Origin: a virus
IMG/VR virus record: IMGVR_UViG_3300045988_019421
Coordinates: 1-64,000 of that record
Direction: 5' to 3' (one strand)
DNA length: 64,000 nt
Within the stretch, counting starts at the first letter, position 1; each line of letters begins with the position of its first letter. Made by a program: the position numbers and the translations under genes. The notes under the pieces are model-generated. The model saw only the letters and a list, made by a program, of their open reading frames with translations. It was not told where the DNA came from and searched no databases. Shown here piece after piece: positions 1-64,000 of this stretch.

Positions 1-42
1 CTTTATGGGGGATTTAGCGAGCTTGCGAGCGTAGGCAAGTCC
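1..42 (+). repeat. M1: composite motif copy, forward, truncated by the window edge
   Basis: ctttatggggga tttagcgagcttgcgagcgtaggcaagtcc. Homologous over ~55 nt to M10. Confidence 0.85.
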
Positions 43-89
43 AGCAATACAACTATCTTTAATACGTTGGTTTTATCCAAGTACAGTTT

Positions 90-132
90 AAAAAAAAAGA
101 ACTATCAACAGTATTGCTACTATTAATAGTTC
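90..132 (-). terminator. hairpin plus T-run (minus strand)
   Basis: Stem GAACTAT (99-105) / ATAGTTC (126-132). A9 at 90-98 gives a T-run on the minus strand. The loop is large (20 nt). Confidence 0.5.
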
Positions 133-137
133 TAAAT

Positions 138-320
138 TCATTTACTTTCTTTAATATCTTTCTTTGCTCTTGCATATCCTTTGATATAACCTTCAACAAA
201 GCGATTAGTACATAATCTTCTCATATCTAAAGAACAAGGATTATAATTACACTTTCCACAATGTCTACTTAATCCGTCTGATTGATATGCTTTTACTTTA
301 ACACTTACTTTTCTTATCAT
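138..320 (-). CDS. hypothetical small basic Cys-containing protein (60 aa)
   Basis: ATG ORF in the co-directional minus-strand gene train. CGKC-x5-C pattern. A hairpin plus T-run follows at 90-132. Confidence 0.5.
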   Translation of the reverse strand: MIRKVSVKVKAYQSDGLSRHCGKCNYNPCSLDMRRLCTNRFVEGYIKGYARAKKDIKESK

Positions 321-325
321 AATAT

Positions 326-356
326 AAAAAGAGTACTAGTATTTCTACTAGTACTC
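326..356 (-). terminator. intrinsic terminator (minus strand)
   Basis: Perfect 11-bp stem GAGTACTAGTA / TACTAGTACTC with loop TTTC. A5 at 326-330 gives a T-run on the minus strand. Confidence 0.7.
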
Positions 357-383
357 ATAATGTATAACTAAAATGATTATTAC

Positions 384-500
384 TTATTCGTTCTTATACT
401 TCTTCTCTACTTCTTGTAGTTTCAGATAGATATTGTTACGAGCTTTAAGTTTTGGCAGACTAGCCGCATATCGCATAGCTTTACGAATTTGATTACGCAT
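384..500 (-). CDS. possible small basic protein (38 aa, below track cutoff)
   Basis: Hand-translated as MRNQIRKAMRYAASLPKLKARNNIYLKLQEVEKKYKNE. It fills the gap between 493..786 and the hairpin at 326-356. Its start overlaps the upstream stop. Confidence 0.2.
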   Translation of the reverse strand: MRNQIRKAMRYAASLPKLKARNNIYLKLQEVEKKYKNE

Positions 501-786
501 GAACTTCTTCTCCGACTTCATCATTTACTTCTTTAGGTTCAACATAAGGATTCCAAGTATTCATAAACTGATTAAGTTCAACTACAACTTTTTCTCGGTT
601 ATAAATATCATTATTAGCATCGGGAGTTATATCTTCAAGAACAACATGAAGAGTATTACCACCGTTCTTGTCTTGCATACGAGCTAGACTATTACACTGA
701 TATACCTTATATGGTATTTTAGGATTTACTACTTTAGAATTATTTCCATAAGTTTCTACGGATAACACATTATTTAATTTAAGCAT
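493..786 (-). CDS. hypothetical protein (97 aa)
   Basis: ORF track; co-directional; non-repetitive composition. Confidence 0.6.
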   Translation of the reverse strand: MLKLNNVLSVETYGNNSKVVNPKIPYKVYQCNSLARMQDKNGGNTLHVVLEDITPDANNDIYNREKVVVELNQFMNTWNPYVEPKEVNDEVGEEVHA

Positions 787-797
787 ACTTTTTAGTT

Positions 798-911
798 TTA
801 AATAAGTTCTTTGAAATCAACGCCAGCTCTTGTAAGACGAGAAAGAAGAGTATCAGAATAGTTTCTCATAGACGTAAGCTGACAAGCCATATCGTTTCTC
901 TCCTTCTGCAT
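798..911 (-). CDS. possible small protein (37 aa, below track cutoff)
   Basis: Hand-translated as MQKERNDMACQLTSMRNYSDTLLSRLTRAGVDFKELI. It fills an otherwise empty gap in the gene train. Confidence 0.2.
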   Translation of the reverse strand: MQKERNDMACQLTSMRNYSDTLLSRLTRAGVDFKELI

Positions 912-919
912 CAAGTTTC

Positions 920-1516
920 CTAAAGATAGGTTTTATCATTAGTAAACGCATTAAGTTTATCAATCTTACCATTAATAAACGCATTAAGTTTATCAATCTT
1001 ATCGTTAAGCTCTTCATATTCTGTAATTACTCTTTGAATATGAGGAGGATATTTACTTTCTTTAGGTTTAACATTAATGCCATATTTAGCCCATTGAAGA
1101 ACAAATCCAAGATGACTCCAAAGACTATTAACAACTTCTTCCATAGCATATTGTTTGCCAAGTTTCTTACTATAATTCTTTGGGTCAACACAAGAAGAAT
1201 GACGAACAGTATCGAAACCACTGCGAGTATGAGCATTAACAACAGTAGTCTTTTCTCCTATTGTTGTAACATCTACATTTGTGATAAAGTTCTCAACATC
1301 TTCTTTTAGAATCTTAGTACCGTCATTATTCTCTGAAAGAGGATAATACGCAGCATCAGCTACATCTTTCGGTGTCCAACTTTTATATCCATCTGGATAA
1401 GTAACTTCATAACCCATATCATCAGGATGAGCATTACCTATTTTATAACCAGTTGATAGAGCCATACTAGCTCTCATTGGTTGAAGTTCAACCATTTTAA
1501 TTCCAATTGCTTTCAT
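920..1516 (-). CDS. hypothetical protein (198 aa) with an 11-aa C-terminal tandem duplication
   Basis: Long ORF. The C-terminus reads KIDKLNAFINGKIDKLNAFTNDK, encoded by a 33-bp-period repeat at 943-1001. Confidence 0.7.
   Translation of the reverse strand: MKAIGIKMVELQPMRASMALSTGYKIGNAHPDDMGYEVTYPDGYKSWTPKDVADAAYYPLSENNDGTKILKEDVENFITNVDVTTIGEKTTVVNAHTRSGFDTVRHSSCVDPKNYSKKLGKQYAMEEVVNSLWSHLGFVLQWAKYGINVKPKESKYPPHIQRVITEYEELNDKIDKLNAFINGKIDKLNAFTNDKTYL
943..1001. repeat. in-frame tandem duplication, 33-bp period
   Basis: The 26-nt string taaacgcattaagtttatcaatctta occurs at 943-968 and 976-1001. Confidence 0.9.
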
Positions 1517-1519
1517 AAT

Positions 1520-1753
1520 TTAATCTTTTATAGCTTTAAAATTAAGAATAAAACTTTCACAACTACGACAAAACTTTTGTCGTTTATCATTAATATAGAG
1601 AAATGCGTCATACCATTCTCCATTCATAGGGTTCTTACTCTTAATCTTAGTATTAAGAATATAAATATTACCAGTTTTAATATGTTTAAACTTATATCCT
1701 TTATTCCTAAGAATTAAGATTTGAACAGTTGAAGTTAATTCAATTTCTTCCAT
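1520..1753 (-). CDS. hypothetical protein (77 aa)
   Basis: ORF track. The start overlaps the dUTPase stop by 1 nt. Confidence 0.55.
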   Translation of the reverse strand: MEEIELTSTVQILILRNKGYKFKHIKTGNIYILNTKIKSKNPMNGEWYDAFLYINDKRQKFCRSCESFILNFKAIKD

Positions 1754-2421
1754 TACTTACCAGTATGTCCAAATCCACCTGTACCACGTTCAGTAGAACC
1801 AAGTTCTTCGAGAGTTTCAACTTCATCCCAAGTAATCTTCTCACGACGACGAACAAGAAGTTGACAAATACGGTCACCTTCTTTATAAGGACAGCCTTCT
1901 ACTTCATGTAATTTATTAAATTGTAATCTTGCATTAGTAATAGAACTATAAGCATTTTCGTGTTTAACACGTGTAACAATATCGTTAAAAGCATTACCAA
2001 AAGTACTAATAATTCTAATTAATTGACGAGAAGTACGATTCTTGAAAATAACACGAAGTTCTCCTCTATAACCCCAATCAAGAGTACCAGGACTATTAGG
2101 CATATAAAAATCTGTTTTAGTATTGCTACTACGAGGACGAAGTTCCATTTCATATTCATCAGGAAGAGCAAAATGTAATCCTGTATGAATAATAAATCTA
2201 TCTCTGTCTGAATCATATTCTATGCTCTTAGCATAGACATCACAACAAGCATCTCCTTCTCTACCATAAGTAGGTAATGGAACAGATTTATCTTCACGCC
2301 ATACTTTAACAGAGACATCATCAATGTCTTGTTCTAGTTTCTCGAAAAGTTCATCTTGCGTTAATAAACCAGCGTTAAACTCAATAATAGCATTAGCTAT
2401 TGCTTTACTTAATTTACTCAT
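1753..2421 (-). CDS. dut: dUTP diphosphatase (dUTPase) with N-terminal extension
   Basis: GDACCDVYA, RPRSS, GTLDWGYRGEL and C-terminal TERGTGGFGHTGK match the trimeric dUTPase motifs. I prefer the internal ATG at 2421 (MSKLSKAI...) over the track start at 2505, because the upstream part is hydrophobic filler overlapping the next ORF. Confidence 0.85.
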   Translation of the reverse strand: MSKLSKAIANAIIEFNAGLLTQDELFEKLEQDIDDVSVKVWREDKSVPLPTYGREGDACCDVYAKSIEYDSDRDRFIIHTGLHFALPDEYEMELRPRSSNTKTDFYMPNSPGTLDWGYRGELRVIFKNRTSRQLIRIISTFGNAFNDIVTRVKHENAYSSITNARLQFNKLHEVEGCPYKEGDRICQLLVRRREKITWDEVETLEELGSTERGTGGFGHTGK

Positions 2422-2608
2422 TATAATTATTGTTTTTAAATTTATGATAAGGACAATCAGTTGGAATACTAGGTCTTCTATAACAAGAAGTAATAATAGT
2501 ATCACTACTTCTTTCTAAGCACGTATAATGTTTATAAAAACAACCTTTTTCTCTCTTTACTAAATGAATACAGTTACCACAAGTTCTGACTTTATTCTTC
2601 TTTTCCAT
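2414..2608 (-). CDS. hypothetical Cys-rich small protein (64 aa)
   Basis: CGNC ... C ... C ... C pattern; overlaps neighbouring genes by a few nt. Confidence 0.5.
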   Translation of the reverse strand: MEKKNKVRTCGNCIHLVKREKGCFYKHYTCLERSSDTIITSCYRRPSIPTDCPYHKFKNNNYNE

Positions 2609-2837
2609 ATAGATACTTTAATAAATGAACAAACCTGATTATAAATATTACAAATAGAGCGTGACCTAATATCGGAATAAAAAATAAAGCACAATTAAGA
2701 GTAACTGTACTTATTACTTCATCATCTAGTCTTTCCTTAGTAATCTTTAGTGCTATCCAAGTTATTATAATCTGAATAAAACATTCTATAACAGGGACAT
2801 TTAATAAGATTGTTTTTAACACGGTTTCTAACTCCAT
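2592..2837 (-). CDS. hypothetical membrane protein (81 aa)
   Basis: Two hydrophobic stretches (IIITWIALKI and LFFIPILGHALFVIFII). Confidence 0.5.
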   Translation of the reverse strand: MELETVLKTILLNVPVIECFIQIIITWIALKITKERLDDEVISTVTLNCALFFIPILGHALFVIFIIRFVHLLKYLYGKEE

Positions 2838-2980
2838 TCTTTACCACAATTAATACACTTAAAAGCAATTGGGTCATTTTCCTCTTCCCGTGGAACTTCT
2901 TCTAGTCTAGCACCACAATTAGGACAACGTGGAACAGTAAATAACCCAATTAGTTTCTTAATAAAATTCTTTATTCCCAT
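2828..2980 (-). CDS. possible zinc-ribbon small protein (50 aa, below track cutoff)
   Basis: Hand-translated as MGIKNFIKKLIGLFTVPRCPNCGARLEEVPREEENDPIAFKCINCGKEWS. It has a CPNC...CINC pair and fills the gap at 2838-2970. Confidence 0.4.
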   Translation of the reverse strand: MGIKNFIKKLIGLFTVPRCPNCGARLEEVPREEENDPIAFKCINCGKEWS

Positions 2981-4059
2981 ATACCAGCCAATGCGTAATT
3001 AAGAGCTTTAAGACTAGTATTATAGTCACCCTCAAATACAGTATTCTTTAAACGAAGCTCTTCTGTCTTATAGTCTTTGACATTAGAGAAGTAACCAGTA
3101 ACGGCATTATAAGCACCATAAGCAGTACCTGCTATCTGTCTTTGTCCAACACCTTCTTGATAATACTCGAAAGTATCACAAAGAGTATTTAGCTTTTGCA
3201 TAGATATTTCAGCAGCTTCAAAAGCAGAATTGTTTCTTCGGAATAAACCGTTATATAGATTCAATTCATCTACTCTTTCAAATTCTTCCCCTGTAAGGAA
3301 AGTTGCCGACAGATACTTCTTTACTTCTTCATCCGATACTTTTGTCTTAAACAACACTTTGTACATGTCTTCTTCTTCTTCTATCTTACGTTCAGTAAGA
3401 CCGAGTATTTCAGGAACAGTAAGTATCTTAGTATTAACACCTTTATTATGTCTGAAAGATATATAACTTTCAGCAGATATTTTAGCAGAATGAAGAGCGT
3501 TCATACAAATAACTCTTACAGGAGTAATCATCATTTGTACAGCACTACCGCCATCATGGCTATTAGTAAAGACAAAGTAATGTTGAATAGTATCATTAAC
3601 ACCACCAATATTAATATCCTTGTCAAAACTAGCTGACATGAATATCTTTTGTCCATAACCAAAGTAACCTGCTCTATCAAGTTTAACTCTACCACCAAGA
3701 GCATCATCGAAGAATCCGAAAGCCATTTGATTTTGTACTACTTCATAACGAGACTTTACTTTCCCAAGAGGAATATTAGAATCTGTACGATAAGTTGCAA
3801 ATTCACCAGGAACATCAACAAATTCAAACCCATTAACTACATTAGGAAATATAGAACCGTCACGACTAGTACCATTATCGTGTGCTGGCATTTTAGCAGA
3901 TAGCTGACATTTAGCAACTGTATAATCGAGTTTAGCTTTTACAATAGCTTCTTCTGTTGTCTTACAATCGCTAACATCTATACCTATTTTACCTCTCCAA
4001 GCAATTTCTTTTGCTTTGAATTTACTTCTATAACTTGAATCTCTAAAGTTAAATTCCAT
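2971..4059 (-). CDS. conserved phage protein, possibly DUF932-like (phage/plasmid-associated family)
   Basis: 362-aa ORF. The pattern YRTD..PLG.V..RYEVVQNQMAFGFFDD resembles my memory of the DUF932 family. The family assignment is unverified. Confidence 0.5.
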   Translation of the reverse strand: MEFNFRDSSYRSKFKAKEIAWRGKIGIDVSDCKTTEEAIVKAKLDYTVAKCQLSAKMPAHDNGTSRDGSIFPNVVNGFEFVDVPGEFATYRTDSNIPLGKVKSRYEVVQNQMAFGFFDDALGGRVKLDRAGYFGYGQKIFMSASFDKDINIGGVNDTIQHYFVFTNSHDGGSAVQMMITPVRVICMNALHSAKISAESYISFRHNKGVNTKILTVPEILGLTERKIEEEEDMYKVLFKTKVSDEEVKKYLSATFLTGEEFERVDELNLYNGLFRRNNSAFEAAEISMQKLNTLCDTFEYYQEGVGQRQIAGTAYGAYNAVTGYFSNVKDYKTEELRLKNTVFEGDYNTSLKALNYALAGIWE

Positions 4060-4061
4060 AA

Positions 4062-4166
4062 TTATATGTATTTACTGATTTCTATCATAGCTTGTTCACG
4101 AGTACATCCAAAGGCATTCATTATTCTTTGAATAAGTTCTTCTACCCAATCTTCTACTTCAAACAT
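4062..4166 (-). CDS. possible small protein (34 aa, below track cutoff)
   Basis: Hand-translated as MFEVEDWVEELIQRIMNAFGCTREQAMIEISKYI. It fills the gap. Confidence 0.2.
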   Translation of the reverse strand: MFEVEDWVEELIQRIMNAFGCTREQAMIEISKYI

Positions 4167-4167
4167 A

Positions 4168-4941
4168 TTACTTAATTATTAATGATGTATTACTTTCTTG
4201 TTTAGCAATAGTAAGGTCAGCATCCATACTCAAATTAGCTGCGATAATAGACTTACTAGTACAAGACTTAAATTCTACCTTATGAGGATTTTGTCCAATC
4301 CATTGAGCAAGATTAAAGTTAGTAACATTTGCAAGTTCTGATAGACGAATATGAATTGATATTTCAGTATCAATAGAGAACACATCGTCAACAGTAACAT
4401 CTACAAATGAAGATTGTTCAGATTCCTGCTCCTCTATGGGGGAACTTTCAGCTTTCATGTGAGCACTGATAATACGAGATAGATACTCAATACTAAGACT
4501 TTCCTTAATTTCAGTACTTGCTAGATATTCAGTAACTATATCCATAAAATGTCTGATAATATCAGCAATACGAACATCGTCCAACTTAGTAACAGTAGTA
4601 TTACGAGAATAGACTTTATAAGTACTACCTTCAATTACTTTATTACCGGACTTGCCCGTAGAACCAAACATTATAACTGCTTCGAGAACTGCATCTTTAA
4701 GACGTTCAAGAGTATTATTTCTTGTTTTCTTAATTTGGTTAACACGAGCAACTTCGTCACTACATTCTTTAACGTCACACTGATAACATTTAATTACTTG
4801 AAGATAATCTCCAATCTTATCTTTAAGATTATCTTCTGTAATACCTAGTTTAGCAATAATTTCTTCTGTTGCTTCACCTTCTTCGAGTTGCAAGATAATA
4901 TCCTGCAACTCTGCTTTAATACTAAATAGACTACTTCCCAT
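4168..4941 (-). CDS. hypothetical acidic protein (257 aa)
   Basis: Long ORF with a coiled-coil-like N-terminus. Contains motif copy M2 (SSPIEE). Confidence 0.7.
   Translation of the reverse strand: MGSSLFSIKAELQDIILQLEEGEATEEIIAKLGITEDNLKDKIGDYLQVIKCYQCDVKECSDEVARVNQIKKTRNNTLERLKDAVLEAVIMFGSTGKSGNKVIEGSTYKVYSRNTTVTKLDDVRIADIIRHFMDIVTEYLASTEIKESLSIEYLSRIISAHMKAESSPIEEQESEQSSFVDVTVDDVFSIDTEISIHIRLSELANVTNFNLAQWIGQNPHKVEFKSCTSKSIIAANLSMDADLTIAKQESNTSLIIK
4429..4443 (+). repeat. M2: motif copy, forward
   Basis: ctcctctatggggga. Inside the minus-strand CDS, where it is read as SSPIEE. Confidence 0.8.
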
Positions 4942-5101
4942 TATGTTTTGGTTTAAAAAACGGTTTATTTTCAGTACTATAACAATAGAAACTATTAGGA
5001 CATCTCATACTTCCATACTTTTCACAGTTAGAACATGAACGAGTAACTTCTTTATCCTTTATCTTTAATAGTTTCTTTGCTAGCTTCTTTAGGTTTTTCA
5101 T
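4931..5101 (-). CDS. possible zinc-ribbon small protein (56 aa, below track cutoff)
   Basis: Hand-translated as MKNLKKLAKKLLKIKDKEVTRSCSNCEKYGSMRCPNSFYCYSTENKPFFKPKHNGK. It overlaps both neighbours. Confidence 0.35.
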   Translation of the reverse strand: MKNLKKLAKKLLKIKDKEVTRSCSNCEKYGSMRCPNSFYCYSTENKPFFKPKHNGK

Positions 5102-5429
5102 ATTCTTCTCTAATTAATTTATTATGTTCAGAGATAGCTTTCATAATAAGCTCACGAGAATCCCAAAGACTTTCAGCACCAACGCTTAGATAATAATGTT
5201 CAAGTACTTGTTCATTAGACATATTTTGAAAGTCTTCGATACGAGGAACAGCTCTAATAACTTCATCAAACTTATTAGTAATATCGGTTAATAAGCTATA
5301 AAGTTTAGAACGAATAACCATGTTATCAGTATTGTTCTGTTTTATCCTAGCAATAAGCATAGGAATTATTTCACCGTTTTGCATTTCTATGAGTTTTCTT
5401 ATTCTTATTACGTTTACGTCTCTTAGCAA
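5052..5429 (-). CDS. hypothetical protein (125 aa; alternative start at 5384)
   Basis: ORF track. The internal ATG (MQNGEII...) would reduce the overlap with the 5371..5547 ORF. Confidence 0.6.
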   Translation of the reverse strand: MLRDVNVIRIRKLIEMQNGEIIPMLIARIKQNNTDNMVIRSKLYSLLTDITNKFDEVIRAVPRIEDFQNMSNEQVLEHYYLSVGAESLWDSRELIMKAISEHNKLIREEYEKPKEASKETIKDKG

Positions 5430-5547
5430 TAGCTTTAGAATTAGAACCTTCTTTAGTAGAACTTCCTTTGTAACTATTATTAGAAGGAAATACTAATTCA
5501 AGAGGACTATCATCAAGAAATATACTATAAGGATTATCAAATTTCAT
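5371..5547 (-). CDS. possible small protein with a very basic C-terminus (58 aa, below track cutoff)
   Basis: Translated codon by codon as MKFDNPYSIFLDDSPLELVFPSNNSYKGSSTKEGSNSKAIAKRRKRNKNKKTHRNAKR. Confidence 0.3.
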   Translation of the reverse strand: MKFDNPYSIFLDDSPLELVFPSNNSYKGSSTKEGSNSKAIAKRRKRNKNKKTHRNAKR

Positions 5548-5842
5548 CTTCTTTATCTCCTAATGATTTAATATATTTAATAGCTTCATCACGAGAATCA
5601 CACAGTTTATCTAATTCAGTACTACGCTTCCAACCATCTCCTTCATTAGTAATAACAGTAACACCATACTTACCTTTGAAGGTTATACCATTAACTTCTC
5701 TATTATAGAGTCCATGTTGATTATCTTTTTCAGAACAACTTAGCTCTATAATATGATTACCAACAGTATGATAACTATCAATAATAGGAGTAAAGAAATT
5801 AGTTCCTTTAATGACACTTTGAAAGATTTTAGCTCTATCCAT
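5537..5842 (-). CDS. hypothetical protein (101 aa)
   Basis: ORF track; co-directional. Confidence 0.6.
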   Translation of the reverse strand: MDRAKIFQSVIKGTNFFTPIIDSYHTVGNHIIELSCSEKDNQHGLYNREVNGITFKGKYGVTVITNEGDGWKRSTELDKLCDSRDEAIKYIKSLGDKEDEI

Positions 5843-5843
5843 A

Positions 5844-6122
5844 CTATTTGCTTAATAATTCGTCAAGATAAGAATCTAAGTTTTCAATAATCATATCCAG
5901 ACAATCTAATTGTTTCTTAAATAGCATTAGCTTAAAGTTACCAATATAATTATCTGTTCTACGAGTATAAGAAAGTCGACAATCTTCGTAATTGCTATTA
6001 GCTTCTATACGAGTACTTTTTAACTGATTTATAAGATTAGTAAGAATAAATACCTGTCTCTTCTTATCTTTCTTACTTATTTCAGATATAATATCTGAAA
6101 CACTTTTTATCTCATTTTCCAT
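5844..6122 (-). CDS. hypothetical protein (92 aa)
   Basis: I prefer the internal ATG (MENEIKSV...) at 6122. The track start at 6248 lies inside the upstream HNH gene and encodes hydrophobic filler. Confidence 0.55.
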   Translation of the reverse strand: MENEIKSVSDIISEISKKDKKRQVFILTNLINQLKSTRIEANSNYEDCRLSYTRRTDNYIGNFKLMLFKKQLDCLDMIIENLDSYLDELLSK

Positions 6123-6444
6123 ACTTACTTCCAGTTTGGTTTCTACACCATTCAATATTAGCATAATGATTGTTAGCACTGTTACCGTCTTTATACCTAA
6201 CATATTTATATACATTAGGTTTAGGATTAGTAACAAATGCTTGAGCAACGAGAGTAGCTATAAATAGCTTAGCACTATTACCATTGTGAAACAATGTAAC
6301 ATGAGGTCGTTCACAACCTTTACCACGATACCATTTAAGATAACGTTTACGATTATCAGACCAAACTCTTCCATCTTCTCCTATACAATAATTAGGAAAA
6401 TTAGGAATAGTAACAAATCTAACTAAATTTTTAACTTCTTCCAT
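6112..6444 (-). CDS. small HNH-type homing-endonuclease-like protein (NUMOD4-like N-terminus)
   Basis: FVTIPNFPNYCIGEDGRVWS (NUMOD4-like), then KDGNSANNHYANIEWC (HNH_3-like H-N-N core). Only 110 aa, so possibly truncated. Confidence 0.6.
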   Translation of the reverse strand: MEEVKNLVRFVTIPNFPNYCIGEDGRVWSDNRKRYLKWYRGKGCERPHVTLFHNGNSAKLFIATLVAQAFVTNPKPNVYKYVRYKDGNSANNHYANIEWCRNQTGSKYGK

Positions 6445-6709
6445 ACTTTTTATTTAAATAACGTGCACGTTGTTTAGCTTCTTCATAAGAATACACTTTC
6501 CTACGCTTAGCAAGATGGGCAAACAAATCAAGAGGAGCATAAACACCAGCAGTCCTTTTAATCTTACCATCAAGATAATTGTCGATTTTCTTAGATAGTT
6601 CTTCACGGGTTATTACAATATATATGAATCTAATATTGTTTCTATATACAACATTATCATCAGGTTGTTTAACTACTATATATTTAGCTTTTATCTGCTT
6701 TTTCTCCAT
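6431..6709 (-). CDS. hypothetical protein (92 aa)
   Basis: I prefer the internal ATG (MEKKQIKAKY...). The upstream 22 codons are hydrophobic filler. Confidence 0.55.
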   Translation of the reverse strand: MEKKQIKAKYIVVKQPDDNVVYRNNIRFIYIVITREELSKKIDNYLDGKIKRTAGVYAPLDLFAHLAKRRKVYSYEEAKQRARYLNKKYGRS

Positions 6710-6888
6710 TATCGGTTTTACAAATATAATCAATCTTATTATCAGAGCAAAGAAAATCTTACTGTTTTTCAGCATACGCAGAGAGCGATTCTAAGGCTCA
6801 CTGTTAAACGCAAGGCAAAAATAATATAGTTGTTCAGGTAAGTATAGTAAATCGTATAGAGACGAAATATCGGGCATTCTCGTTGATT

Positions 6889-6915
6889 TCCCCCCATAAA
6901 GGAGTGTCGTTACTG
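6889..6915 (-). repeat. M3: extended motif copy, reverse, intergenic
   Basis: tccccccataaaggagtgtcgttactg. Confidence 0.85.
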
Positions 6916-6952
6916 TATACTTCCGACAGTCCTCTTTGAGTATAAGCTAACG

Positions 6953-6969
6953 ATTTATCTCACAATCAG
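6953..6969. repeat. degenerate TCTCAC box, copy F
   Basis: atttatctcacaatcag in the 6776-7064 intergenic region. Confidence 0.35.
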
Positions 6970-7007
6970 AGTATATAATAAAAACATTAACTTTACAAGG
7001 GAACAAC

Positions 7008-7045
7008 AAAAAACCCTACTGCCAATCTCTCGACTAACAATAGGG
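7008..7045 (-). terminator. hairpin plus T-run (minus strand)
   Basis: On the minus strand: CCCTATTG ... CAGTAGGG (8 bp including one G-U), then TTTTTT. It lies downstream of 7065..7418. Confidence 0.55.
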
Positions 7046-7064
7046 CAAGGTATCAAACCATGAC

Positions 7065-7418
7065 TTACTTTAACAACTTATATACTACAAGTGTATCGTC
7101 CTCTTCTTCTTTTTCTAACTTAACGTTAGTATCAGATGTAACACGAAGGCTTCGTATTATATCAGAAGCATTAACAGAATAATAACCATAATCTGAAACA
7201 GATACATTTCGGCATTGACCTTGAATATCTTCTGTAAGAAAACCTAGATATATTGATTCTTGTCCTTCCACTGGGTTGAACTTAACCATTAATAACATCT
7301 TTAGTTTATCTTTCAGATGTATGTCTTTTATTATCAGTTTCTTCTTCTTATAGTCTATATAAGATTTATTATAATTAACTTTCTTCTTCGATATTATTTG
7401 GTAATCCAGTAGGCTCAT
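7065..7418 (-). CDS. hypothetical protein (117 aa; alternative start at 7298)
   Basis: ORF track. It overlaps the ligase 3' end by 44 nt if the long form is used. Confidence 0.55.
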   Translation of the reverse strand: MSLLDYQIISKKKVNYNKSYIDYKKKKLIIKDIHLKDKLKMLLMVKFNPVEGQESIYLGFLTEDIQGQCRNVSVSDYGYYSVNASDIIRSLRVTSDTNVKLEKEEEDDTLVVYKLLK

Positions 7419-8640
7419 TATTAAGTATTTTAATTAAATTCCCATGACTCGGGACATTCTTCACTCCTGACCTACATCTATATTCGACAAACGCTGTCTT
7501 ACCAATAAGTTTATCTTTATTAAGAAGATAACTTTCACGAGTAGAAGCATCACCAATCGGCATACATTCAAAGGTTTCACCATTAACATCATTACGAAGA
7601 ACGAATTTACTAAACTTAGGTCGTTTAGCTCCTTCGGGAATAATATCAATAATCTTGAATTTACCATCTAGTATTGGTTTACTTTTGTACATAGTAGAAT
7701 TACGTTTACCAAACTGATATGTAGCATAAGGATTACGAAGAATAGCTCCCTCGAACTTAGCTTCAACAAAGAGGTCTCGATATTTAATAATATCTTCATC
7801 TCCATTAAGATTATCGTAAGTATGAATAAGTACGAAACGTTTCTTATTATTCATGTGATAATCAAGAATAGCTTTAGCATTAACGTAATTAGGCATCTTA
7901 AACTTGCCAAACTCTGACTTCAATAATGATATACGACTAGTTTGAATCATATCATCAATAGCTAAGTCGTAACACCAAAATTGAAGAAAGCGATTATATG
8001 GACTTTTAAGATTCTCGGCAGCACTTAGAATATCATTTAGTTCAAGACCAGGAATATATAACTCTCCGTCTAATACTAAATTATCTTCTAACATACGATT
8101 GAATAGCTTGTCTGTAATAACATCATCTAGCAATACATTCTCCAATACAGGACACTTATATTCAAGTCCTTTACGACTACGAAATACAAGTCCTTTAGTT
8201 TTAAAGAATCCTTCACCACGCATAACAGCAGATATATTACAACGAACACCATTAATCTTCATTTGAGCCAATAGCCCTTGTTCGTTATTATATTCATATA
8301 TCTTAGCTAACATAGGAAGAACAAAACCTTCATTATTAGTATTGTACTTAGGAAGATAACAATCAAGATAATTAATTAAATCATCTTCATTTGTTATTTC
8401 AGCAGGAGTATTATCATATAATTCTCCTAATTCAGTACCACCTTCTCTACGTTTAGCAGCAACAATAGTTTTCCATTCTTTCTCAACACTTCTAGGTGAA
8501 ACATATTCAGATGTAGTACCTGTCTTACCGACAATACCATACTTTAGAATTATCTTATGACCTAGTATTTCTGCTTGCCAAAAGATAGGTTTACCTTGTG
8601 CATTACGCTTATAAAGAGTAATACTTTTCGATTCACTCAT
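7375..8640 (-). CDS. lig: ATP-dependent DNA ligase
   Basis: Nucleotidyltransferase motifs in order: I KINGVR (the usual KxDGxR with N for D), III LDGELY, IIIa FWCYDL, IV EGAILR, V MYKSKP, followed by an OB-like C-terminus. The N-terminal ~75 aa resembles a WGR-like module. Confidence 0.8.
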   Translation of the reverse strand: MSESKSITLYKRNAQGKPIFWQAEILGHKIILKYGIVGKTGTTSEYVSPRSVEKEWKTIVAAKRREGGTELGELYDNTPAEITNEDDLINYLDCYLPKYNTNNEGFVLPMLAKIYEYNNEQGLLAQMKINGVRCNISAVMRGEGFFKTKGLVFRSRKGLEYKCPVLENVLLDDVITDKLFNRMLEDNLVLDGELYIPGLELNDILSAAENLKSPYNRFLQFWCYDLAIDDMIQTSRISLLKSEFGKFKMPNYVNAKAILDYHMNNKKRFVLIHTYDNLNGDEDIIKYRDLFVEAKFEGAILRNPYATYQFGKRNSTMYKSKPILDGKFKIIDIIPEGAKRPKFSKFVLRNDVNGETFECMPIGDASTRESYLLNKDKLIGKTAFVEYRCRSGVKNVPSHGNLIKILNNEPTGLPNNIEEES

Positions 8641-9119
8641 ACTTCTTCAATTTTATATTTATTAGGTTGTTCACGCATAAGACCAATAGCAACTTCTCTA
8701 TCTATTATCATAGATTTATTAGTATCTATAACAATAATCCTGACTTTAGGATTAGGAGAGGGAGATGTAACAGATTTCCGCTCCTTTATGGGGGAAGATT
8801 TGGTAATCCGTTTACTAGTCTTATTAGTTCCCTTTTTCTTTTCGTAAACAATAGGAGGATTAACTTCTTCATATTTAAGATTAGCTTCATGAATCTTTTC
8901 AAGAGATTCTTTATCATAACCTAAATATATAAGAGCTGCCATTATCCATCTATATCTAAAATGAATAGTTTGAATATAAGGATAATTAGGTAAATCTAAT
9001 TCATGAAGATAACTAGCAATAGTATCACTAGTACCGTTAACTTTAAGATTGTGTTGAATCATCCTTATATCAGAAGCATCTAACTGATAACTAAACGGAT
9101 TTACGTTGTTTAACTTCAT
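8637..9119 (-). CDS. hypothetical protein (160 aa)
   Basis: ORF track; 4-nt overlap with the ligase start. Contains motif copy M4 (SSPIKE). Confidence 0.65.
   Translation of the reverse strand: MKLNNVNPFSYQLDASDIRMIQHNLKVNGTSDTIASYLHELDLPNYPYIQTIHFRYRWIMAALIYLGYDKESLEKIHEANLKYEEVNPPIVYEKKKGTNKTSKRITKSSPIKERKSVTSPSPNPKVRIIVIDTNKSMIIDREVAIGLMREQPNKYKIEEV
8781..8795 (+). repeat. M4: motif copy, forward
   Basis: ctcctttatggggga. In the minus-strand CDS, read as SPIKE. Confidence 0.9.
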
Positions 9120-9636
9120 TTGCTGTAAGTCTTACAATTATATACTTTTTAGGTTTACCTATTCTCGCATGATAGAACTTGAAACACTTTAGATAATCAG
9201 TACTTTCAGTCCACTGTATAAAGTTTCCTTTAGATACAGATGTATTAGTTTCATAATTGAACTCTCTTGGAATCTTATGACTACTATACATATCTTTATC
9301 TAAGTAATTCTTAATGATAGCTAAGTGTTCAGGATTATCAAACTCAAAGTTACCATAAATCTTTATCTTAGAAAAGTCAATTGGTGTACCATCAGAAAGA
9401 GAGATACGAATTAAAGTATTAGGATTATCAACCACTTGTTGCTTAATATGATTAAGATACTTCTCTTCTTCATCTGTTAAAGGATACATAAAATAATAGC
9501 TATGAACATTTTCGCTATTACCGAAACTGTTTATAGCTATTCTCTTTAATGGAGCAAATGAATTAAAATCAATTACTCTACGTTCTTCTTGTGCCTTTGG
9601 AAGTGGCACATCTTCTTCTTCTCTACTCATATTCAA
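9091..9636 (-). CDS. hypothetical protein (181 aa)
   Basis: ORF track; co-directional. Confidence 0.65.
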   Translation of the reverse strand: MNMSREEEDVPLPKAQEERRVIDFNSFAPLKRIAINSFGNSENVHSYYFMYPLTDEEEKYLNHIKQQVVDNPNTLIRISLSDGTPIDFSKIKIYGNFEFDNPEHLAIIKNYLDKDMYSSHKIPREFNYETNTSVSKGNFIQWTESTDYLKCFKFYHARIGKPKKYIIVRLTANEVKQRKSV

Positions 9637-10756
9637 ATAATGATTCAGTTTGTTCTATAAACGAATTAATAGTTTCTCTTGAATACATACTAACTAACTC
9701 CGAGAAATCTTTAGCACCATAACTTCTTGGAATAACAATAGGTATAATACCATATTCTTTTCGTAACCTACGAGCACCACGTACTCCTGTTAAATCACAA
9801 TCAAAAAAAGAAATAAGTATTCCATTGTCGTTTAGCTTAGATTGAAGCCAGTTATATTCGTAATCTTTGAGAACATAGCTCTCCGAAGTAACATTAATTA
9901 CTCCTATTTGAGACTCTGACAAATTCCCCCGTAAAGGATAGGAATGTAACCAGTAACTTAATACTAGATTGTCCTTATATGATTTAGTAATAATAATTAT
10001 ATCATACTTAGGTTTATCAAGATTAAGTATTCCAACAAGACCATTATGATTAGTTATAAACTTGATTTCTCCCTTACTTCTATCTCGAAGAGGAAAATAA
10101 CATTCGATATTATAAATACCATTACTATCAAGTCCGGTAACATAAGCATAACAAGGGTCTGATTCCTTATATGTATATTTAGGACTAGGTTGACAATACC
10201 TATTAATATACATTTGGTCAACAGGATAGACAAAATGAGTATTAAGCCAATGTAGACTAACTCCCCATTGTCCCCAAATATTCTTATCGTTATTAGTCCA
10301 AGTTCTAGTAGCTATTTCAATAATTGGTTTACTAGCTTTGATTTTAGATATTACTTGTTTAAGTAAGATTTCATTTTCTTCATCTACTTCTCCATCATAT
10401 ATTATCTTACGGAAAGTATAAGCTATATGCTTTAATATATAATAGAAATCTGCCTTATTAGCAACATTTATATGACGACCAGTTTTAAAACTTAGTACAT
10501 AAGCTACTAGGTCGAAACAATCACCAAAGAAAGAACCATTAAAATCACGAGCTTTTAGCTTATGTTTATTATTGAAAGCAAAACCAAATGTTGGATGATT
10601 ATCAACACGTAAAGGAGAACAAATAAGTTCATTATTTTCTACACAATTATTAACTACGGATATAGGTATACCCATATATTTAGCCATAATCATTTCTTGA
10701 CTAACTTTAGATAATATAAACTCTTTTGTTAAGTCTTGTCTTATTCCTCTACGCAT
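9623..10756 (-). CDS. DNA primase (DnaG/TOPRIM-like)
   Basis: The N-terminal CSPLRVDNHPTFGF resembles the DnaG CPFH..TPSF zinc-finger region but lacks several Cys. The C-terminal IIIITKSYKDN ... SFFDCDLTG is a TOPRIM-like E/DxD arrangement. Confidence 0.65.
   Translation of the reverse strand: MRRGIRQDLTKEFILSKVSQEMIMAKYMGIPISVVNNCVENNELICSPLRVDNHPTFGFAFNNKHKLKARDFNGSFFGDCFDLVAYVLSFKTGRHINVANKADFYYILKHIAYTFRKIIYDGEVDEENEILLKQVISKIKASKPIIEIATRTWTNNDKNIWGQWGVSLHWLNTHFVYPVDQMYINRYCQPSPKYTYKESDPCYAYVTGLDSNGIYNIECYFPLRDRSKGEIKFITNHNGLVGILNLDKPKYDIIIITKSYKDNLVLSYWLHSYPLRGNLSESQIGVINVTSESYVLKDYEYNWLQSKLNDNGILISFFDCDLTGVRGARRLRKEYGIIPIVIPRSYGAKDFSELVSMYSRETINSFIEQTESLFEYE
9925..9939 (-). repeat. M5: motif copy, reverse
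   Basis: tcccccgtaaaggat. In the primase CDS, read as YPLRGN. Confidence 0.8.
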
Positions 10757-10772
10757 AGTATAACTAGATAAA

Positions 10773-10800
10773 ATAAGCCTAGCTTTTACACTAGGCTTAT
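10773..10800 (-). terminator. hairpin (minus strand) after the SSB-like gene
   Basis: 10-bp stem ATAAGCCTAG / CTAGGCTTAT with an 8-nt loop. TTTTA follows on the minus strand. Confidence 0.6.
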
Positions 10801-10830
10801 AACATTATTAACGAAATATATTTGGATTAC

Positions 10831-11874
10831 TTAGAATGGAAATCCACCATTATCTTCTGTTTCAGGAGCAAAAGCAGAACTTTCAGTAGAAACAAATCCA
10901 CCTGCTACACCACCTGCAAAACCACCCATAGGCATACTCGGATTAACAATTCCTGCACCCATAGGAATACCACCAATACCGGCAGCAGTTCCAAGATTAG
11001 GAGCTTTTCTTTGTTTAGATTGTACACCTTCCATTGGAGCAATACGTTCTTTAGTAATGTCAAACATAAGACTTGGTTCTTTGAAATGATTGGCATCAAT
11101 CATGAACTGTTCTTCAAAGATTCCTTGACCTACAATATTTGGGAATACCAAATCGCCTTCTTCTGAACCTTGACCGGAGAAAGCCCAATCACCTTTGTTC
11201 TTATAATAACGATTAAGTCTGAACCAGAATTGTCTAGGTTTACCTGTCTTATCGAGTAATGCAGATTTACCATTTTCTCCACCTGTTTCAACAAGTTTAA
11301 CTACATTGTCAAACAGAACTCCCCAAGCCTTGATAACATCTTCTACTTCAACTGGTTCATACTGACCATTATCGTCATAATCAACATAACCAAGTTCGAG
11401 CATTTCAGATTCTTCATCAGTCATTTCACGACCTTTGAATACAACCACATCAAGGAAGTGTTTTATCCAAGCAAAGTCCATATTAATAAACTTCTCTTTA
11501 GAACCGCCAGGAATATAGTCAACATTACTTTCATGGGGCCAAAATGTCTTACTAGCAACACGAACATCAGCAGGATTAGTATGAAGAGAAGTAGCTTCAA
11601 TAACAAGCTGTGGAATAGCTTTTCCTGCAAATGCTGGACGCATATTGTTATCTTCCTTCATAGTTACCCAAGCAACACGAGCATGAAGATGTCCAACAAA
11701 TAACCAAAGGTTATTAATAGCATCTTTATGAGAGAACTTCTTACGAGCAGTAGTTCTTGTCTCATTACTAATACCTCTACGACGCTTCTTAGTTGCAGTA
11801 GTTGCAGCATTATTAGCTGATTGATTAACTACTGGTTCTTCTACTTTAGCACTTTCTTCTTTTTGAGTACTCAT
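10831..11874 (-). CDS. putative ssDNA-binding protein (SSB-like tail)
   Basis: G/M/P-rich flexible linker, then an acidic tip ending ETEDNGGFPF. This is analogous to the SSB DDDIPF and T7 gp2.5 acidic C-terminal-Phe tails. The start is set at ATG 11874 (MSTQKEES...). Confidence 0.45.
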   Translation of the reverse strand: MSTQKEESAKVEEPVVNQSANNAATTATKKRRRGISNETRTTARKKFSHKDAINNLWLFVGHLHARVAWVTMKEDNNMRPAFAGKAIPQLVIEATSLHTNPADVRVASKTFWPHESNVDYIPGGSKEKFINMDFAWIKHFLDVVVFKGREMTDEESEMLELGYVDYDDNGQYEPVEVEDVIKAWGVLFDNVVKLVETGGENGKSALLDKTGKPRQFWFRLNRYYKNKGDWAFSGQGSEEGDLVFPNIVGQGIFEEQFMIDANHFKEPSLMFDITKERIAPMEGVQSKQRKAPNLGTAAGIGGIPMGAGIVNPSMPMGGFAGGVAGGFVSTESSAFAPETEDNGGFPF

Positions 11875-11982
11875 AAAATTTGTTTTTATAAAGATTAATA
11901 CTAACAACAACAACAAGTTGTACAGGCTTGTTGTTTATTGCAAAGTTTCCAAATATAATAATTTTTTAAATCATAGCCAAAT

Positions 11983-12018
11983 AAAAAAAGAGCTAAATTC
12001 AATTAAGAATTTAGCTCT
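11983..12018 (-). terminator. strong intrinsic terminator (minus strand)
   Basis: Perfect 12-bp stem AGAGCTAAATTC / GAATTTAGCTCT with loop AATTAA. An A-run at 11983-11988 gives a T-run on the minus strand. It lies just after 12054..12809. Confidence 0.8.
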
Positions 12019-12053
12019 TTATAATCTAGCTTTTATCTAACCGGAAGAAGTTC

Positions 12054-12809
12054 TTATTTAGAAGATTGACGAGCAATCGGTTCTTCATCAGCTTTGAAAG
12101 AAATCTTGTAAGCGTTAACTTCAACAGTTTCTTTTTCATCACCGATAACTTTACCAGTTTCAACAGCAACTACGAACGGTTCGTTTAAGTTAACCTCGAA
12201 TACACGGTTAAACTTCTCTGCTTCGTCACCGAGATTTTCTTTCAATTCCGACCACATTGAAGAATCGGAGAAAGTCAACGGCAAACCAAGACCAGTAAGA
12301 TTGGAAGAAGTAGAAGTACGAGCACCGGAGTAAGCACGAGTAGTAGGATTGTAGTCATCAATAGTAACTTCTTCTACTGACTTACCAACTTCTTCTGCGA
12401 TTCTTTCTTTGTTAAGTTCAAATGCAGCCGCTTTCTGTTCAGCAGTCATACGAACACCTGCAAGTTTGATTTCTCCGTTCTTCTCGAACAAAGGTACACC
12501 TTTACAGATACCATATTCACCGAAGTTCTGAATAAGAGCAGCACGAGCAGCTTCTGTACCAAACTCAACATTGTTCTCTTCGCACCATGCCATTACTTCG
12601 GCATCACGTTCAGCAATAGCTGCATCAATATCAGCAATATTACTAACAAACTGTACGTTATCACCGGGAACAAGACCCATGATACGAGTTACTGCACCTG
12701 TCAAGCTAAACTTAGCTTTAGTACTGTTAGCAGTCAATGTAGGTTCGTTACTAGCTTGCATTACTCTCTTACCGCTTTGTACGGCTGACATTCCAAATTG
12801 AAGTCCCAT
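12054..12809 (-). CDS. hypothetical abundant-looking protein (251 aa), possible AbrB/SpoVT-like N-terminal fold
   Basis: GC-richer codon usage than its neighbours. FSLTGAVTRIMGLVPGDNVQFV resembles looped-hinge-helix motifs. The strongest terminator in the window follows. Confidence 0.6.
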   Translation of the reverse strand: MGLQFGMSAVQSGKRVMQASNEPTLTANSTKAKFSLTGAVTRIMGLVPGDNVQFVSNIADIDAAIAERDAEVMAWCEENNVEFGTEAARAALIQNFGEYGICKGVPLFEKNGEIKLAGVRMTAEQKAAAFELNKERIAEEVGKSVEEVTIDDYNPTTRAYSGARTSTSSNLTGLGLPLTFSDSSMWSELKENLGDEAEKFNRVFEVNLNEPFVVAVETGKVIGDEKETVEVNAYKISFKADEEPIARQSSK

Positions 12810-12926
12810 AGTTGTAAAAATTTAAATGATTAATAATTATTAATACTAGGCTTAAAGCCTATTGTTATCTTAGTTTTTGTCTTATTTCGTATCTATTGAT
12901 TAGTAATAGTTAGACTTCTATTACTA

Positions 12927-13847
12927 TCAAATCTCTACAATATCAGCATCACTGATATTCATATTGTTTACTATCTTAGCTTCTGTTGTTTCCATACAAC
13001 CAAGTATAACATCAGCAGCTATATCACGAGCAGCTAGTGTAAACGCTCTATGTCCAATAAGAGTTCTCATATATTTAGTATATGTATCTTTACTAGCAAG
13101 TCCAGCAGTTACAGCGTCACTATAACTAAAATGTCCTATACTAGTAATAACTCTGTTATCTACTACACGAGTAAGTTTATATTCAGTAATATAATCACAA
13201 GGAACATTAGGTATTCGGAAGATTGGAACTAATCCCTTAGCTGCAAAATCTTTAGCTTGTTGTTGATTAGCTGCAACTCCGAACTTATTATTTAACTGAT
13301 ATTCCTTATATATAGTACCATTATAATCTTGATAATTCCTAACTGGATAAATACCAATTTCGTCATTATCAGAACTAGCATTAAATTCATCAGCTTCTTT
13401 CTTGCTTTTGAATCTCCTACAATACTCTGGTATCTTACTATCAATATAAACATTATTACCGTCTGTATATTCATACAGAGCTATATAATCTTTAGTGCAT
13501 TCCCATGTTATAGCTGCCTTCAATAATAACGCTTTAATTAAGTGAACGTCTAATGTAGTTTTACCATTAATAACTCCTAGATGTTCAATACAACTAGTAA
13601 ATGGTAAACCTAGTTCTTTAGCACGACTATATATTGCAAGACCATCTTGAATAGTCTTAATACCGCACTTATCACTAGACATTACTGATTTCAGATACAA
13701 CTCTAACTTACTCCTATCATCGGGATTGTAAATGTCTAGTGTATTCAGAGCAGAAGCCACAACCACACCATTATTATTAGTAGTAGGTTTTGCTTTTGGT
13801 TCTGTCTTAGCTAGAGTCTTTTCATTCTCTGTCTTTACTTCTTCCAT
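12927..13847 (-). CDS. hypothetical protein, possible single-strand annealing (RecT-like) protein
   Basis: 306-aa ORF in the replication/recombination context. The LGLPFTSCIEHLGVINGKTTL segment is reminiscent of RecT. The function is unverified. Confidence 0.35.
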   Translation of the reverse strand: MEEVKTENEKTLAKTEPKAKPTTNNNGVVVASALNTLDIYNPDDRSKLELYLKSVMSSDKCGIKTIQDGLAIYSRAKELGLPFTSCIEHLGVINGKTTLDVHLIKALLLKAAITWECTKDYIALYEYTDGNNVYIDSKIPEYCRRFKSKKEADEFNASSDNDEIGIYPVRNYQDYNGTIYKEYQLNNKFGVAANQQQAKDFAAKGLVPIFRIPNVPCDYITEYKLTRVVDNRVITSIGHFSYSDAVTAGLASKDTYTKYMRTLIGHRAFTLAARDIAADVILGCMETTEAKIVNNMNISDADIVEI

Positions 13848-13920
13848 TATTTCAAAGGTCGCTTATTGATTACTCTACAAAGATACTAATTTCTTTTATA
13901 ACTCCAAAGATTAGCATCTA

Positions 13921-15387
13921 TTATTCTCCTATTATGAAATCATTTTCACTATCTTTAACTATTTCATAGTCTTTTCCTCCTTTCGTTTCTGCTAGCTTCT
14001 TTTCTTCATTCGTACCTTTACAATATACCTTATATATTATATTAGGTACGGAACTAAAAGATAGATTAGGTATTCGATATTTTAAGTCTCGTATTGAGCT
14101 GCAAAGAGGCGAAGTGAAAATCACTATATCTACAACTCCTATAAAGCTCGTATCAATAGAATTATTTGCCGACAATACTTTCATATAGTCGTCATTAAAT
14201 AGCTCCAAATTTCGCGTTCTCTGCGCTCTTGCTTGCATGATTACTGGCTGTCCGATTTTAGCTCCCGTCTTATATACTTTCGGTTTACCTTTCTTATCAT
14301 AAGCCTGTATTCCTTCCATATCATTATGATAGTTTCCGCAATAGTCATATTGTAGAATACTCATTCCAGTTTGGAATATCTCGCCATTAGTCATAATAGA
14401 TTTACCTTCGTATTTTATATTAGCATTTAGGTACTCTGTTATCTTACCGGCAAATACTCCATTCTTTGAAATAATAAGTATTCTTTTGCCTATATTTTCC
14501 TTAACTATATCAAGTATTACATCTAGCTTAACAATATTATCAGTAACTACCTTAGTACGTTCTCTAATAATATTATAAGTTTGAGTAACTCTCTCAACTA
14601 AAGCACTAGGATTGTATAGTTCATCAATCTTACGACACATTGCATCGGTCATATCCATTTTAGCAGACCAACCATTACTTTCTGCTACTTGTAATCTACA
14701 AGTTTCAGCAGCAATATTAAGTCTAGTATTACCAACACGACATTCTTCTAACTTTTCAAAAGTACCAAATATAGTAACACTTTCATTAATATATTGGCTA
14801 CATTTATCATAATAGATTCTATCAGCATCAGTTAGAATAACACCCTTTTGGTACTCCTTTATGGGGGAATGAATAGAACGATTAATTAAGTGAGCATAAT
14901 TAATTTCATATACTTTAGGAGCATATTTATACATAAGTACAGCATTATCAGCAACACTATCAATAGCATTAGTAGCAAGTAGCTTAAACTTAAAATAGTT
15001 ACCACTATATTTCTCTGCAATCTTTCTGAACTTCTTTACATTAATAGTAATAAGTACATCTTTATGACTACTAGGACTAGGTTTATACGGAGAACGTTCA
15101 ACATAATCACGAGTAATTATAAGACATCGCTTATCAGTTATTAATTGTTTATGAATCTCTTTAAATTCAGAAGTATTATCGAGATAATAATTAATGTTAG
15201 CTCTATCTTCCATAGTCTCTGTTATAATAAGAGATGTTAAGTCAGGAGTTTTAGCTACCATTTTATCTAATACCATTGTAACGAAGTTCATTACGCTTAA
15301 TGGTTCGGATAAAATAACACTACCCACACCTTTGTTAGCAGACCATTTATTAGCAGCTTCATTATAAATATCGGTTACATCATTCAT
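13921..15387 (-). CDS. helicase-like protein with degenerate SF2 motifs
   Basis: 488 aa. It has no clean Walker A, but it has a C-terminal MQARAQRTRN (motif VI-like) and a two-lobe-sized layout. Contains motif copy M6. Confidence 0.35.
   Translation of the reverse strand: MNDVTDIYNEAANKWSANKGVGSVILSEPLSVMNFVTMVLDKMVAKTPDLTSLIITETMEDRANINYYLDNTSEFKEIHKQLITDKRCLIITRDYVERSPYKPSPSSHKDVLITINVKKFRKIAEKYSGNYFKFKLLATNAIDSVADNAVLMYKYAPKVYEINYAHLINRSIHSPIKEYQKGVILTDADRIYYDKCSQYINESVTIFGTFEKLEECRVGNTRLNIAAETCRLQVAESNGWSAKMDMTDAMCRKIDELYNPSALVERVTQTYNIIRERTKVVTDNIVKLDVILDIVKENIGKRILIISKNGVFAGKITEYLNANIKYEGKSIMTNGEIFQTGMSILQYDYCGNYHNDMEGIQAYDKKGKPKVYKTGAKIGQPVIMQARAQRTRNLELFNDDYMKVLSANNSIDTSFIGVVDIVIFTSPLCSSIRDLKYRIPNLSFSSVPNIIYKVYCKGTNEEKKLAETKGGKDYEIVKDSENDFIIGE
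14854..14868 (+). repeat. M6: motif copy, forward
   Basis: ctcctttatggggga. In the minus-strand CDS, read as SPIKE. Confidence 0.9.
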
Positions 15388-15623
15388 AATACAAGTTGTC
15401 CTTTATACCATTTAATATTAGCAAGAACATGACTACGATTAAGAGGACTATGTAGAAGAATAATATCACTACTTACAAAATCATTCCAACCACAATCTTC
15501 AACAAGAGATAAGATTAAACATTCTAATACTATATTATAGCCTACTACCATTCCTTTAAGACTACCATAGTCAATTTCTTTTCCTAGATTATTTATACAT
15601 ATCTTTTCTATATCCATATTCAA
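15384..15623 (-). CDS. hypothetical protein, tandem paralogue A (79 aa)
   Basis: MNMDIEKICINNLGKEIDYGSLKGMVVGYNI aligns with the N-terminus of the next ORF. Confidence 0.6.
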   Translation of the reverse strand: MNMDIEKICINNLGKEIDYGSLKGMVVGYNIVLECLILSLVEDCGWNDFVSSDIILLHSPLNRSHVLANIKWYKGQLVL

Positions 15624-15868
15624 GTAATTTTTAGTTCCTCTTTATAAGCATTAGGATGAATATAAGCATAACTAAAGTTACCGTTTTCATTTAGTATAAT
15701 AATATTACTATCGTTTCCAATCAATTCGTAATTAGTAACAGGACTAAGAGAAACAATAAGATAATTAATTGTTATATTATAACCTATAACCTTAGCTTTG
15801 AAACCTTTATAATCAACTATTTTTCCTAAGTTGTCTTTGCATATCTTTTCTATATCCATATCAGTCAA
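15620..15868 (-). CDS. hypothetical protein, tandem paralogue B (82 aa)
   Basis: MTDMDIEKICKDNLGKIVDYKGFKAKVIGYNI aligns with paralogue A. Confidence 0.6.
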   Translation of the reverse strand: MTDMDIEKICKDNLGKIVDYKGFKAKVIGYNITINYLIVSLSPVTNYELIGNDSNIIILNENGNFSYAYIHPNAYKEELKIT

Positions 15869-18056
15869 ATAAAGTATTTCTCATTCCATAGTATTTCTTA
15901 ACTAAACGTTTACCTTTACCTTTATTATTACGACTTTGCTCTATTGGTTCTATAATAGTCATAGCTTCATTATAATAATATAAGTAATTAACATTTAATT
16001 CAGATATATCAGTATCATCAACAGTATTACATATAGAAACACGTTGACCTGCACATAGAGAACTTTTATTAACTTGTTCTTCGTTACGCTCATTCCAGCC
16101 CATACTCTCGACTTTCATCAATGTTCCCCCCGTAGAGGAGATGTAAAACCTTGTATTCCTTTGCACTATATCTGTTACTATCTTTCCGTCTACAACATGA
16201 GTAAACTCTAGTCTATACTTATGATTAACATTTTGAGTACGACAGAAATCAAGAATAGATTTAGCATTTCTAAGAGTTTCCATTACAGGAGTTCCATTAA
16301 TAAAGTATTCAGTAACACATTTAGCTACAATAGGAGAATTATATCCTTTAGATAAATCCTCTAAGAACATCTTAGGATTCATTCTACCTTTGAACTTACT
16401 ACTTCCACCACGTTTAACAGTAAGATAACTATTAACGCCTTCGGTTACATACTTTGTATAATATGTAAATTCTAGCTCTAACCCTAGATGTTTCTCCCAC
16501 CAATGACAAATATCATCAGCAGTTTGTTCTAATTCTCTAGGAACAATAGTTACAATACCATCTGTATTAGCACTTATAACATGAATACCTGCAAGTTCAA
16601 GTTTCTCTATTAACATCAATAAAAATAACTGACCGTTAATAGTAACTTGATACATTGCTTTCTTGTCACATAAGAAAGACTTTTCACTTCCCATTTTACC
16701 AAATATACCAGCATTTGCTACAATCTTTAGACAAGCAGCAGCAGTAGCATGTTTATCTCTCTCCATAACATCAAGAGATTTATCTTTGGCTAAATGTTTA
16801 TGTTCTAGTCGTTCATCAACAATAGTATCAGCTATACGAAACCATGCTTTAGGAATAAGGTGTTTCTGACATACTTTAAGACTACGTATCATATTAGGAT
16901 AATAACTTGCAACATCTCTGTCAACAATAATACTATCAGAATTTTCAACATATACAGCTGGAATCTCATTTGAATGTAGACCCCCAGTTGCGATGGTATA
17001 GGACGTGCCCATAAAGGTAAATTCTCGGTCAAATTCGCCCTTTTCTCCACGTAAGGTAAGGGAACGTATGCCTGACAAAATATCGTTCAATTCAGGGGTC
17101 GAAAATGCGATTTTATCTGACAAGATTTCGGAAACCAAGATTTTCCTACGTATTGTCTTAGTATCAATGAAGGCTTTAGGATGTAGACCAGTAAATTTAC
17201 TATATAGTTTAACAATAACTTTATCAGCTACTGTACTTCTACTAGCAGAATATACATCTACCTTATATTCTTCACTAATACGATACCTTAAAAGAACTTC
17301 TTCCTGATTCATTCTGATTAGCTCGGCAACAATATATACATCATTGTCATTATAATCAGCCATTTCATTAAGATATTCTCTAGGAATAAATCGCTCAAAT
17401 ACATTACGATAATGAATATTAAGTTCTCTATCAGTCATTCCCTTTGCTTCGGGTAATCTCTCGTGATAATAATGTCTATCTAAATCACCAATAGGTGGCA
17501 TAGTATACTCTTTTAGATTATACCATTTAATATTAATAGAAGTCTGTTTAAGACTTTTATGATAATGGTCTAGCCTAAAGATTTGGAATAAATCCAAGTC
17601 TCGAAATGCTACGTTATTGCGTAATATAAGAGAAGTGAAGTTATCAGTCCAAAGAGTATCATTATTAGAACTACGAATAACTCTCTGTGATGTTTCATAT
17701 AAGAATGTGATTAACTTACTAGGCTTATCAAATTGATTATAATACATGAGCAATGCACTCAACATTAAGCGGTCGTAACGCCTGTTGTTATATCCAAAGT
17801 AATCAGCTTTGTTTTGAAGAAAGGAAAGTAAACTAAATAAGTCTTTATCGTCATCTTCGTATAATACAAATCTAACTTTCTTTATCTTATCTAATCTAGC
17901 TTTTAATTCACTAACTTTTAAACAATCTATTATAGGAATGGCTTTACCTTCATTATCTACACAATCTGAAAAAGTACGCAAATATTCTCTTAATGAAACA
18001 AAAACAACAGAGAAATAGTTTCTAGTTACCTCAACATCATAAACAAGAGACATCAT
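15861..18056 (-). CDS. family B DNA polymerase
   Basis: Exo I VYDVEVT; Exo II YNDNDVYIVAEL; motif A DVASYYPNMI; motif B KIVANAGIFGKMG; motif C ISANTDGIV. The ORF is uninterrupted. Confidence 0.9.
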   Translation of the reverse strand: MMSLVYDVEVTRNYFSVVFVSLREYLRTFSDCVDNEGKAIPIIDCLKVSELKARLDKIKKVRFVLYEDDDKDLFSLLSFLQNKADYFGYNNRRYDRLMLSALLMYYNQFDKPSKLITFLYETSQRVIRSSNNDTLWTDNFTSLILRNNVAFRDLDLFQIFRLDHYHKSLKQTSINIKWYNLKEYTMPPIGDLDRHYYHERLPEAKGMTDRELNIHYRNVFERFIPREYLNEMADYNDNDVYIVAELIRMNQEEVLLRYRISEEYKVDVYSASRSTVADKVIVKLYSKFTGLHPKAFIDTKTIRRKILVSEILSDKIAFSTPELNDILSGIRSLTLRGEKGEFDREFTFMGTSYTIATGGLHSNEIPAVYVENSDSIIVDRDVASYYPNMIRSLKVCQKHLIPKAWFRIADTIVDERLEHKHLAKDKSLDVMERDKHATAAACLKIVANAGIFGKMGSEKSFLCDKKAMYQVTINGQLFLLMLIEKLELAGIHVISANTDGIVTIVPRELEQTADDICHWWEKHLGLELEFTYYTKYVTEGVNSYLTVKRGGSSKFKGRMNPKMFLEDLSKGYNSPIVAKCVTEYFINGTPVMETLRNAKSILDFCRTQNVNHKYRLEFTHVVDGKIVTDIVQRNTRFYISSTGGTLMKVESMGWNERNEEQVNKSSLCAGQRVSICNTVDDTDISELNVNYLYYYNEAMTIIEPIEQSRNNKGKGKRLVKKYYGMRNTLFD
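16125..16140 (-). repeat. M7: motif copy, reverse (6 C)
   Basis: tccccccgtagaggag. In the polymerase CDS, read as SSTGG. Confidence 0.75.
17007..17018 (-). repeat. M8: degenerate motif copy, reverse
   Basis: gcccataaaggt. In the polymerase CDS, read as TFMGT. Weak match. Confidence 0.3.
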
Positions 18057-18058
18057 AG

Positions 18059-18640
18059 CTATAATATTATATAATCATTATTACCAAGTTTATCTATCTC
18101 TTCTTTATTAGCTAATCTAAACTTATATCCATAAGAATAATTTTGTTTATTAGCAACACATCTTTGAATAGAAGCAAATTCAAATCTATTAACTTTAGAA
18201 GCCATTAAAATACCTCTATAAATACCGATAAGATTATTATCTTTATCTAATTGAGATATTATGTAAGCTACTTTATCTCTCCTTCTTTTAATCCTATCTC
18301 CATATAGATTATTATATAGAACTGTACACCATTCAAGATTATCTATACTATTGTTAGATTTGTTTTCATCTTTATGGTTAATACAAGGATAATTATTAGG
18401 ATTAGGGATAAATGCTTCTGCAACTAACCTATGAACTAAGAATCTTTTATAATTATTCTTATAAGTAAGAGTAACAGCAATATATCCACGAGAATCTTTA
18501 AACTTAGATATAATATTACCTTTAAAATGTTGTTTAACTCCATCTTTTCCAATAACACTTCTATCTATACTTCTAACATTTCCAAGACTACTAACTTCGT
18601 AACCTTTTAAATCTTTAATAGATTTCCAAATTTCTTCCAT
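18059..18640 (-). CDS. HNH homing endonuclease (NUMOD4 + HNH_3-like)
   Basis: WKSIKDLKGYEVSSLGNVRS (NUMOD4-like), then INHKDENKSNNSIDNLEW (HNH). It is free-standing between the polymerase and the helicase. Confidence 0.8.
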   Translation of the reverse strand: MEEIWKSIKDLKGYEVSSLGNVRSIDRSVIGKDGVKQHFKGNIISKFKDSRGYIAVTLTYKNNYKRFLVHRLVAEAFIPNPNNYPCINHKDENKSNNSIDNLEWCTVLYNNLYGDRIKRRRDKVAYIISQLDKDNNLIGIYRGILMASKVNRFEFASIQRCVANKQNYSYGYKFRLANKEEIDKLGNNDYIIL

Positions 18641-18653
18641 ACTTATACTTTAT

Positions 18654-20111
18654 TTATTGTCCATAACACAAATATAAACGATTTTTACATCTACTACAAG
18701 CTGTATATAATCTACGAAGGGTTTCATCTATATTTCCCCAAGGATTACCAGTTCTAGTATCAAATACAATATCATTTATGTCTACATACACATCAGCATA
18801 AGTACTTCCTTGTGCTTTATTTGCAGTAAGAGCAAAACCATAATCTAAATCACGACTGAATTTTATCTTATTAGTAGCTTTATCTAATAGATTAACTAAT
18901 AATAAGTTTCTTTCCCTAAATTCATAGTATTCTTTCCAACGTTTAGTTCTATTATATTTATCAGCATTAATAGCATTATAAATATAAGATTCACCTAACT
19001 TATAATAAAGCATAGCATTATTAAAATCAGAATGGTCTACTACAAATAAAGGCTTAGTTCTATTACCACCATTAACTCGTATGAAGGTTACATTAAATCC
19101 ATGAATATTATCTCTATTAGTAAAGTTCTTAATATCATGTATTATATAATCTTCGGAATTAATAATAATAGGTTCTTTAAAATCATCAATAAAAGTATTA
19201 TAAGACATTACTAAATCATTCTTAGTTAGAATTGCTTTACCACTATCTTCAATAATATTCTTACGAATGAATTTATTCCAGTCAGACACAGATTTATTAG
19301 TATAAGTAACTAGACGACAAGTATCAACATCTCTAGTAAATTCTTCATTATAAAATCCGTCTATTACAAGAGATTGAAACTCAAATGCACCACAAGTATA
19401 ATATCCTTTAGTTTGAGTAGAATCAAAAGCATACCGATTTCTATTGATAAACTCTAGGAACTTCCAAGTTCTATTATCAATATCCTTTCTCAATATCCTT
19501 AATAATTCACTAACAGGATTACTTTCTTCTTGTCTTACAATCTGTCTAAGAGTATAAAACTTAATATTATCGAAACAACGTGAGCGAGTTTCTTTAACTG
19601 GCTGGAGCTGGTGCACATCACCCATGTAAATCAACATGCACTTAAACTGTTCACATTCTCTTTCTATCAGAGTTTTAAGATTAATACCAATCATAGATGC
19701 TTCATCAACAATATATAATTTATATTGTTTAATCTTCTTTTCAGCTAAAGGGTCAAAAGGAGGATTATTAACATCAAAATCAGTAACATCTGTATTAAGT
19801 CTTAAACCTAAGTCACTAGCAACAGTAGATGTAGCATATCCAGTAGACAAACGAAGAACACGAGTAGCTTTATGAGTAGGAGCAGCAAGTCCAATAACAG
19901 ATTTAGCTAAACCACATCTCTTTATTACTTCACGTATCATATATGTTTTTCCAGTACCCGCAGAACCAATAAGAGCACGTTTATAATCGCCTTCAACATA
20001 ACCTTTTTCTATAAAGGCTACAAGATTCTCATAAGCAATCTTTTGGTCACGAGTAAAACTATTTAAGACACTATCATCTTTCTTAGCATCATCAAACTTT
20101 TCAAAATTCAT
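18654..20111 (-). CDS. SF1 DNA helicase (Dda/RecD/Pif1-like)
   Basis: Walker A GSAGTGKTYM, Walker B IVDEASMI, GDVHQLQPV, and C-terminal ALTANKAQGSTYADVYV and YTACSRCKNRL. Confidence 0.9.
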   Translation of the reverse strand: MNFEKFDDAKKDDSVLNSFTRDQKIAYENLVAFIEKGYVEGDYKRALIGSAGTGKTYMIREVIKRCGLAKSVIGLAAPTHKATRVLRLSTGYATSTVASDLGLRLNTDVTDFDVNNPPFDPLAEKKIKQYKLYIVDEASMIGINLKTLIERECEQFKCMLIYMGDVHQLQPVKETRSRCFDNIKFYTLRQIVRQEESNPVSELLRILRKDIDNRTWKFLEFINRNRYAFDSTQTKGYYTCGAFEFQSLVIDGFYNEEFTRDVDTCRLVTYTNKSVSDWNKFIRKNIIEDSGKAILTKNDLVMSYNTFIDDFKEPIIINSEDYIIHDIKNFTNRDNIHGFNVTFIRVNGGNRTKPLFVVDHSDFNNAMLYYKLGESYIYNAINADKYNRTKRWKEYYEFRERNLLLVNLLDKATNKIKFSRDLDYGFALTANKAQGSTYADVYVDINDIVFDTRTGNPWGNIDETLRRLYTACSRCKNRLYLCYGQ

Positions 20112-20466
20112 TGCATTTCAATAAAAATTTATCAATATTATCACGACATTTAAGAATATAACCTTTAACTGGTAATCCTATCTTAAATGGAATATAACAA
20201 TTAGGCATAGTACAATAAGCATCAGTACATCTAACAATCTTAGTAGGTCTACCATGACTATCTAGTGCACGAGTATATATTGTCTTAAAACCTTTACATG
20301 AGTACGAACGTTCAGATAACATAATAAGTTCATCACTATCTTTAGGTTTAAACTTATACATGTTATCATGTAGAACAATAGTTCCAGTAACAATCTGCAT
20401 TATTACTTTCTCACGAGGAATTTTCTGTTCCTCATTTACCGCTGATAGTTTGAAACTTAATCCCAT
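20101..20466 (-). CDS. hypothetical protein (121 aa)
   Basis: ORF track; overlaps the helicase start. Confidence 0.6.
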   Translation of the reverse strand: MGLSFKLSAVNEEQKIPREKVIMQIVTGTIVLHDNMYKFKPKDSDELIMLSERSYSCKGFKTIYTRALDSHGRPTKIVRCTDAYCTMPNCYIPFKIGLPVKGYILKCRDNIDKFLLKCNEF

Positions 20467-20470
20467 AATA

Positions 20471-20722
20471 TTAAGGTTTAACTATTTGATTAGGAGAATA
20501 CTGTCTATAATATGGACCTCTACGAGGAAATATCTTATACTTATCAGTATTCATAATTCTAGATAATGGAGTAATTTCACAACATCTATTACTATGAACA
20601 TCTACGATAATACAATGATAAGAATCAGTATCCATATCATGAGAAATAACAGCTTTAAGTCCTTCAAAATATACATCAAAAGTACTATCAGGATTAACAC
20701 ATTGTTTTAAATCTACAACCAT
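20471..20722 (-). CDS. hypothetical protein (83 aa)
   Basis: I prefer the internal ATG at 20722 (MVVDLKQC...), which abuts the upstream stop at 20724. Confidence 0.55.
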   Translation of the reverse strand: MVVDLKQCVNPDSTFDVYFEGLKAVISHDMDTDSYHCIIVDVHSNRCCEITPLSRIMNTDKYKIFPRRGPYYRQYSPNQIVKP

Positions 20723-20723
20723 A

Positions 20724-21092
20724 TTAATTAGCTTTAGTTTTATATATTTCGTATAACTTAGTAAATTCATCAGAAGGCATACATACAATAGGAGTATTAG
20801 TATGCATTTGGTCTTTAGGAACAATACAATTTCTAGCAGTAACTATTCTATCATCTTCAACAAATATAGTTTCAAGAACTAAACAATTACCACCATCTAG
20901 TATTTCCTTACACTTAGGACAAACATATATCTTGTCTGTACCAAATACAATAAGCTCATCACCACAAACTAGACATTTACCAGTTGTGACAATGAGCTTA
21001 CCATTATCTTGTTTAAACTCGTTTAACTTCGGCATGACTAGGAATACGTCTCCTTTCTTCCATTTTAACGAGTTTAACACTTTCAAATACAT
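20724..21092 (-). CDS. hypothetical zinc-ribbon protein (122 aa)
   Basis: CLVCGDE...CPKC pair. Confidence 0.6.
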   Translation of the reverse strand: MYLKVLNSLKWKKGDVFLVMPKLNEFKQDNGKLIVTTGKCLVCGDELIVFGTDKIYVCPKCKEILDGGNCLVLETIFVEDDRIVTARNCIVPKDQMHTNTPIVCMPSDEFTKLYEIYKTKAN

Positions 21093-21159
21093 TAAGAGTA
21101 AAAGCTACTAATTTATAGCTCTTTTCTTGTCTTCTAAGTTTTACTTTCTTTTTAATCAT
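21013..21159 (-). CDS. possible small basic protein (48 aa, below track cutoff)
   Basis: Translated codon by codon as MIKKKVKLRRQEKSYKLVAFTLNVFESVKLVKMEERRRIPSHAEVKRV. It overlaps the 5' end of 20724..21092 in another frame. Confidence 0.2.
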   Translation of the reverse strand: MIKKKVKLRRQEKSYKLVAFTLNVFESVKLVKMEERRRIPSHAEVKRV

Positions 21160-21178
21160 TACGTTTAGTATTTAATTA

Positions 21179-21517
21179 TTATTTAATAGGAGCATCTGAC
21201 CGCTCCGCTTCGCTCCGCTTTTCTCCCCCGTAAAGGGGTGACATTTCTTGTACTTTCTTCTTTATTTCATTTAGAATCTTACAATTGAAAGTAATAGTTT
21301 CATTACTATATAAAGTTTTACTATAAAGCTCTTTAATATCATTATTATTAGATTCATAAATGAATAAATAAAAAGAAATACAATAAATCGGTTTAATATC
21401 ACTACCATGTGAACTAGTATAAATATCTATTGTTCTCCGATTATCATCACTATCAATAACAAATACTTGTAATTTTTGAAGTTCTCTAAGTAGTTTAATA
21501 AATTCTTTTTTACTCAT
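21179..21517 (-). CDS. hypothetical protein (112 aa) whose C-terminus is encoded by composite motif copy M9
   Basis: ORF track. The last 20 codons (SPLYGGEKRSEAERSDAPIK) lie in the GC-rich composite element at 21189-21244. Confidence 0.6.
   Translation of the reverse strand: MSKKEFIKLLRELQKLQVFVIDSDDNRRTIDIYTSSHGSDIKPIYCISFYLFIYESNNNDIKELYSKTLYSNETITFNCKILNEIKKKVQEMSPLYGGEKRSEAERSDAPIK
21189..21244 (-). repeat. M9: composite motif copy, reverse
   Basis: ggagcatctgaccgctccgcttcgctccgcttttc tcccccgtaaagggg tgacat. The reverse complement aligns with M10 and M12. Confidence 0.85.
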
Positions 21518-21546
21518 GTCGGTATATAGTTTTAATTAATAATCAT

Positions 21547-21572
21547 AGAAAAGGAGCAGACGCTTCTGCTCC
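21547..21572 (-). terminator. hairpin plus short T-run (minus strand)
   Basis: Perfect 8-bp GC-rich stem GGAGCAGA / TCTGCTCC with loop CGCT. TTTTC follows on the minus strand. It sits only ~30 nt upstream of the 21517 start. Confidence 0.6.
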
Positions 21573-21604
21573 ATGTTAAATAATTAATATTTATAAAAGT
21601 CCTA

Positions 21605-21626
21605 ATTCTATCTCACGACAGTAATT
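21605..21626. repeat. TCTCACGA box, copy A
   Basis: attctatctcacgacagtaatt. Identical 22-mer to copy B. Confidence 0.85.
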
Positions 21627-21653
21627 TAACTAGGGGTAAAAATTAAAAGTTTG

Positions 21654-21675
21654 ATTCTATCTCACGACAGTAATT
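21654..21675. repeat. TCTCACGA box, copy B
   Basis: attctatctcacgacagtaatt. Confidence 0.85.
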
Positions 21676-21805
21676 AATAAACTTGTATTAAACACAAATA
21701 CTATGTATTTATAGCTGACATTTTACGAAGAGGATTTCCCTTACTTCAACCATTTGGTTAATGTTTCAACTTAGATTAGTCATCATCAGAGCTATCAGAA
21801 TAAGT

Positions 21806-21835
21806 AATAGTACGATTCTCACGAACAGTACTATT
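21806..21835. repeat. stem-loop C with a conserved 14-nt loop
   Basis: aatagtac gattctcacgaaca gtactatt (perfect 8-bp stem). Confidence 0.8.
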
Positions 21836-21857
21836 CAATTAATAATTCCATAAAACC

Positions 21858-21889
21858 AATAGCTATAATTCTCACGAACAATAGTTATT
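21858..21889. repeat. stem-loop D with a conserved 14-nt loop
   Basis: aatagctat aattctcacgaaca atagttatt (9-bp stem, one G-T). The stem sequence differs from C but the loop is the same. Confidence 0.8.
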
Positions 21890-21941
21890 ATACTACAATA
21901 CGACAAAATTTTAGTTTAACTAAAACAGACAAAACAAAATA

Positions 21942-22472
21942 TCAATCTTTATATATCTTACGATAATCTACAAAATAATATTTAGGATTAGTTATAATAA
22001 AGTTTTCAACAATATCTGCTGCTTCATTAGGATTATTTCCTTTATAAATATTAATAGGATTTTTTCCTGTAAAAGCATTTCTAAATCTATTATATTTATC
22101 AAGAAAAACTAAATTATCATCAGAAGAATAAAATACAGTGTATACATTATTTTCTTTCTCGTGATACTTCTTACAAAGATTATTATAACCTTCCATTGTT
22201 TTATCACGAAGTTCTTCCATATATTTGACGTAATTAGTCATTATATCATCCCATTGTTCAATAGCTTTAATCTTATCTTCAATAGGATAATCAGCTTCAA
22301 GAATATCATTAAGAAGATTATTTAACTTCTTAACATGGAGACTTTCAACATCATCTTTAAGTGATTCATTAAGTCCACCTTCAATAAACTGTCTACGAAA
22401 TTCTTCTTTAGCTTTAGCTAAAACATCAGAACCCATAGTAGCTGCAAATATTGATTCAATAATTTCTTTCAT
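21942..22472 (-). CDS. hypothetical protein (176 aa)
   Basis: ORF track; flanked by long structured intergenic regions. Confidence 0.65.
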   Translation of the reverse strand: MKEIIESIFAATMGSDVLAKAKEEFRRQFIEGGLNESLKDDVESLHVKKLNNLLNDILEADYPIEDKIKAIEQWDDIMTNYVKYMEELRDKTMEGYNNLCKKYHEKENNVYTVFYSSDDNLVFLDKYNRFRNAFTGKNPINIYKGNNPNEAADIVENFIITNPKYYFVDYRKIYKD

Positions 22473-22499
22473 TATAATAAGTTTTATAAGTTAGACAAT

Positions 22500-22553
22500 A
22501 AAAAACTCTACTAATATTATTCTAATCTCACGACCTGAATAATCTTAATAGAG
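22500..22553 (-). terminator. large-loop hairpin plus T6 (minus strand) enclosing a TCTCACGA box
   Basis: Minus-strand CTCTATTAA / TTAGTAGAG (9 bp, one G-U) with a 30-nt loop, then TTTTTT (A-run at 22500-22505). Confidence 0.4.
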
Positions 22554-22615
22554 TGGAAACCGACATTTATTTAACCCTTTTGTCAGATATTAATTAAATA
22601 GAGTACGTATCGGCA

Positions 22616-22999
22616 TTATACTAAACGTAAAATAATAACTGCAACAGCTTCTAAAGCTACAAGAGAAGCAATAACAAAACCAACAGTATTATACTGTCTT
22701 TTAGCTTTAAGCTCTTCGTAATCTTTATTAGCTTTATCTAACTTAGATTCAAGAAATTTAATGCCGTCTTTAAGAGCTTTATTATTAGCTTCCAATTGAT
22801 TATTAGCAGCACTTAATTTAGAAGACATACTATGAAGAGCTTTATCTTCATTACAAATATTCTCATACATAGCCTTATAATGATTAAGACCAGCATCAGA
22901 CTTTTCATTAGATTTACGTAGACGAATAACTTCTGTCTTTAACTCATTGACAGTAGGACGTTTCTTACTAAGAACATCGACTTCTTTCTTTTCATTCAT
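22616..22999 (-). CDS. hypothetical coiled-coil protein with a C-terminal transmembrane anchor (127 aa)
   Basis: Heptad-like K/E/L-rich body and C-terminal VGFVIASLVALEAVAVIILRLV. Confidence 0.6.
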   Translation of the reverse strand: MNEKKEVDVLSKKRPTVNELKTEVIRLRKSNEKSDAGLNHYKAMYENICNEDKALHSMSSKLSAANNQLEANNKALKDGIKFLESKLDKANKDYEELKAKRQYNTVGFVIASLVALEAVAVIILRLV

Positions 23000-23015
23000 A
23001 ACTATTAGTATTTAA

Positions 23016-23228
23016 TTAATCTTCAATATGAGTTATATCTAAGTCGAGGTCTATGTTATCCTCGCTTAGAGTATTTCCAGTATTCCAATTATTAGCCATT
23101 TCACAGTCGAGATAATCTATATCAGCTACCAAACCACAAATAGGAAATTCTACACCTTCGTCATACATAATCTTAAATTTTGTAATACGGATGCAAGTAT
23201 AGCAATAAATAATGGAAATACCAAACAA
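23016..23228 (-). CDS. hypothetical acidic small protein (70 aa; alternative start at 23168)
   Basis: ORF track; the C-terminal half is strongly acidic. Confidence 0.5.
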   Translation of the reverse strand: MFGISIIYCYTCIRITKFKIMYDEGVEFPICGLVADIDYLDCEMANNWNTGNTLSEDNIDLDLDITHIED

Positions 23229-23240
23229 TAATGATAATAT

Positions 23241-24176
23241 TTAATGAGTATTGCTATAAGTTATATCATCTTTGAATTTATCCATTATATCATAAACTGA
23301 TATATTAGAACAATTCAATAGAGTATTAATAGTATTAGCAGTACGTTGGTCTTTACAAGCAATATTAAAATTATCATAATTGAACTTACGAACAACACTA
23401 GGACTAGCTTTATGAATATAATAAATATCCATAGCAGAGACATTGAAGTCTACAATATCATTTTCATATTTATCTAATACGTCTTTAAGAGATATGTAAT
23501 ATCTACAATCACCAATAGCTCTAGCAGCACTAGCAGTATCTTTAAATCGAATAAAGAAACCGGAATCAATAGAATTACGAATAGTTAGCCATTCAAAATC
23601 TAGCTCGTATTCTTTATATGGTTGAACATAAAGTCTCAAATCATAAAGAGCTCGTCTAAAAACTCTTAAAGCATGAGTTCTTTCAGCTAGTCTAGAAGTC
23701 TTTTCTTCCAATTGTTTATCGAGCTTATCAATATTTTCTTTAGAACGGCTTAATTGAGTATTGAGTTCCTCATTAACTTTAACAGTAGCATTAAGAGTAT
23801 CTTCGATATTCTCTAACTTAATAAGACTATTAGTTTTCTCTTCAATAATCTTATCCTTCTTTAGAATAATATCTTTATATTCATTTTCTTGCTCTTCGAT
23901 TTGATTACGTAATTCGGTAATTCTATTACCGCTATTAGTAAGTTGTCCTTCAAGAAACTTAATACGTTCAGTTAACTCATTATTATTAGATTTAAGAGAT
24001 TCAATCTCATCACAATCTTTAATAGTATAAGTATTGCCTAAATTAGCAATCTCACAAATAGAAGCAAGTGATTGAAAATCTAAATCAATAATACAACCGC
24101 TTTCTTCAACAATAACAACTCCATTAGTATGAGATACAAGAGTTAGATGCTTTTTATCAATTACAATAGCTTTCAT
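23241..24176 (-). CDS. hypothetical coiled-coil protein (311 aa)
   Basis: Central ~130-aa E/K/L/N-rich heptad-like region. Confidence 0.7.
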   Translation of the reverse strand: MKAIVIDKKHLTLVSHTNGVVIVEESGCIIDLDFQSLASICEIANLGNTYTIKDCDEIESLKSNNNELTERIKFLEGQLTNSGNRITELRNQIEEQENEYKDIILKKDKIIEEKTNSLIKLENIEDTLNATVKVNEELNTQLSRSKENIDKLDKQLEEKTSRLAERTHALRVFRRALYDLRLYVQPYKEYELDFEWLTIRNSIDSGFFIRFKDTASAARAIGDCRYYISLKDVLDKYENDIVDFNVSAMDIYYIHKASPSVVRKFNYDNFNIACKDQRTANTINTLLNCSNISVYDIMDKFKDDITYSNTH

Positions 24177-24226
24177 AAATACAAGTATTAATTATTAAGA
24201 ATTTAATTTTAAAAGTAGAATCTATA

Positions 24227-24412
24227 CTATAATAGTATAGTACTATATAGTAGGCGAATAAAACTAATAACTATTATATAAGTTATTATAGTTTGAACTA
24301 AAGAACGAATGATAATAACCTTCTTATAAGAAAGGTAATTAAACATTAAATAACATAGGCATATAACTATCCCAATTAAAGATAGAAATATATGGAACTG
24401 ATAATCTGTCAT
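24227..24412 (-). CDS. hypothetical small membrane protein (61 aa)
   Basis: Two hydrophobic segments. It is one of the first genes of the minus-strand block. Confidence 0.45.
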   Translation of the reverse strand: MTDYQFHIFLSLIGIVICLCYLMFNYLSYKKVIIIRSLVQTIITYIIVISFIRLLYSTILL

Positions 24413-24467
24413 GGTGAAGCAATATCAAATAATATTAAGAATATACATAAAGTAGATGCAACTATTA

Positions 24468-24581
24468 TTAAAGCGAATAATGTAGTAAGAAGAGTAATCT
24501 TAGTGTTAATAAGAAACTCACCGCATTTAATAAGTGCGATAATAAATAGTAATGCTAAGACAATAATATCGTAGTTAGACA
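24468..24581 (-). CDS. possible small hydrophobic protein (37 aa, below track cutoff)
   Basis: Translated codon by codon as MSNYDIIVLALLFISHLLNAVSFLLTLRLLFLLHYSL. It competes with the plus-strand track ORF 24392..24574. Confidence 0.2.
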
Positions 24582-24628
24582 TAATAGTATAAGTTAATAA
24601 GTGGATAAGATAGAGAGCAGAAGAAGTA

Positions 24629-24684
24629 CAGTAATGTCACTCCTTTATGGGGGAGAAAAGCGAGCTTTGCGAGCGGGACAAGTC
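24629..24684 (+). repeat. M10: composite motif copy, forward, at the edge of the divergent region
   Basis: cagtaatgtca ctcctttatggggga gaaaagcgagctttgcgagcgggacaagtc. Confidence 0.9.
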
Positions 24685-24949
24685 AAGCTACACAACAATA
24701 CAATTATTAATAATAGTACTATTAATAATGTTACCAATAATGTTACTTCTGTTATCAGTTGTAATACATAGTATTGTTATTACCGGAATCGCTCGAACTA
24801 CTATTGTCAAAGACAATGGTAGTGACGCTCTAATAATAACAACTATAATATAATAGTAGACAATATAGTAGTATTATTATTAAGACTATCAATCCGATAT
24901 AATAGTGAAACTATTATAGAGGACTAATAACAAAGACAATTACAATAAT

Positions 24950-24994
24950 AACGACCATAATTCTAACGACCATAATTCTAACGACCATAATTCT
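24950..24994. repeat. perfect tandem repeat, 15 bp x 3
   Basis: aacgaccataattct x 3. Confidence 0.95.
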
Positions 24995-25070
24995 AATACT
25001 AAGGACTAATATCATAGATATTAGGAACTTAGAACTAACAATAACAACCGACAATTAGGTTTATTATATA

Positions 25071-25170
25071 AATAGGATTCAAATCTTAACTATTAATATA
25101 ATAGAAACAACAGTATAGATTAATAGTATAGATTAATAGTATGATAATAAAATAGGATTCAAATCCTAAC
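25071..25170. repeat. 20-nt direct repeat pair exactly 80 bp apart
   Basis: aataggattcaaatcttaac (25071-25090) and aataggattcaaatcctaac (25151-25170). The second forms a small hairpin, taggattcaaatccta. Confidence 0.9.
25112..25148. repeat. tandem repeat, 13 bp x ~2.8
   Basis: agtatagattaat agtatagattaat agtatgataat. Confidence 0.85.
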
Positions 25171-25357
25171 TCCATAAACGAAGAGGTTTAGGTAGTAGTC
25201 GTAACATTGTAGGTTAGAGTAGTGAGTTAGAATGAAGGAGTAGAGGTGAGAGAGGGAGTAGTCCTACTACTTAACCAACTCATCACTCTTATCTACATCC
25301 TATTACTATTCTTACTCCACTACTATTATCTCACTCTATTGTCTACTCTACTATCTA

Positions 25358-25384
25358 GCTTAACGAGGAGCCTTAGCGACCCTT
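25358..25384. repeat. GC-rich box, copy 1
   Basis: gcttaacgaggagccttagcgaccctt. Copy 2 lies exactly 300 bp downstream. Confidence 0.85.
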
Positions 25385-25393
25385 CCGAGCATT

Positions 25394-25465
25394 GATATTG
25401 TCAATACTAGTAATAGTCTTGATACTATTGATACTATTGATACTATTGATACTATTGATACTATT
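25394..25465. repeat. tandem repeat, 9 bp x ~8 (last 5 perfect)
   Basis: gatattgtc aatactagt aatagtctt, then gatactatt x 5 (25421-25465). Confidence 0.9.
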
Positions 25466-25492
25466 TGTTGGTGTGATTGTATGAGCTTGCTC

Positions 25493-25511
25493 CTATTGTC
25501 TACGACAATAG
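25493..25511. repeat. perfect 8-bp-arm hairpin/palindrome
   Basis: ctattgtc tac gacaatag. Confidence 0.85.
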
Positions 25512-25543
25512 TCACCGACCTTGCGGACGGTCTTTTCGACCCC

Positions 25544-25602
25544 TATATATATATATATTATAATTATATACTAAAGTATATAATATATATATATATAATA
25601 TA
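25544..25602. repeat. 59-bp A/T-only quasi-palindrome (candidate DNA-unwinding element)
   Basis: tatatatatatatattataattatatac taaa gtatataatatatatatatataatata. Confidence 0.8.
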
Positions 25603-25607
25603 GACGC

Positions 25608-25626
25608 ATCTGATTCTGTATCAGAT
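25608..25626. repeat. 7-bp-arm hairpin
   Basis: atctgat tctgt atcagat. Confidence 0.8.
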
Positions 25627-25657
25627 TTTCTAACTCTGCTATTAGTCCATTACTCTT

Positions 25658-25684
25658 GCTTAACGTGGAGCTGCTGCGACCCTT
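25658..25684. repeat. GC-rich box, copy 2
   Basis: gcttaacgtggagctgctgcgaccctt. Confidence 0.85.
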
Positions 25685-25715
25685 AAAGTTTTGATGTGGT
25701 TTTGCAAGGGTTTTA

Positions 25716-25769
25716 GCTTATCAGTTGGTTAGCTTCGCTTATCAGTTGTAGCATTTCGCTTATCAGTTG
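25716..25769. repeat. iteron-like 12-mer x 3 at an exact 21-bp period
   Basis: gcttatcagttg at 25716, 25737 and 25758. Confidence 0.9.
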
Positions 25770-25787
25770 ACTAGTGTCGTTCCCGAC

Positions 25788-25818
25788 CCCGAAGGACGTG
25801 CCCGAAGGACGTGCCCGA
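25788..25818. repeat. tandem repeat, 13 bp x 2.4
   Basis: cccgaaggacgtg cccgaaggacgtg cccga. Confidence 0.9.
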
Positions 25819-25824
25819 TGGCGA

Positions 25825-25905
25825 GCATACAGTCTAGTAGTATTCTTGTAGGCATACAGTCTAGTAGTATTCTCGAACACGATTAGCAAGAGTATTCTTG
25901 AACAC
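25825..25905. repeat. 22-nt direct repeat (27-bp period) plus a reiterated 15-mer
   Basis: gcatacagtctagtagtattct at 25825 and 25852. agtattctcgaacac (25866) and agtattcttgaacac (25891). Confidence 0.9.
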
Positions 25906-25931
25906 ATGCTGAATAGTGTAACTTTAGTTTA

Positions 25932-25955
25932 GTAGTGGAGATTTCTCTCCACTAC
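25932..25955 (-). terminator. perfect 10-bp hairpin downstream of the orphan gene 25964..26668
   Basis: GTAGTGGAGA TTTC TCTCCACTAC. No clear T-run follows, so terminator function is uncertain. Confidence 0.45.
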
Positions 25956-25963
25956 GTAACTGG

Positions 25964-26668
25964 TTAGGCAGCACCCTCTACATCAGGTTGGTATTTAGCC
26001 AACATGTCAGCAACGAGCATTTCGTCAGCAAGGGACAACGTACGCATACTAAGTTCGTACGGGAAATACTCATAACGGTCGTGTTCATTAACACGTTCTT
26101 CACGAGCCATTTTAGCAGCAAATGGATTAACGAACACTTCACCTTGTGCAAGCACGTGTCCAAGCACGCTAATACGCGCCTTCTTGAAGATAACGTGCAA
26201 CACTGACAATGGAGCTGTCATAACAGCATTGGCAAGCATTGGTTCGCCCTGACCTTTGAGAATCGCAGATAGCTGAATACGAGTAGTAAAGATATTACGA
26301 GTTGTAGACTCGACATAAGTACCACTAGCAGCATCTTTAACAAACTGTGGAATGTTGCGATTAACAACCACAGTAAGCGCACCTGCATAACGACTACTAT
26401 TATCAATGATATTAGTAATCATCAAGCTATCGTGATTCTCAAAATCAGGACGGTCAAGCAACAGACGAACAATATCGTCTGCGTCCTGTCCCTGATACTC
26501 GGATAGGTCAACTATACGAGCATCAGTAGCTTCATCAGCAGCTTCATCAGCAGCATCATCAGTAGCAACTGTTTCAGCGTTAGCACTTGCTGCATCAGCA
26601 GCTTCTTTTGCAGCTTTTGCAGCTGCTTCGGCTGCTAATCTAGCAGCATCATTAACTTTAGTTCCCAT
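25964..26668 (-). CDS. orphan GC-rich acidic protein (234 aa) with an Ala/Glu/Asp-rich N-terminus
   Basis: Clean ORF isolated inside the repeat region. GC is about 45-48 percent from one line counted by hand, versus roughly 30-35 percent elsewhere. A perfect 10-bp hairpin lies just downstream (25932-25955) and duplicated 28-nt elements lie upstream. Confidence 0.7.
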   Translation of the reverse strand: MGTKVNDAARLAAEAAAKAAKEAADAASANAETVATDDAADEAADEATDARIVDLSEYQGQDADDIVRLLLDRPDFENHDSLMITNIIDNSSRYAGALTVVVNRNIPQFVKDAASGTYVESTTRNIFTTRIQLSAILKGQGEPMLANAVMTAPLSVLHVIFKKARISVLGHVLAQGEVFVNPFAAKMAREERVNEHDRYEYFPYELSMRTLSLADEMLVADMLAKYQPDVEGAA

Positions 26669-26744
26669 AATAAAAATGAAATTAAATGTTATAAATCAGT
26701 CGGCAACTGTTCAACCAATGTGCATCCCGACTACACGCACAATG

Positions 26745-26808
26745 GCAATATGTTTAAAGTCATTTGGTTTGATAGTAACTGCAATATGTTTAAAGTCATT
26801 TGGTTTGA
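26745..26808 (-). promoter_or_regulatory. 28-nt element x 2 (36-bp period) upstream of the orphan gene; candidate promoter/operator
   Basis: gcaatatgtttaaagtcatttggtttga at 26745-26772 and 26781-26808. These lie 77-140 nt upstream of the 26668 start on the minus strand. Confidence 0.4.
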
Positions 26809-26991
26809 TTAAGCCAATAGTTCTTTAACAACATCGTTAGCATCTAGTATAAGTACTAACACTACTAATAGTATTAGAAAGCTATTCACATGGTTATCAT
26901 ACAACTTAATGTAACTTAGATGTATGAATACTGGCACACCTAGCATACTTAATGCTAAGTGTACCACTTTAATCTTATCACTCATATTCAT
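26809..26991 (-). CDS. hypothetical small membrane protein (60 aa)
   Basis: Hydrophobic segments HLALSMLGVPVFI and FLILLVVLVLIL. Confidence 0.4.
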   Translation of the reverse strand: MNMSDKIKVVHLALSMLGVPVFIHLSYIKLYDNHVNSFLILLVVLVLILDANDVVKELLA

Positions 26992-27056
26992 ACGTATCTA
27001 GTGTAATAACGTGAACAAAACTTGTCGTAGGTTTCACCTGCACGACCGTACTTTCT

Positions 27057-27149
27057 CTAATCCTTCTTCTGTTTATTAACCATAGACAGATAAGTAACAG
27101 TAGTCATAGCTACTGCTATTGATAACAACAATAGAAATATCATAAGCAT
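27057..27149 (-). CDS. possible 30-aa single-pass membrane peptide
   Basis: Hand-translated as MLMIFLLLLSIAVAMTTVTYLSMVNKQKKD. Confidence 0.2.
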   Translation of the reverse strand: MLMIFLLLLSIAVAMTTVTYLSMVNKQKKD

Positions 27150-27182
27150 AAGTATTTAATTAAACATTTATATTAATAGTAA

Positions 27183-27205
27183 GGTGACCACTAGATAGGG
27201 TCACC
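27183..27205 (-). terminator. hairpin overlapping the stop of 27191..27358
   Basis: GGTGACC / GGTCACC 7-bp stem with a 9-nt loop. Confidence 0.3.
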
Positions 27206-27358
27206 AAACACTACACCAACAATACCACATACCATTGCTATAAATCCAATGTTTGCAACAGTAAGAGAAGCAACACCTAGACCAATAGCAACAGTAATCA
27301 TACCACCAAATAGTGCCATAGCTCCAATAACAAACGCACCTTTACGCATCTTATTCAT
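27191..27358 (-). CDS. possible 55-aa Gly/Ala-rich membrane protein
   Basis: Hand-translated as MNKMRKGAFVIGAMALFGGMITVAIGLGVASLTVANIGFIAMVCGIVGVVFGDPI. The third copy of the 28-nt element lies 31 nt upstream. Confidence 0.4.
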   Translation of the reverse strand: MNKMRKGAFVIGAMALFGGMITVAIGLGVASLTVANIGFIAMVCGIVGVVFGDPI

Positions 27359-27389
27359 ATCTTATATCTTTAGTAATTAAACATTAATA

Positions 27390-27418
27390 GCAATATGTTT
27401 AAGGTCATTTGGTCTTGA
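27390..27418 (-). promoter_or_regulatory. third copy of the 28-nt element, upstream of the small membrane-protein ORFs
   Basis: gcaatatgtttaaggtcatttggtcttga. It lies 31 nt upstream of the 27358 start on the minus strand. Confidence 0.4.
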
Positions 27419-27481
27419 CGGGGGTATTGGAATTGGTTTGAGAGTAGGGGGCTATCAGGGTAGGAGCTTCACCTCGATAAA

Positions 27482-27502
27482 AATATACTCACGAAAAATA
27501 TT
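27482..27502. repeat. small stem-loop with an ACTCACGAAA loop, copy G
   Basis: aatat actcacgaaaa atatt. Confidence 0.35.
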
Positions 27503-27529
27503 ATTTTGTGGGGCAGAACTAACACTAGC

Positions 27530-27565
27530 ATTTCTAATTCTATTTCTAATTCTATTTCTAATTCT
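27530..27565. repeat. perfect tandem repeat, 12 bp x 3
   Basis: atttctaattct x 3 within a T/C-rich, G-poor tract. Confidence 0.95.
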
Positions 27566-27946
27566 CTCCCTTCTAATAGTTCCAATAGTAGTTCCAACAG
27601 TAATTCCAGTCCTATTCCTAAGCTCATACACATTAGTACTTCTAACAATAGTTCCTAATTCTTTCTTTCTAGTACTTCTAATTCCCTTTGTATCTATTGT
27701 TGTTAGTAGTCTAACTCTTCTTATACAATAATTATCTTATTAGTTAGTCCTATTAGTCTAATCAATTCCTTTAAGTCCTTAATTAGTCTTACTTATATTA
27801 TATAGTATTAGTTGTCTACTGGGTCTTATTGTGTAAGCCCTTTCTCCTCTTCTATCGAAGAGTTCGAAGATTTAGCATTAGGATTGTAAAAATAGAATGG
27901 TAAGATTTAGTATATATTTTGGTTAAGTATTAGATTTGTATTAGAG

Positions 27947-27982
27947 TGTGTACTAATGTGAACTAGTGTGAATAGATGTGAA
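27947..27982. promoter_or_regulatory. TGTGWA hexamer x 4 at an exact 10-bp period
   Basis: tgtgta at 27947; tgtgaa at 27957, 27967 and 27977. Helically phased, ~160 nt upstream of the first plus-strand gene. Confidence 0.35.
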
Positions 27983-28034
27983 TTATACAGCGAATACAAT
28001 TCTAAAGGTTTTTTAACGAGTTAGATATTGATAG

Positions 28035-28051
28035 TACGAATATTATTCGTA
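28035..28051. promoter_or_regulatory. 17-bp perfect palindrome upstream of the plus-strand block
   Basis: tacgaata t tattcgta. Confidence 0.35.
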
Positions 28052-28141
28052 TACTTGTACTATTAATGACTGGTGCTTATATTACTCTTAGTAATGCTAG
28101 TCAACTTAATTAATAGTATTAACAATCTAATTAAAGTAATC

Positions 28142-28783
28142 ATGTTACACTTAGAGAACAAAACTAAAGGAGAAACTTTCCTAGTTCCTCAACACATTGC
28201 AGAAATTGATTTCCAATATGTTTCTGATAGAGTTAAGAATATTAATCCTTTCAAACATTTTGGTATTGTTGCTATTGTTCAGACTGCCAAACTTCGTGAG
28301 ATTATTAATCCTGACTTGAAAGGTACTGGTAATACTAAGTTTATATTAGTTAAAGCTAATTACGGTGACGATGTTAAAGAGATAGATAGAGCTTTTCTTA
28401 ATCGTTTCTTATATGTTGCTCCGTCTGACGTATTTACTGGTATAGATTGTAATCCTCGTAGTAATGAGCTTACTCCTTATAATCTTGCTGAATTTATTCG
28501 TAGCGACCAAGACTTAAATCTTAGTATTGCTCGTGGTGAGATATTCCGTAAAGTTGTAAGTGGTTCAGTTATTAGCCTTCTCGGTAACGATGTTACTCCG
28601 GCTACTGTTGAAAAGAAAGGAGATAATGGTAAGTTGATTACTACTATTGCTGAAACAGTAGTTTGTATTGGTTATAAGATTGTTCGTCTTTCTGATATTC
28701 AAGGTCAGAATACTATCGAAGGTCTTCCTGTTAGCGGTAAACCGCAGAAATTTATAGTAGCTACTAATTTACTAAATATATAA
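28142..28783 (+). CDS. hypothetical protein (213 aa), first gene of the plus-strand block
   Basis: The track ORF starts at GTG 28073. I prefer ATG 28142 (MLHLENKTKGE...), because the upstream part is hydrophobic filler. Confidence 0.65.
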   Translation: MLHLENKTKGETFLVPQHIAEIDFQYVSDRVKNINPFKHFGIVAIVQTAKLREIINPDLKGTGNTKFILVKANYGDDVKEIDRAFLNRFLYVAPSDVFTGIDCNPRSNELTPYNLAEFIRSDQDLNLSIARGEIFRKVVSGSVISLLGNDVTPATVEKKGDNGKLITTIAETVVCIGYKIVRLSDIQGQNTIEGLPVSGKPQKFIVATNLLNI

Positions 28784-28788
28784 ACTAG

Positions 28789-29334
28789 ATGCCTTCTATT
28801 GATTTAAAAGAGAAAAAGGAGTTATTAGTAACTCGTCCTGATATTATTGGTTTATTAGGTGTTACACCTCTTGAAGCTGAAATAATAGATGATATTATAG
28901 ATAATATCGAAGACCAAATTGTTGATAGAATTAAAAGTCTACAACGAGTTTCAATTCCTTTTATTGGTGGATTTATTGTTAATGAAGCCAAGTTAGATGC
29001 AATAGAACATCACCCCGTAATGAAAGCTAAAAGGCAAGAACTTACTAATGAAGAATATTGGAAATTTAAAAAGAGCTTAGTTGCTACTCGAAGGATTCAA
29101 CGTAGTAAATTTAGAAGTAGAACTTCGATAATATCTCGAACTGTTAGACTTAATCGTAAGTTAGCCGCAAGGAAACTTAGAGAGTTTAATCAAGATGAGA
29201 GGTCTTTTAAATTATATATGTACTTCTTTAGTAAGATGAAGCCAGTTAATGATTCTGATTACTATATTGAACTAAGAAATAATAAAGGTTATGATTACGA
29301 AGATTGCCCCTTTGGATTTAACAGGTATGATTAG
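28789..29334 (+). CDS. hypothetical protein (181 aa)
   Basis: ORF track; starts 6 nt after the upstream stop; basic C-terminal half. Confidence 0.65.
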   Translation: MPSIDLKEKKELLVTRPDIIGLLGVTPLEAEIIDDIIDNIEDQIVDRIKSLQRVSIPFIGGFIVNEAKLDAIEHHPVMKAKRQELTNEEYWKFKKSLVATRRIQRSKFRSRTSIISRTVRLNRKLAARKLREFNQDERSFKLYMYFFSKMKPVNDSDYYIELRNNKGYDYEDCPFGFNRYD

Positions 29335-30010
29335 CGTTGACGAGCAAGGTTATCCCTTTGCTCCTAACATTTATCAGATACAGGATAAAGATGTAAGAGA
29401 GTTATATCTTCGTGATACTAGTGAAGATAAACTTCGGTATCTTAAAGAAGCCGGAGTTATCTTTTATCTAGCTGACCCTAAGTCTCCACCTAATCAAATG
29501 GGATATAGTCGTCCCGAAGCCTTAGCATCTGCTAGAGCTAATTACGCTCTTCCTAATGATTGGCAACCAGATGCTCTTATTCTTCGTCTTGTTGATAGAT
29601 ATCATGAAGATAAGATGGGTGTTGCAGGTGAAGCTCTTGAAACTATTCTTAGAGCAGTTCATAATAGTTCTCGTGCAGCTAATATACTTAGTGAACAACT
29701 TACTAATAAACTTAATGCAGGTATGCAAGCCGAAGATACTTTACCAGTTATTGATTTGATAACTAAACTAAATGGTATTATTAATATCATTCCTAATCAG
29801 ATTAAATCTTTAGGTGAAGCTAAACAAGCTGCTGCTCTTGAAATAGAACAGAAGAAAGCTCGTGGTGGTAAAGTAGTTACTAGTTCTATGTCTGCTAAAG
29901 ATGCTAGTGATTTGGAAGCTCAAGTAGAAGCTCAAAAGAGAGAGCTAGGATTGGTAAGCGATAGTATTGTTAACACTCCTTTACGGGGGAAATACGAAAG
30001 TACAAAATGA
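29327..30010 (+). CDS. hypothetical protein (227 aa)
   Basis: I prefer the second ATG (MISVDEQGYPF...), which overlaps the upstream stop by 8 nt. Contains motif copy M11. Confidence 0.65.
   Translation: MISVDEQGYPFAPNIYQIQDKDVRELYLRDTSEDKLRYLKEAGVIFYLADPKSPPNQMGYSRPEALASARANYALPNDWQPDALILRLVDRYHEDKMGVAGEALETILRAVHNSSRAANILSEQLTNKLNAGMQAEDTLPVIDLITKLNGIINIIPNQIKSLGEAKQAAALEIEQKKARGGKVVTSSMSAKDASDLEAQVEAQKRELGLVSDSIVNTPLRGKYESTK
29976..29990 (+). repeat. M11: motif copy, forward
   Basis: ctcctttacggggga. Read as TPLRGK. Confidence 0.9.
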
Positions 30011-31005
30011 TACCAGTTAAACCTGAATATAAGCAAACTAAGTTATACTTTGATGAGCCTACTCATAAGTATACTGATAATTGTGGTAATTCTTATATTA
30101 GTGCTACTACTATTATTCATTCGTATGTTCCTAAGTTTGATTCTAATTATTGGGCTAAATATAAGGCTAAAGAAGAAAATACTTCTATTAAAGATATAAA
30201 GAATCAATGGGATAAGATAAGAGATAAGGCTTGTGATATGGGTAATGTCTATCATAATAGTTTTGAAGATGGTATTCGTCAGAATAGTAAATTCTTCAAT
30301 GCTATTAAATATCTGAATAAACAAGAAAGTAAACAAATGGTTACTGTTGCTGATTTAGATGTTGTTGATAGTCATGTAAGACTTCTCGATGTTGATGCTT
30401 TTATTGAACATACTGAAAATAAATATCCTGAAATATATAAAGTATTTAAGTTCTATACTGAACGAGATTATAAGATATATTCAGAGATAGGGGCATTTCT
30501 TCCTAAGTATCTTCTTAGTGGTACTATTGATATACTTCCTATTCGTGAAGATGGTTTTGTTATTCTTGATTGGAAAACTAATCGTACAGGTCTTAGATTT
30601 CAAGCAGGATACTATAAGAAGGATAAAACTGTTCGTCCAGTACAAGAAACAGATGAATGGGTTCATAAACCGGAAGATGTTCTACTTCCACCGTTTGGTG
30701 GTCTACCTAATTGTAACGGTACTACTTATGCCTTGCAGTTAAATCTATATGCTAAAATGGTTCATCTTATTACTGGTTTGCCTTGTCGTGGTTTAGCTCT
30801 TTGTCACATTGAAGTTCCGTTTGTTCTTAACCAGTATGGTAGACCTCAAAGATTTAAAGATGGTTTTCATATTGATGAAAGTAAAAGTGAAACAGCTAAA
30901 TGGTATAAGATTCCTAGGCTAGAGCCTGAAATAGATACCATGCTTAATATCCGTTATCAAACTGTTAATGGAAGTCAGAAACAACAAATGAATTTATTTG
31001 TATAA
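30007..31005 (+). CDS. PD-(D/E)XK (RecB/Cas4-like) nuclease
   Basis: GTIDIL ... ILDWKT (D ... D-x-K), followed by YALQLNLYAKM (QxxxY). Confidence 0.7.
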   Translation: MIPVKPEYKQTKLYFDEPTHKYTDNCGNSYISATTIIHSYVPKFDSNYWAKYKAKEENTSIKDIKNQWDKIRDKACDMGNVYHNSFEDGIRQNSKFFNAIKYLNKQESKQMVTVADLDVVDSHVRLLDVDAFIEHTENKYPEIYKVFKFYTERDYKIYSEIGAFLPKYLLSGTIDILPIREDGFVILDWKTNRTGLRFQAGYYKKDKTVRPVQETDEWVHKPEDVLLPPFGGLPNCNGTTYALQLNLYAKMVHLITGLPCRGLALCHIEVPFVLNQYGRPQRFKDGFHIDESKSETAKWYKIPRLEPEIDTMLNIRYQTVNGSQKQQMNLFV

Positions 31006-31020
31006 TATAAATGTAATATC

Positions 31021-31635
31021 ATGGCTAAATATAATAACTTATTAATAGATAAATGTCGTACTGTTGATTGGAAAAAGACACTAGAGAATAAAGGTTATTC
31101 TTACTTTGATAAAGGTAAGTATAATCTTAATCTTATTGGTGTTCGTTCCAAAGAACATGGTAATGAGTTCAATGATGTTTTTATAATTGATTATTGGACA
31201 GCTAATGGTAAGAGATATACTCCTATATATCCTTGTACTACTGACCCCGGCTATAAAAGTCTTACTAATCCTATTAATATTAAAGGTTGTGCAATTCTAG
31301 TTCCTGGTCAGTATCGTGGTTGTTTTAAGAAAGGTTATCATAAGGGACAATATCTTGCTCTTGTTCAACATAAACCTGTTAAAGTATTCCGTGATGCTAA
31401 TAAAGATTTTTATCTTGATTGTGATGAATCGACAATAGAAGAAGGAATGTTCGGTATCAATATTCATAAAGCAGGTGAATCAAGTGTTGTTGTTGATGGT
31501 TGGTCTGCTGGCTGTCAAGTTCTAGCTAGAAGTATGGATTTCAGAGAACTTATGAATATAGTTAACTTAGCAATTCCTTTGTGGGGCGATGTATTTACTT
31601 ACACGTTGTTAGAAGAAAAAGACTTAATAATATGA
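31021..31635 (+). CDS. putative cell-wall hydrolase / endolysin candidate (YkuD-like His...SxGC signature)
   Basis: GINIHKAG ... GWSAGCQVL resembles the L,D-transpeptidase/peptidase catalytic His and Cys arrangement. Membrane-protein ORFs follow directly. Confidence 0.4.
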   Translation: MAKYNNLLIDKCRTVDWKKTLENKGYSYFDKGKYNLNLIGVRSKEHGNEFNDVFIIDYWTANGKRYTPIYPCTTDPGYKSLTNPINIKGCAILVPGQYRGCFKKGYHKGQYLALVQHKPVKVFRDANKDFYLDCDESTIEEGMFGINIHKAGESSVVVDGWSAGCQVLARSMDFRELMNIVNLAIPLWGDVFTYTLLEEKDLII

Positions 31636-31967
31636 AACTAAAGAGTATTGGAATAGGACTATTAATAGTAGTAATCCCATTTGTTATAATTGGAGTATTA
31701 AACAATTTTGTTTTTAATAAGGAAAATGTAGAAGTCCCACTTATCGTTCCTGATACTATATATCAGGAAATAAAAACAAAAAGAGATAGTTTACAACTAG
31801 TAATAGATTCTATTCTCAATACTCTTAATAATACTAATCAGTATGAGAAAGAATTTGATAAAGCAATTAGTGATACTGATAGTATTGCTATTCTCGAACG
31901 CTTCATATATCTTGTGTCAAAACCAATCAGAGTTGAGAATCCAAAGGTTGGAAACGAAGGTAGATAG
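31632..31967 (+). CDS. membrane protein (111 aa), holin or i-spanin candidate
   Basis: ATGA overlap with the upstream stop. N-terminal TM segment IGIGLLIVVIPFVIIGVL, then a helical region. Confidence 0.5.
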   Translation: MKLKSIGIGLLIVVIPFVIIGVLNNFVFNKENVEVPLIVPDTIYQEIKTKRDSLQLVIDSILNTLNNTNQYEKEFDKAISDTDSIAILERFIYLVSKPIRVENPKVGNEGR

Positions 31968-32313
31968 TTTACAGCAATCCTACTCCTTTATGGGGGATGG
32001 CGGAGCGAAGCGACGCCTAGATAAAGAAGTATTAAGAATAGCCAATGCAAAATTAATACTTTCAGAAGAGTATAAAAGTCAATATGAATCCTACAAGAAG
32101 TTATACGAACTAAAAATTAGAGATAGCTACTTGCAGGATTCTATTATATCTAAGCAACGTGAAGAAATAAAGAGGATAACAATACTAGGAAATCAAGCTA
32201 TTGTTAATCTTAATAAGGAATATAATAAGTCTAAAAGGTATAAGAAGCAACGTAATGGATTCATAGCTAGTACAAGTGTGCTAGCTATTCTTGTTGCTAT
32301 ACTATTAAAATAA
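31843..32313 (+). CDS. spanin-like protein (N-terminal signal-like segment, coiled coil, C-terminal TM); alternative start at ATG 31989 inside motif copy M12
   Basis: It overlaps 31632..31967 by 125 nt in another frame. It has a C-terminal FIASTSVLAILVAILLK. The N-terminal LLFSNASYILC is only weakly lipobox-like. Confidence 0.4.
   Translation: MRKNLIKQLVILIVLLFSNASYILCQNQSELRIQRLETKVDSLQQSYSFMGDGGAKRRLDKEVLRIANAKLILSEEYKSQYESYKKLYELKIRDSYLQDSIISKQREEIKRITILGNQAIVNLNKEYNKSKRYKKQRNGFIASTSVLAILVAILLK
31983..32017 (+). repeat. M12: composite motif copy, forward
   Basis: ctcctttatggggga tggcggagcgaagcgacgcc. It sits 16 nt after the stop of 31632..31967. Confidence 0.85.
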
Positions 32314-32325
32314 CTAATTATAAGT

Positions 32326-34623
32326 ATGGAACTTAGTGAATATCCCTTTTATCAATTCTATTATGAAGAAGATAAAGGAAATAAATATAAACACGCAAGA
32401 GACTGTGGATATAAAGACCCATTCGACCATTTTTTAATAGGAGAAAGTGGAGGGTTCTTAATGAATATTGACCCACATAAGCGTTTTGTTAATACAGACC
32501 TTCTACGTCCTGCTGCTGTTACTTATGAGAAGGAAGGAGTTTATACTAAATTTGCAGTAGATAGTATGCCTCATATAAACTTTCGTAAACAGGAAACTCT
32601 ACGTAGACTTGTTGGTTTTAAAGCTCCTTGTCTTATGGATACTAGAACTGGCGAGATAGAAGATGTCTATATTACTGGTGAACATTATAATTTTATTAAT
32701 TATGGTCGTATTCTTAAACTAGATACTAAAACACTTCGAGTAGAAGAAGGTAAAGTTACTGGTCGTAAGATAAGAGGATTTCCTAGATTTATTGATTGCC
32801 AATGGTGGTACTTCTTAATTAAACAGTTTTGTCGGGAGAACGGTTTGTTCCTTATTAATGATAAGACAAGACGTGGTGGATTTAGTTATATGGAAGCTAT
32901 TGGTTCTGCTAACTTTATTAATCTTACTCCTAACCGTGCTGTTATTCATGCTGCTAGTGATAATAAGTTCTTGGTTCAATCAGGTGGTTTATCTGACTTT
33001 ATGAAGAAACAAATTATCTTCTATGAATCTAATACTCCTTTTGCTAGAGGTATAGCTAAGATTGATGCTAGTGATTTTATCTTAGGTTACAAAGACCCTA
33101 GTACAGCTATTATTGATGATAACAGTTGGAATAGTGCTTGTATATCTGTATCTACTAAGAATAATCCTTCTGCTGCTGTTGGTAAGGATGCCGGAGAAAT
33201 CAAATGTGAAGAGATGTCAGAGTTTGAGAACTTTGATGATTTTATGGATGTAACTGAACCTACTCTAAAGACTGGCTCTGTTACTACTGGTTTTCTTAAT
33301 GCTTGGGGTACTGCTGGTAAAGCTAACGCAGGTTGGGTAACATTTGAACAAAATTTCTATGACCCTAGAGGTAGAAACTTTATGGCATTTGAAAATGTAT
33401 GGGATAAAGATAGTAGACCGGAAGTATGTGGTTACTTTAAACCTTATTGTTGGGGACTTGAAGGTTATAAGATTGGCGATGATAATCAAATTGCTACTCT
33501 TACTTCTCTTGATGATGATGGTAATTCTGATATAGCTCTTGGTTTTCAGATAGCAGAAGAAGAACGTGCCGCTGAAAAAGCTAAGAGTAAATCATTTGCT
33601 AAGTTTATTAGTTATTGTGGACAATATGCTAATATGCCTAGTGAATCATTTAGTTCTGTAAGTGAGAATATATTTAGTAGTGAGATATTAGATGAATGGG
33701 AACAAGAACTAAAGATGTCTAATAAGTATAACTTCTATATAGATGGTAAGTTTGTAGAGTATGATTCAGATAATTTCGAGTTTATTCCTAATGAACGTAT
33801 TGCTGCTACTGGTGGTGTATTTAAGAAAGACTACTTTGATTATATTAAGAATGTTCCTCGTCACTCTAATGAAGACCCTGAAGGTTGTATTCGTAAATGG
33901 TTTAATCCAATTAAAGTAGAATACATAGATAAAAAGACAGGTCAGCTAACTAAAGGTACTCCTCCGGGAATATATAGTATTAGTTATGACCCTGTTGGTA
34001 TTGATAAAGATAAGAAAGAACTTACTAATAAACATTCACATAATAGTATTAAAGTTTGGATGAATCCTTGTATATATAATGGTTATCGTCCTAGATTATG
34101 TGCTGTATATTATGGTCGTCCTGATGAACTAGAAAAAGCAGATAGAATCTGTTATTACTTTGCAGTTACTTATAATTGTCTTGGTACAACTAATGTCGAG
34201 ATTAATCGTGGTGAAACAGTTAGTAATTTTAAGAAGTGGAAAGCTATTAGATACTTAGGTTATCATCCAGTTCATTTATGGGATACTAATATTAATACTA
34301 AGAAGATTAATACTATTGGTTATGATATTAGTAGTGAAACAGTTAAACTTGATGGTCTTCGAATGTTAAAGGAAATGTTGTATTCCCCCATAGGGAAGTT
34401 CGAGGATGGTCGTGATATGCTTGTTCTTCATACTATATATGATTATCAGTCAATACTAGAGTTAAAGAAATGGTCTAATACTGGTAACTTTGACCGTGTA
34501 TCTGAAATGATTGTTCGTGGTATTGAATGGGCTGCTAATGATAAGTTTGCTAAAAAGCAGCTTGAACATAGACAGAGAGTGCAAACAGAGAAAGAAAACT
34601 TTTGGAATCGTAAACGTTATTAA
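32326..34623 (+). CDS. terL: terminase large subunit (probable)
   Basis: 765 aa, positioned just upstream of the portal. It has a deviant Walker-A-like DKTRRGGFS and an RNaseH-like nuclease signature SISYDPVGIDKD in the C-terminal half. Confidence 0.6.
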   Translation: MELSEYPFYQFYYEEDKGNKYKHARDCGYKDPFDHFLIGESGGFLMNIDPHKRFVNTDLLRPAAVTYEKEGVYTKFAVDSMPHINFRKQETLRRLVGFKAPCLMDTRTGEIEDVYITGEHYNFINYGRILKLDTKTLRVEEGKVTGRKIRGFPRFIDCQWWYFLIKQFCRENGLFLINDKTRRGGFSYMEAIGSANFINLTPNRAVIHAASDNKFLVQSGGLSDFMKKQIIFYESNTPFARGIAKIDASDFILGYKDPSTAIIDDNSWNSACISVSTKNNPSAAVGKDAGEIKCEEMSEFENFDDFMDVTEPTLKTGSVTTGFLNAWGTAGKANAGWVTFEQNFYDPRGRNFMAFENVWDKDSRPEVCGYFKPYCWGLEGYKIGDDNQIATLTSLDDDGNSDIALGFQIAEEERAAEKAKSKSFAKFISYCGQYANMPSESFSSVSENIFSSEILDEWEQELKMSNKYNFYIDGKFVEYDSDNFEFIPNERIAATGGVFKKDYFDYIKNVPRHSNEDPEGCIRKWFNPIKVEYIDKKTGQLTKGTPPGIYSISYDPVGIDKDKKELTNKHSHNSIKVWMNPCIYNGYRPRLCAVYYGRPDELEKADRICYYFAVTYNCLGTTNVEINRGETVSNFKKWKAIRYLGYHPVHLWDTNINTKKINTIGYDISSETVKLDGLRMLKEMLYSPIGKFEDGRDMLVLHTIYDYQSILELKKWSNTGNFDRVSEMIVRGIEWAANDKFAKKQLEHRQRVQTEKENFWNRKRY
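34384..34398 (-). repeat. M13: degenerate motif copy, reverse
   Basis: tcccccatagggaag. In terL, read as SPIGK. Confidence 0.55.
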
Positions 34624-34625
34624 TT

Positions 34626-34892
34626 ATGAGTTGGTTAACAGAAAGCAACAGGTTAAAACATTTCCTCTACGCAATCCCATGTGGATTACTAGGAATAATG
34701 TTAGTAGTAGGCTTAGCCGTAGGCATGGAATTTAAAGATAAAATGTATGGCGGTAAGTTTGATTTCTTGGATATTTTAGCTACATTGCTTGGCGGAATGA
34801 TAGGATTCGTATTAATGCTAGTTATAGTAATAAGTACGGGTGCTATTAATTGGTACATTAATATACTTATTAAACTAAGCGAATTGTTATGA
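34626..34892 (+). CDS. small membrane protein (88 aa)
   Basis: Three hydrophobic segments; translationally coupled on both sides. Confidence 0.6.
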   Translation: MSWLTESNRLKHFLYAIPCGLLGIMLVVGLAVGMEFKDKMYGGKFDFLDILATLLGGMIGFVLMLVIVISTGAINWYINILIKLSELL

Positions 34893-37321
34893 TTGATGCT
34901 AAGCTAAATGCTCGACTTGGGGACATGCCTAAACAGCGTGTCCCTAATTCTGAAAAGGATGAATATTGGGCTGGTAGAACAATAGATTATTGTATTGCTG
35001 CCGGACTAGCGTGTAATGATAGAACTAAGACAGAACAGCTTCTTGAAATACTTCATGGAGAAATGCCTGATGAGTTCTATCGTAAAACACTTAATCCTTA
35101 TAATGCTACGAAGGAAAACTTTAAAAGATTTCCTGCTACTCTAAGGAATCTTGATATTATTAATGATGTAGTTCGTCGTTATTTATCAGAATATGTTAAA
35201 TCTCAACATGAATTTATTGTTGGTGCTAATAATCCTGAAATCATTATGGCTCGTGATGCTGCTATTCGAGAAGATATAGTTAAGCGAGCTATGTTAGCGT
35301 TTCAACAAGAACTTCAAAGGAGAATACAGCAACAACAAGCTGAAAATGCTCAACTAGAAGCTCAAGGACAACCAATACAAGAGGTTGACCCTGAACAATT
35401 AGCAGCTGATGCAGAAGAGTTTGAAAAGAACTTTATTGATAATTATATAGATGAAATAAGTGCACAAGCTCAACAACTATTAGAAATTATTGATGATGTT
35501 CTTAATAACGAGACAATAATTCCAGTCGAATACTTTAACTATATCGTTACAGGGGAAGTTTATAGTTTCCATACTGTTCGTGGTAAAAAACTAGTTAAAG
35601 AGTGGGTTCCAACTACTGATATGTTTCCTGTTCCTAATGGAGAACAAATGGTATCTAAGTATGATATTGTAGCTCGTAGAATGTTAATGAGTTACAATCA
35701 GGTAATAGACCAATTCTCCGATGAATTATCAGATGAACAACTAGAGTTTATAACTAAATATTATAATCCTAGTACAGTTGGTGCTACTCGTACACTTAGT
35801 CTTAATGCTTATACTTATTATTTCCCTGAAAAGTGTAAAAGCTATGAGAACGATAATAGAGAGATATTCCCTTCTGATGGTTATGATTTAAGATTAAAGA
35901 ACGGAGAACTACTTGAAGTATGGCATGTTAATTGGAAAGGTTATACACAAGTTAAGATACTAAAGTACATTAATGAGGTAGGATTAGCTGATGAGATGAT
36001 TGTTCCTGATGATTTTGAATTTAATCCTGAACTCGGACATATTGAGATAACTTCTGTATATAAACCACAAGTTTACGAAGGTTATCGTATAGGAGGTCAA
36101 CGTTTTGGTATATATCCAGGTGGTGCTAAACCTATTCCTTTCCAATTAGACGACGATGTTAGATTGCAGTATTGTGGACTTCAAGAAGTACTTCCTCAAA
36201 TGGGAAGATTCTCTATTGTAGAAATACTTACTCCATTTCAAATATTAATCAATATCTTCTCTTATCATAGAGAGATGATGATAGCTAAGAACAAGATGTT
36301 TATTCTTGTTGCAGCTAAATCTTTATTTGGAGAAGATGCAGAAGAAGCTATTTATAATATAGCAGCAGAGGGGATATTTCCTTATGATGATGCAGAAGAT
36401 ATTAATAGTACTAAAGCACAATCTATTAAAATGCTTGATGCTAATATATCTGGTTATATTACTGAAATATCTAATCTTATTGAATCTATTAAAGCTAGTG
36501 CTCGTGAAATGGTAGATATGACACCACAACGTTATGGACAAATAGCAATTAGTGCTGGTAAAGGTACAACAGAAGAAGCTATTATTCGTGGTTCAATGGG
36601 TACAGTTATTATTAACTATATGTTCGATAAGTTCCGTGAGGACGAATATCTAATAGATTTAAATAATTCCAAGTTAGCTTGGATAGATGGATTAGATACT
36701 TCTTACTATGATAAGTCAGATAGAAAGCAATATGTCTCTCTTAATGTAAATAATCATACTCTCGGACAATACGTAATCAAAGCTAAAAACTCTGATAGAG
36801 AAACAGAGAAGTTTGAACAACTTAAAGAGTGGGCTTTCAACGCTAGTCAAAATGGAGATTTAATGTCTGCTGTTGCTGCTATTACTTCCGGTAATATATC
36901 CAGTCTTAAACTAGCTATTAATCGTTATCAAGAGATTCGTCAGAAGAATGAAGAATCGCTTAGACAATTAGACCAACAATTAGAAGAAGCTAAGAATAAA
37001 GCTGTTCTTGAACAGATAGCTGCTAAGGGGGAACAAGATGCTAGGCTAGCAGAAATCAAAGGTTATTATGATTTACTTGCTAAAGGAATGGATACAGAAG
37101 CTGCTATGGCTGCTTTAGCTAATCAACCTGTGCAAACTGCTTCACAAGATAATTCTGCTGAACTATCATTGAAACAAGCTGAACTAAATGAAAAGAAACG
37201 AGCTAAGGATTTAGATATGATTAACTCTGCATTAGATAGAGATAATGAACTAAAGATAGCTAAAGAGAATAAGAATAAATATGATAGTCCTAAGTCTAAA
37301 TCTAGTTCTACTAAGAAGTGA
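34889..37321 (+). CDS. portal protein (probable)
   Basis: 810 aa, positioned between terminase and capsid genes, with a long coiled-coil / K-rich C-terminal tail. A strong terminator follows. Confidence 0.55.
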   Translation: MIDAKLNARLGDMPKQRVPNSEKDEYWAGRTIDYCIAAGLACNDRTKTEQLLEILHGEMPDEFYRKTLNPYNATKENFKRFPATLRNLDIINDVVRRYLSEYVKSQHEFIVGANNPEIIMARDAAIREDIVKRAMLAFQQELQRRIQQQQAENAQLEAQGQPIQEVDPEQLAADAEEFEKNFIDNYIDEISAQAQQLLEIIDDVLNNETIIPVEYFNYIVTGEVYSFHTVRGKKLVKEWVPTTDMFPVPNGEQMVSKYDIVARRMLMSYNQVIDQFSDELSDEQLEFITKYYNPSTVGATRTLSLNAYTYYFPEKCKSYENDNREIFPSDGYDLRLKNGELLEVWHVNWKGYTQVKILKYINEVGLADEMIVPDDFEFNPELGHIEITSVYKPQVYEGYRIGGQRFGIYPGGAKPIPFQLDDDVRLQYCGLQEVLPQMGRFSIVEILTPFQILINIFSYHREMMIAKNKMFILVAAKSLFGEDAEEAIYNIAAEGIFPYDDAEDINSTKAQSIKMLDANISGYITEISNLIESIKASAREMVDMTPQRYGQIAISAGKGTTEEAIIRGSMGTVIINYMFDKFREDEYLIDLNNSKLAWIDGLDTSYYDKSDRKQYVSLNVNNHTLGQYVIKAKNSDRETEKFEQLKEWAFNASQNGDLMSAVAAITSGNISSLKLAINRYQEIRQKNEESLRQLDQQLEEAKNKAVLEQIAAKGEQDARLAEIKGYYDLLAKGMDTEAAMAALANQPVQTASQDNSAELSLKQAELNEKKRAKDLDMINSALDRDNELKIAKENKNKYDSPKSKSSSTKK

Positions 37322-37369
37322 ACACTAAGTTATAATTAGCTATATACCATTCTCTATGATTCAGACGTG

Positions 37370-37395
37370 CCTACGGAACTTTCCGTAGGGTTTTT
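37370..37395 (+). terminator. intrinsic terminator after the portal gene
   Basis: CCTACGGA ACTT TCCGTAGG stem, then GTTTTT. Confidence 0.85.
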
Positions 37396-37691
37396 CGTAC
37401 CCATAGAATCGACGTAGATAGCATTTCCTTCGCCTCTGTTGCATTTACCCTATAAAATGGATGAACTGTAAAGGAAAGCATTAAAATGCCGTGACGGGTC
37501 TTAAAATGGCTCATTCTTTTGCCCTGTATCGAACGCAAAATTTCTGCTAATAAGATTAACTCTAGTAATACTTAAATACGAATACGGGCAATTCTAAACC
37601 TAATAATAAGGGTATTCAGACTAGTAAGAGTTTGCTTTCTCATATTATTAGATTACATTTGAGTGAAAGTAATAATCAAAACATATTTATT

Positions 37692-39002
37692 ATGGGAACT
37701 TTTAGTAGTAATAATGATTTAGATTTAAGTACTGGTAGTATTGATAATGGCGATACTACTAATACTGGAGGTCAAGGTACTGGCTCTGGTGCTAACGGCA
37801 ATCCTGCCGGACAGGGACAACAAGGTGCTGGACAAGAAGGACAACAAGGACAAGGTGGAAGTGCTGATACTAGTACTGTTGATAATGGAGGTGAAAACCA
37901 ACAGGGACAACAGGGACAAGGAGAAGGACAGCAAGGAAGCTCCTCTACGGGGGAAGAAGTGGTATTATCAGAAGGTGATACTGTAAACGTTGATGGTGTA
38001 GATTATACTATTGATGCTAACGGTAATGCTCTTGCTGCTGATGGAACTGTGTTCCGTACTGCTGCTGAACTTGCTGAACTTATATCTCAAAATGGTTCTG
38101 AACCAAGTATTCTTGAACAATTACAAACTCGTTTCGGTTCTGATTTTAAAGATGAAAATGGTAATCCTATTGTATTTGATAATAATACAGAAGGTGTTGC
38201 TGCTTATGTTGATACAGTAATTCAGAATAGAATTGCAGAAGCTCAAACTGCTGCTCTTAATAATCTGTTTGAAACTTATCCACAAGTAGAACAAGTTATC
38301 AATCATCTTAAACTTAACGGTACTCTTGAAGACTTCGTAGAAATTCCTGATAGAAGTCAAATTACTGTTAGTAAAGATAACGAAGAACAACAAGCTACTT
38401 TCATTCGTGAAGAATGGAAACTTAGCGGTAAAAAAGGAGATGTAAATAAATTCATTGACTATTGTAAGAACGCTGGTATTCTTTATGATACTGCTGTTGA
38501 ATCTAAAGAAGCTGTTGATAGCATTTATGAATCTCGACTTGCTGAACAGAAAGCACAAGTAGAAGCTAAAGAAGCTGCTGCTGCTGCCGAAGAGAAAGCA
38601 TATTGGGATAATGTAGAAAAGACTATTAGTAAAGGCGAACTATTAGGTTATAGTATTCCTGAACAGATTCAATGTAACAAAGACGGAAAGAAAGTAATGC
38701 TTAGTCGCAAAGACTTCTTGAAGTATGTGTCTACTCCTGTTGACAATGAAGGTAATACAGCTTATATGTTAGACGAAGCTAAAGTTGATTCTAATGCTCG
38801 TATGCAGGATGATTTACTTAAAGCATTTCTTAGGTTTACTGGTGGCGATTATGCTAGTCTTGTCGGTATGGCTGTTAACAAGCAGAAAGTTCTATCTATT
38901 AGAACTACCGCAGCACAAACTACTGGTAAAAGGACTGTTATTATCAATAGTAAAGGTAATAATTCTAAGACAGTTGATAATGACCAACTAGTCTTGAACT
39001 AA
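37692..39002 (+). CDS. structural or scaffold-like protein with a G/Q-rich low-complexity N-terminus (436 aa)
   Basis: The track ORF starts at TTG 37632. I prefer ATG 37692 (MGTFSSNNDL...). Residues ~25-90 are GQGTGSGANGNPAGQGQQGAGQEGQQGQGG.... It lies immediately upstream of the MCP. Confidence 0.6.
   Translation: MGTFSSNNDLDLSTGSIDNGDTTNTGGQGTGSGANGNPAGQGQQGAGQEGQQGQGGSADTSTVDNGGENQQGQQGQGEGQQGSSSTGEEVVLSEGDTVNVDGVDYTIDANGNALAADGTVFRTAAELAELISQNGSEPSILEQLQTRFGSDFKDENGNPIVFDNNTEGVAAYVDTVIQNRIAEAQTAALNNLFETYPQVEQVINHLKLNGTLEDFVEIPDRSQITVSKDNEEQQATFIREEWKLSGKKGDVNKFIDYCKNAGILYDTAVESKEAVDSIYESRLAEQKAQVEAKEAAAAAEEKAYWDNVEKTISKGELLGYSIPEQIQCNKDGKKVMLSRKDFLKYVSTPVDNEGNTAYMLDEAKVDSNARMQDDLLKAFLRFTGGDYASLVGMAVNKQKVLSIRTTAAQTTGKRTVIINSKGNNSKTVDNDQLVLN
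37940..37954 (+). repeat. M14: motif copy, forward
   Basis: ctcctctacggggga. Read as SSTGE. Confidence 0.8.
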
Positions 39003-39018
39003 CTAAATTAAAACGAAT

Positions 39019-40494
39019 ATGTACAAATTAAGAGAAGTCGAAAGAGGTAGATATGATGATAGAGGTTACTCTAATGAGCAATCTCTTGCTGCCTTAATGA
39101 TTCAAAAACCGGAAGAGATTAACAACTTCCTGACTTACACTTATGGTATGGAAGATGACCGATTCCCGCTAACTTTCCTTACAGAAGGACAAGGTGCTGC
39201 TGGTGTTCGTGATATTACTACTGTTGAGTGGACTTGGAAGACAATGGGTCGTCAGAGATTCAATGATTACATTGTTTGGGCTGATACTGGTGATACTACT
39301 CCGGGTATTGGTGGTAAACCTATTAAGGTTGAGTTTGCTACTGGTCTTATTATTGAACAGTACGGTTTGCTTGCTCCTGATGGTAAGACTGCTGTTCGTG
39401 TAATGCGAGACCATGGTGCAGGTAGTCATGGTGGACATTTGTATTCTTTGCAGTTAAAGAATCCAGATAAGAGTGCTTATGTTGACCCTGCTAATCTTGA
39501 AAAAGGTAAGTATTGGTGTATGTTAGCTCCGTCTATTCCTGAATCTTATTCTAAGGGTAACAAGACTAATGTAATGGGTCCTGGAGTTATGAAATCCCAG
39601 CTAGGATTCAAGCGTTATAGCAAGGAAATTGCAGGTAACATTAGTAATGTTATTGTTAGTTATGCTTTCAAGACTAAAAGCGGTGGTACTGATACTCGTT
39701 GGATTAATGAAGAAATGCGCCAGTTCGATGTTCAGATGCGTATCTCTAACGAGATTGATTTATGGACATCTCGTTACAATCGTACTGTTAATGGTACTAT
39801 TGATATGAAGGATTGGGATAATGACCAACCAATTCCTGAAACTGCCGGTATGTTTGAAATCCTTGAAGAATCTAACTACGATACTTATGGTGAATACTTG
39901 CCGCTTAGCAAGCTAAAAAGAACTATTGGTGACGTAGTTGATAAAGATACCGATACTGGTTCTATGGAGATTACTCTGTATGCAGGTAAAGGTGGTATCG
40001 AAGATTTCGATATGGCTATCCGTGAAGATGTTAAGTCCGAAGGATTCATTACTCCACTTGGAGAGAAAATGATTGGTGAAGAAGGCGGTGGTCTTACTTA
40101 TGGTAAATACTTCCGTAAATATAAGACTATTGACGGACATACTGTTACTTGTATTCATCTTCCTTTCTTGGATAAATCTCCTATTGCTGAAACAGCAAAA
40201 GCTAATGGACTTATTCATCCTCGTACTGGTTTACCTATGACATCTCACAAACTGATGTTCATTGACAACTCTGTATATAATGGAAATCGTAATGTTCGTA
40301 TGGTACGTATGAAAGGTCAGTCTTACCTTGTTGGTGTATTGAAAGGTCTTACTCCTATTCCACCGTCTTGGGGTTCTGTTCCTAGCAATTCTATATCTAC
40401 GGATATTGATAAATCTCAATATGAAGTTAAGATGTCTCGTGGTCTGCAAGTAGATAGACAAGAGAAGATGTTCATGTTGGAATGCGTACTCTAA
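39019..40494 (+). CDS. major capsid protein (probable, HK97-fold size class)
   Basis: 491 aa; terminase-portal-X-MCP position; GC-richer, highly-expressed-looking codon usage. Confidence 0.6.
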   Translation: MYKLREVERGRYDDRGYSNEQSLAALMIQKPEEINNFLTYTYGMEDDRFPLTFLTEGQGAAGVRDITTVEWTWKTMGRQRFNDYIVWADTGDTTPGIGGKPIKVEFATGLIIEQYGLLAPDGKTAVRVMRDHGAGSHGGHLYSLQLKNPDKSAYVDPANLEKGKYWCMLAPSIPESYSKGNKTNVMGPGVMKSQLGFKRYSKEIAGNISNVIVSYAFKTKSGGTDTRWINEEMRQFDVQMRISNEIDLWTSRYNRTVNGTIDMKDWDNDQPIPETAGMFEILEESNYDTYGEYLPLSKLKRTIGDVVDKDTDTGSMEITLYAGKGGIEDFDMAIREDVKSEGFITPLGEKMIGEEGGGLTYGKYFRKYKTIDGHTVTCIHLPFLDKSPIAETAKANGLIHPRTGLPMTSHKLMFIDNSVYNGNRNVRMVRMKGQSYLVGVLKGLTPIPPSWGSVPSNSISTDIDKSQYEVKMSRGLQVDRQEKMFMLECVL

Positions 40495-40520
40495 GTTAAA
40501 CAATTAAAATTGAAATTATA

Positions 40521-41702
40521 ATGGAAGGACAAGCACCAAAAGCCGGAACATTCGGCAGTAGTCTAAATAATCCAAATCCTATGCCTAGTGCTACTACACA
40601 GGCTAAAACTCCTAGTGCTACTACACAGGCTAAAGCTCCGGAAACTCCTAGAGAAACCTATGAACAACTCCTTAAAAAAGGAGATGGTTTAGATAGAGAC
40701 TTCTTTGAAAAAAGATATATTACAATAGCTCTTGCTACTGATATTACTATTAACTCTGTTTATCGTCAAGTTAATGCTAGATATATCGTTGACCGTCATG
40801 ATAGCATTGGTGGTAGTATTAATTCAGCTAGAATCTTAACTAGCAACTATAAAGAAATGGAAGCATATATGCCTTCTCTTGTTGGTTGCTCCGTTAACTC
40901 ACAGGAATATATTACTCGTGTTCAACGTTGGTTCAATAGCATATCTATTCCTGTTGATGGTGAAGGAAAGAAACTTAATTGTTCTTTCCAATGGAATAAG
41001 AAAAGAGATTATCTGAACTATAAGATAGATGAAACAGAGATTATCGAAGAATATGATAATGCTGAAAAGTCTAATCCTAAACAGTTGAAAGATGCTATTG
41101 CTAAATATGTAACTAAGATTAATGCTCTTGAAGCAACTCGTTATCAATACGGACATCCTATTAAAGTAGATGATTACTTAGCATATCGTCATTGTTTACT
41201 TTATCCGATTGTAGCTAAAGACGTAGCTATTATTAGCTTCGACCCTCGTGTTAAATTCTATATTAAAGATGAACAACGAGAAAACAATCGTCTTAAACGT
41301 AATCGTATTCAAGCCAACAAAGCAAGACGTAATTATCTTGATGCTATTGATAACGATGCTAAGTTCAAAGCTATTTTCGTATGTTATTCTGCTAGTAACA
41401 AACAAGATGTATTATCTAACTTGTTACTCGATAGAATTATCCAAGAAAAGATGCTCGATGACTTTGCAATTAAAGAGCCGGAGAAATTCAACAAACTGTT
41501 TAACAATTCACAAATTGAGCTTCAAGCGTTCATTGAAGAAGCTATTGCCAAAGGTGAGCTAGTTCGTTCTGATGTTAATCAAACTGTTCTTACTCCCGAA
41601 GGTGGATTTATCGGAGCTAACATGAAAGAAGCGTTGGCTTATTTCAGTAATCCCGAAAATGCTGATTATAAAAGAGCACTTGAAACTAAACTAAAATTAT
41701 AA
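40521..41702 (+). CDS. head-associated hypothetical protein (393 aa) with an N-terminal 9-aa tandem duplication
   Basis: PSATTQAKT/PSATTQAKA, encoded by a 27-bp-period repeat at 40584-40634. Confidence 0.65.
   Translation: MEGQAPKAGTFGSSLNNPNPMPSATTQAKTPSATTQAKAPETPRETYEQLLKKGDGLDRDFFEKRYITIALATDITINSVYRQVNARYIVDRHDSIGGSINSARILTSNYKEMEAYMPSLVGCSVNSQEYITRVQRWFNSISIPVDGEGKKLNCSFQWNKKRDYLNYKIDETEIIEEYDNAEKSNPKQLKDAIAKYVTKINALEATRYQYGHPIKVDDYLAYRHCLLYPIVAKDVAIISFDPRVKFYIKDEQRENNRLKRNRIQANKARRNYLDAIDNDAKFKAIFVCYSASNKQDVLSNLLLDRIIQEKMLDDFAIKEPEKFNKLFNNSQIELQAFIEEAIAKGELVRSDVNQTVLTPEGGFIGANMKEALAYFSNPENADYKRALETKLKL
40584..40634. repeat. in-frame tandem duplication, 27-bp period
   Basis: cctagtgctactacacaggctaaa occurs at 40584-40607 and 40611-40634. 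Confidence 0.9.
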
Positions 41703-41714
41703 TAACTATTTATT

Positions 41715-42368
41715 ATGAAAGTAGCAGAGATACATAACGAGTTCATGCTTCTAGCTCAACAAATGGGCATGAAAACTGTGCGAGCAATACTTCCCGAACA
41801 GGTAGACGAAATAATCAATTTAGAGACTATCGAATATGTGAAAGATGTTTTCTCTCGTAAAGGTAATCGTGAACTCGATGGTATCTCTGATAACGTTATA
41901 AGATTAACAGAACTTAGTCCTCTTCATACTAGTATTAAGATTGAAGCTAGACAAGAAGATATAATGTTTGGTACTGGTTATAAGATAGAGTTAAACGACT
42001 GTCCAAAACCCATGTTCTATACATCTGTCTACTCCTTTAAGGGGAATAAGTCTTATCGTTGTAGATTAATAGACTTAGACTTAGTGAGTGAAACGATGAA
42101 CGATTATCATTCAAAGTCTATTGTTATAAGTCCTATATGTTATAAGACTGAATCTAATATTGAAGTAATAGCGACATTTGAGATAGAGAAGTTCTTAGTT
42201 AATTATATTAAGTATCCTACTCTAATTAGTATTGCAACTGATACTACGAATGAATTATCAGATATTGCTATGCACGAAGTTATTAAGAGGGCTGTTAATA
42301 CCTTTAATGCTATCTCTAATAATAATAGTTATGAGAAAGTTTCAAACGAATTATCTAAATTAGAATAA
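41715..42368 (+). CDS. hypothetical structural-module protein (217 aa)
   Basis: ORF track; tight coupling to the next gene. Confidence 0.65.
   Translation: MKVAEIHNEFMLLAQQMGMKTVRAILPEQVDEIINLETIEYVKDVFSRKGNRELDGISDNVIRLTELSPLHTSIKIEARQEDIMFGTGYKIELNDCPKPMFYTSVYSFKGNKSYRCRLIDLDLVSETMNDYHSKSIVISPICYKTESNIEVIATFEIEKFLVNYIKYPTLISIATDTTNELSDIAMHEVIKRAVNTFNAISNNNSYEKVSNELSKLE
42032..42046 (+). repeat. M15: degenerate motif copy, forward
   Basis: ctcctttaaggggaa. Read as SFKGN. Confidence 0.55.
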
Positions 42369-42369
42369 A

Positions 42370-43260
42370 ATGGAAAGACTGTTGTTTGCAGGTAATGTTG
42401 CATTAGCTACTACTCCCGCTACTCTAGCTGCTGTTAATGCAGCAGGTATTACAGAGGGTGCTGTTGCTCTTTACAACAATGAAGGTGCAATCATCTCGAA
42501 AGCTCTTACTAAGAACATTCCGATGTTTACCTTGTTTGTTGGTGGTGGAGCATTTGCTAATAAGAGCAAGTATACCAATATTGTATCTGATATTGATACT
42601 AGACGTTTCTCTTATGTTAAGAGTGTCTATGCTGCCGGAACTAAATTTAGTGCGGAAATTACTGTTCCTACCCCCGTAGAAGGAAAGGATTATACGTTAA
42701 CTATGGCTAAAGCTCATACTGTTCTTAATGAACGTTATAAGTGGTCAGCTAGTGAACGTGCTCGTGAAGGTGATACTGCTGCTATTATTGCTAAGAAGTT
42801 AAGTACTCAACTTAATTCTCTTGGTAAGAATGAAGGATTTACTGCTAGTGTTGCCGCTGCTAAAATTACCGTAACTGGTACTGATTATGAAGCATGGAAT
42901 CTGATTGCAGGAGATTCATTGTTTGGAGTAACTATTACTACTACAAAAGCTGTAAAACCAATTAATGATGATGCTGCTCTTAAAGAATTACAGATTCGCT
43001 GTATTGGTGCAGAAGGTATTAACTCTACTAGTAATGATGCTCGTAAGTTATATACTTTGCCGGAATTCTCTAATGCAGGTGGTTGGACAGTGTTTACACT
43101 AACTTTCTATCCGCATCGTGACCTTCGTAGTGGTAGTACCGAAAATGTTAAAACTATTATTCATCTTGCTATTCCGACAGGAGCTGCTCAAATAGCTACT
43201 CTTGAAACAATATTTGCATCTGTTAATACTCCGGCAGCAGCAGCAGCAGCAGGAGCTTAA
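42370..43260 (+). CDS. Ala/Thr-rich structural protein (296 aa)
   Basis: GC-richer codon usage and an AAAAAGA C-terminus. A long imperfect inverted repeat follows. Confidence 0.65.
   Translation: MERLLFAGNVALATTPATLAAVNAAGITEGAVALYNNEGAIISKALTKNIPMFTLFVGGGAFANKSKYTNIVSDIDTRRFSYVKSVYAAGTKFSAEITVPTPVEGKDYTLTMAKAHTVLNERYKWSASERAREGDTAAIIAKKLSTQLNSLGKNEGFTASVAAAKITVTGTDYEAWNLIAGDSLFGVTITTTKAVKPINDDAALKELQIRCIGAEGINSTSNDARKLYTLPEFSNAGGWTVFTLTFYPHRDLRSGSTENVKTIIHLAIPTGAAQIATLETIFASVNTPAAAAAAGA
42670..42685 (-). repeat. M16: degenerate motif copy, reverse
   Basis: acccccgtagaaggaa. Read as TPVEG. Confidence 0.5.
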
Positions 43261-43296
43261 AGAAGATATTGTAAATATAACTCGTAATAGTTTAAT

Positions 43297-43338
43297 AAAG
43301 GGGTTGCTATTAATGTTAAAATTAGTAGTAATCCCTTT
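43297..43338 (+). terminator. long imperfect inverted repeat after 42370..43260
   Basis: AAAGGGGTTGCTATTAAT gttaaa ATTAGTAGTAATCCCTTT (18-bp arms, 3 mismatches or wobbles). No strong T-run. Confidence 0.35.
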
Positions 43339-43352
43339 AATCATAAATAGGG

Positions 43353-43943
43353 ATGAAGGAAATTATCGAATTTGCTCTTAATCAAGGTTTGAGTTCCTTG
43401 ATAACTATTTCTATTTTCCTACTACTATATAAGTGGTTGGACAATAAGAAAAAGACTGAAAGCGAAAAGTTTGTTAGTTCTATTAGCAATACTCTTGATG
43501 AAGTATCTAAGTCATTACTACAAGTCTCAACGTTTATTACTGATATTACAAAGAATATCATAGATAAAGATAAGGACAAATGTAAGATTGCAATAGAAGA
43601 TTCTATGCTCGCTTCGGCAATGAGATTGACAATGTTCGTTACTAATACTGTTATTAATAACCACATCCATACTAATAAAGATAATATACTTGCTAATATC
43701 CATAATATAGTTAATGCAGAGTTTTACAGTGTATTCTCTAGCTTAGCTTTATATAAGATTAATGGAGTAAAAGCTAGCGATAATATGAAAAAAGATTGGA
43801 TGCCGTCAGTGGAGAAGTCTATAATAGAGATAGTGTTTAATGACAATCTTAGTAAAGAAGATAAAATATCTAGTTTTAATAATAAAATAAACTTGAAGTT
43901 TCAGTCTTACATAACTTATATAACAAATAATACATTAAAGTAA
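43353..43943 (+). CDS. hypothetical protein with an N-terminal TM segment (196 aa)
   Basis: LSSLITISIFLLLY near the N-terminus. Confidence 0.6.
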   Translation: MKEIIEFALNQGLSSLITISIFLLLYKWLDNKKKTESEKFVSSISNTLDEVSKSLLQVSTFITDITKNIIDKDKDKCKIAIEDSMLASAMRLTMFVTNTVINNHIHTNKDNILANIHNIVNAEFYSVFSSLALYKINGVKASDNMKKDWMPSVEKSIIEIVFNDNLSKEDKISSFNNKINLKFQSYITYITNNTLK

Positions 43944-44161
43944 TGGACATAAACTTCGATAATGTAAAAAGCAAATTGGTTGATAGAGGTGTACAAGTTG
44001 TACACCTCTCCAACATTGGATTCATTCTTACTAATGAAGCTATATGTAGATATAATGCTATGATTGTTCTTAGTAATATGTCTAATGTAGAATCTAAACT
44101 TAGTGAAGAACAACAACAAAATCTAATTGCAATGTATAACGAATTAATAGTAATGCAATGA
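43943..44161 (+). CDS. hypothetical protein (72 aa)
   Basis: ORF track; start overlaps the upstream stop. Confidence 0.55.
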   Translation: MDINFDNVKSKLVDRGVQVVHLSNIGFILTNEAICRYNAMIVLSNMSNVESKLSEEQQQNLIAMYNELIVMQ

Positions 44162-45126
44162 GAAAGAACGAAGATGGAATGTATACTTATCTTGATGTTC
44201 CAAGTAAGTATAATTGTGTTTATAAAAAACTACTTATTAAGTTAAGTGATTTAGGAGTAGATATGATTAAAGATTGTACTTCTACTTGTAAAGGTATCAA
44301 TCGTCAAGTAATTAACTGTTGGAATATGTTTCAATCTGCTTGTGCAGCTTATACTCTAGGGTATTGGAAGCAAGCAGATTTACTTATTAATTACATTAAT
44401 AGTTCTCTACAATTCGGTTGTGATGAATATACTACTGATGAGAAACCAGTATTTATGATATTTGAACTAAATATACCTATTACTATAACTGGTTCTCAAA
44501 AGATAAAATATAATGAAGCTAATTTTGTTATAGCTAATAGAGAATATGTAGTTGAAGATACTCTTACTATTTATCAAGTGATTAATGAAAGAGAAAATAT
44601 AATAGCTTCGGGTTTATCTGTTAATAGTCCTGTTAAGTTCAATGAATTAGTCCTTAATGCAGAAGTAGGACAAGTTTATATATTTAGAGCTAGTGTAGAA
44701 GGACAAGACGGAGAGACTTATTATTCTAATGATTATATTGTAGAATGTGTTTCTGTTCCTGCTATGAACGTAATGTATTATGGACATACGGATATTGCTC
44801 CGCAAGTATTTGATAAAATGTCTATTAATGATATTATGGCTATTGAAGGTAACACTCCTAGAACTATTACGGGAAGTAATAATAATACTTTTATTATTAA
44901 ACAGAAAAAGAAAATCCATTATTTATTGATACCTGATAAGTTAATGACTCTTGTTAAAGCTGAATATGGTACTATTCTTGTTACTACTCTTTGGGACGGA
45001 GAAGAAGGTGCTTATAAGACAAATAATCCAGGTGGAATTTATGATGGTATTTATTATAATGTATTCTTCTTATATTCTCCTTCTATATTCGATGATGATA
45101 TTCGTATAACTTGTAGAAATAAATAA
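44158..45126 (+). CDS. hypothetical tail-module protein (322 aa)
   Basis: ORF track; ATGA-type coupling. Confidence 0.65.
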   Translation: MRKNEDGMYTYLDVPSKYNCVYKKLLIKLSDLGVDMIKDCTSTCKGINRQVINCWNMFQSACAAYTLGYWKQADLLINYINSSLQFGCDEYTTDEKPVFMIFELNIPITITGSQKIKYNEANFVIANREYVVEDTLTIYQVINERENIIASGLSVNSPVKFNELVLNAEVGQVYIFRASVEGQDGETYYSNDYIVECVSVPAMNVMYYGHTDIAPQVFDKMSINDIMAIEGNTPRTITGSNNNTFIIKQKKKIHYLLIPDKLMTLVKAEYGTILVTTLWDGEEGAYKTNNPGGIYDGIYYNVFFLYSPSIFDDDIRITCRNK

Positions 45127-45127
45127 T

Positions 45128-48100
45128 ATGAGAAAAGGAATAAGTATAGGTCAGCCTCTTGTTAACAATAGTGTAGATGATAATTATAATCCTCTACCTG
45201 ATGTTGATGCTAAGTATGGACCTTATAATAGTATTGCAGAAGCTCTGAAAGAATTGTCTCCTGAATTACGTTCGGTAGGTCTTACGGTAGGTATTAAACA
45301 AAATAATATTATTAATGAGTATTGGTTTAATGGAGGTATTGAAAACAAGAATCTTGTAGTTAAGCAACAAGGTGGTGGAGATGAACCAGTTCAAACTGTT
45401 TATATACAAGACAATCCTCCTGCTAATACAAATTCTCTTTGGGTAGATACTTCTGGATTAGGGGCAGCTCTTGAAGAAGATGAAAAGCTAGCTCCTATAA
45501 TTCAATCTATTCAAGTGATACAAAAGTATCTTGATACTATTGTCCATCAAAGAGATTTAATTATAAATCCAGGTCATGTTAGTAATACTTTTACTAAGTC
45601 TGTATTAAAAGAATATACTCCTATTGACCCTAATACAGGACAATTAGCAATTAGAGTTGCTGCTGTTGGTGAAAGTCTTGAACCTGAAACAGAAGAATAC
45701 GAACCTAATACTAAAGCGGTTCGTGGGCATTATGGTACTCTTAAAGAAATCCAAGATAACTTTAATAATTTTGTAGATTACGAACTTCTAATTGCTACTG
45801 ATGTAAAACGTTTATATACCAAGATTAATGGAGAACCTGTTAATCTTACTGGTACTAGTTCAGGCGGTGGCGGTAGTATTGATTATGAAGCATTGGATAA
45901 ATTAGATACTATTGGCTTCGTTGCTCCTAATGGACAAGTATATCGTGTTAAAGTTAATAACAACGGACAACTAGTAGTATATAAGAAAGAATTAGATATA
46001 CCACAAGCAGAACCTACTGGTGGACAAGAAGAACCTGGAACTGGTTGGGTATATGTAACTACTCTATATCTACAAAAGTTATATATTAACTCTTTGTATT
46101 GTGGCGGTATTACTAGTGACGAATATAGTTATAATCCATGCTCTCATAACTTCGTTGAACTTAGTAATCTTACAGGTAAAGATGTATCTCTTAATGGACT
46201 ATCATTACAGTATGGTACAGAAGGTGGAAATTGGGAAGTACTCCCTTTATGGGGGAATATCAAAGCAGGTTCGACATTCTTAATTAGAGGTGCTCAATGT
46301 TCAGTAATAAATACTAATACTACTCGTATTAAAGTTGAGACTTATGATATGGAATGGTATGCTAGTGATGGTAATCTTATTAAATTTGATAATAAGAAAG
46401 CTAAGTTTTTCTTGACTTGGGGAACGTCACCTAGTTCTGTTGCGAATCCTTATAATAACACGACTTCCCCTATAAAGGTATCTAAAGGTTATATTGATTT
46501 AGTTGGACTTCAAATCTTAAATGCTGGTGATGCTGATAAAGTTGATGCTGCTGAAAATACTGCTTATGGTTATCTTACTAGTAAGTACTTATTTACTAAG
46601 TACTATACTATGGACAATGTTAAGCAAGCTACTAAAGCTCTTAGTGCTAGAAATAACGCTAATGATATGTACTTTGTTAATCTCGAAGCAAACATAATAC
46701 CTAGAGTAGATTCTTATACTCCACGTGCTAGCTTTGAGAACAAGAATATATTCTTTAATAAGACTTTACTAGACCATACTAAACCTAATAAGGTTACTAT
46801 GACTTTAGGTAGAAAAGCTTGTTATACTCTTAATGAATCTAATGAACCTAATGATGATGCTAGTAGATGTTTCAATTGGGTGTCAGTAGGTTACTATGAT
46901 GAATATTTATGGTATCGTGCATATAGAAGTGACAATAGTTATACTAATTGGACTAAAGTAGAATCATTTAAAAATGAGACTGGTGTTCGTAAATATTATA
47001 ATCGTATTCGTGCAATAACTACTGATGGTACTCCTTTTACTACTCATAAAGTAATACTTACTCATTTAGGAGAACAATATGATACTCATACAAAGGATAA
47101 GAATATTTATTATGAATATTATGTAGGTAGAGACGAAACTTATAAGAGCGATATTCGTAGATTTGTAGTTATGAGTGAAAATGCAGGGAGCGAAGTTCTT
47201 AACTTTGTTCAGACTTCCGACCAACAAGGCTTTAATTGGGATGAATATAATGTATGGAAAATAACTGCCGGTCAAATAAAGAAAGACTTTAATAGATATG
47301 AAACCAGTAACATATCTGTGTGCTACTTTATGATTAATACTGGCGATATGACACAGAATGGTAATCGTATTAATGAATGGTTAGATTATGAAGCAGGAAG
47401 AGAACCACTATACGATATTGCTGAAATGGTAACTGTTGGTAACAATGACTTAACTCCGGCTAATGTATATGTTCTTGGTGATGGTGGTGATAACTCTAAG
47501 ATTAATGCTACTAATATTAGATTCTTCTATTGTTACGAAATGGATGAAGATAATCCGCCAGTATTTACTGTTGAAGATAAAGAAATATTTGTCGAATCAT
47601 TATATTCTTTTGATGTTGGACATAATCATTTCTTATGTGTTAATAGTGAGATAAGTGCTAATACTGAAAGAGACGTTTACGGACTTACTACTACTGGTGT
47701 GATGTATGATTTGATAAGACAATGGTGTGAAAGAGATGATGCTAATGCAATTAATGCTAAAGCTAAGATAGCTTATTGCCATGAAATGCCTTTTACTATT
47801 ATTACTCAAAATCTTATTAATTCATTTTATTGGAATAATGAAGAAAACACTAGTGTTGAGAGAAGTGGTAGTAGATTGAATTTCAATACAACTAAAGCTA
47901 ACGCTTATTGGTTCTCAAAATTCTTACAGACCCACAATTACCGTTTATGTCTTGGCGGACATAAACATACTTACAGTTGCAGTTATCCGATTTTAGAGAA
48001 CGAAAACAGCTCTATGAAGCCTATCATACAGGTCACTGCGGACGTTTTAAAGAAGGATTTTAATTCTGATGAATTATATACGGAAACTGCCGAAGGTGCG

Positions 48101-48589
48101 TTAAAAGGGCAATCTTTCCCTAAATCTTGGGAAAATAATACTAACTTTGATATGTTGAAACACTTGTGTACATTTCAATTAGTAGAAGAAATAACTGCTC
48201 CTGTATATCTTATGTGTCAGGCTAGTGGATATAAACATACTAGTAATAAAGAACTTCCTAGTCCTAATATTCCGTGGTTAAGGTATTTCTTTCCTGCTAA
48301 TATTACTATTAATAGTAGAGACGATGTTACGGCTAAAGTTAATGCAGGTCAACGTTATCCTTTCTATATTAAGTATTTCTTAAAGTCAGGTAAGGTAGAT
48401 GATTTACATTATTACCCTAATTTACAAGCTACTGTTAAAAAGCTATCTAATGTGTTTAATAATTCCGGTAACTATAATGTTAATCTTCAAGGATTAAATC
48501 CAGCTTATGGAGTTATTGGTGGTAATGGAGAAACTAATAATGGTAATGATATAATTAACGTGAAATTTCCAACTTATAATATTAGTTGA
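45128..48589 (+). CDS. large tail protein with a lamin-tail-domain-like segment and a calcineurin-like metallophosphoesterase-like domain (1153 aa)
   Basis: NFVELSNLTGKDVSLNGLSLQYG...GNIKAGSTFLIRG is LTD-like. INTGDMTQNG, TVGNNDL and LGGHKHTYS resemble the phosphoesterase motifs GDxxDxG, GNH(D/E) and GHxH, with substitutions. Confidence 0.6.
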   Translation: MRKGISIGQPLVNNSVDDNYNPLPDVDAKYGPYNSIAEALKELSPELRSVGLTVGIKQNNIINEYWFNGGIENKNLVVKQQGGGDEPVQTVYIQDNPPANTNSLWVDTSGLGAALEEDEKLAPIIQSIQVIQKYLDTIVHQRDLIINPGHVSNTFTKSVLKEYTPIDPNTGQLAIRVAAVGESLEPETEEYEPNTKAVRGHYGTLKEIQDNFNNFVDYELLIATDVKRLYTKINGEPVNLTGTSSGGGGSIDYEALDKLDTIGFVAPNGQVYRVKVNNNGQLVVYKKELDIPQAEPTGGQEEPGTGWVYVTTLYLQKLYINSLYCGGITSDEYSYNPCSHNFVELSNLTGKDVSLNGLSLQYGTEGGNWEVLPLWGNIKAGSTFLIRGAQCSVINTNTTRIKVETYDMEWYASDGNLIKFDNKKAKFFLTWGTSPSSVANPYNNTTSPIKVSKGYIDLVGLQILNAGDADKVDAAENTAYGYLTSKYLFTKYYTMDNVKQATKALSARNNANDMYFVNLEANIIPRVDSYTPRASFENKNIFFNKTLLDHTKPNKVTMTLGRKACYTLNESNEPNDDASRCFNWVSVGYYDEYLWYRAYRSDNSYTNWTKVESFKNETGVRKYYNRIRAITTDGTPFTTHKVILTHLGEQYDTHTKDKNIYYEYYVGRDETYKSDIRRFVVMSENAGSEVLNFVQTSDQQGFNWDEYNVWKITAGQIKKDFNRYETSNISVCYFMINTGDMTQNGNRINEWLDYEAGREPLYDIAEMVTVGNNDLTPANVYVLGDGGDNSKINATNIRFFYCYEMDEDNPPVFTVEDKEIFVESLYSFDVGHNHFLCVNSEISANTERDVYGLTTTGVMYDLIRQWCERDDANAINAKAKIAYCHEMPFTIITQNLINSFYWNNEENTSVERSGSRLNFNTTKANAYWFSKFLQTHNYRLCLGGHKHTYSCSYPILENENSSMKPIIQVTADVLKKDFNSDELYTETAEGALKGQSFPKSWENNTNFDMLKHLCTFQLVEEITAPVYLMCQASGYKHTSNKELPSPNIPWLRYFFPANITINSRDDVTAKVNAGQRYPFYIKYFLKSGKVDDLHYYPNLQATVKKLSNVFNNSGNYNVNLQGLNPAYGVIGGNGETNNGNDIINVKFPTYNIS
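46241..46256 (+). repeat. M17: motif copy, forward (one extra C)
   Basis: ctccctttatggggga. Read as LPLWGN. Confidence 0.8.
46466..46479 (-). repeat. M18: degenerate motif copy, reverse
   Basis: tcccctataaaggt. Read as SPIKV. Confidence 0.5.
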
Positions 48590-48591
48590 TT

Positions 48592-51500
48592 ATGGCAGAT
48601 AATATTAAAAGGTATAATCCTAAAACTGGTAATTGGGATATAAGTTCTTCTGGAAAAGCTACTGGTATTGTTGTCGAAGACCCTCGTCTTATCGACCCTG
48701 AAGTAGCAGAAGAAGGTGTTACTGGTGAAAGTCTTAATGATGTTCTTGTTCGCCATGAAGAAGAATTAAAGAAGCATGGTGGATATATTGCTTGGCTTGC
48801 CGAACACGGTGGTGGCGGAAGTGGCGGCGGTGGCGGAGCTACTGGTGATAAGATTACTCTTACTAATGGTAATATAGTAAAAGAAGGTAATATTAATTAT
48901 CTTTATTCTACTGTAACTACTAATATTAAACTGGAATATCTTATTACTTCTTCTAAGAATAATAAGCGATATTTTATTACTGTTACTCTTGACGGTAATA
49001 ATATTATCGAAGGTAAAGAAGCATGGACTAATACTCCTGGAACTCTTAATATTCCACAACTAGATAAGTTCTCTGCTAATAGTAATCACTCTGTTGTAAT
49101 TACAGCTAGTGATACAGATGGATTCTCTGCTGAATCTTATCTACTTAATATAGTAGAAGCTAGTATTAAACTTACTAGTACTGTATCAGGTAATACTGCT
49201 ACTGTTGGTCTCGACTACTTCTTTACTTATAGTATCATTAGTAAAATTATTGGTTCAGATGTTAACCTTGTTGTTACTAATGTAACTAATGGTGCTACTA
49301 AAACTATTGAATTAGGTAAGACAACTTCTACTGCTCCTAAACAAGTTAATGTTAACTTGTGGGAACTAGGTAATATTATAGCAGGTAGTTCTTATACTAT
49401 ACAAGCACAAGCATTTACTTCAATGAATGAAGCTACTGTTCAATCTGATAAAGTAACGAATCGTGTAGTTGTTGAAGATGGTATTAATCTTGTTGTTCTA
49501 GTAGAAGGTATTACTAGTAAAGCAGAAGTAGATGCCGGAGTTGAGAGAACTAAGTTCTCTCAAAGCAGTAATGTATCTTTTGCATTTACTCCATATCTTG
49601 CAGGAGTTAGTCTTATCTATTATGCAGTTAGAATCGAACATAATGGTATTACTAAAGATATAGGTTACTTCGATGAAGGAAACTATAACGATAATCAATA
49701 TGTTCAGCGTGGTAAACAACAGGTGTTTAGTTATGCTATTCCAACAGAAGGAGATGTTATTGGTAATTGGAATATTACACTTCGTTGTTGGTCTGAAAAA
49801 GGAAACCCTGTAACTGATACTGTTCTTGCTTGCGAAGTAGTATCTAGTTCACAAGCTCTTATTGCAGACCAAAATCCTAATAGCAGTAGATACGCTAGTT
49901 GGCACGTTCGTCAAGAAAGTTTTCCTCAAGTATCTACTACTAAAGTTTGGACTAGTAATGAACCAACATTTACTGCACCCGGTTCTATTACTCCTAGTGG
50001 TGCTATAACTAATCTTAATGTATATAATACAAACGGAGTACTATCAGGATTCTTAACAGAGAACGGACAATCTATGTTACGTATATCAGGAGAAGCCTAT
50101 GGTGTTATTGATGTACAGCCATTTAAAGATGATATAACAACTCTTAATAACTGGTCTAGACAAGGATTTGGATTATCATGTACGTTTAAATCAGATATTC
50201 ATCCGTTCTCAAAAAGAACAATATTCTTTATAGGGGATTACAATACTGACGAACAATTCTCTGAAGGTATTAAAGTAGGTCTTGAAGATATTATTTGGTC
50301 TTATACAGATGGTAATATTAAAGAAACTATTAGTTGTAAGATACAACAGAATGTTATTAATACTGTTGATTTTATAGTTAATAAGAATCAAGGAAAGATG
50401 ATTGTAGGTATCTTTATCAATGGTATACTTAATGCTGCTCGTGAAATAAAGACTGACTTTACTTGGAAGACTAATTCTAAGATATATCTTGGTTGCGATA
50501 TTAGTAATTCAGGACAGATTCAAAACTTTGCCGATGTTAATTTCTATGATATTAAATTGTTCCGTGTTCCTGCTAATGATAAAGAAATTGTTATTAATGC
50601 AATGAACTCTAGAGCTAAAGCAACTCTTTTATCTGATGGTAGTGTAGACTTTACTGAATACAATAGAATGAAGTTAAAGAACTTCTTCTCTACTTCTGAT
50701 TCAGAACCCCATTCTATTCTATGGGACGATATTAACCAAACGTATGCTAGTGTCAATTTCAACAGTCTTATCTCTGATACTACTAGAGTATTACCAGTTG
50801 ATATAATGTTGATTAATTGCGCTAATACTGGTTTTACTCGTGCTATATTTGAAGAAATTGGAGGTCAGAATAATAATTGGTATAGTGGTTGTACTATGAG
50901 TTACTTTAGTCCAACTTCGGGAAAGTCTAGCTCTGAATATACTACTGATGTTTCTGTTTCTAAGCAAGGTACTTCTACTTTGAACAATCTTATTAAGAAC
51001 TTAGAGATAAGATTCGATAAGATGCTTAAAGATGATGATGGTGGTAATCTTGATTACGAGTTATTCCAACCTAGAGAAACATGGTTTCCTGAAAGACAAT
51101 TTACGCTTAAAGCTGACGTTGTTGACAGTGCTCACGCTAATAATGCTTCTATTGGTAAATGGATTAATGATAACTCGGATTTCTTATTTGAGAAAACTCC
51201 GCCTATGGAGCAACTTGAATCTCATCGTCCAGTAGATACTCGCGATAGAACTGTAAAAGATAAAGTTACTATTAAACAAACTCTTGAAGGTTTTCCTATA
51301 ATACTTCTTATTCAGTTTGATGGAGAAGAAACTCAAACTATGCTTGGTATATACAGTTTTAACTTAGGTCGTGGAGCTTATTATAATATGGGATTCCGCT
51401 TCTTAAAAGATTTTACTACTAAGATAAAGAATACAGCAGGTGAGTATGTTGATAATAAACTTCCTGCTTTTGTTACTTCTTATCATACTTATGCTCAAGA

Positions 51501-54500
51501 TGAACTATTTGGAAACATAGACCAAAGAAAAGTTCATTCTTATGAGTTTGGAGAAAATGCGAATGTTATCGTAGACGGAGAAAAGACATTACCATTAGCA
51601 TTGTTTATGCAAGATGATTTATCTATTATTAAACATGTAGGTGAATTTAAGTATAACGGTGGTAATTGGTTAGAACCTAGTGCACCTGTTACTGACGATA
51701 ATGTTTGGAGAGCATTGCAAGAGCTATTCTCTATCTTTGCTCAAATGACTTCATCAACAGTTAAGAAATATATTTGGAATGAGGCTTCCGGTGGTTATGA
51801 AGAAACTGCTGGTGAATATCCTGCACAATCTAGTTGGTCTACGCTTGCTGCTGAACTTGATACTAAGTTCTCAATTAAGAATGCTTACTCTTATTTATTA
51901 GTCTGTGTAAAATATGGACTTGTCGATTCATTAGGTAAGAACTTAACTTTAGTTTGTTATGATGTTGGCGGAGTTAATAAGTGGTTTATCAGGTTCTATG
52001 ATATGGATACAGGTAATGGTCTTGATAACGTAGCTCTTGAATCTGTTGCTAAAACTGCTTGGTTAGATACATTTAGTAATAATGATAAGAATGATGTTAA
52101 CTCATTAATTATTACTAAGAACGCTGCTGATGGTGGATATGATACTTATAGTTCTCGTATGTGGGACGTATTAAGAGATACTATCTTTGCTAATACTGGA
52201 ATATTCGATAGTTCTCTTGAAACTCTTTGGGACTTATGGAGAAATAATGCTACTATCTGTAAAGATATTAATGATTATATAGATAATTATTTTGCAGCTC
52301 AAACTAAAGATTGTGGAGAGCTTCTATTTAATTATGACTATAATGTTAAGTATCTTACTGCTTATGTTGGTGAATCAGGTGGACAACCTTCTTATGCTAA
52401 TATTGAGTTCCTACATGGTACTCGTGTTGAGTATGTTAGAGACTGGATGAAGAAGAGAGTTTGGTTCTTTGATGGAGTATTTAAATATAGTAATGCTGCT
52501 AATATTCAACCTTATAATAATAAGGGTACATTCTCCGCAGGTGGTGCAGAAGCTACTAATCCTAAACTTATTATTACATCTAATTGTCCTGCAATATTTG
52601 TGGTTAATATTGGTAATACTACTGATACTAGATATTTCTTAGAAGAAGGTAAACCTACTGAAATTAGATTATCTCCTATCAGTTCTTTCAATACACAAAT
52701 TACTATTAATAATACTCCTCAAATTAATGATATTGAAGGATTAGGCGGAATGAGATTCCAACGATTTATGTCTACTATGAAACTTCCTAGTTTCTCTAAG
52801 TTAGACTTGTCTTCTGTTGATACTCTTAGTGATTCTCCTATTCCATTTGAAACAGTATTCGTTAATGATGAAGGCTATTCTGACGTAAGACATATTGATT
52901 TAAGTAATACTAAGTTTTGGAGCGGTAACATTGGACAAGGTACATTTACGGTTAATATAGAAAAGTATACCAAGTTGAAAGATTTGAATATATCTAGTTC
53001 TATTGTAACTTCTATATCTTTGCCTAATGCTTCTCTTGCATTACTGAATATTACTAATTCAGCTGTTGAAGGTATTAGTTTAGTTAATCAACCGTTCTTG
53101 GATAGATTAGATTTCTCTGGTTGTAAACGGTTAAAAACTGTTACTATCGATTCTTGTGATAAGATTACTGAATTAAACCTTAGTAATCTAAGAGACTTAC
53201 ATACTATAAGAATTACTTCGTGTCCTAACTTAAAGTCTATAATTTGTACTAACAACATTAACTTAACTACATTTAATGTATCCAATTGTAATAATGTTGA
53301 AATCATTAATGTATCTCAATGTACTAATGAATCATTAACTGTTTATATAGTAGGTGTTCCTAATATTAAAGAATTAAATGTATCTAGTACTAATACACCT
53401 AATGATATTCAAGTAGCTTCAAGTTTACCTAATCTTAGAACACTTAATATTTCTAATAGTCAGGTATCAGCAATCCAATATGGTAATGCTGCTATTCCTA
53501 CTTATAAAGAAAATAAGATATTCGATATTAGTAAACTTAATCTTACTAGTCTATCAGTTCAAAATGCTAAAGGTGTACATTACTTTAAGTTTGATAATAA
53601 TAGAAATACTCCTTTCAATGTAGGTGGTAGTTTCTTTGTTGGTTGCTCTAATCTTAAAAGAGTATTTGGACATATTAAACTTAATGGTACTTCTATATTT
53701 GCTCAATGTGGTAACTTCTATATTCACGAACCTAAAGAAAAAGTAAAAGGTATTACTCCTGATTATGGTGGAGAATGGTTTGGTTCAGATACTAGTACAG
53801 AAGAAGGAAAGACTGCTTGGGATAATAATACTGATTTAGGAACTAATTTTACTATCGGTACTACTAATTGCACTAGTATGTTTAATGCTACTAATTGTAG
53901 TATATATGATGTTTATTATTTCTTATATAAATGTTATGATGTAACTACTCTTGATAGTTGTTTTGCTAGTGCTAAGAATATTAAGTGGGATTTGCTAGAT
54001 AGTCCTAGAAGAAATATGTTTAATCATTGTACTAAAGTAGTTACAATGAATTCATTATTTTGGGGATTACAAGAACAAGACTTTAAAATATTAACTAGTA
54101 CTTATGATTTTGGTTCTACTGAACATAATGGATTATTTAGTCCTCTTGTTAGTTTACAAGCTATGGATTCTATATTTTATTTTAGTGGTACTAGATATAC
54201 AAGCCCTGCTTTCTTAGCTAAATTTAAAGGAAATGTTCCTTCTAAACTTAAAAGATTAAGTATTTTTAGTACTGGAACTGTTAAGTTTGTAGATAATATT
54301 AATAATTGTCCTAGTGATAGTACTATTGATGAGCATCTTGTTAATGCTGATTGTGGAACACTTCTTGCTAATCTTCCTGACTTAGAATATTTAAATACTA
54401 TGTTTAATGGTTCTAATATAGACTTTAATCAAATAACAGATGAAGATGTAGAAGATGAAGTAAAATATTGTCCTTTATTCTATAAGAATACTAAACTTAA

Positions 54501-56466
54501 ATATATTCAAGATTCATTTAAAGGACTTGTTAATTCTACTGGTTCTTTATATAATATATTTGGTGGTACTGTTAAGAATAAGACACAGGTAAGATTCCCG
54601 ACAGCTTTATATGGTATCTACAATTCATTTAGTTTAAGTTCAGGTTCTAATGTTACTTTCCCAATCCACAACTCAATGTTTAGTAGATTGAAGAACTCAT
54701 TAAAATATATAACTGGACAACAAGCTATTAATGAAAGTACTTTAGGAAGTTTTCAAGGATTCACTAAACAGTTCATTAAAGAAGGAGAAGAAACATTTCC
54801 TTATGATGTATTTACTGGTTGTAGTGCTATTGTTGAAATACCGGGATTCTTTGCTAATCTTGTTCTTCCTACAAATACTGTTGTTGAACTTCCTCTTGAT
54901 TCATTTAAGACTAATTACAATCTTACTAACATAGCAAACTTATACTTTGATATGAAGAATTGTAAGTATAGTCTTACTGGTAAAGGTTTCTCTAATTGTA
55001 AAATAGTTAATGCTTATAGATGTTTCTCTGAAACAGAGAATACTTACGTTAAGAAAGGTTCTGTTCCTTATGGACTATTCTATATGGAAGCTACTAATAA
55101 TTATAGTTGGAAAGGCTGGAATGAAACCGATGCTTCTACTAATAGTATAAATGAGAACTACGGTATTGATGAACATGGAGAATGGATTCCTGATGAACAA
55201 GCACCAATGCCTACTGAAATCACTTATAATAAACAGAGAACTCTTCCTAGAAAGACAATAGTTAATATGTCTTATTGTTTAGAGAGATTCCAAAGTACGG
55301 AAGCACAGGCTTATACTATGAATTATGGTAATCTTACTCCAAGTAATTATGGAGATATTATAGTACCTAATGAAAAGTATAATCCAGTTAAGTATATTCT
55401 TAATCCTAATTATGACCCTAGAGAATATCTTGATGAAGAGCAGACAATGATTAACTATAATAGAGATATTCATAGAGTAATCATAAATAAAGATTATGAT
55501 AAATATGAATATGCTTGGAATGAATATGTCTACGATGGACTTAGTGGACTTGAAGATATTATATTAAATAGTAGTCTTTATACAGCTGTTTCAAATGGAA
55601 CAATAAATTGTTCTCCTACTATACCTGATGTATTTAAAGATACTGCTGCTTCAATTGCTCCACCTAGTTCTGTTCATGCTAATAGAAAAGTATTAAATTA
55701 CTTATGTTCGCCTGACTTATTCTATTATTGTACTAATGGGACTAATATGGTTATCAACGGTGTATTTAGTGGTAGCGGTAGACCTAATGGAAACCCAACA
55801 TACGATTACTTTAATTATGGTATTCGTGGTCGTATTCCAACTAACTTATTTAAACCGGTTAGTAATGTTACTAATTTATCAATGACATTCTATCGTTGTC
55901 CTTTAATTCTTCCATATAAATGGAATAATTCCACAGGGGATATTGGTGAAATGTTCTCTAAGGAAATGTTCGCAGGATTAACTAAATTAACTAATATATC
56001 TTATATGTTCTATTTCTGTGTAATTCCTGCTGATGTTATTGTGCCTGTTGAATTTGTAATTGATTGTATTAACTTACAGGATATATCTTGTTTGTTCTTA
56101 GCAGCACAATTTGAATCAACTGCTAGTCAAGCACAACAAATAGACGATAATATATTCGCTAAGAATGTCAATCTAAAGAATATTAGTTATGCTTTTGCTA
56201 GTGGACAAAACCAAGGAGATTGGTCAGATAGAAGTCCTAAGAAGATTAGTTCTACATTGTTTAATGCTAATAAACATAAACAACTTACTAATGTTACTGG
56301 TGTATTCTATAATGCAACTTCTACTACTGGTAGTGTTCCTGAATTTTGGAATTGGCTAAATAGTCTATCCTCTGTTAATAGAGCGAATGTATTCTATGCT
56401 ATGCGTAAAGCTAATCTTACTAATGGTAATAGTGTTCCTAGTGGATGGAATACAGGTATGGTATAA
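48592..56466 (+). CDS. giant tail fibre / receptor-binding protein (~2624 aa) with LamG-like, CotH-like, LRR and BspA-type repeat regions
   Basis: The track start is TTG 48586; I prefer ATG 48592 (MADNIKRY...). It has a Gly linker GGGGSGGGGGATG. KIYLGCD...FADVNFYDIKLFRVPANDKEIV is LamG-like. LGIYSFNLGRGAYYNMGF and NKWFIRFYDMDTGNGLDN are CotH-like. LRRs run from about 52.9 to 53.6 kb (LKDLNISSS, LALLNITNS, LDRLDFSGC, ITELNLSNL, LRTLNISNS). FFVGCSNLKRV, FTGCSAIVEI and FSNCKIVNAY are BspA-type. Confidence 0.65.
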   Translation: MADNIKRYNPKTGNWDISSSGKATGIVVEDPRLIDPEVAEEGVTGESLNDVLVRHEEELKKHGGYIAWLAEHGGGGSGGGGGATGDKITLTNGNIVKEGNINYLYSTVTTNIKLEYLITSSKNNKRYFITVTLDGNNIIEGKEAWTNTPGTLNIPQLDKFSANSNHSVVITASDTDGFSAESYLLNIVEASIKLTSTVSGNTATVGLDYFFTYSIISKIIGSDVNLVVTNVTNGATKTIELGKTTSTAPKQVNVNLWELGNIIAGSSYTIQAQAFTSMNEATVQSDKVTNRVVVEDGINLVVLVEGITSKAEVDAGVERTKFSQSSNVSFAFTPYLAGVSLIYYAVRIEHNGITKDIGYFDEGNYNDNQYVQRGKQQVFSYAIPTEGDVIGNWNITLRCWSEKGNPVTDTVLACEVVSSSQALIADQNPNSSRYASWHVRQESFPQVSTTKVWTSNEPTFTAPGSITPSGAITNLNVYNTNGVLSGFLTENGQSMLRISGEAYGVIDVQPFKDDITTLNNWSRQGFGLSCTFKSDIHPFSKRTIFFIGDYNTDEQFSEGIKVGLEDIIWSYTDGNIKETISCKIQQNVINTVDFIVNKNQGKMIVGIFINGILNAAREIKTDFTWKTNSKIYLGCDISNSGQIQNFADVNFYDIKLFRVPANDKEIVINAMNSRAKATLLSDGSVDFTEYNRMKLKNFFSTSDSEPHSILWDDINQTYASVNFNSLISDTTRVLPVDIMLINCANTGFTRAIFEEIGGQNNNWYSGCTMSYFSPTSGKSSSEYTTDVSVSKQGTSTLNNLIKNLEIRFDKMLKDDDGGNLDYELFQPRETWFPERQFTLKADVVDSAHANNASIGKWINDNSDFLFEKTPPMEQLESHRPVDTRDRTVKDKVTIKQTLEGFPIILLIQFDGEETQTMLGIYSFNLGRGAYYNMGFRFLKDFTTKIKNTAGEYVDNKLPAFVTSYHTYAQDELFGNIDQRKVHSYEFGENANVIVDGEKTLPLALFMQDDLSIIKHVGEFKYNGGNWLEPSAPVTDDNVWRALQELFSIFAQMTSSTVKKYIWNEASGGYEETAGEYPAQSSWSTLAAELDTKFSIKNAYSYLLVCVKYGLVDSLGKNLTLVCYDVGGVNKWFIRFYDMDTGNGLDNVALESVAKTAWLDTFSNNDKNDVNSLIITKNAADGGYDTYSSRMWDVLRDTIFANTGIFDSSLETLWDLWRNNATICKDINDYIDNYFAAQTKDCGELLFNYDYNVKYLTAYVGESGGQPSYANIEFLHGTRVEYVRDWMKKRVWFFDGVFKYSNAANIQPYNNKGTFSAGGAEATNPKLIITSNCPAIFVVNIGNTTDTRYFLEEGKPTEIRLSPISSFNTQITINNTPQINDIEGLGGMRFQRFMSTMKLPSFSKLDLSSVDTLSDSPIPFETVFVNDEGYSDVRHIDLSNTKFWSGNIGQGTFTVNIEKYTKLKDLNISSSIVTSISLPNASLALLNITNSAVEGISLVNQPFLDRLDFSGCKRLKTVTIDSCDKITELNLSNLRDLHTIRITSCPNLKSIICTNNINLTTFNVSNCNNVEIINVSQCTNESLTVYIVGVPNIKELNVSSTNTPNDIQVASSLPNLRTLNISNSQVSAIQYGNAAIPTYKENKIFDISKLNLTSLSVQNAKGVHYFKFDNNRNTPFNVGGSFFVGCSNLKRVFGHIKLNGTSIFAQCGNFYIHEPKEKVKGITPDYGGEWFGSDTSTEEGKTAWDNNTDLGTNFTIGTTNCTSMFNATNCSIYDVYYFLYKCYDVTTLDSCFASAKNIKWDLLDSPRRNMFNHCTKVVTMNSLFWGLQEQDFKILTSTYDFGSTEHNGLFSPLVSLQAMDSIFYFSGTRYTSPAFLAKFKGNVPSKLKRLSIFSTGTVKFVDNINNCPSDSTIDEHLVNADCGTLLANLPDLEYLNTMFNGSNIDFNQITDEDVEDEVKYCPLFYKNTKLKYIQDSFKGLVNSTGSLYNIFGGTVKNKTQVRFPTALYGIYNSFSLSSGSNVTFPIHNSMFSRLKNSLKYITGQQAINESTLGSFQGFTKQFIKEGEETFPYDVFTGCSAIVEIPGFFANLVLPTNTVVELPLDSFKTNYNLTNIANLYFDMKNCKYSLTGKGFSNCKIVNAYRCFSETENTYVKKGSVPYGLFYMEATNNYSWKGWNETDASTNSINENYGIDEHGEWIPDEQAPMPTEITYNKQRTLPRKTIVNMSYCLERFQSTEAQAYTMNYGNLTPSNYGDIIVPNEKYNPVKYILNPNYDPREYLDEEQTMINYNRDIHRVIINKDYDKYEYAWNEYVYDGLSGLEDIILNSSLYTAVSNGTINCSPTIPDVFKDTAASIAPPSSVHANRKVLNYLCSPDLFYYCTNGTNMVINGVFSGSGRPNGNPTYDYFNYGIRGRIPTNLFKPVSNVTNLSMTFYRCPLILPYKWNNSTGDIGEMFSKEMFAGLTKLTNISYMFYFCVIPADVIVPVEFVIDCINLQDISCLFLAAQFESTASQAQQIDDNIFAKNVNLKNISYAFASGQNQGDWSDRSPKKISSTLFNANKHKQLTNVTGVFYNATSTTGSVPEFWNWLNSLSSVNRANVFYAMRKANLTNGNSVPSGWNTGMV
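50224..50237 (+). repeat. M19: weak motif copy, forward
   Basis: ttctttatagggga. Read as FFIGD. Confidence 0.3.
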
Positions 56467-56520
56467 CAAAAAGTTGATAATAGTATTATGTAATTAAACA
56501 AAATTTAGTTTCTTGTAGCG

Positions 56521-56546
56521 TCCCCCATAAAGGAGTGAGTATTAAC
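56521..56546 (-). repeat. M20: extended motif copy, reverse, intergenic
   Basis: tcccccataaaggagtgagtattaac. Confidence 0.9.
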
Positions 56547-56557
56547 AGTAATCACAT

Positions 56558-56571
56558 CTCTTTAAGGGGGA
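56558..56571 (+). repeat. M21: motif copy, forward; inverted partner of M20
   Basis: ctctttaaggggga, directly followed by ATG 56572. Confidence 0.6.
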
Positions 56572-56892
56572 ATGTTACAAAGACCAATTAATAATCATTT
56601 AAAAGTAATTATCATGGATAGTCGTATTTATAACAGAGCTAATGCAGCTAATAGTTTACAGATTTCTATAATGGGTAAAGTTGATGCTGTTGCAGAGTTT
56701 TCTATTCCTAATGGAATGGGTGGTAAAGAACCTTTCTTATTAAAGAATATAACCGAAGACCCAATACAAGTAGAAGTAGTTCTTGCAGGTATGGAAGAAC
56801 CTATTACTACAACTATTTATTCCGGTTGGAATGTTGAGTTAGTTAAACAAGTTAATAACGCTGTTGCTGATACGTTACAATATGGGTACTAA
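56572..56892 (+). CDS. hypothetical protein (106 aa; alternative start at 56614)
   Basis: ORF track. The ATG directly abuts forward motif copy M21. Confidence 0.55.
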   Translation: MLQRPINNHLKVIIMDSRIYNRANAANSLQISIMGKVDAVAEFSIPNGMGGKEPFLLKNITEDPIQVEVVLAGMEEPITTTIYSGWNVELVKQVNNAVADTLQYGY

Positions 56893-59800
56893 TACTGGAC
56901 TTGGTATAGGTATCGGTATTCCTTTTAAGAACAATGCTCTTGGTGGAGATAAGCCTTATTTTCCACCAGAGCTTAAAGCTCGACTTATTGGAGTTTGGGA
57001 TAATTACGGTAAAAAGAATACTGATGCTGATAGGAATATTATTAAGAATAAGATTCCTAATGCAGGAGGAGATTTAGAGATTCTAAATGCTGCATATAAG
57101 TTAAATAGTGGATTTGGTGAGTATAAAGAAGATTTTACTAGTTGGAGAATATATCCAAATATAGAAGTTACCGATAACGTAATTACTACTAATGGAAATT
57201 TTAATTCTACTTGGTTTATATATAAGCACTCTAATGAGAATGAAATAAATGAAATAAATATAAAAGTTTCAGGTATTCCTGAAGGAGGAAAAATTTTATA
57301 TTTCTATATTCCTGATGAAACAGCTACTATGCCTGTTTCATATAATATATCAAAAGATGGCGTTTATCATTTACCCAAATCCAAACTAAGTAGTAATAGA
57401 GTTAGTGTAGGATTTACAGTAAGTAGTTCTTATGATTGGAATAATATAAGAATTGAACAACTGTCTGACTTCGGAGGAGCGTTTGTTACTGATGGAATAA
57501 ACGACATGATTATTAGTCAAAAGACTCTTCAAGAAATGGGAGTTACTAAAGAACTTACTATTGTTAGTATGATTCATCAAATATCTTGGAGAGGTTCTGC
57601 TTCTATTCCATTAACTAATTATATTAGAAATGGAGATACTTTTATAAGAAATTCTATTAGTAATATTGGTAAAACTGGAATATATGGTTATACATGTTTT
57701 AATATTAAAAATGTTAATTCTAGTGCTTCTAAAGTAATAAATAATATATTAGGAGATAAGAATGACTATATTGTAGAATATAGAGGAGATATATTATCGG
57801 AAAGATTTAGTGTACAAGGATATATAGACGGTAATGGTAATATACTTGAAACAAGTAGTGTTGCTCATTATTGGACTTTTGCTGTATTAGGTAAAGCTAC
57901 CGAAGATGAGATTAATCTTATCATTGGTAACTATAATCTTGACCGTAGTCTTAAACCTGATATATTATGTAATATAGGTAAGCAAGGTATTACTAATGAT
58001 AATCATGCTGACTTTAATAATAAACTTATTGATTATAGCGGTAATAACAGAGATATTCAAATGAATAATCTAGCTTGGAAAGGAGGTAGTGGTATTGCAG
58101 CTAAGAAATTTGAAACGATTAAAGATTATAGTATTATTCCTGATGAAGGACTACAAGAATTAACTATCTATAATGAATTTAGTTTTAAAATTAAATCTAT
58201 TAGATATGCAGATAGATATTGGGCTGTACAATCTTTAAATAAAACAAATATATCTTATCCAGTAACAATTATTACAGATAAAGATATTATTTGGAGAAAT
58301 GCTTTAAATTATACTGATGCAGATGGTGTAAAAGGTAGTGTAAGAAAAGAAACAAATGTTCCTGCTAATACTCCTACGCAAGTATTTATTTATGGATTCA
58401 ATGACTTTGATATATCAGATGATTATACTAAAGTAAATTGTGTTGCTTATGCTGCTAGAAAAGATATAACCGAATTTACAGTTACTTTTATTCCTAGTTA
58501 TAAAGGAGGATTATTACTTGATGGTATAACTGACTTCGGTAAGGTGACAGGGATGCCTGTTTACAAGGATTATACTTTCATTATAGATAGAAAGTTTTTA
58601 AATGAAACATTTGCTAATCAAGTATGCTTAGCAAGTAAATCTAAAGTGGCAGTAGAAGGAGAAAATGGTGGTGCTTTTACTGTTGATAATATTAGTGTTA
58701 ATTCTATTATTAACCCTTATAGTTTTTATAAGACCACTAGTTTGCCAGGTTTAAATACTTTTGATAGACAGATAGTATTTCAAAGTAAATACAAATATCT
58801 TGATAAAGATATTGCTGCTGGTACTGCTACTGATAGTGATACTTTATGGTTAGGAACATTTAGAGATAACGATAGTCGATTTGCTAATGTGGCTATCTAC
58901 TCTCTCATGTCCTTCCCATATAGTATGTCCGAGTTCTTGATAGAGCGCCAGTTGAAGAAGCATAAGCTGGGTACGCTGTATCCGGATATGGTTGAATTTA
59001 GACCTGTTATTAAAGCTAATGCTAATTATAAGATAACATATTATCAAATAGATAGTACTAATACTTGGAAGTCAATAAAGGTAGGTGATTACATTGTTAT
59101 CGGAGCAAAATTAGCTTTTCAAATTACTTTTGATAATGATGCTAGTGAACTTAAAGAAGTTGTAAGCCCTCAATTATCAGGTATAATTGTTGAGAAAAGA
59201 CCGTCAAATCCGGGATATAATATATATAGTTATATAACTTCTAAATCCCCTCAAAAGATAAACATCACTATTGATGAGTACATTAGATACGAGGATATTG
59301 TGCAGCCATATCCTGTAATATTCCAAATCACAGATAGAAATACCAATCAAAGATATAGTTGGGGAGACAAGATTAAAGTAGGAAGTTCTATACGGCTTAG
59401 TCAAAGTGAAAAACTAAATCTTCTTTCTGGATTATATAGTATTAAGAGTTACGAATACGAAGGAGAAACGTATAGTTATAATCAACTAACTAATCTTAAT
59501 ATTATATTAACTAAGCAATCTATTTCATTATCTTGTAATAAGACTTGGCTTCTTGATGATAATGAACCTAAATGCATTCTTTCTCCTAGACTACTACGTA
59601 TCCCAAACTCTAGCTATAAGATATTAGGTCATATCCCCGATATATCCGGTCATGGTAATCATGGTAAGATAAACAATTCTGCTTATGCAGAAGGAAGCGG
59701 AGTTAATGAAGATGGTTCATATCAATTTGATGGCGTAGACGACTTTGTTACTATCCCTACTGTTGCAGGTAAGCAAGTATTAATGAAACTTAATTGGCAA

Positions 59801-61222
59801 AATAAGGCACTAGGAAATCTAATATACGACCAAAGAGATAATGGTAGTACTACTAGTTTCGCCATTATGCCAGTAAATATTAATGATTCTACAAATAACA
59901 AAATTGCTTATCAAGCACGAAATGCAAATGGGATTACTTATATTGATGGTATTAGAAATGAATATATAGAAAGTTATAGCCTTGAAAATATAATTCATAA
60001 TATTACTATTACAAATCCTGATGTTAGTAATAAAACAGTTGCTCTTGGAGCTAGTAATAAATCTACTGCTGATTGTTTTGCTAAAATGTCTCTCTACGAC
60101 TTTATGCTGTTTGACGAAATCTCAACGGACGATAAGATTAAAGAGCTGAACGAGTATGTAGGTATTGAAGCTAAGGTAGAATTACCACCTTATTACTGGG
60201 ATACTTATGGTAAAACCAATCTCGATGCAGATAAAGCTACTATTCAACAAAGAGGTGTAGCCGTAGGTGATTATGATTTAACTAATTATAATCATGCTTA
60301 CGAAGGTATGAGTGGATATAATGGTTATCCTGTTGTATTTGGTATTGGTAAAACTTATGGAGGAATGCCAAGTACTGATGATTTTGCATATACTGTTTCT
60401 CCAACTACTGTAAATGTTACCAAATTTAATATTACTCATGGTTTTATTTACAGTTATTTAAAGCATAATGGAGAATTAGAAACACAGAATTCAGATTATC
60501 CTTCGTATAAGATAAAGGTTACTGGACTTGAAAAAGGTTTTGGATTACATTATTCTTATCTTAAGAATCCTTCTGATGCTAATCTTAGTGCATTTGGTAT
60601 AGGTACTGATGGTACTTATACTATTCCTAAATCTTTTGCAAGTGATGGAAGTTTGATAAATAACAATGTTTGGATAGGTTTTATATTTACTGGTACTGCA
60701 CCTGAATCATGTAATGTTACTATCGAAGTTCTTCCTGAATATGAAAATGGTTTAGCTTATGATGGAATAGAAGATTTTAGTGATAATAAGAACATTCCTA
60801 TATTTACAGATTTTACTGCTATTATAAAAAGAATTGATTTAGATGCTAAGAATAATAATTCTTCTGTAATGTTTAAAGGAAATAAAATCTATGAAAGTGG
60901 TATTGGAAATGGTTTTATTTTAGATTATCATTATGATAGTAAAAACTATGTTTATAGTTATGGTAAAGTAAATCGGATAGAACGAGATAATTCTAAGATT
61001 ATTTATTTAACTCCTGAAAGTTATAATGGTAATCCTATTATAAAAGGTGAAAATGGAGATAATCTAGGATTAATACTTGGTAAATATTGGAAAGGAATAA
61101 TCTATAAAACAATTCTATATTCTAAGACTATCTCGTTACTAGAAATTAATTTCCTAAAGAACCTGATGGAAAAGGATGAAATAATTGATTTAAATAACCC
61201 AATATTTATAAAAAATGAATAA
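56882..61222 (+). CDS. large tail fibre-like protein (~1446 aa) with repeated LamG/concanavalin-like modules
   Basis: The track start is TTG 56864; I prefer ATG 56882 (MGTNTGLG...). Recurrent modules: FVTDGINDMII, LLLDGITDFGKV, YQFDGVDDFVTIP, LAYDGIEDFSDN. The N-terminal segment (PPELKARLIGVWDNYGKKNTDAD) is duplicated internally (PPYYWDTYGKTNLDAD). Confidence 0.65.
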   Translation: MGTNTGLGIGIGIPFKNNALGGDKPYFPPELKARLIGVWDNYGKKNTDADRNIIKNKIPNAGGDLEILNAAYKLNSGFGEYKEDFTSWRIYPNIEVTDNVITTNGNFNSTWFIYKHSNENEINEINIKVSGIPEGGKILYFYIPDETATMPVSYNISKDGVYHLPKSKLSSNRVSVGFTVSSSYDWNNIRIEQLSDFGGAFVTDGINDMIISQKTLQEMGVTKELTIVSMIHQISWRGSASIPLTNYIRNGDTFIRNSISNIGKTGIYGYTCFNIKNVNSSASKVINNILGDKNDYIVEYRGDILSERFSVQGYIDGNGNILETSSVAHYWTFAVLGKATEDEINLIIGNYNLDRSLKPDILCNIGKQGITNDNHADFNNKLIDYSGNNRDIQMNNLAWKGGSGIAAKKFETIKDYSIIPDEGLQELTIYNEFSFKIKSIRYADRYWAVQSLNKTNISYPVTIITDKDIIWRNALNYTDADGVKGSVRKETNVPANTPTQVFIYGFNDFDISDDYTKVNCVAYAARKDITEFTVTFIPSYKGGLLLDGITDFGKVTGMPVYKDYTFIIDRKFLNETFANQVCLASKSKVAVEGENGGAFTVDNISVNSIINPYSFYKTTSLPGLNTFDRQIVFQSKYKYLDKDIAAGTATDSDTLWLGTFRDNDSRFANVAIYSLMSFPYSMSEFLIERQLKKHKLGTLYPDMVEFRPVIKANANYKITYYQIDSTNTWKSIKVGDYIVIGAKLAFQITFDNDASELKEVVSPQLSGIIVEKRPSNPGYNIYSYITSKSPQKINITIDEYIRYEDIVQPYPVIFQITDRNTNQRYSWGDKIKVGSSIRLSQSEKLNLLSGLYSIKSYEYEGETYSYNQLTNLNIILTKQSISLSCNKTWLLDDNEPKCILSPRLLRIPNSSYKILGHIPDISGHGNHGKINNSAYAEGSGVNEDGSYQFDGVDDFVTIPTVAGKQVLMKLNWQNKALGNLIYDQRDNGSTTSFAIMPVNINDSTNNKIAYQARNANGITYIDGIRNEYIESYSLENIIHNITITNPDVSNKTVALGASNKSTADCFAKMSLYDFMLFDEISTDDKIKELNEYVGIEAKVELPPYYWDTYGKTNLDADKATIQQRGVAVGDYDLTNYNHAYEGMSGYNGYPVVFGIGKTYGGMPSTDDFAYTVSPTTVNVTKFNITHGFIYSYLKHNGELETQNSDYPSYKIKVTGLEKGFGLHYSYLKNPSDANLSAFGIGTDGTYTIPKSFASDGSLINNNVWIGFIFTGTAPESCNVTIEVLPEYENGLAYDGIEDFSDNKNIPIFTDFTAIIKRIDLDAKNNNSSVMFKGNKIYESGIGNGFILDYHYDSKNYVYSYGKVNRIERDNSKIIYLTPESYNGNPIIKGENGDNLGLILGKYWKGIIYKTILYSKTISLLEINFLKNLMEKDEIIDLNNPIFIKNE

Positions 61223-61321
61223 ATGAAAATAATGCCTTATAAACTACTTAAAGTAGTTTATATAATACTTGCTATAATTGCAGTAGTTATGTATACATTA
61301 AGTTTAATATTTAATATTTAA
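61223..61321 (+). CDS. possible 32-aa membrane peptide
   Basis: Hand-translated as MKIMPYKLLKVVYIILAIIAVVMYTLSLIFNI. It starts 1 nt after the upstream stop and contains a 10-bp palindrome. Confidence 0.3.
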   Translation: MKIMPYKLLKVVYIILAIIAVVMYTLSLIFNI

Positions 61322-61326
61322 AGATT

Positions 61327-61635
61327 ATGATTGATTACATTGTATTTCCTGTTGCTGATATAGATGAAGAGAAGTCAGCAAAGATTGACGAACTTAATTT
61401 AGTTCCTCGTAGTAATGTTAGTAAAGATAAAGTATTAATGAAGTGTCAACATTATGAAAAGGTGTTTCCTGAAAAAGTAACTAGAATAGTTACTACTGAT
61501 GAAGAAGGATTGGAAGTTATCAATATCGAATATCCTTATGAAACTTATTCTAATGAAGCACTTTCTACTTTATTGTCAAGTCCTGAATGGAATCCTAAAG
61601 AAGATGAGGTAATAGAAGATTCCCCCATAGAGTAG
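61327..61635 (+). CDS. hypothetical acidic protein (102 aa) ending inside motif copy M22
   Basis: ORF track. The last codons DSPIE-stop are the motif. A strong terminator follows. Confidence 0.6.
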   Translation: MIDYIVFPVADIDEEKSAKIDELNLVPRSNVSKDKVLMKCQHYEKVFPEKVTRIVTTDEEGLEVINIEYPYETYSNEALSTLLSSPEWNPKEDEVIEDSPIE

Positions 61636-61644
61636 TGACATTAC
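61621..61644 (-). repeat. M22: extended motif copy, reverse
   Basis: tcccccatagagtagtgacattac. It shares the GTGACATTAC tail with the reverse complement of M10. Confidence 0.7.
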
Positions 61645-61661
61645 TTTTATTGCTTAACTCT

Positions 61662-61695
61662 AAGCCCTGCTTATAACAAGTAGGGCTTTTATTTT
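61662..61695 (+). terminator. intrinsic terminator
   Basis: AAGCCCTGCTT ATAAC AAGTAGGGCTT (11 bp, one G-U), then TTTTATTTT. Confidence 0.85.
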
Positions 61696-61787
61696 GTTCA
61701 TACTATATCTAACTTTTAATAAAATTATTACTTATGGCTAAAATAGATTAATGGTCGAACTTCTTATATTATCTTTTGCTATGAGTG

Positions 61788-61803
61788 TATAGTAGCTACT
61801 ATA
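61788..61803. promoter_or_regulatory. 16-bp perfect palindrome upstream of 61841..62557
   Basis: tatagtag ctactata, 38 nt before the ATG. It uses the same GTAG/CTAC words as the 25.2 kb polarised arms. Confidence 0.3.
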
Positions 61804-61840
61804 AGATATTCTTAATTTATTAATCTAAACCTTATTTATT

Positions 61841-62557
61841 ATGCAAGTAATTGAAAAAGTTAAAGTCGTTCCCGAAGGTTATAATGGCGCAGGGATGGAC
61901 GGTTATGGTCGCCGTGATGTTAACGGTAAAGCTAATGCAGGTCTTACGCTTGGTATTATCGGTACTGCTCTTGGAGCTTGGGCTTTATTTGGTAATCGTC
62001 GTTCTGCTGGTGTTCTCGGAACTGGTGCAGGTCTTATGGGAGACGGTTCTACAAACATTAATGTAGTTGGTGCAGGAATGGGAAGTGCTGGTGCTCCTAC
62101 TGCTTTCCAAGCATGGAGTAAATCTTGTGAGGATACTCTTGCTTTGCAGGGAGGTTTGTATCAGTGGGCTTTAACTCAACAGAGCCAACGCTTCCAAGAC
62201 CGTCAGGTAATAGACAGTGAAATGTTCGGTTTGTATAAGTCACAGATTGATGCAGACTTCTTGCTGTACAAGGGAAACCGTGATAACTATGATTCTCTTA
62301 AAGCAGAGATTAGCGAACTTAAAACGCAAGTTGCTGTTAGTGCTGCTATTCGTCCTTATCAGGATAAACTTATCCAGTGCGAAATCGAGAGAGCGTTCAC
62401 CGCAGGTATCAATTATGTCGATAAAAAGACTTGTAATGTTATCTATGGTGTTACTTGTCTACCTAATGAGCCTACTACAACAGGTCTTGTTGGTAGAAAT
62501 GCCAATGGTTGTCTACCGTGTGGATTTACTCAAACGGCTAGTACTCCTGCTACATAA
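61841..62557 (+). CDS. Gly-rich membrane-associated protein (238 aa)
   Basis: GC-richer codon usage. TM-like LTLGIIGTALGAWALF, with Gly-rich stretches. Confidence 0.65.
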   Translation: MQVIEKVKVVPEGYNGAGMDGYGRRDVNGKANAGLTLGIIGTALGAWALFGNRRSAGVLGTGAGLMGDGSTNINVVGAGMGSAGAPTAFQAWSKSCEDTLALQGGLYQWALTQQSQRFQDRQVIDSEMFGLYKSQIDADFLLYKGNRDNYDSLKAEISELKTQVAVSAAIRPYQDKLIQCEIERAFTAGINYVDKKTCNVIYGVTCLPNEPTTTGLVGRNANGCLPCGFTQTASTPAT

Positions 62558-62584
62558 TATTACTAATCAACTAAAGAATAAGTT

Positions 62585-63100
62585 ATGTTACCTATTAATC
62601 AAGTTATACTGGGCGGAACAGACCCTTTGTTAAATACTGGAAGTCTTACCGACCAAATCCAATATTTAGAAGAACAAAAACGACTTATTGAAGCTAGACA
62701 AAAACAGATTCAACAAGCTGCTAATGGACAACAAACTTTACAACAAGTTAGTCCTCAACAAACTGCTAAAGTAAGTGTTTGGGACTTGATTGATGCAGAG
62801 ATTGAACCTCTTACTAATGAACAAAGAAATATGCTTGCTACTAATGAAGAATATGTAGCTAACTATAATAATCTTCAATCTATGGTTCAAGCAGAAGTTC
62901 TTAATTTAGTAAGAGCTAATATTGAGAATAGTCCGGAAGGCAAGGCTCTTTTAGATAATCAACTAAAGTTAGTTAAGAATCTAAAGACTAGTATAATCGA
63001 GATGTCACAAAGAGAGATGCAATTGTTCAATGCTTTTAAAGAAGCTAGTGCAAAGAATCCTTCTCTTACTTATGATGAATTTATTAAAACTATGAAGTAA
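62585..63100 (+). CDS. hypothetical Q-rich coiled-coil protein (171 aa)
   Basis: ORF track. Confidence 0.6.
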   Translation: MLPINQVILGGTDPLLNTGSLTDQIQYLEEQKRLIEARQKQIQQAANGQQTLQQVSPQQTAKVSVWDLIDAEIEPLTNEQRNMLATNEEYVANYNNLQSMVQAEVLNLVRANIENSPEGKALLDNQLKLVKNLKTSIIEMSQREMQLFNAFKEASAKNPSLTYDEFIKTMK

Positions 63101-63471
63101 TGATAGAAGTAAGTGTAGTAAAACAAAAGCTGCAAGATTACATTGTTAATCAGATAGATATTCTTGGCGAATCTAATCCAGCTATTAAGTTAGTTAAGCC
63201 TTTGGCTAAACGTGCAATTATTAATAACATTGATAGTTTTGATAAGTTTATCAATACTATTGCTAAAGACGGAAAGATTGATATTGAAGGTATAGTTGAT
63301 GAGGAGATTGAAATAATCAAATCTATTCCTAACTTTGATTTTAATATTCCAGTTCTAGGTAATGGTAACATCTCTAATGGTAACATAACTCTTTCTATTC
63401 CTTTTATTAATAAAGGAATTATGTTTAACCAGTCTGATTTGGAAACATTCAGACAACTATTAACTAAGTAA
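63100..63471 (+). CDS. hypothetical protein (123 aa)
   Basis: ORF track; start overlaps the upstream stop. Confidence 0.6.
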   Translation: MIEVSVVKQKLQDYIVNQIDILGESNPAIKLVKPLAKRAIINNIDSFDKFINTIAKDGKIDIEGIVDEEIEIIKSIPNFDFNIPVLGNGNISNGNITLSIPFINKGIMFNQSDLETFRQLLTK

Positions 63472-63478
63472 TATTATT

Positions 63479-64000
63479 ATGAGAGAAGTACCATACGAGA
63501 CAGACCAAGATGTTCGTGCTCGTTCTCGAAGAGAAGAAATGTACGAACGAATTAATGATTTCCTTGCTCGTGGCGGTCGCGGAAGAAGCGGTCGTAGCGG
63601 ACGTGGAAGAGGAATGATGAATCGTATTGGATATAAGACTTACGACAACTACGACAGGGATGAACAAAGAGGTTACGGTGAACGTCATAGATATGATGAA
63701 AGTCGAGGTTATGATGGAAGTCACGGCTACGATGAAGAAGAACGTATGCTTCTTATGCAAATGCTTGGAGTAGATGGAAACGAACGTTATAATGATTATG
63801 GTGATGAACATTTTAATAAACAGGAAGCTAAACGTACTGTTGATGAAATGTACCATGTCAAAGACGGTAAGAAATATATCGGTGAGAAATACGATATGCA
63901 GAAAGCTCACGAAGTTTGTAGTAAATTTAAAGATAAACTAGAAGATGAAGTAGAAGTTGCTGATGTTTATGTAGCTATTAATGCTCAATATCACGACTAC
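63479..64000 (+). CDS. hypothetical protein with an RG/RGG-rich and D/Y/E-rich low-complexity region (partial; runs off the window)
   Basis: It is absent from the track because no stop is reached. Hand-translated as MREVPYETDQDVRARSRREEMYERINDFLARGGRGRSGRSGRGRGMMNRIGYKTYDNYDRDEQRGYGERHRYDESRGYDGSHGYDEEE... It is open for 174 codons to the window end and is co-directional with its neighbours. Confidence 0.6.
   Translation, partial: MREVPYETDQDVRARSRREEMYERINDFLARGGRGRSGRSGRGRGMMNRIGYKTYDNYDRDEQRGYGERHRYDESRGYDGSHGYDEEERMLLMQMLGVDGNERYNDYGDEHFNKQEAKRTVDEMYHVKDGKKYIGEKYDMQKAHEVCSKFKDKLEDEVEVADVYVAINAQYHDY

What the first reader, a model, noticed from the sequence alone, without database searches (positions are those of the whole stretch)
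25358..25905. Origin-like core: A/T-only palindrome flanked by 300-bp-spaced GC boxes and 21-bp-phased iterons
Within 550 bp I see:
- two 27-nt GC-rich boxes (gcttaacgNggagc...gcgaccctt) exactly 300 bp apart (25358 and 25658);
- a 9-bp x 8 array;
- an 8-bp-arm hairpin;
- a 59-bp stretch containing only A and T with quasi-palindromic symmetry (25544-25602);
- a 7-bp-arm hairpin;
- three gcttatcagttg 12-mers at exactly 21-bp spacing, which is two helical turns;
- a 13-bp x 2.4 array;
- a 22-nt repeat at 27-bp spacing.

Iterons next to an AT-rich unwinding element are the classic architecture of plasmid and phage origins.
Basis: partly seen in the sequence, partly recalled or inferred. Interest (0 to 1): 0.65.

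Follow-up and report, generated by a model that had tools for sequence, protein, structure and literature searches.

The report
Origin-like control region in a crAss-like phage
A crAss-like gut phage, a close relative of Bacteroides phage crAss002, has a 1.4-kb gene-free stretch with three perfectly phased repeats and the easiest-to-melt DNA in the window; it is a reasonable but unproven candidate for the still unmapped replication origin of these very abundant phages.

Summary
The "A/T-only" stretch contains one C and one G. The 300-bp spacing of the GC boxes is not conserved in relatives.

The window is a Jahgtovirus crAss-like phage, 87% identical to crAss002. The finding lies inside a 1.4-kb non-coding region (24583-25963). 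This region sits between a small, probably early gene cluster and the replication genes, about 2 kb from the gene-orientation and GC-skew switch.

- **Phased repeats:** three GCTTATCAGnTG 12-mers at exactly 21 bp form the most conserved block of the locus: 96.6% identity in 47 relatives, against 88% for the flanking genes. A sister lineage keeps the 21-bp phasing with a different spacer.
- **AT tract:** it is the least stable duplex in the 64 kb and is present in 40 of 41 relatives.
- **Separability:** the gap between the AT tract and the repeats varies from 45 to 1218 bp, because the interval is a cargo slot. It holds small ORFs in many relatives and a RepL gene in two.

No initiator gene, DnaA-box cluster, host-type promoter or Rfam RNA was found.

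The origin reading is the best single explanation, at about 0.4. The main rival, at about 0.3, is an operator or 5' regulatory array for leftward transcription. The finding is moderately interesting and can be tested in crAss002, which is cultured.

The parts
24583..25963 (.). Whole non-coding control region that contains the finding. It lies between small conserved minus-strand membrane-protein ORFs (24227-24582) and the 234-aa gene (crAss002 gp80 homologue).
   Evidence: ORF lists; the small ORFs stay intact in relatives; no tRNA or Rfam hit; mosaic conservation against 50 relatives.
24746..24763 (+). Fourth, solitary copy of the 12-mer with its flanks (CTTCTGTTATCAGTTGTA), about 970 bp left of the triple array.
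   Evidence: family D11, 89% to repeat 2 with flanks. YGTTATCAGTTG is present at the same relative place in many relatives. The sister lineage L099 has TTTATCAGTTG directly upstream of its gp76-like gene.
24803..24817 (.). Palindrome ATTGTC-aaa-GACAAT, the partner of the palindrome at 25495.
   Evidence: The only two exact matches to ATTGTCNNNGACAAT in 64 kb.
25150..25365 (+). 216-nt conserved element: a purine-rich arm followed by a G-less pyrimidine-rich arm, forming a long imperfect hairpin. It ends in GC box 1.
   Evidence: Plus-strand RNA fold -65.1 kcal/mol, z = -3.56; minus strand z = -1.66. 89-97% identical in most of the 25 relatives that carry it, and 216 nt long in 22 of 25. No two-sided compensatory changes.
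25354..25384 (+). GC box 1 (TCTAGCTTAACGAGGAGCCTTAGCGACCCTT).
   Evidence: family D6; present in most relatives.
25391..25480 (+). 9-bp tandem array (ATACTATTG, about 7 copies; core 25404-25465).
   Evidence: Unit sequence and period differ in relatives, for example 15-mers in cr107_1. Segment identity is only 84.6%.
25493..25511 (.). 8-bp-arm palindrome CTATTGTC-tac-GACAATAG.
   Evidence: the arms are conserved in crAss002 and cr107_1.
25544..25602 (.). (TA)n-type quasi-palindromic AT tract, 57 of 59 bases A/T. Candidate DNA-unwinding or cruciform element.
   Evidence: Longest AT-only runs and least stable 50-mer in the window. 22-bp-stem hairpin as single-stranded DNA, -10.5 kcal/mol, z = -2.3. 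An AT-only run of at least 20 nt within 1300 nt of the repeats in 40 of 41 sequences. At least 8 metagenome contigs start inside or at the edge of it.
25608..25626 (.). 7-bp-arm hairpin ATCTGAT-tctgt-ATCAGAT. It contains the TATCAG core of the 12-mer.
   Evidence: present only in window-type variants.
25654..25684 (+). GC box 2, 58 bp left of the first 12-mer.
   Evidence: family D6. Present at -57/-58 in 13 of the 41 sequences with enough left flank (window-type); a single box lies at -38 in L019, L041 and L052.
25709..25783 (+). Iteron block: three GCTTATCAGTTG at 25716, 25737 and 25758 (21-bp phasing) with their conserved spacers.
   Evidence: 96.6% mean identity in 47 relatives, the highest of all segments tested. 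Unique in the window. Mosaic variants diverge sharply immediately to its left.
25788..25818 (+). 13-bp tandem array (CCCGAAGGACGTG x 2.4).
   Evidence: In most relatives it is replaced by 0-4 copies of a different 13-mer, GCTTTGCCGGATA.
25825..25873 (+). 22-nt direct repeat x 2 at 27-bp spacing (GCATACAGTCTAGTAGTATTCT).
   Evidence: family D5; 1-2 related copies in relatives.
25932..25955 (.). 10-bp-stem hairpin (GTAGTGGAGA-tttc-TCTCCACTAC), 8 nt beyond the stop codon of the 234-aa gene.
   Evidence: Three stem alleles in relatives (GTAGTGGAGA, GTAGGAGAGG, GTAGGAGAGA), each with a matching 3' arm. This gives three pairs changed on both sides. No T-run follows on either strand.
25964..26668 (-). 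234-aa acidic protein (crAss002 gp80 homologue). It is always adjacent to the iteron module. Function unknown.
   Evidence: No Pfam, PHROG or PDB match. 1615 homologues without names.

Best explanation
The finding is the right-hand half of a conserved, modular 1.4-kb non-coding control region at the head of the replication-gene block of a Jahgtovirus crAss-like phage. It is most likely the phage's replication-origin region.

**Proposed mechanism**
1. An unidentified DNA-binding protein, from the phage or the host, occupies the three 12-mers. Their 21-bp spacing puts all three sites on one face of the helix.
2. Other proteins may occupy the ATTGTC-N3-GACAAT palindromes and the 9-bp array on the other side.
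3. The resulting bending or wrapping, probably helped by leftward early transcription running out of the upstream small-gene cluster, opens the (TA)n quasi-palindrome.
4. The phage helicase, primase and polymerase then load at the opened DNA.

**What is shown**
- The repeats and their exact phasing.
- The strong purifying selection on the 12-mer block.
- The extreme instability of the AT tract and its near-universal presence.
- The position of the locus next to the replication genes.

**What is inferred**
- Protein binding to the repeats.
- Melting at the AT tract.
- Any role of transcription.
- That replication starts here at all.
For: - **Identity of the window:** crAss002-like Jahgtovirus.
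- **Repeat architecture is non-random:**
- **12-mer block:** 96.6% identical in 47 relatives, against 88% for the flanking coding sequences. Three copies at exactly 21 bp in 48 of 52 sequences. The sister lineage L075/L095/L099/L101 keeps two TTATCAGTTG at 21 bp with a different spacer, so phasing is conserved beyond sequence.
- **AT tract:** the two longest AT-only runs and the least stable 50-mer in the window, about 4.5 sd from the mean. An AT-only run of at least 20 nt lies within 1300 nt of the repeats in 40 of 41 sequences, although its flanks are mosaic. It can extrude a 22-bp-stem hairpin.
- **Genomic position:** directly upstream, in the direction of transcription, of the helicase, polymerase, primase, SSB and RecT block.
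- **Analogue in p-crAssphage:** a non-coding gap in the same relative position (1713-2374) carries repeats and palindromes. It matches the position that the authors give for their second Ori-Finder origin; they also report higher long-read coverage near their predicted origins (PMC10983915).
- **RepL cassette:** a RepL gene (Pfam PF05732, E = 2.9e-7, 30.6 bits, above the gathering score of 20.3) ends exactly at the first 12-mer in relatives L021 and L040. It is related to p-crAssphage RepL gp43.
- **Motif is locus-specific:** the 12-mer occurs nowhere else in the window or in the crAss002 genome.
- **GC skew:** the locus lies within about 2 kb of the crAss002 whole-genome minimum.
- **Open question in the field:** the replication mode of Crassvirales is stated to be unknown (PMC10136315).
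Against: - The gap between the 12-mers and the AT tract is not conserved. It takes discrete values from 45 to 1218 bp because cargo is inserted between them. The sister lineage has the 12-mers with no AT-only run in the interval.
- In 24 of 41 sequences a minus-strand ORF begins 9-82 nt from the array, which fits an operator or 5' leader.
- No Rep, RepL, O-like or other DNA-binding initiator is found among the neighbouring genes of the window. The adjacent 234-aa protein is acidic and matches nothing.
- The RepL cassette of L021 has its own repeats (TTACACGCAAATCTGTGTAA x 2) and its own host-type promoter motif, so RepL need not bind the 12-mers.
- There is no DnaA-box enrichment.
- The GC-skew minimum of crAss002 lies at the gene-orientation switch (position 81), not at the AT tract (90742). 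The two skew arms measure 64 and 29 kb, which is as expected if skew follows gene direction.
- The 9-bp array and the other tandem repeats evolve fast (84.6% identity, with a different unit in cr107_1).
Confidence: 0.4

Rival explanations
1. The three phased 12-mers are a transcriptional operator or 5' regulatory array, not an origin. A phage regulator binds them cooperatively to switch on, block or time leftward transcription out of the early gene cluster. That transcription would run into the variable cassette and onward towards the replication (middle) genes. On this reading the AT tract is an unrelated, slippage-prone microsatellite or a structural insulator.
For: - A minus-strand ORF starts 9-82 nt beyond the array in 24 of 41 sequences. 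The distant lineage L099 has a 265-aa ORF starting about 12 nt away and no AT tract nearby.
- Conservation starts abruptly at the first 12-mer, while everything to its left is exchangeable cargo.
- The array lies just downstream of the hairpin that ends the 234-aa gene. That hairpin is maintained by compensatory changes.
- The spacers are conserved as well as the 12-mers, as in a fixed nucleoprotein site.
- Three tandem direct sites about 20 bp apart are also typical of winged-helix activators (own knowledge: OmpR sites F1-F3).
Against: - No Bacteroides-type promoter (TAnnTTTG, with or without TTTG at -33) occurs on either strand between 24100 and 26000. Sigma-70-like matches are at chance level.
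- In the window and 16 other sequences with enough flank, no ORF of at least 45 aa starts within 100 nt of the array.
- This reading does not explain why an extreme AT tract is kept in 40 of 41 sequences, nor why 1.4 kb of repeat-rich non-coding DNA is retained.
- No candidate regulator gene was identified.
Confidence: 0.3
2. The region is the packaging-initiation (pac) region. The small terminase recognises the phased repeats and the first headful cut is made nearby.
For: - crAss002 was predicted by PhageTerm to use pac-type headful packaging, with no pac position reported (PMC8042965).
- Known pac and cosB sites are built from phased repeats (own knowledge: SPP1 pacL/pacR, P1 pac, lambda cosB R sites).
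- The 12-mer occurs at one locus only.
Against: - Pac sites usually lie in or next to the terminase genes. The large terminase gene (32326-34623; crAss002 gp8) is about 6.5 kb away, on the other strand block.
- Contig ends near the locus cluster in the (TA)n tract rather than at a fixed point by the repeats. This is what short-read assembly failure at AT-only palindromes would give.
Confidence: 0.12
3. The region is mainly a template for abundant non-coding RNA, like the early long non-coding RNAs of the crAss-like phage phi14:2. The repeats and hairpins would then act at the RNA level.
For: - In phi14:2, two long intergenic regions next to the early genes are transcribed more strongly than most genes, from the earliest time point sampled (bioRxiv 10.1101/2020.03.07.982082).
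- The window's region lies immediately downstream of a probable early cluster.
- The adjacent 216-nt element folds significantly better than shuffles as plus-strand RNA (z = -3.56). It is 89-97% identical in most of the relatives that carry it, at constant length.
- The hairpin at 25932-25955 shows compensatory changes.
Against: - No Rfam family matches.
- The 216-nt hairpin has no pair changed on both sides.
- The similar purine/pyrimidine segment of p-crAssphage does not fold better than shuffles.
- No promoter was identified.
- 21-bp phasing is a property of double-stranded DNA and has no obvious meaning in RNA.
Confidence: 0.1
4. The repeats are a plasmid-like partition (centromere) site, or simply fast-evolving repeat DNA without a specific function.
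For: - A phage-plasmid lifestyle has been proposed for p-crAssphage (PMC10983915).
- The left half of the region carries lineage-specific tandem repeats that are not alignable with crAss002.
Against: - No ParA/ParB-type gene was found among the ten neighbouring ORFs scanned.
- 96.6% conservation of the 12-mer block, above that of the flanking genes, excludes neutrality for that block.
Confidence: 0.08

Closest known systems
Iteron-type theta origins of plasmids and temperate phages (lambda ori, pSC101 ori, P1 oriR); own knowledge
   Same: - Three or more direct repeats of about 12-22 bp at about two-helical-turn spacing.
- An AT-rich, easily melted segment nearby.
- A location next to replication genes.
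   Different: - No cognate initiator gene next to the repeats in the window.
- No DnaA boxes.
- The distance from the repeats to the AT tract varies from 45 to 1218 bp among close relatives. In the classical origins the two are contiguous.
Ori-Finder-predicted origins of p-crAssphage (Carjivirus communis), Schmidtke et al. preprint, PMC10983915
   Same: - Same family (Intestiviridae).
- The same relative position: the divergent switch, then a few small genes, then a repeat-rich non-coding gap at the start of the replication block.
- A purine-rich arm followed by a pyrimidine-rich arm, then palindromes and short tandem repeats.
- RepL is linked to such regions.
   Different: - No detectable sequence homology of the repeats. 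p-crAssphage has TATAAC-N5-GTTATA palindromes instead of TTATCAGTTG direct repeats.
- The window has no RepL.
- The p-crAssphage origins are themselves only predictions backed by coverage.
Transcription-primed phage origins (T7 primary origin; T4 oriF and oriG); own knowledge
   Same: - No dedicated initiator protein is required.
- An AT-rich unwinding element lies downstream of a transcription unit.
- The phage brings its own RNA polymerase (T7) or re-programmes the host one (T4).
   Different: - No promoter was identified upstream of the AT tract here.
- Transcription through the tract is inferred only from gene order and from the phi14:2 analogy.
Early long non-coding RNA regions of crAss-like phage phi14:2 (bioRxiv 10.1101/2020.03.07.982082)
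   Same: Long intergenic regions adjacent to the early genes of a crAss-like phage.
   Different: - A different family (Steigviridae).
- No sequence comparison was possible.
- Transcription of the window's region is untested.
Operator arrays of tandem direct sites (for example OmpR F1-F3 at ompF); own knowledge
   Same: - Three direct sites at about 20-21 bp.
- A position immediately upstream of an ORF in most relatives.
   Different: - No promoter motif and no regulator gene were identified.
- An extreme AT tract and many other repeat families accompany the array.

Membership tests
Iteron-type replication origin | Three or more direct repeats in helical phase | tested here: met
   Three exact 12-mers at 21 and 21 bp. 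The phasing is kept in 48 of 52 sequences and in a sister lineage.
Iteron-type replication origin | AT-rich DNA-unwinding element contiguous with the iterons | tested here: inconclusive
   The AT tract is the weakest duplex in the window, 113 bp from the first repeat. The gap ranges from 45 to 1218 bp among relatives, and the tract is absent from the interval in lineage L099.
Iteron-type replication origin | Cognate initiator (Rep) gene in cis | tested here: not met
   No Rep-like Pfam or PHROG hit among ten neighbouring ORFs. A RepL query finds nothing in the window. RepL is present only in relatives L021 and L040, and there it has its own repeats.
Iteron-type replication origin | Host-factor sites (DnaA boxes) | tested here: not met
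   TTATCCACA with up to 1 mismatch: 16 matches in 64 kb against 20 expected. Two of them lie in the non-coding region, and none is next to the AT tract.
Iteron-type replication origin | Replication initiates here, or the fragment replicates autonomously | not testable with these tools
   This needs marker-frequency analysis, 2D gels or plasmid assays.
Origin marked by the GC-skew switch | Cumulative GC-skew minimum at the site | tested here: inconclusive
   The crAss002 minimum is at position 81. The AT tract is at 90742 and the iterons at 91057, about 2 kb away. The minimum coincides with the gene-orientation switch and the two arms measure 64 and 29 kb. In the window, skew is about 0 across 24-26 kb.
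Transcription-primed origin (T7/T4 type) | Promoter directly upstream of the AT-rich element | tested here: not met
   No Bacteroides -7 motif in 24100-26000. Sigma-70-like matches are at chance level. Promoters of the virion RNA polymerase are unknown, so this test is incomplete.
pac site | Location in or next to the terminase genes; a defined cleavage point | tested here: not met
   The large terminase gene lies about 6.5 kb away. The cleavage point is not testable without reads.
Known RNA families (Rfam 15) | Covariance-model match | tested here: not met
   No match at gathering scores over the whole window. In 24400-28100 only two chance-level miRNA-model matches, E = 0.27 and 0.56.
Partition (centromere) site | Adjacent parA/parB-type genes | tested here: not met
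   None found among the neighbouring ORFs scanned. The crAss002 annotation lists none in the 50000-93030 bp stretch retrieved.

The most novel reading that the evidence does not exclude
The locus is a transcription-activated origin fired by the injected virion RNA polymerase. Early leftward transcripts leave the small-gene cluster and pass the conserved hairpin and the protein-loaded 12-mer array. They then invade the (TA)n tract as an R-loop that primes DNA synthesis, following T7/T4 logic.

This would tie the hallmark giant RNA polymerase of crAss-like phages directly to replication initiation. The slot between the array and the AT tract would be a tolerated landing pad for accessory replicon genes such as RepL. 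The conserved 216-nt hairpin would be the counterpart of the abundant early non-coding RNAs of phi14:2.
Probability: 0.12. Interest if true: 0.7.

Novelty: new member of a known kind. Interest (0 to 1): 0.45.

Why it matters
[quoted passage not shown] The only origin proposals I found are Ori-Finder predictions for p-crAssphage (PMC10983915).

A sharply defined and very strongly conserved phased repeat array, together with the weakest duplex of the genome, gives a concrete pair of elements to mutate, footprint and map. Both are present in the cultured phage crAss002, at MN917146 91057-91110 and 90742-90776.

There are also two practical points.
- The (TA)n tract is a recurrent breakpoint of short-read assemblies of these genomes.
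- The interval next to it is a hotspot where relatives carry different small genes and, in two cases, a RepL replication gene. This bears on the proposed phage-plasmid lifestyle.

Tried and rejected
- **Function of the adjacent 234-aa protein (gp80 homologue).** No Pfam, PHROG or PDB sequence match. 1615 homologues were found, but the 120 listed were nearly identical and unnamed. The AlphaFold2 model on that shallow alignment was unusable (mean pLDDT 38), so no fold search was run. A weak collinear BLASTP similarity to the p-crAssphage gp02 "putative SSB" was not supported by hhalign, and I dropped it.
- **Covariation in the 216-nt hairpin.** The sequences are too similar: no pair is changed on both sides.
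- **The p-crAssphage purine/pyrimidine segment as a structured RNA.** It does not fold better than shuffles on either strand.
- **Host-type promoters and intrinsic terminators in the region.** None were found beyond chance.
- **A counterpart of the repeats in plasmids or bacterial genomes.** There is no plasmid match.
- **The contig-end cluster near the locus as evidence of physical genome ends.** Rejected: the ends fall inside the (TA)n tract at slightly different bases, which points to assembly failure.
- **The exact 300-bp GC-box spacing as meaningful.** Rejected: it is 278-290 bp in relatives.
- **The phi14:2 intergenic regions.** I fetched the record. The gene numbering differs from the paper, so I did not pursue it.
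- **p-crAssphage under NC_024711, NC_067194 or JQ995537.** These accessions are not in the collection. The genome was found as BK010471.
Full report
**What the window is.** The window has about 32% G+C. It carries a minus-strand gene block up to about 27.4 kb and a plus-strand block from 28.07 kb. The 1.6 kb around the finding matches Bacteroides phage crAss002 (MN917146; Crassvirales, Intestiviridae, Jahgtovirus) at 87% identity over 69% of its length. It matches cr107_1 more weakly. In crAss002 the minus-strand block encodes two helicases, a DNA polymerase, RecT, SSB, a DnaG-type primase and a ligase. The plus-strand block encodes the terminase, portal, capsid and giant RNA-polymerase genes.

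**Where the finding sits.** The finding lies in an ORF-poor stretch. On its left are two small membrane-protein ORFs (24227-24582, minus strand) that stay intact in relatives. On its right is a 234-aa acidic protein of unknown function (25964-26668, minus strand; the crAss002 gp80 homologue). The gene-orientation switch is further right, at 27.4-28.07 kb. The locus is therefore inside the minus-strand block: downstream of a short cluster of small genes (55 aa, 60 aa, 234 aa) and upstream of the replication genes.

**Check of the observation.** All eight listed features are there; exact coordinates are in the parts list. Three corrections apply.
- The 59-bp tract has one C and one G, which leaves AT-only runs of 27 and 26 nt.
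- The 9-bp array has about 7 copies.
- The 300-bp GC-box spacing is specific to this genome. Relatives with two boxes have 278-290 bp, and many have one box.

**The features exceed chance.**
- In 64 kb only two exact 12-mers occur three times at equal 13-40 bp spacing. Both are in this region, and none appeared in 100 Markov simulations.
- Exact TTATCAGTTG occurs four times, all between 24752 and 25769.
- ATTGTC-N3-GACAAT occurs twice, at 24803 and 25495.
- The AT tract holds the two longest AT-only runs. It is the least stable 50-mer by about 4.5 sd. As single-stranded DNA it can form a 22-bp-stem hairpin.

**Comparative anatomy: the right module.** A search with the 234-aa protein returned 50 related IMG/VR loci with 79-96% protein identity. 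The comparison splits the finding into two modules with a variable slot between them. The right module runs from the first 12-mer to the stop codon of the 234-aa gene.
- Its 75-nt core (window 25709-25783) holds the three 12-mers and their spacers. It averages 96.6% identity in 47 relatives. The two flanking coding sequences average 88%.
- Forty-eight sequences have three copies at exactly 21 bp, and four have two. Only position 10 of the 12-mer varies (CAGnTG).
- A more distant lineage (L075, L095, L099, L101) keeps two TTATCAGTTG at 21 bp with an unrelated spacer.
- To the right of the core lies a 13-bp tandem array. Its copy number (0-4) and even its unit sequence differ between lineages.
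- Further right come one or two copies of the 22-27-nt repeat, and then a 10-bp-stem hairpin just past the stop codon. The hairpin stem occurs in three alleles with matching changes on both arms.

**Comparative anatomy: the cargo slot.** Immediately to the left of the first 12-mer, similarity between relatives stops abruptly. At least seven unrelated fillings follow.
- The window type has GC box 2, the 7-bp hairpin and the AT tract.
- The crAss002 type has a 59-aa minus-strand ORF (gp79, weak bPH_4 match).
- Three other types carry different small minus-strand ORFs of 58-77 aa.
- One short type has the AT tract 56 bp away.
- In L021 and L040 there is a 171-aa plus-strand ORF whose stop codon abuts the first 12-mer. 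It matches Pfam RepL above the gathering score (E = 2.9e-7). It is 33% identical to RepL gp43 of p-crAssphage.

The window has no RepL.

**Comparative anatomy: the left module.** This module is GC box 1, the 9-bp-type array, the ATTGTC-N3-GACAAT palindrome and the AT tract. It is less conserved in sequence (84.6%), but its order is usually kept. An AT-only run of at least 20 nt lies within 1.3 kb of the 12-mers in 40 of 41 sequences with enough flank. The gap takes discrete values from 45 to 1218 bp. The L099 lineage has none in the interval. In 24 of 41 sequences a minus-strand ORF of at least 45 aa starts 9-82 nt from the first 12-mer.

**Other evidence bearing on function.**
- *RNA and promoters.* No tRNA and no Rfam family were found. 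No Bacteroides-type promoter motif occurs on either strand in 24100-26000. Sigma-70-like and terminator-like matches are at chance level.
- *Host-factor sites and initiators.* DnaA boxes are not enriched. None of ten neighbouring ORFs has a DNA-binding or initiator domain. The 234-aa protein is acidic, with an Ala/Asp/Glu-rich N-terminus, and could not be modelled.
- *Counterparts elsewhere.* No plasmid carries the 12-mer block, and no bacterial genome among the rows returned does.
- *GC skew.* In the complete crAss002 genome the cumulative GC skew has its minimum at position 81 and its maximum at 64305. These are the two gene-orientation switches, and they give arms of 64 and 29 kb. The AT tract (90742-90776) and the 12-mers (91057-91110) lie about 2 kb from the minimum, in a plateau of near-zero skew (one search shows the same in the window). 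Skew follows gene direction here, so it cannot locate an origin.
- *Contig ends.* At least eight of the 50 metagenome contigs begin inside or at the edge of the (TA)n tract. I read this as short-read assembly failure, not as genome ends.

**Literature.**
- For p-crAssphage, a preprint predicts two origins with Ori-Finder. One is upstream of the first RepL. The other is about 2.6 kb downstream. The authors report higher long-read coverage near both (PMC10983915).
- In the BK010471 record, RepL gp88 sits at the divergent switch. A 660-bp non-coding gap (1713-2374) follows a few small genes, which fits the position given for the second predicted origin. It contains a purine-rich then a pyrimidine-rich segment, four TATAAC-N5-GTTATA palindromes and short tandem repeats. 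This is the positional and architectural analogue of the window's region, although the motifs differ.
- crAss002 was predicted to package by a pac-type headful mechanism. The pac position is not given (PMC8042965).
- In phi14:2, long intergenic regions beside the early genes give very abundant early non-coding RNAs. Early transcripts made by the virion polymerase share no promoter motif (bioRxiv 10.1101/2020.03.07.982082).
- A 2023 review states that the mode of replication of Crassvirales is unknown (PMC10136315).
- No paper in the library combines Crassvirales with iterons. None of the crAss-phage papers I read, including the crAss002 paper, describes this locus.

**Interpretation.** The origin reading remains the best single explanation; I put it at about 0.4. 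It accounts for most of the observations together.
- A locus-specific, phase-locked binding array under very strong selection.
- An extreme and nearly universal unwinding-prone tract.
- Many auxiliary repeats and palindromes.
- A position at the head of the replication genes.
- An analogous region in p-crAssphage that matches the position given for a predicted origin.
- A RepL cassette landing exactly here in two relatives.

It is weakened by several points.
- The array and the AT tract are separable.
- The window has no initiator gene.
- The RepL cassette has its own repeats.
- The array sits where an operator or 5' leader would sit in most relatives.

I therefore give about 0.3 to a purely transcriptional role for the 12-mers. 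Smaller weights go to a pac site (0.12), an RNA-level function (0.10), and a partition site or no function (0.08). The origin and transcription readings are not mutually exclusive. A transcription-activated origin, as in T7, T4 or P1 oriL (own knowledge), would reconcile them, and it is the most novel reading the data allow.

**Verdict.** If it is an origin, it is a new member of a known kind. Interest is moderate, because the element is sharply defined, conserved across a genus of very abundant gut phages, and present in a cultured isolate in which the decisive experiments can be done.

Noticed in passing
window 25150-25365 (+): A 216-nt conserved non-coding element just left of the finding. 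A purine-rich arm is followed by a G-less pyrimidine-rich arm, and together they fold into a long imperfect hairpin. As plus-strand RNA it gives -65.1 kcal/mol and z = -3.56; the minus strand gives z = -1.66. It is 89-97% identical in most of the 25 relatives that carry it and 216 nt long in 22 of 25. Variation is mostly G/A opposite U, and no pair is changed on both sides. It is a candidate structured RNA or DNA element.
   Followed up: partly
window 26745-26768, 26781-26804, 27390-27413 (+): The 24-mer GCAATATGTTTAAAGTCATTTGGT occurs three times and nowhere else in 64 kb. Each copy lies just upstream, in minus-strand terms, of a small gene: the 234-aa gene and the 55-aa gene. Copies also occur in crAss002 and in lineage L099. 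They are candidate early promoters or operators that do not resemble the host consensus.
   Followed up: partly
L021 and L040 (IMG/VR relatives), slot immediately left of the 12-mers: A 171-aa plus-strand ORF matches Pfam RepL (E = 2.9e-7, above the gathering score). Its stop codon abuts the first 12-mer. The cassette brings its own TATATTTG promoter-like motif and two TTACACGCAAATCTGTGTAA palindromes. The protein is 33% identical to RepL gp43 of p-crAssphage. In L021 the nearest AT-only run of at least 20 nt is about 1.2 kb from the 12-mers.
   Followed up: partly
relatives L013, L016, L026, L027, L032, L037, L042, L047, at the equivalent of window 25544-25602: At least eight of 50 metagenome contigs start inside or at the edge of the (TA)n tract. 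The tract appears to be a recurrent break point for short-read assembly of Jahgtovirus genomes.
   Followed up: partly
slot left of the 12-mers in relatives (crAss002 gp79 and three other types): At least four mutually dissimilar small minus-strand ORFs (58-77 aa) occupy the same slot in different relatives. They share a strand-rich N-terminus and a helical C-terminus. gp79 gives a near-threshold bPH_4 match (E = 1e-4). The gp79 cassette in crAss002 is flanked by an 11-bp direct repeat, GATTTTAGCTT.
   Followed up: partly
L139 (p-crAssphage BK010471) 1713-2374: This non-coding gap at the start of the replication block has a C-poor purine-rich segment followed by a G-less pyrimidine-rich segment. 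It also has four TATAAC-N5-GTTATA palindromes and a GATACTATTGATA-like motif that resembles the window's 9-bp unit. The fold is not better than shuffles.
   Followed up: partly
window 25932-25955: A hairpin 8 nt past the stop codon of the 234-aa gene occurs in three stem alleles among relatives, with compensatory changes at three pairs. It lacks a T-run on either strand, so it is not a canonical intrinsic terminator.
   Followed up: partly
window 27420-28072: A second ORF-poor, pyrimidine-rich repeat region lies at the divergent gene-orientation switch. It contains ATTTCTAATTCT x 3 at 27530, TAGTTCCAACAG x 2.7 at 27577 and TGTGAACTAA x 3.6 at 27947. The crAss002 whole-genome GC-skew minimum maps here, so it is an alternative origin candidate.
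   Followed up: no
window 24227-24582 (-) versus crAss002 gp77 (+): Two small hydrophobic minus-strand ORFs (61 and 57 aa) stay intact in 20-24 relatives. So does the overlapping plus-strand ORF that crAss002 annotates as gp77. The plus-strand 68-aa ORF at 24647-24853 has in-frame 12-nt indels, and internal stops in 5 relatives. The annotation of this stretch in crAss002 may need revision.
   Followed up: partly
L001 (crAss002) 5240-5335 and L041, left of their AT tracts: Alternating purine-pyrimidine runs rich in CG, CA and TA (for example ACGCACGCGTACACGCACGTATATAA) directly flank the (TA)n tract in crAss002-type and L041-type variants, but not in the window. These runs are Z-DNA-prone (own knowledge).
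   Followed up: no
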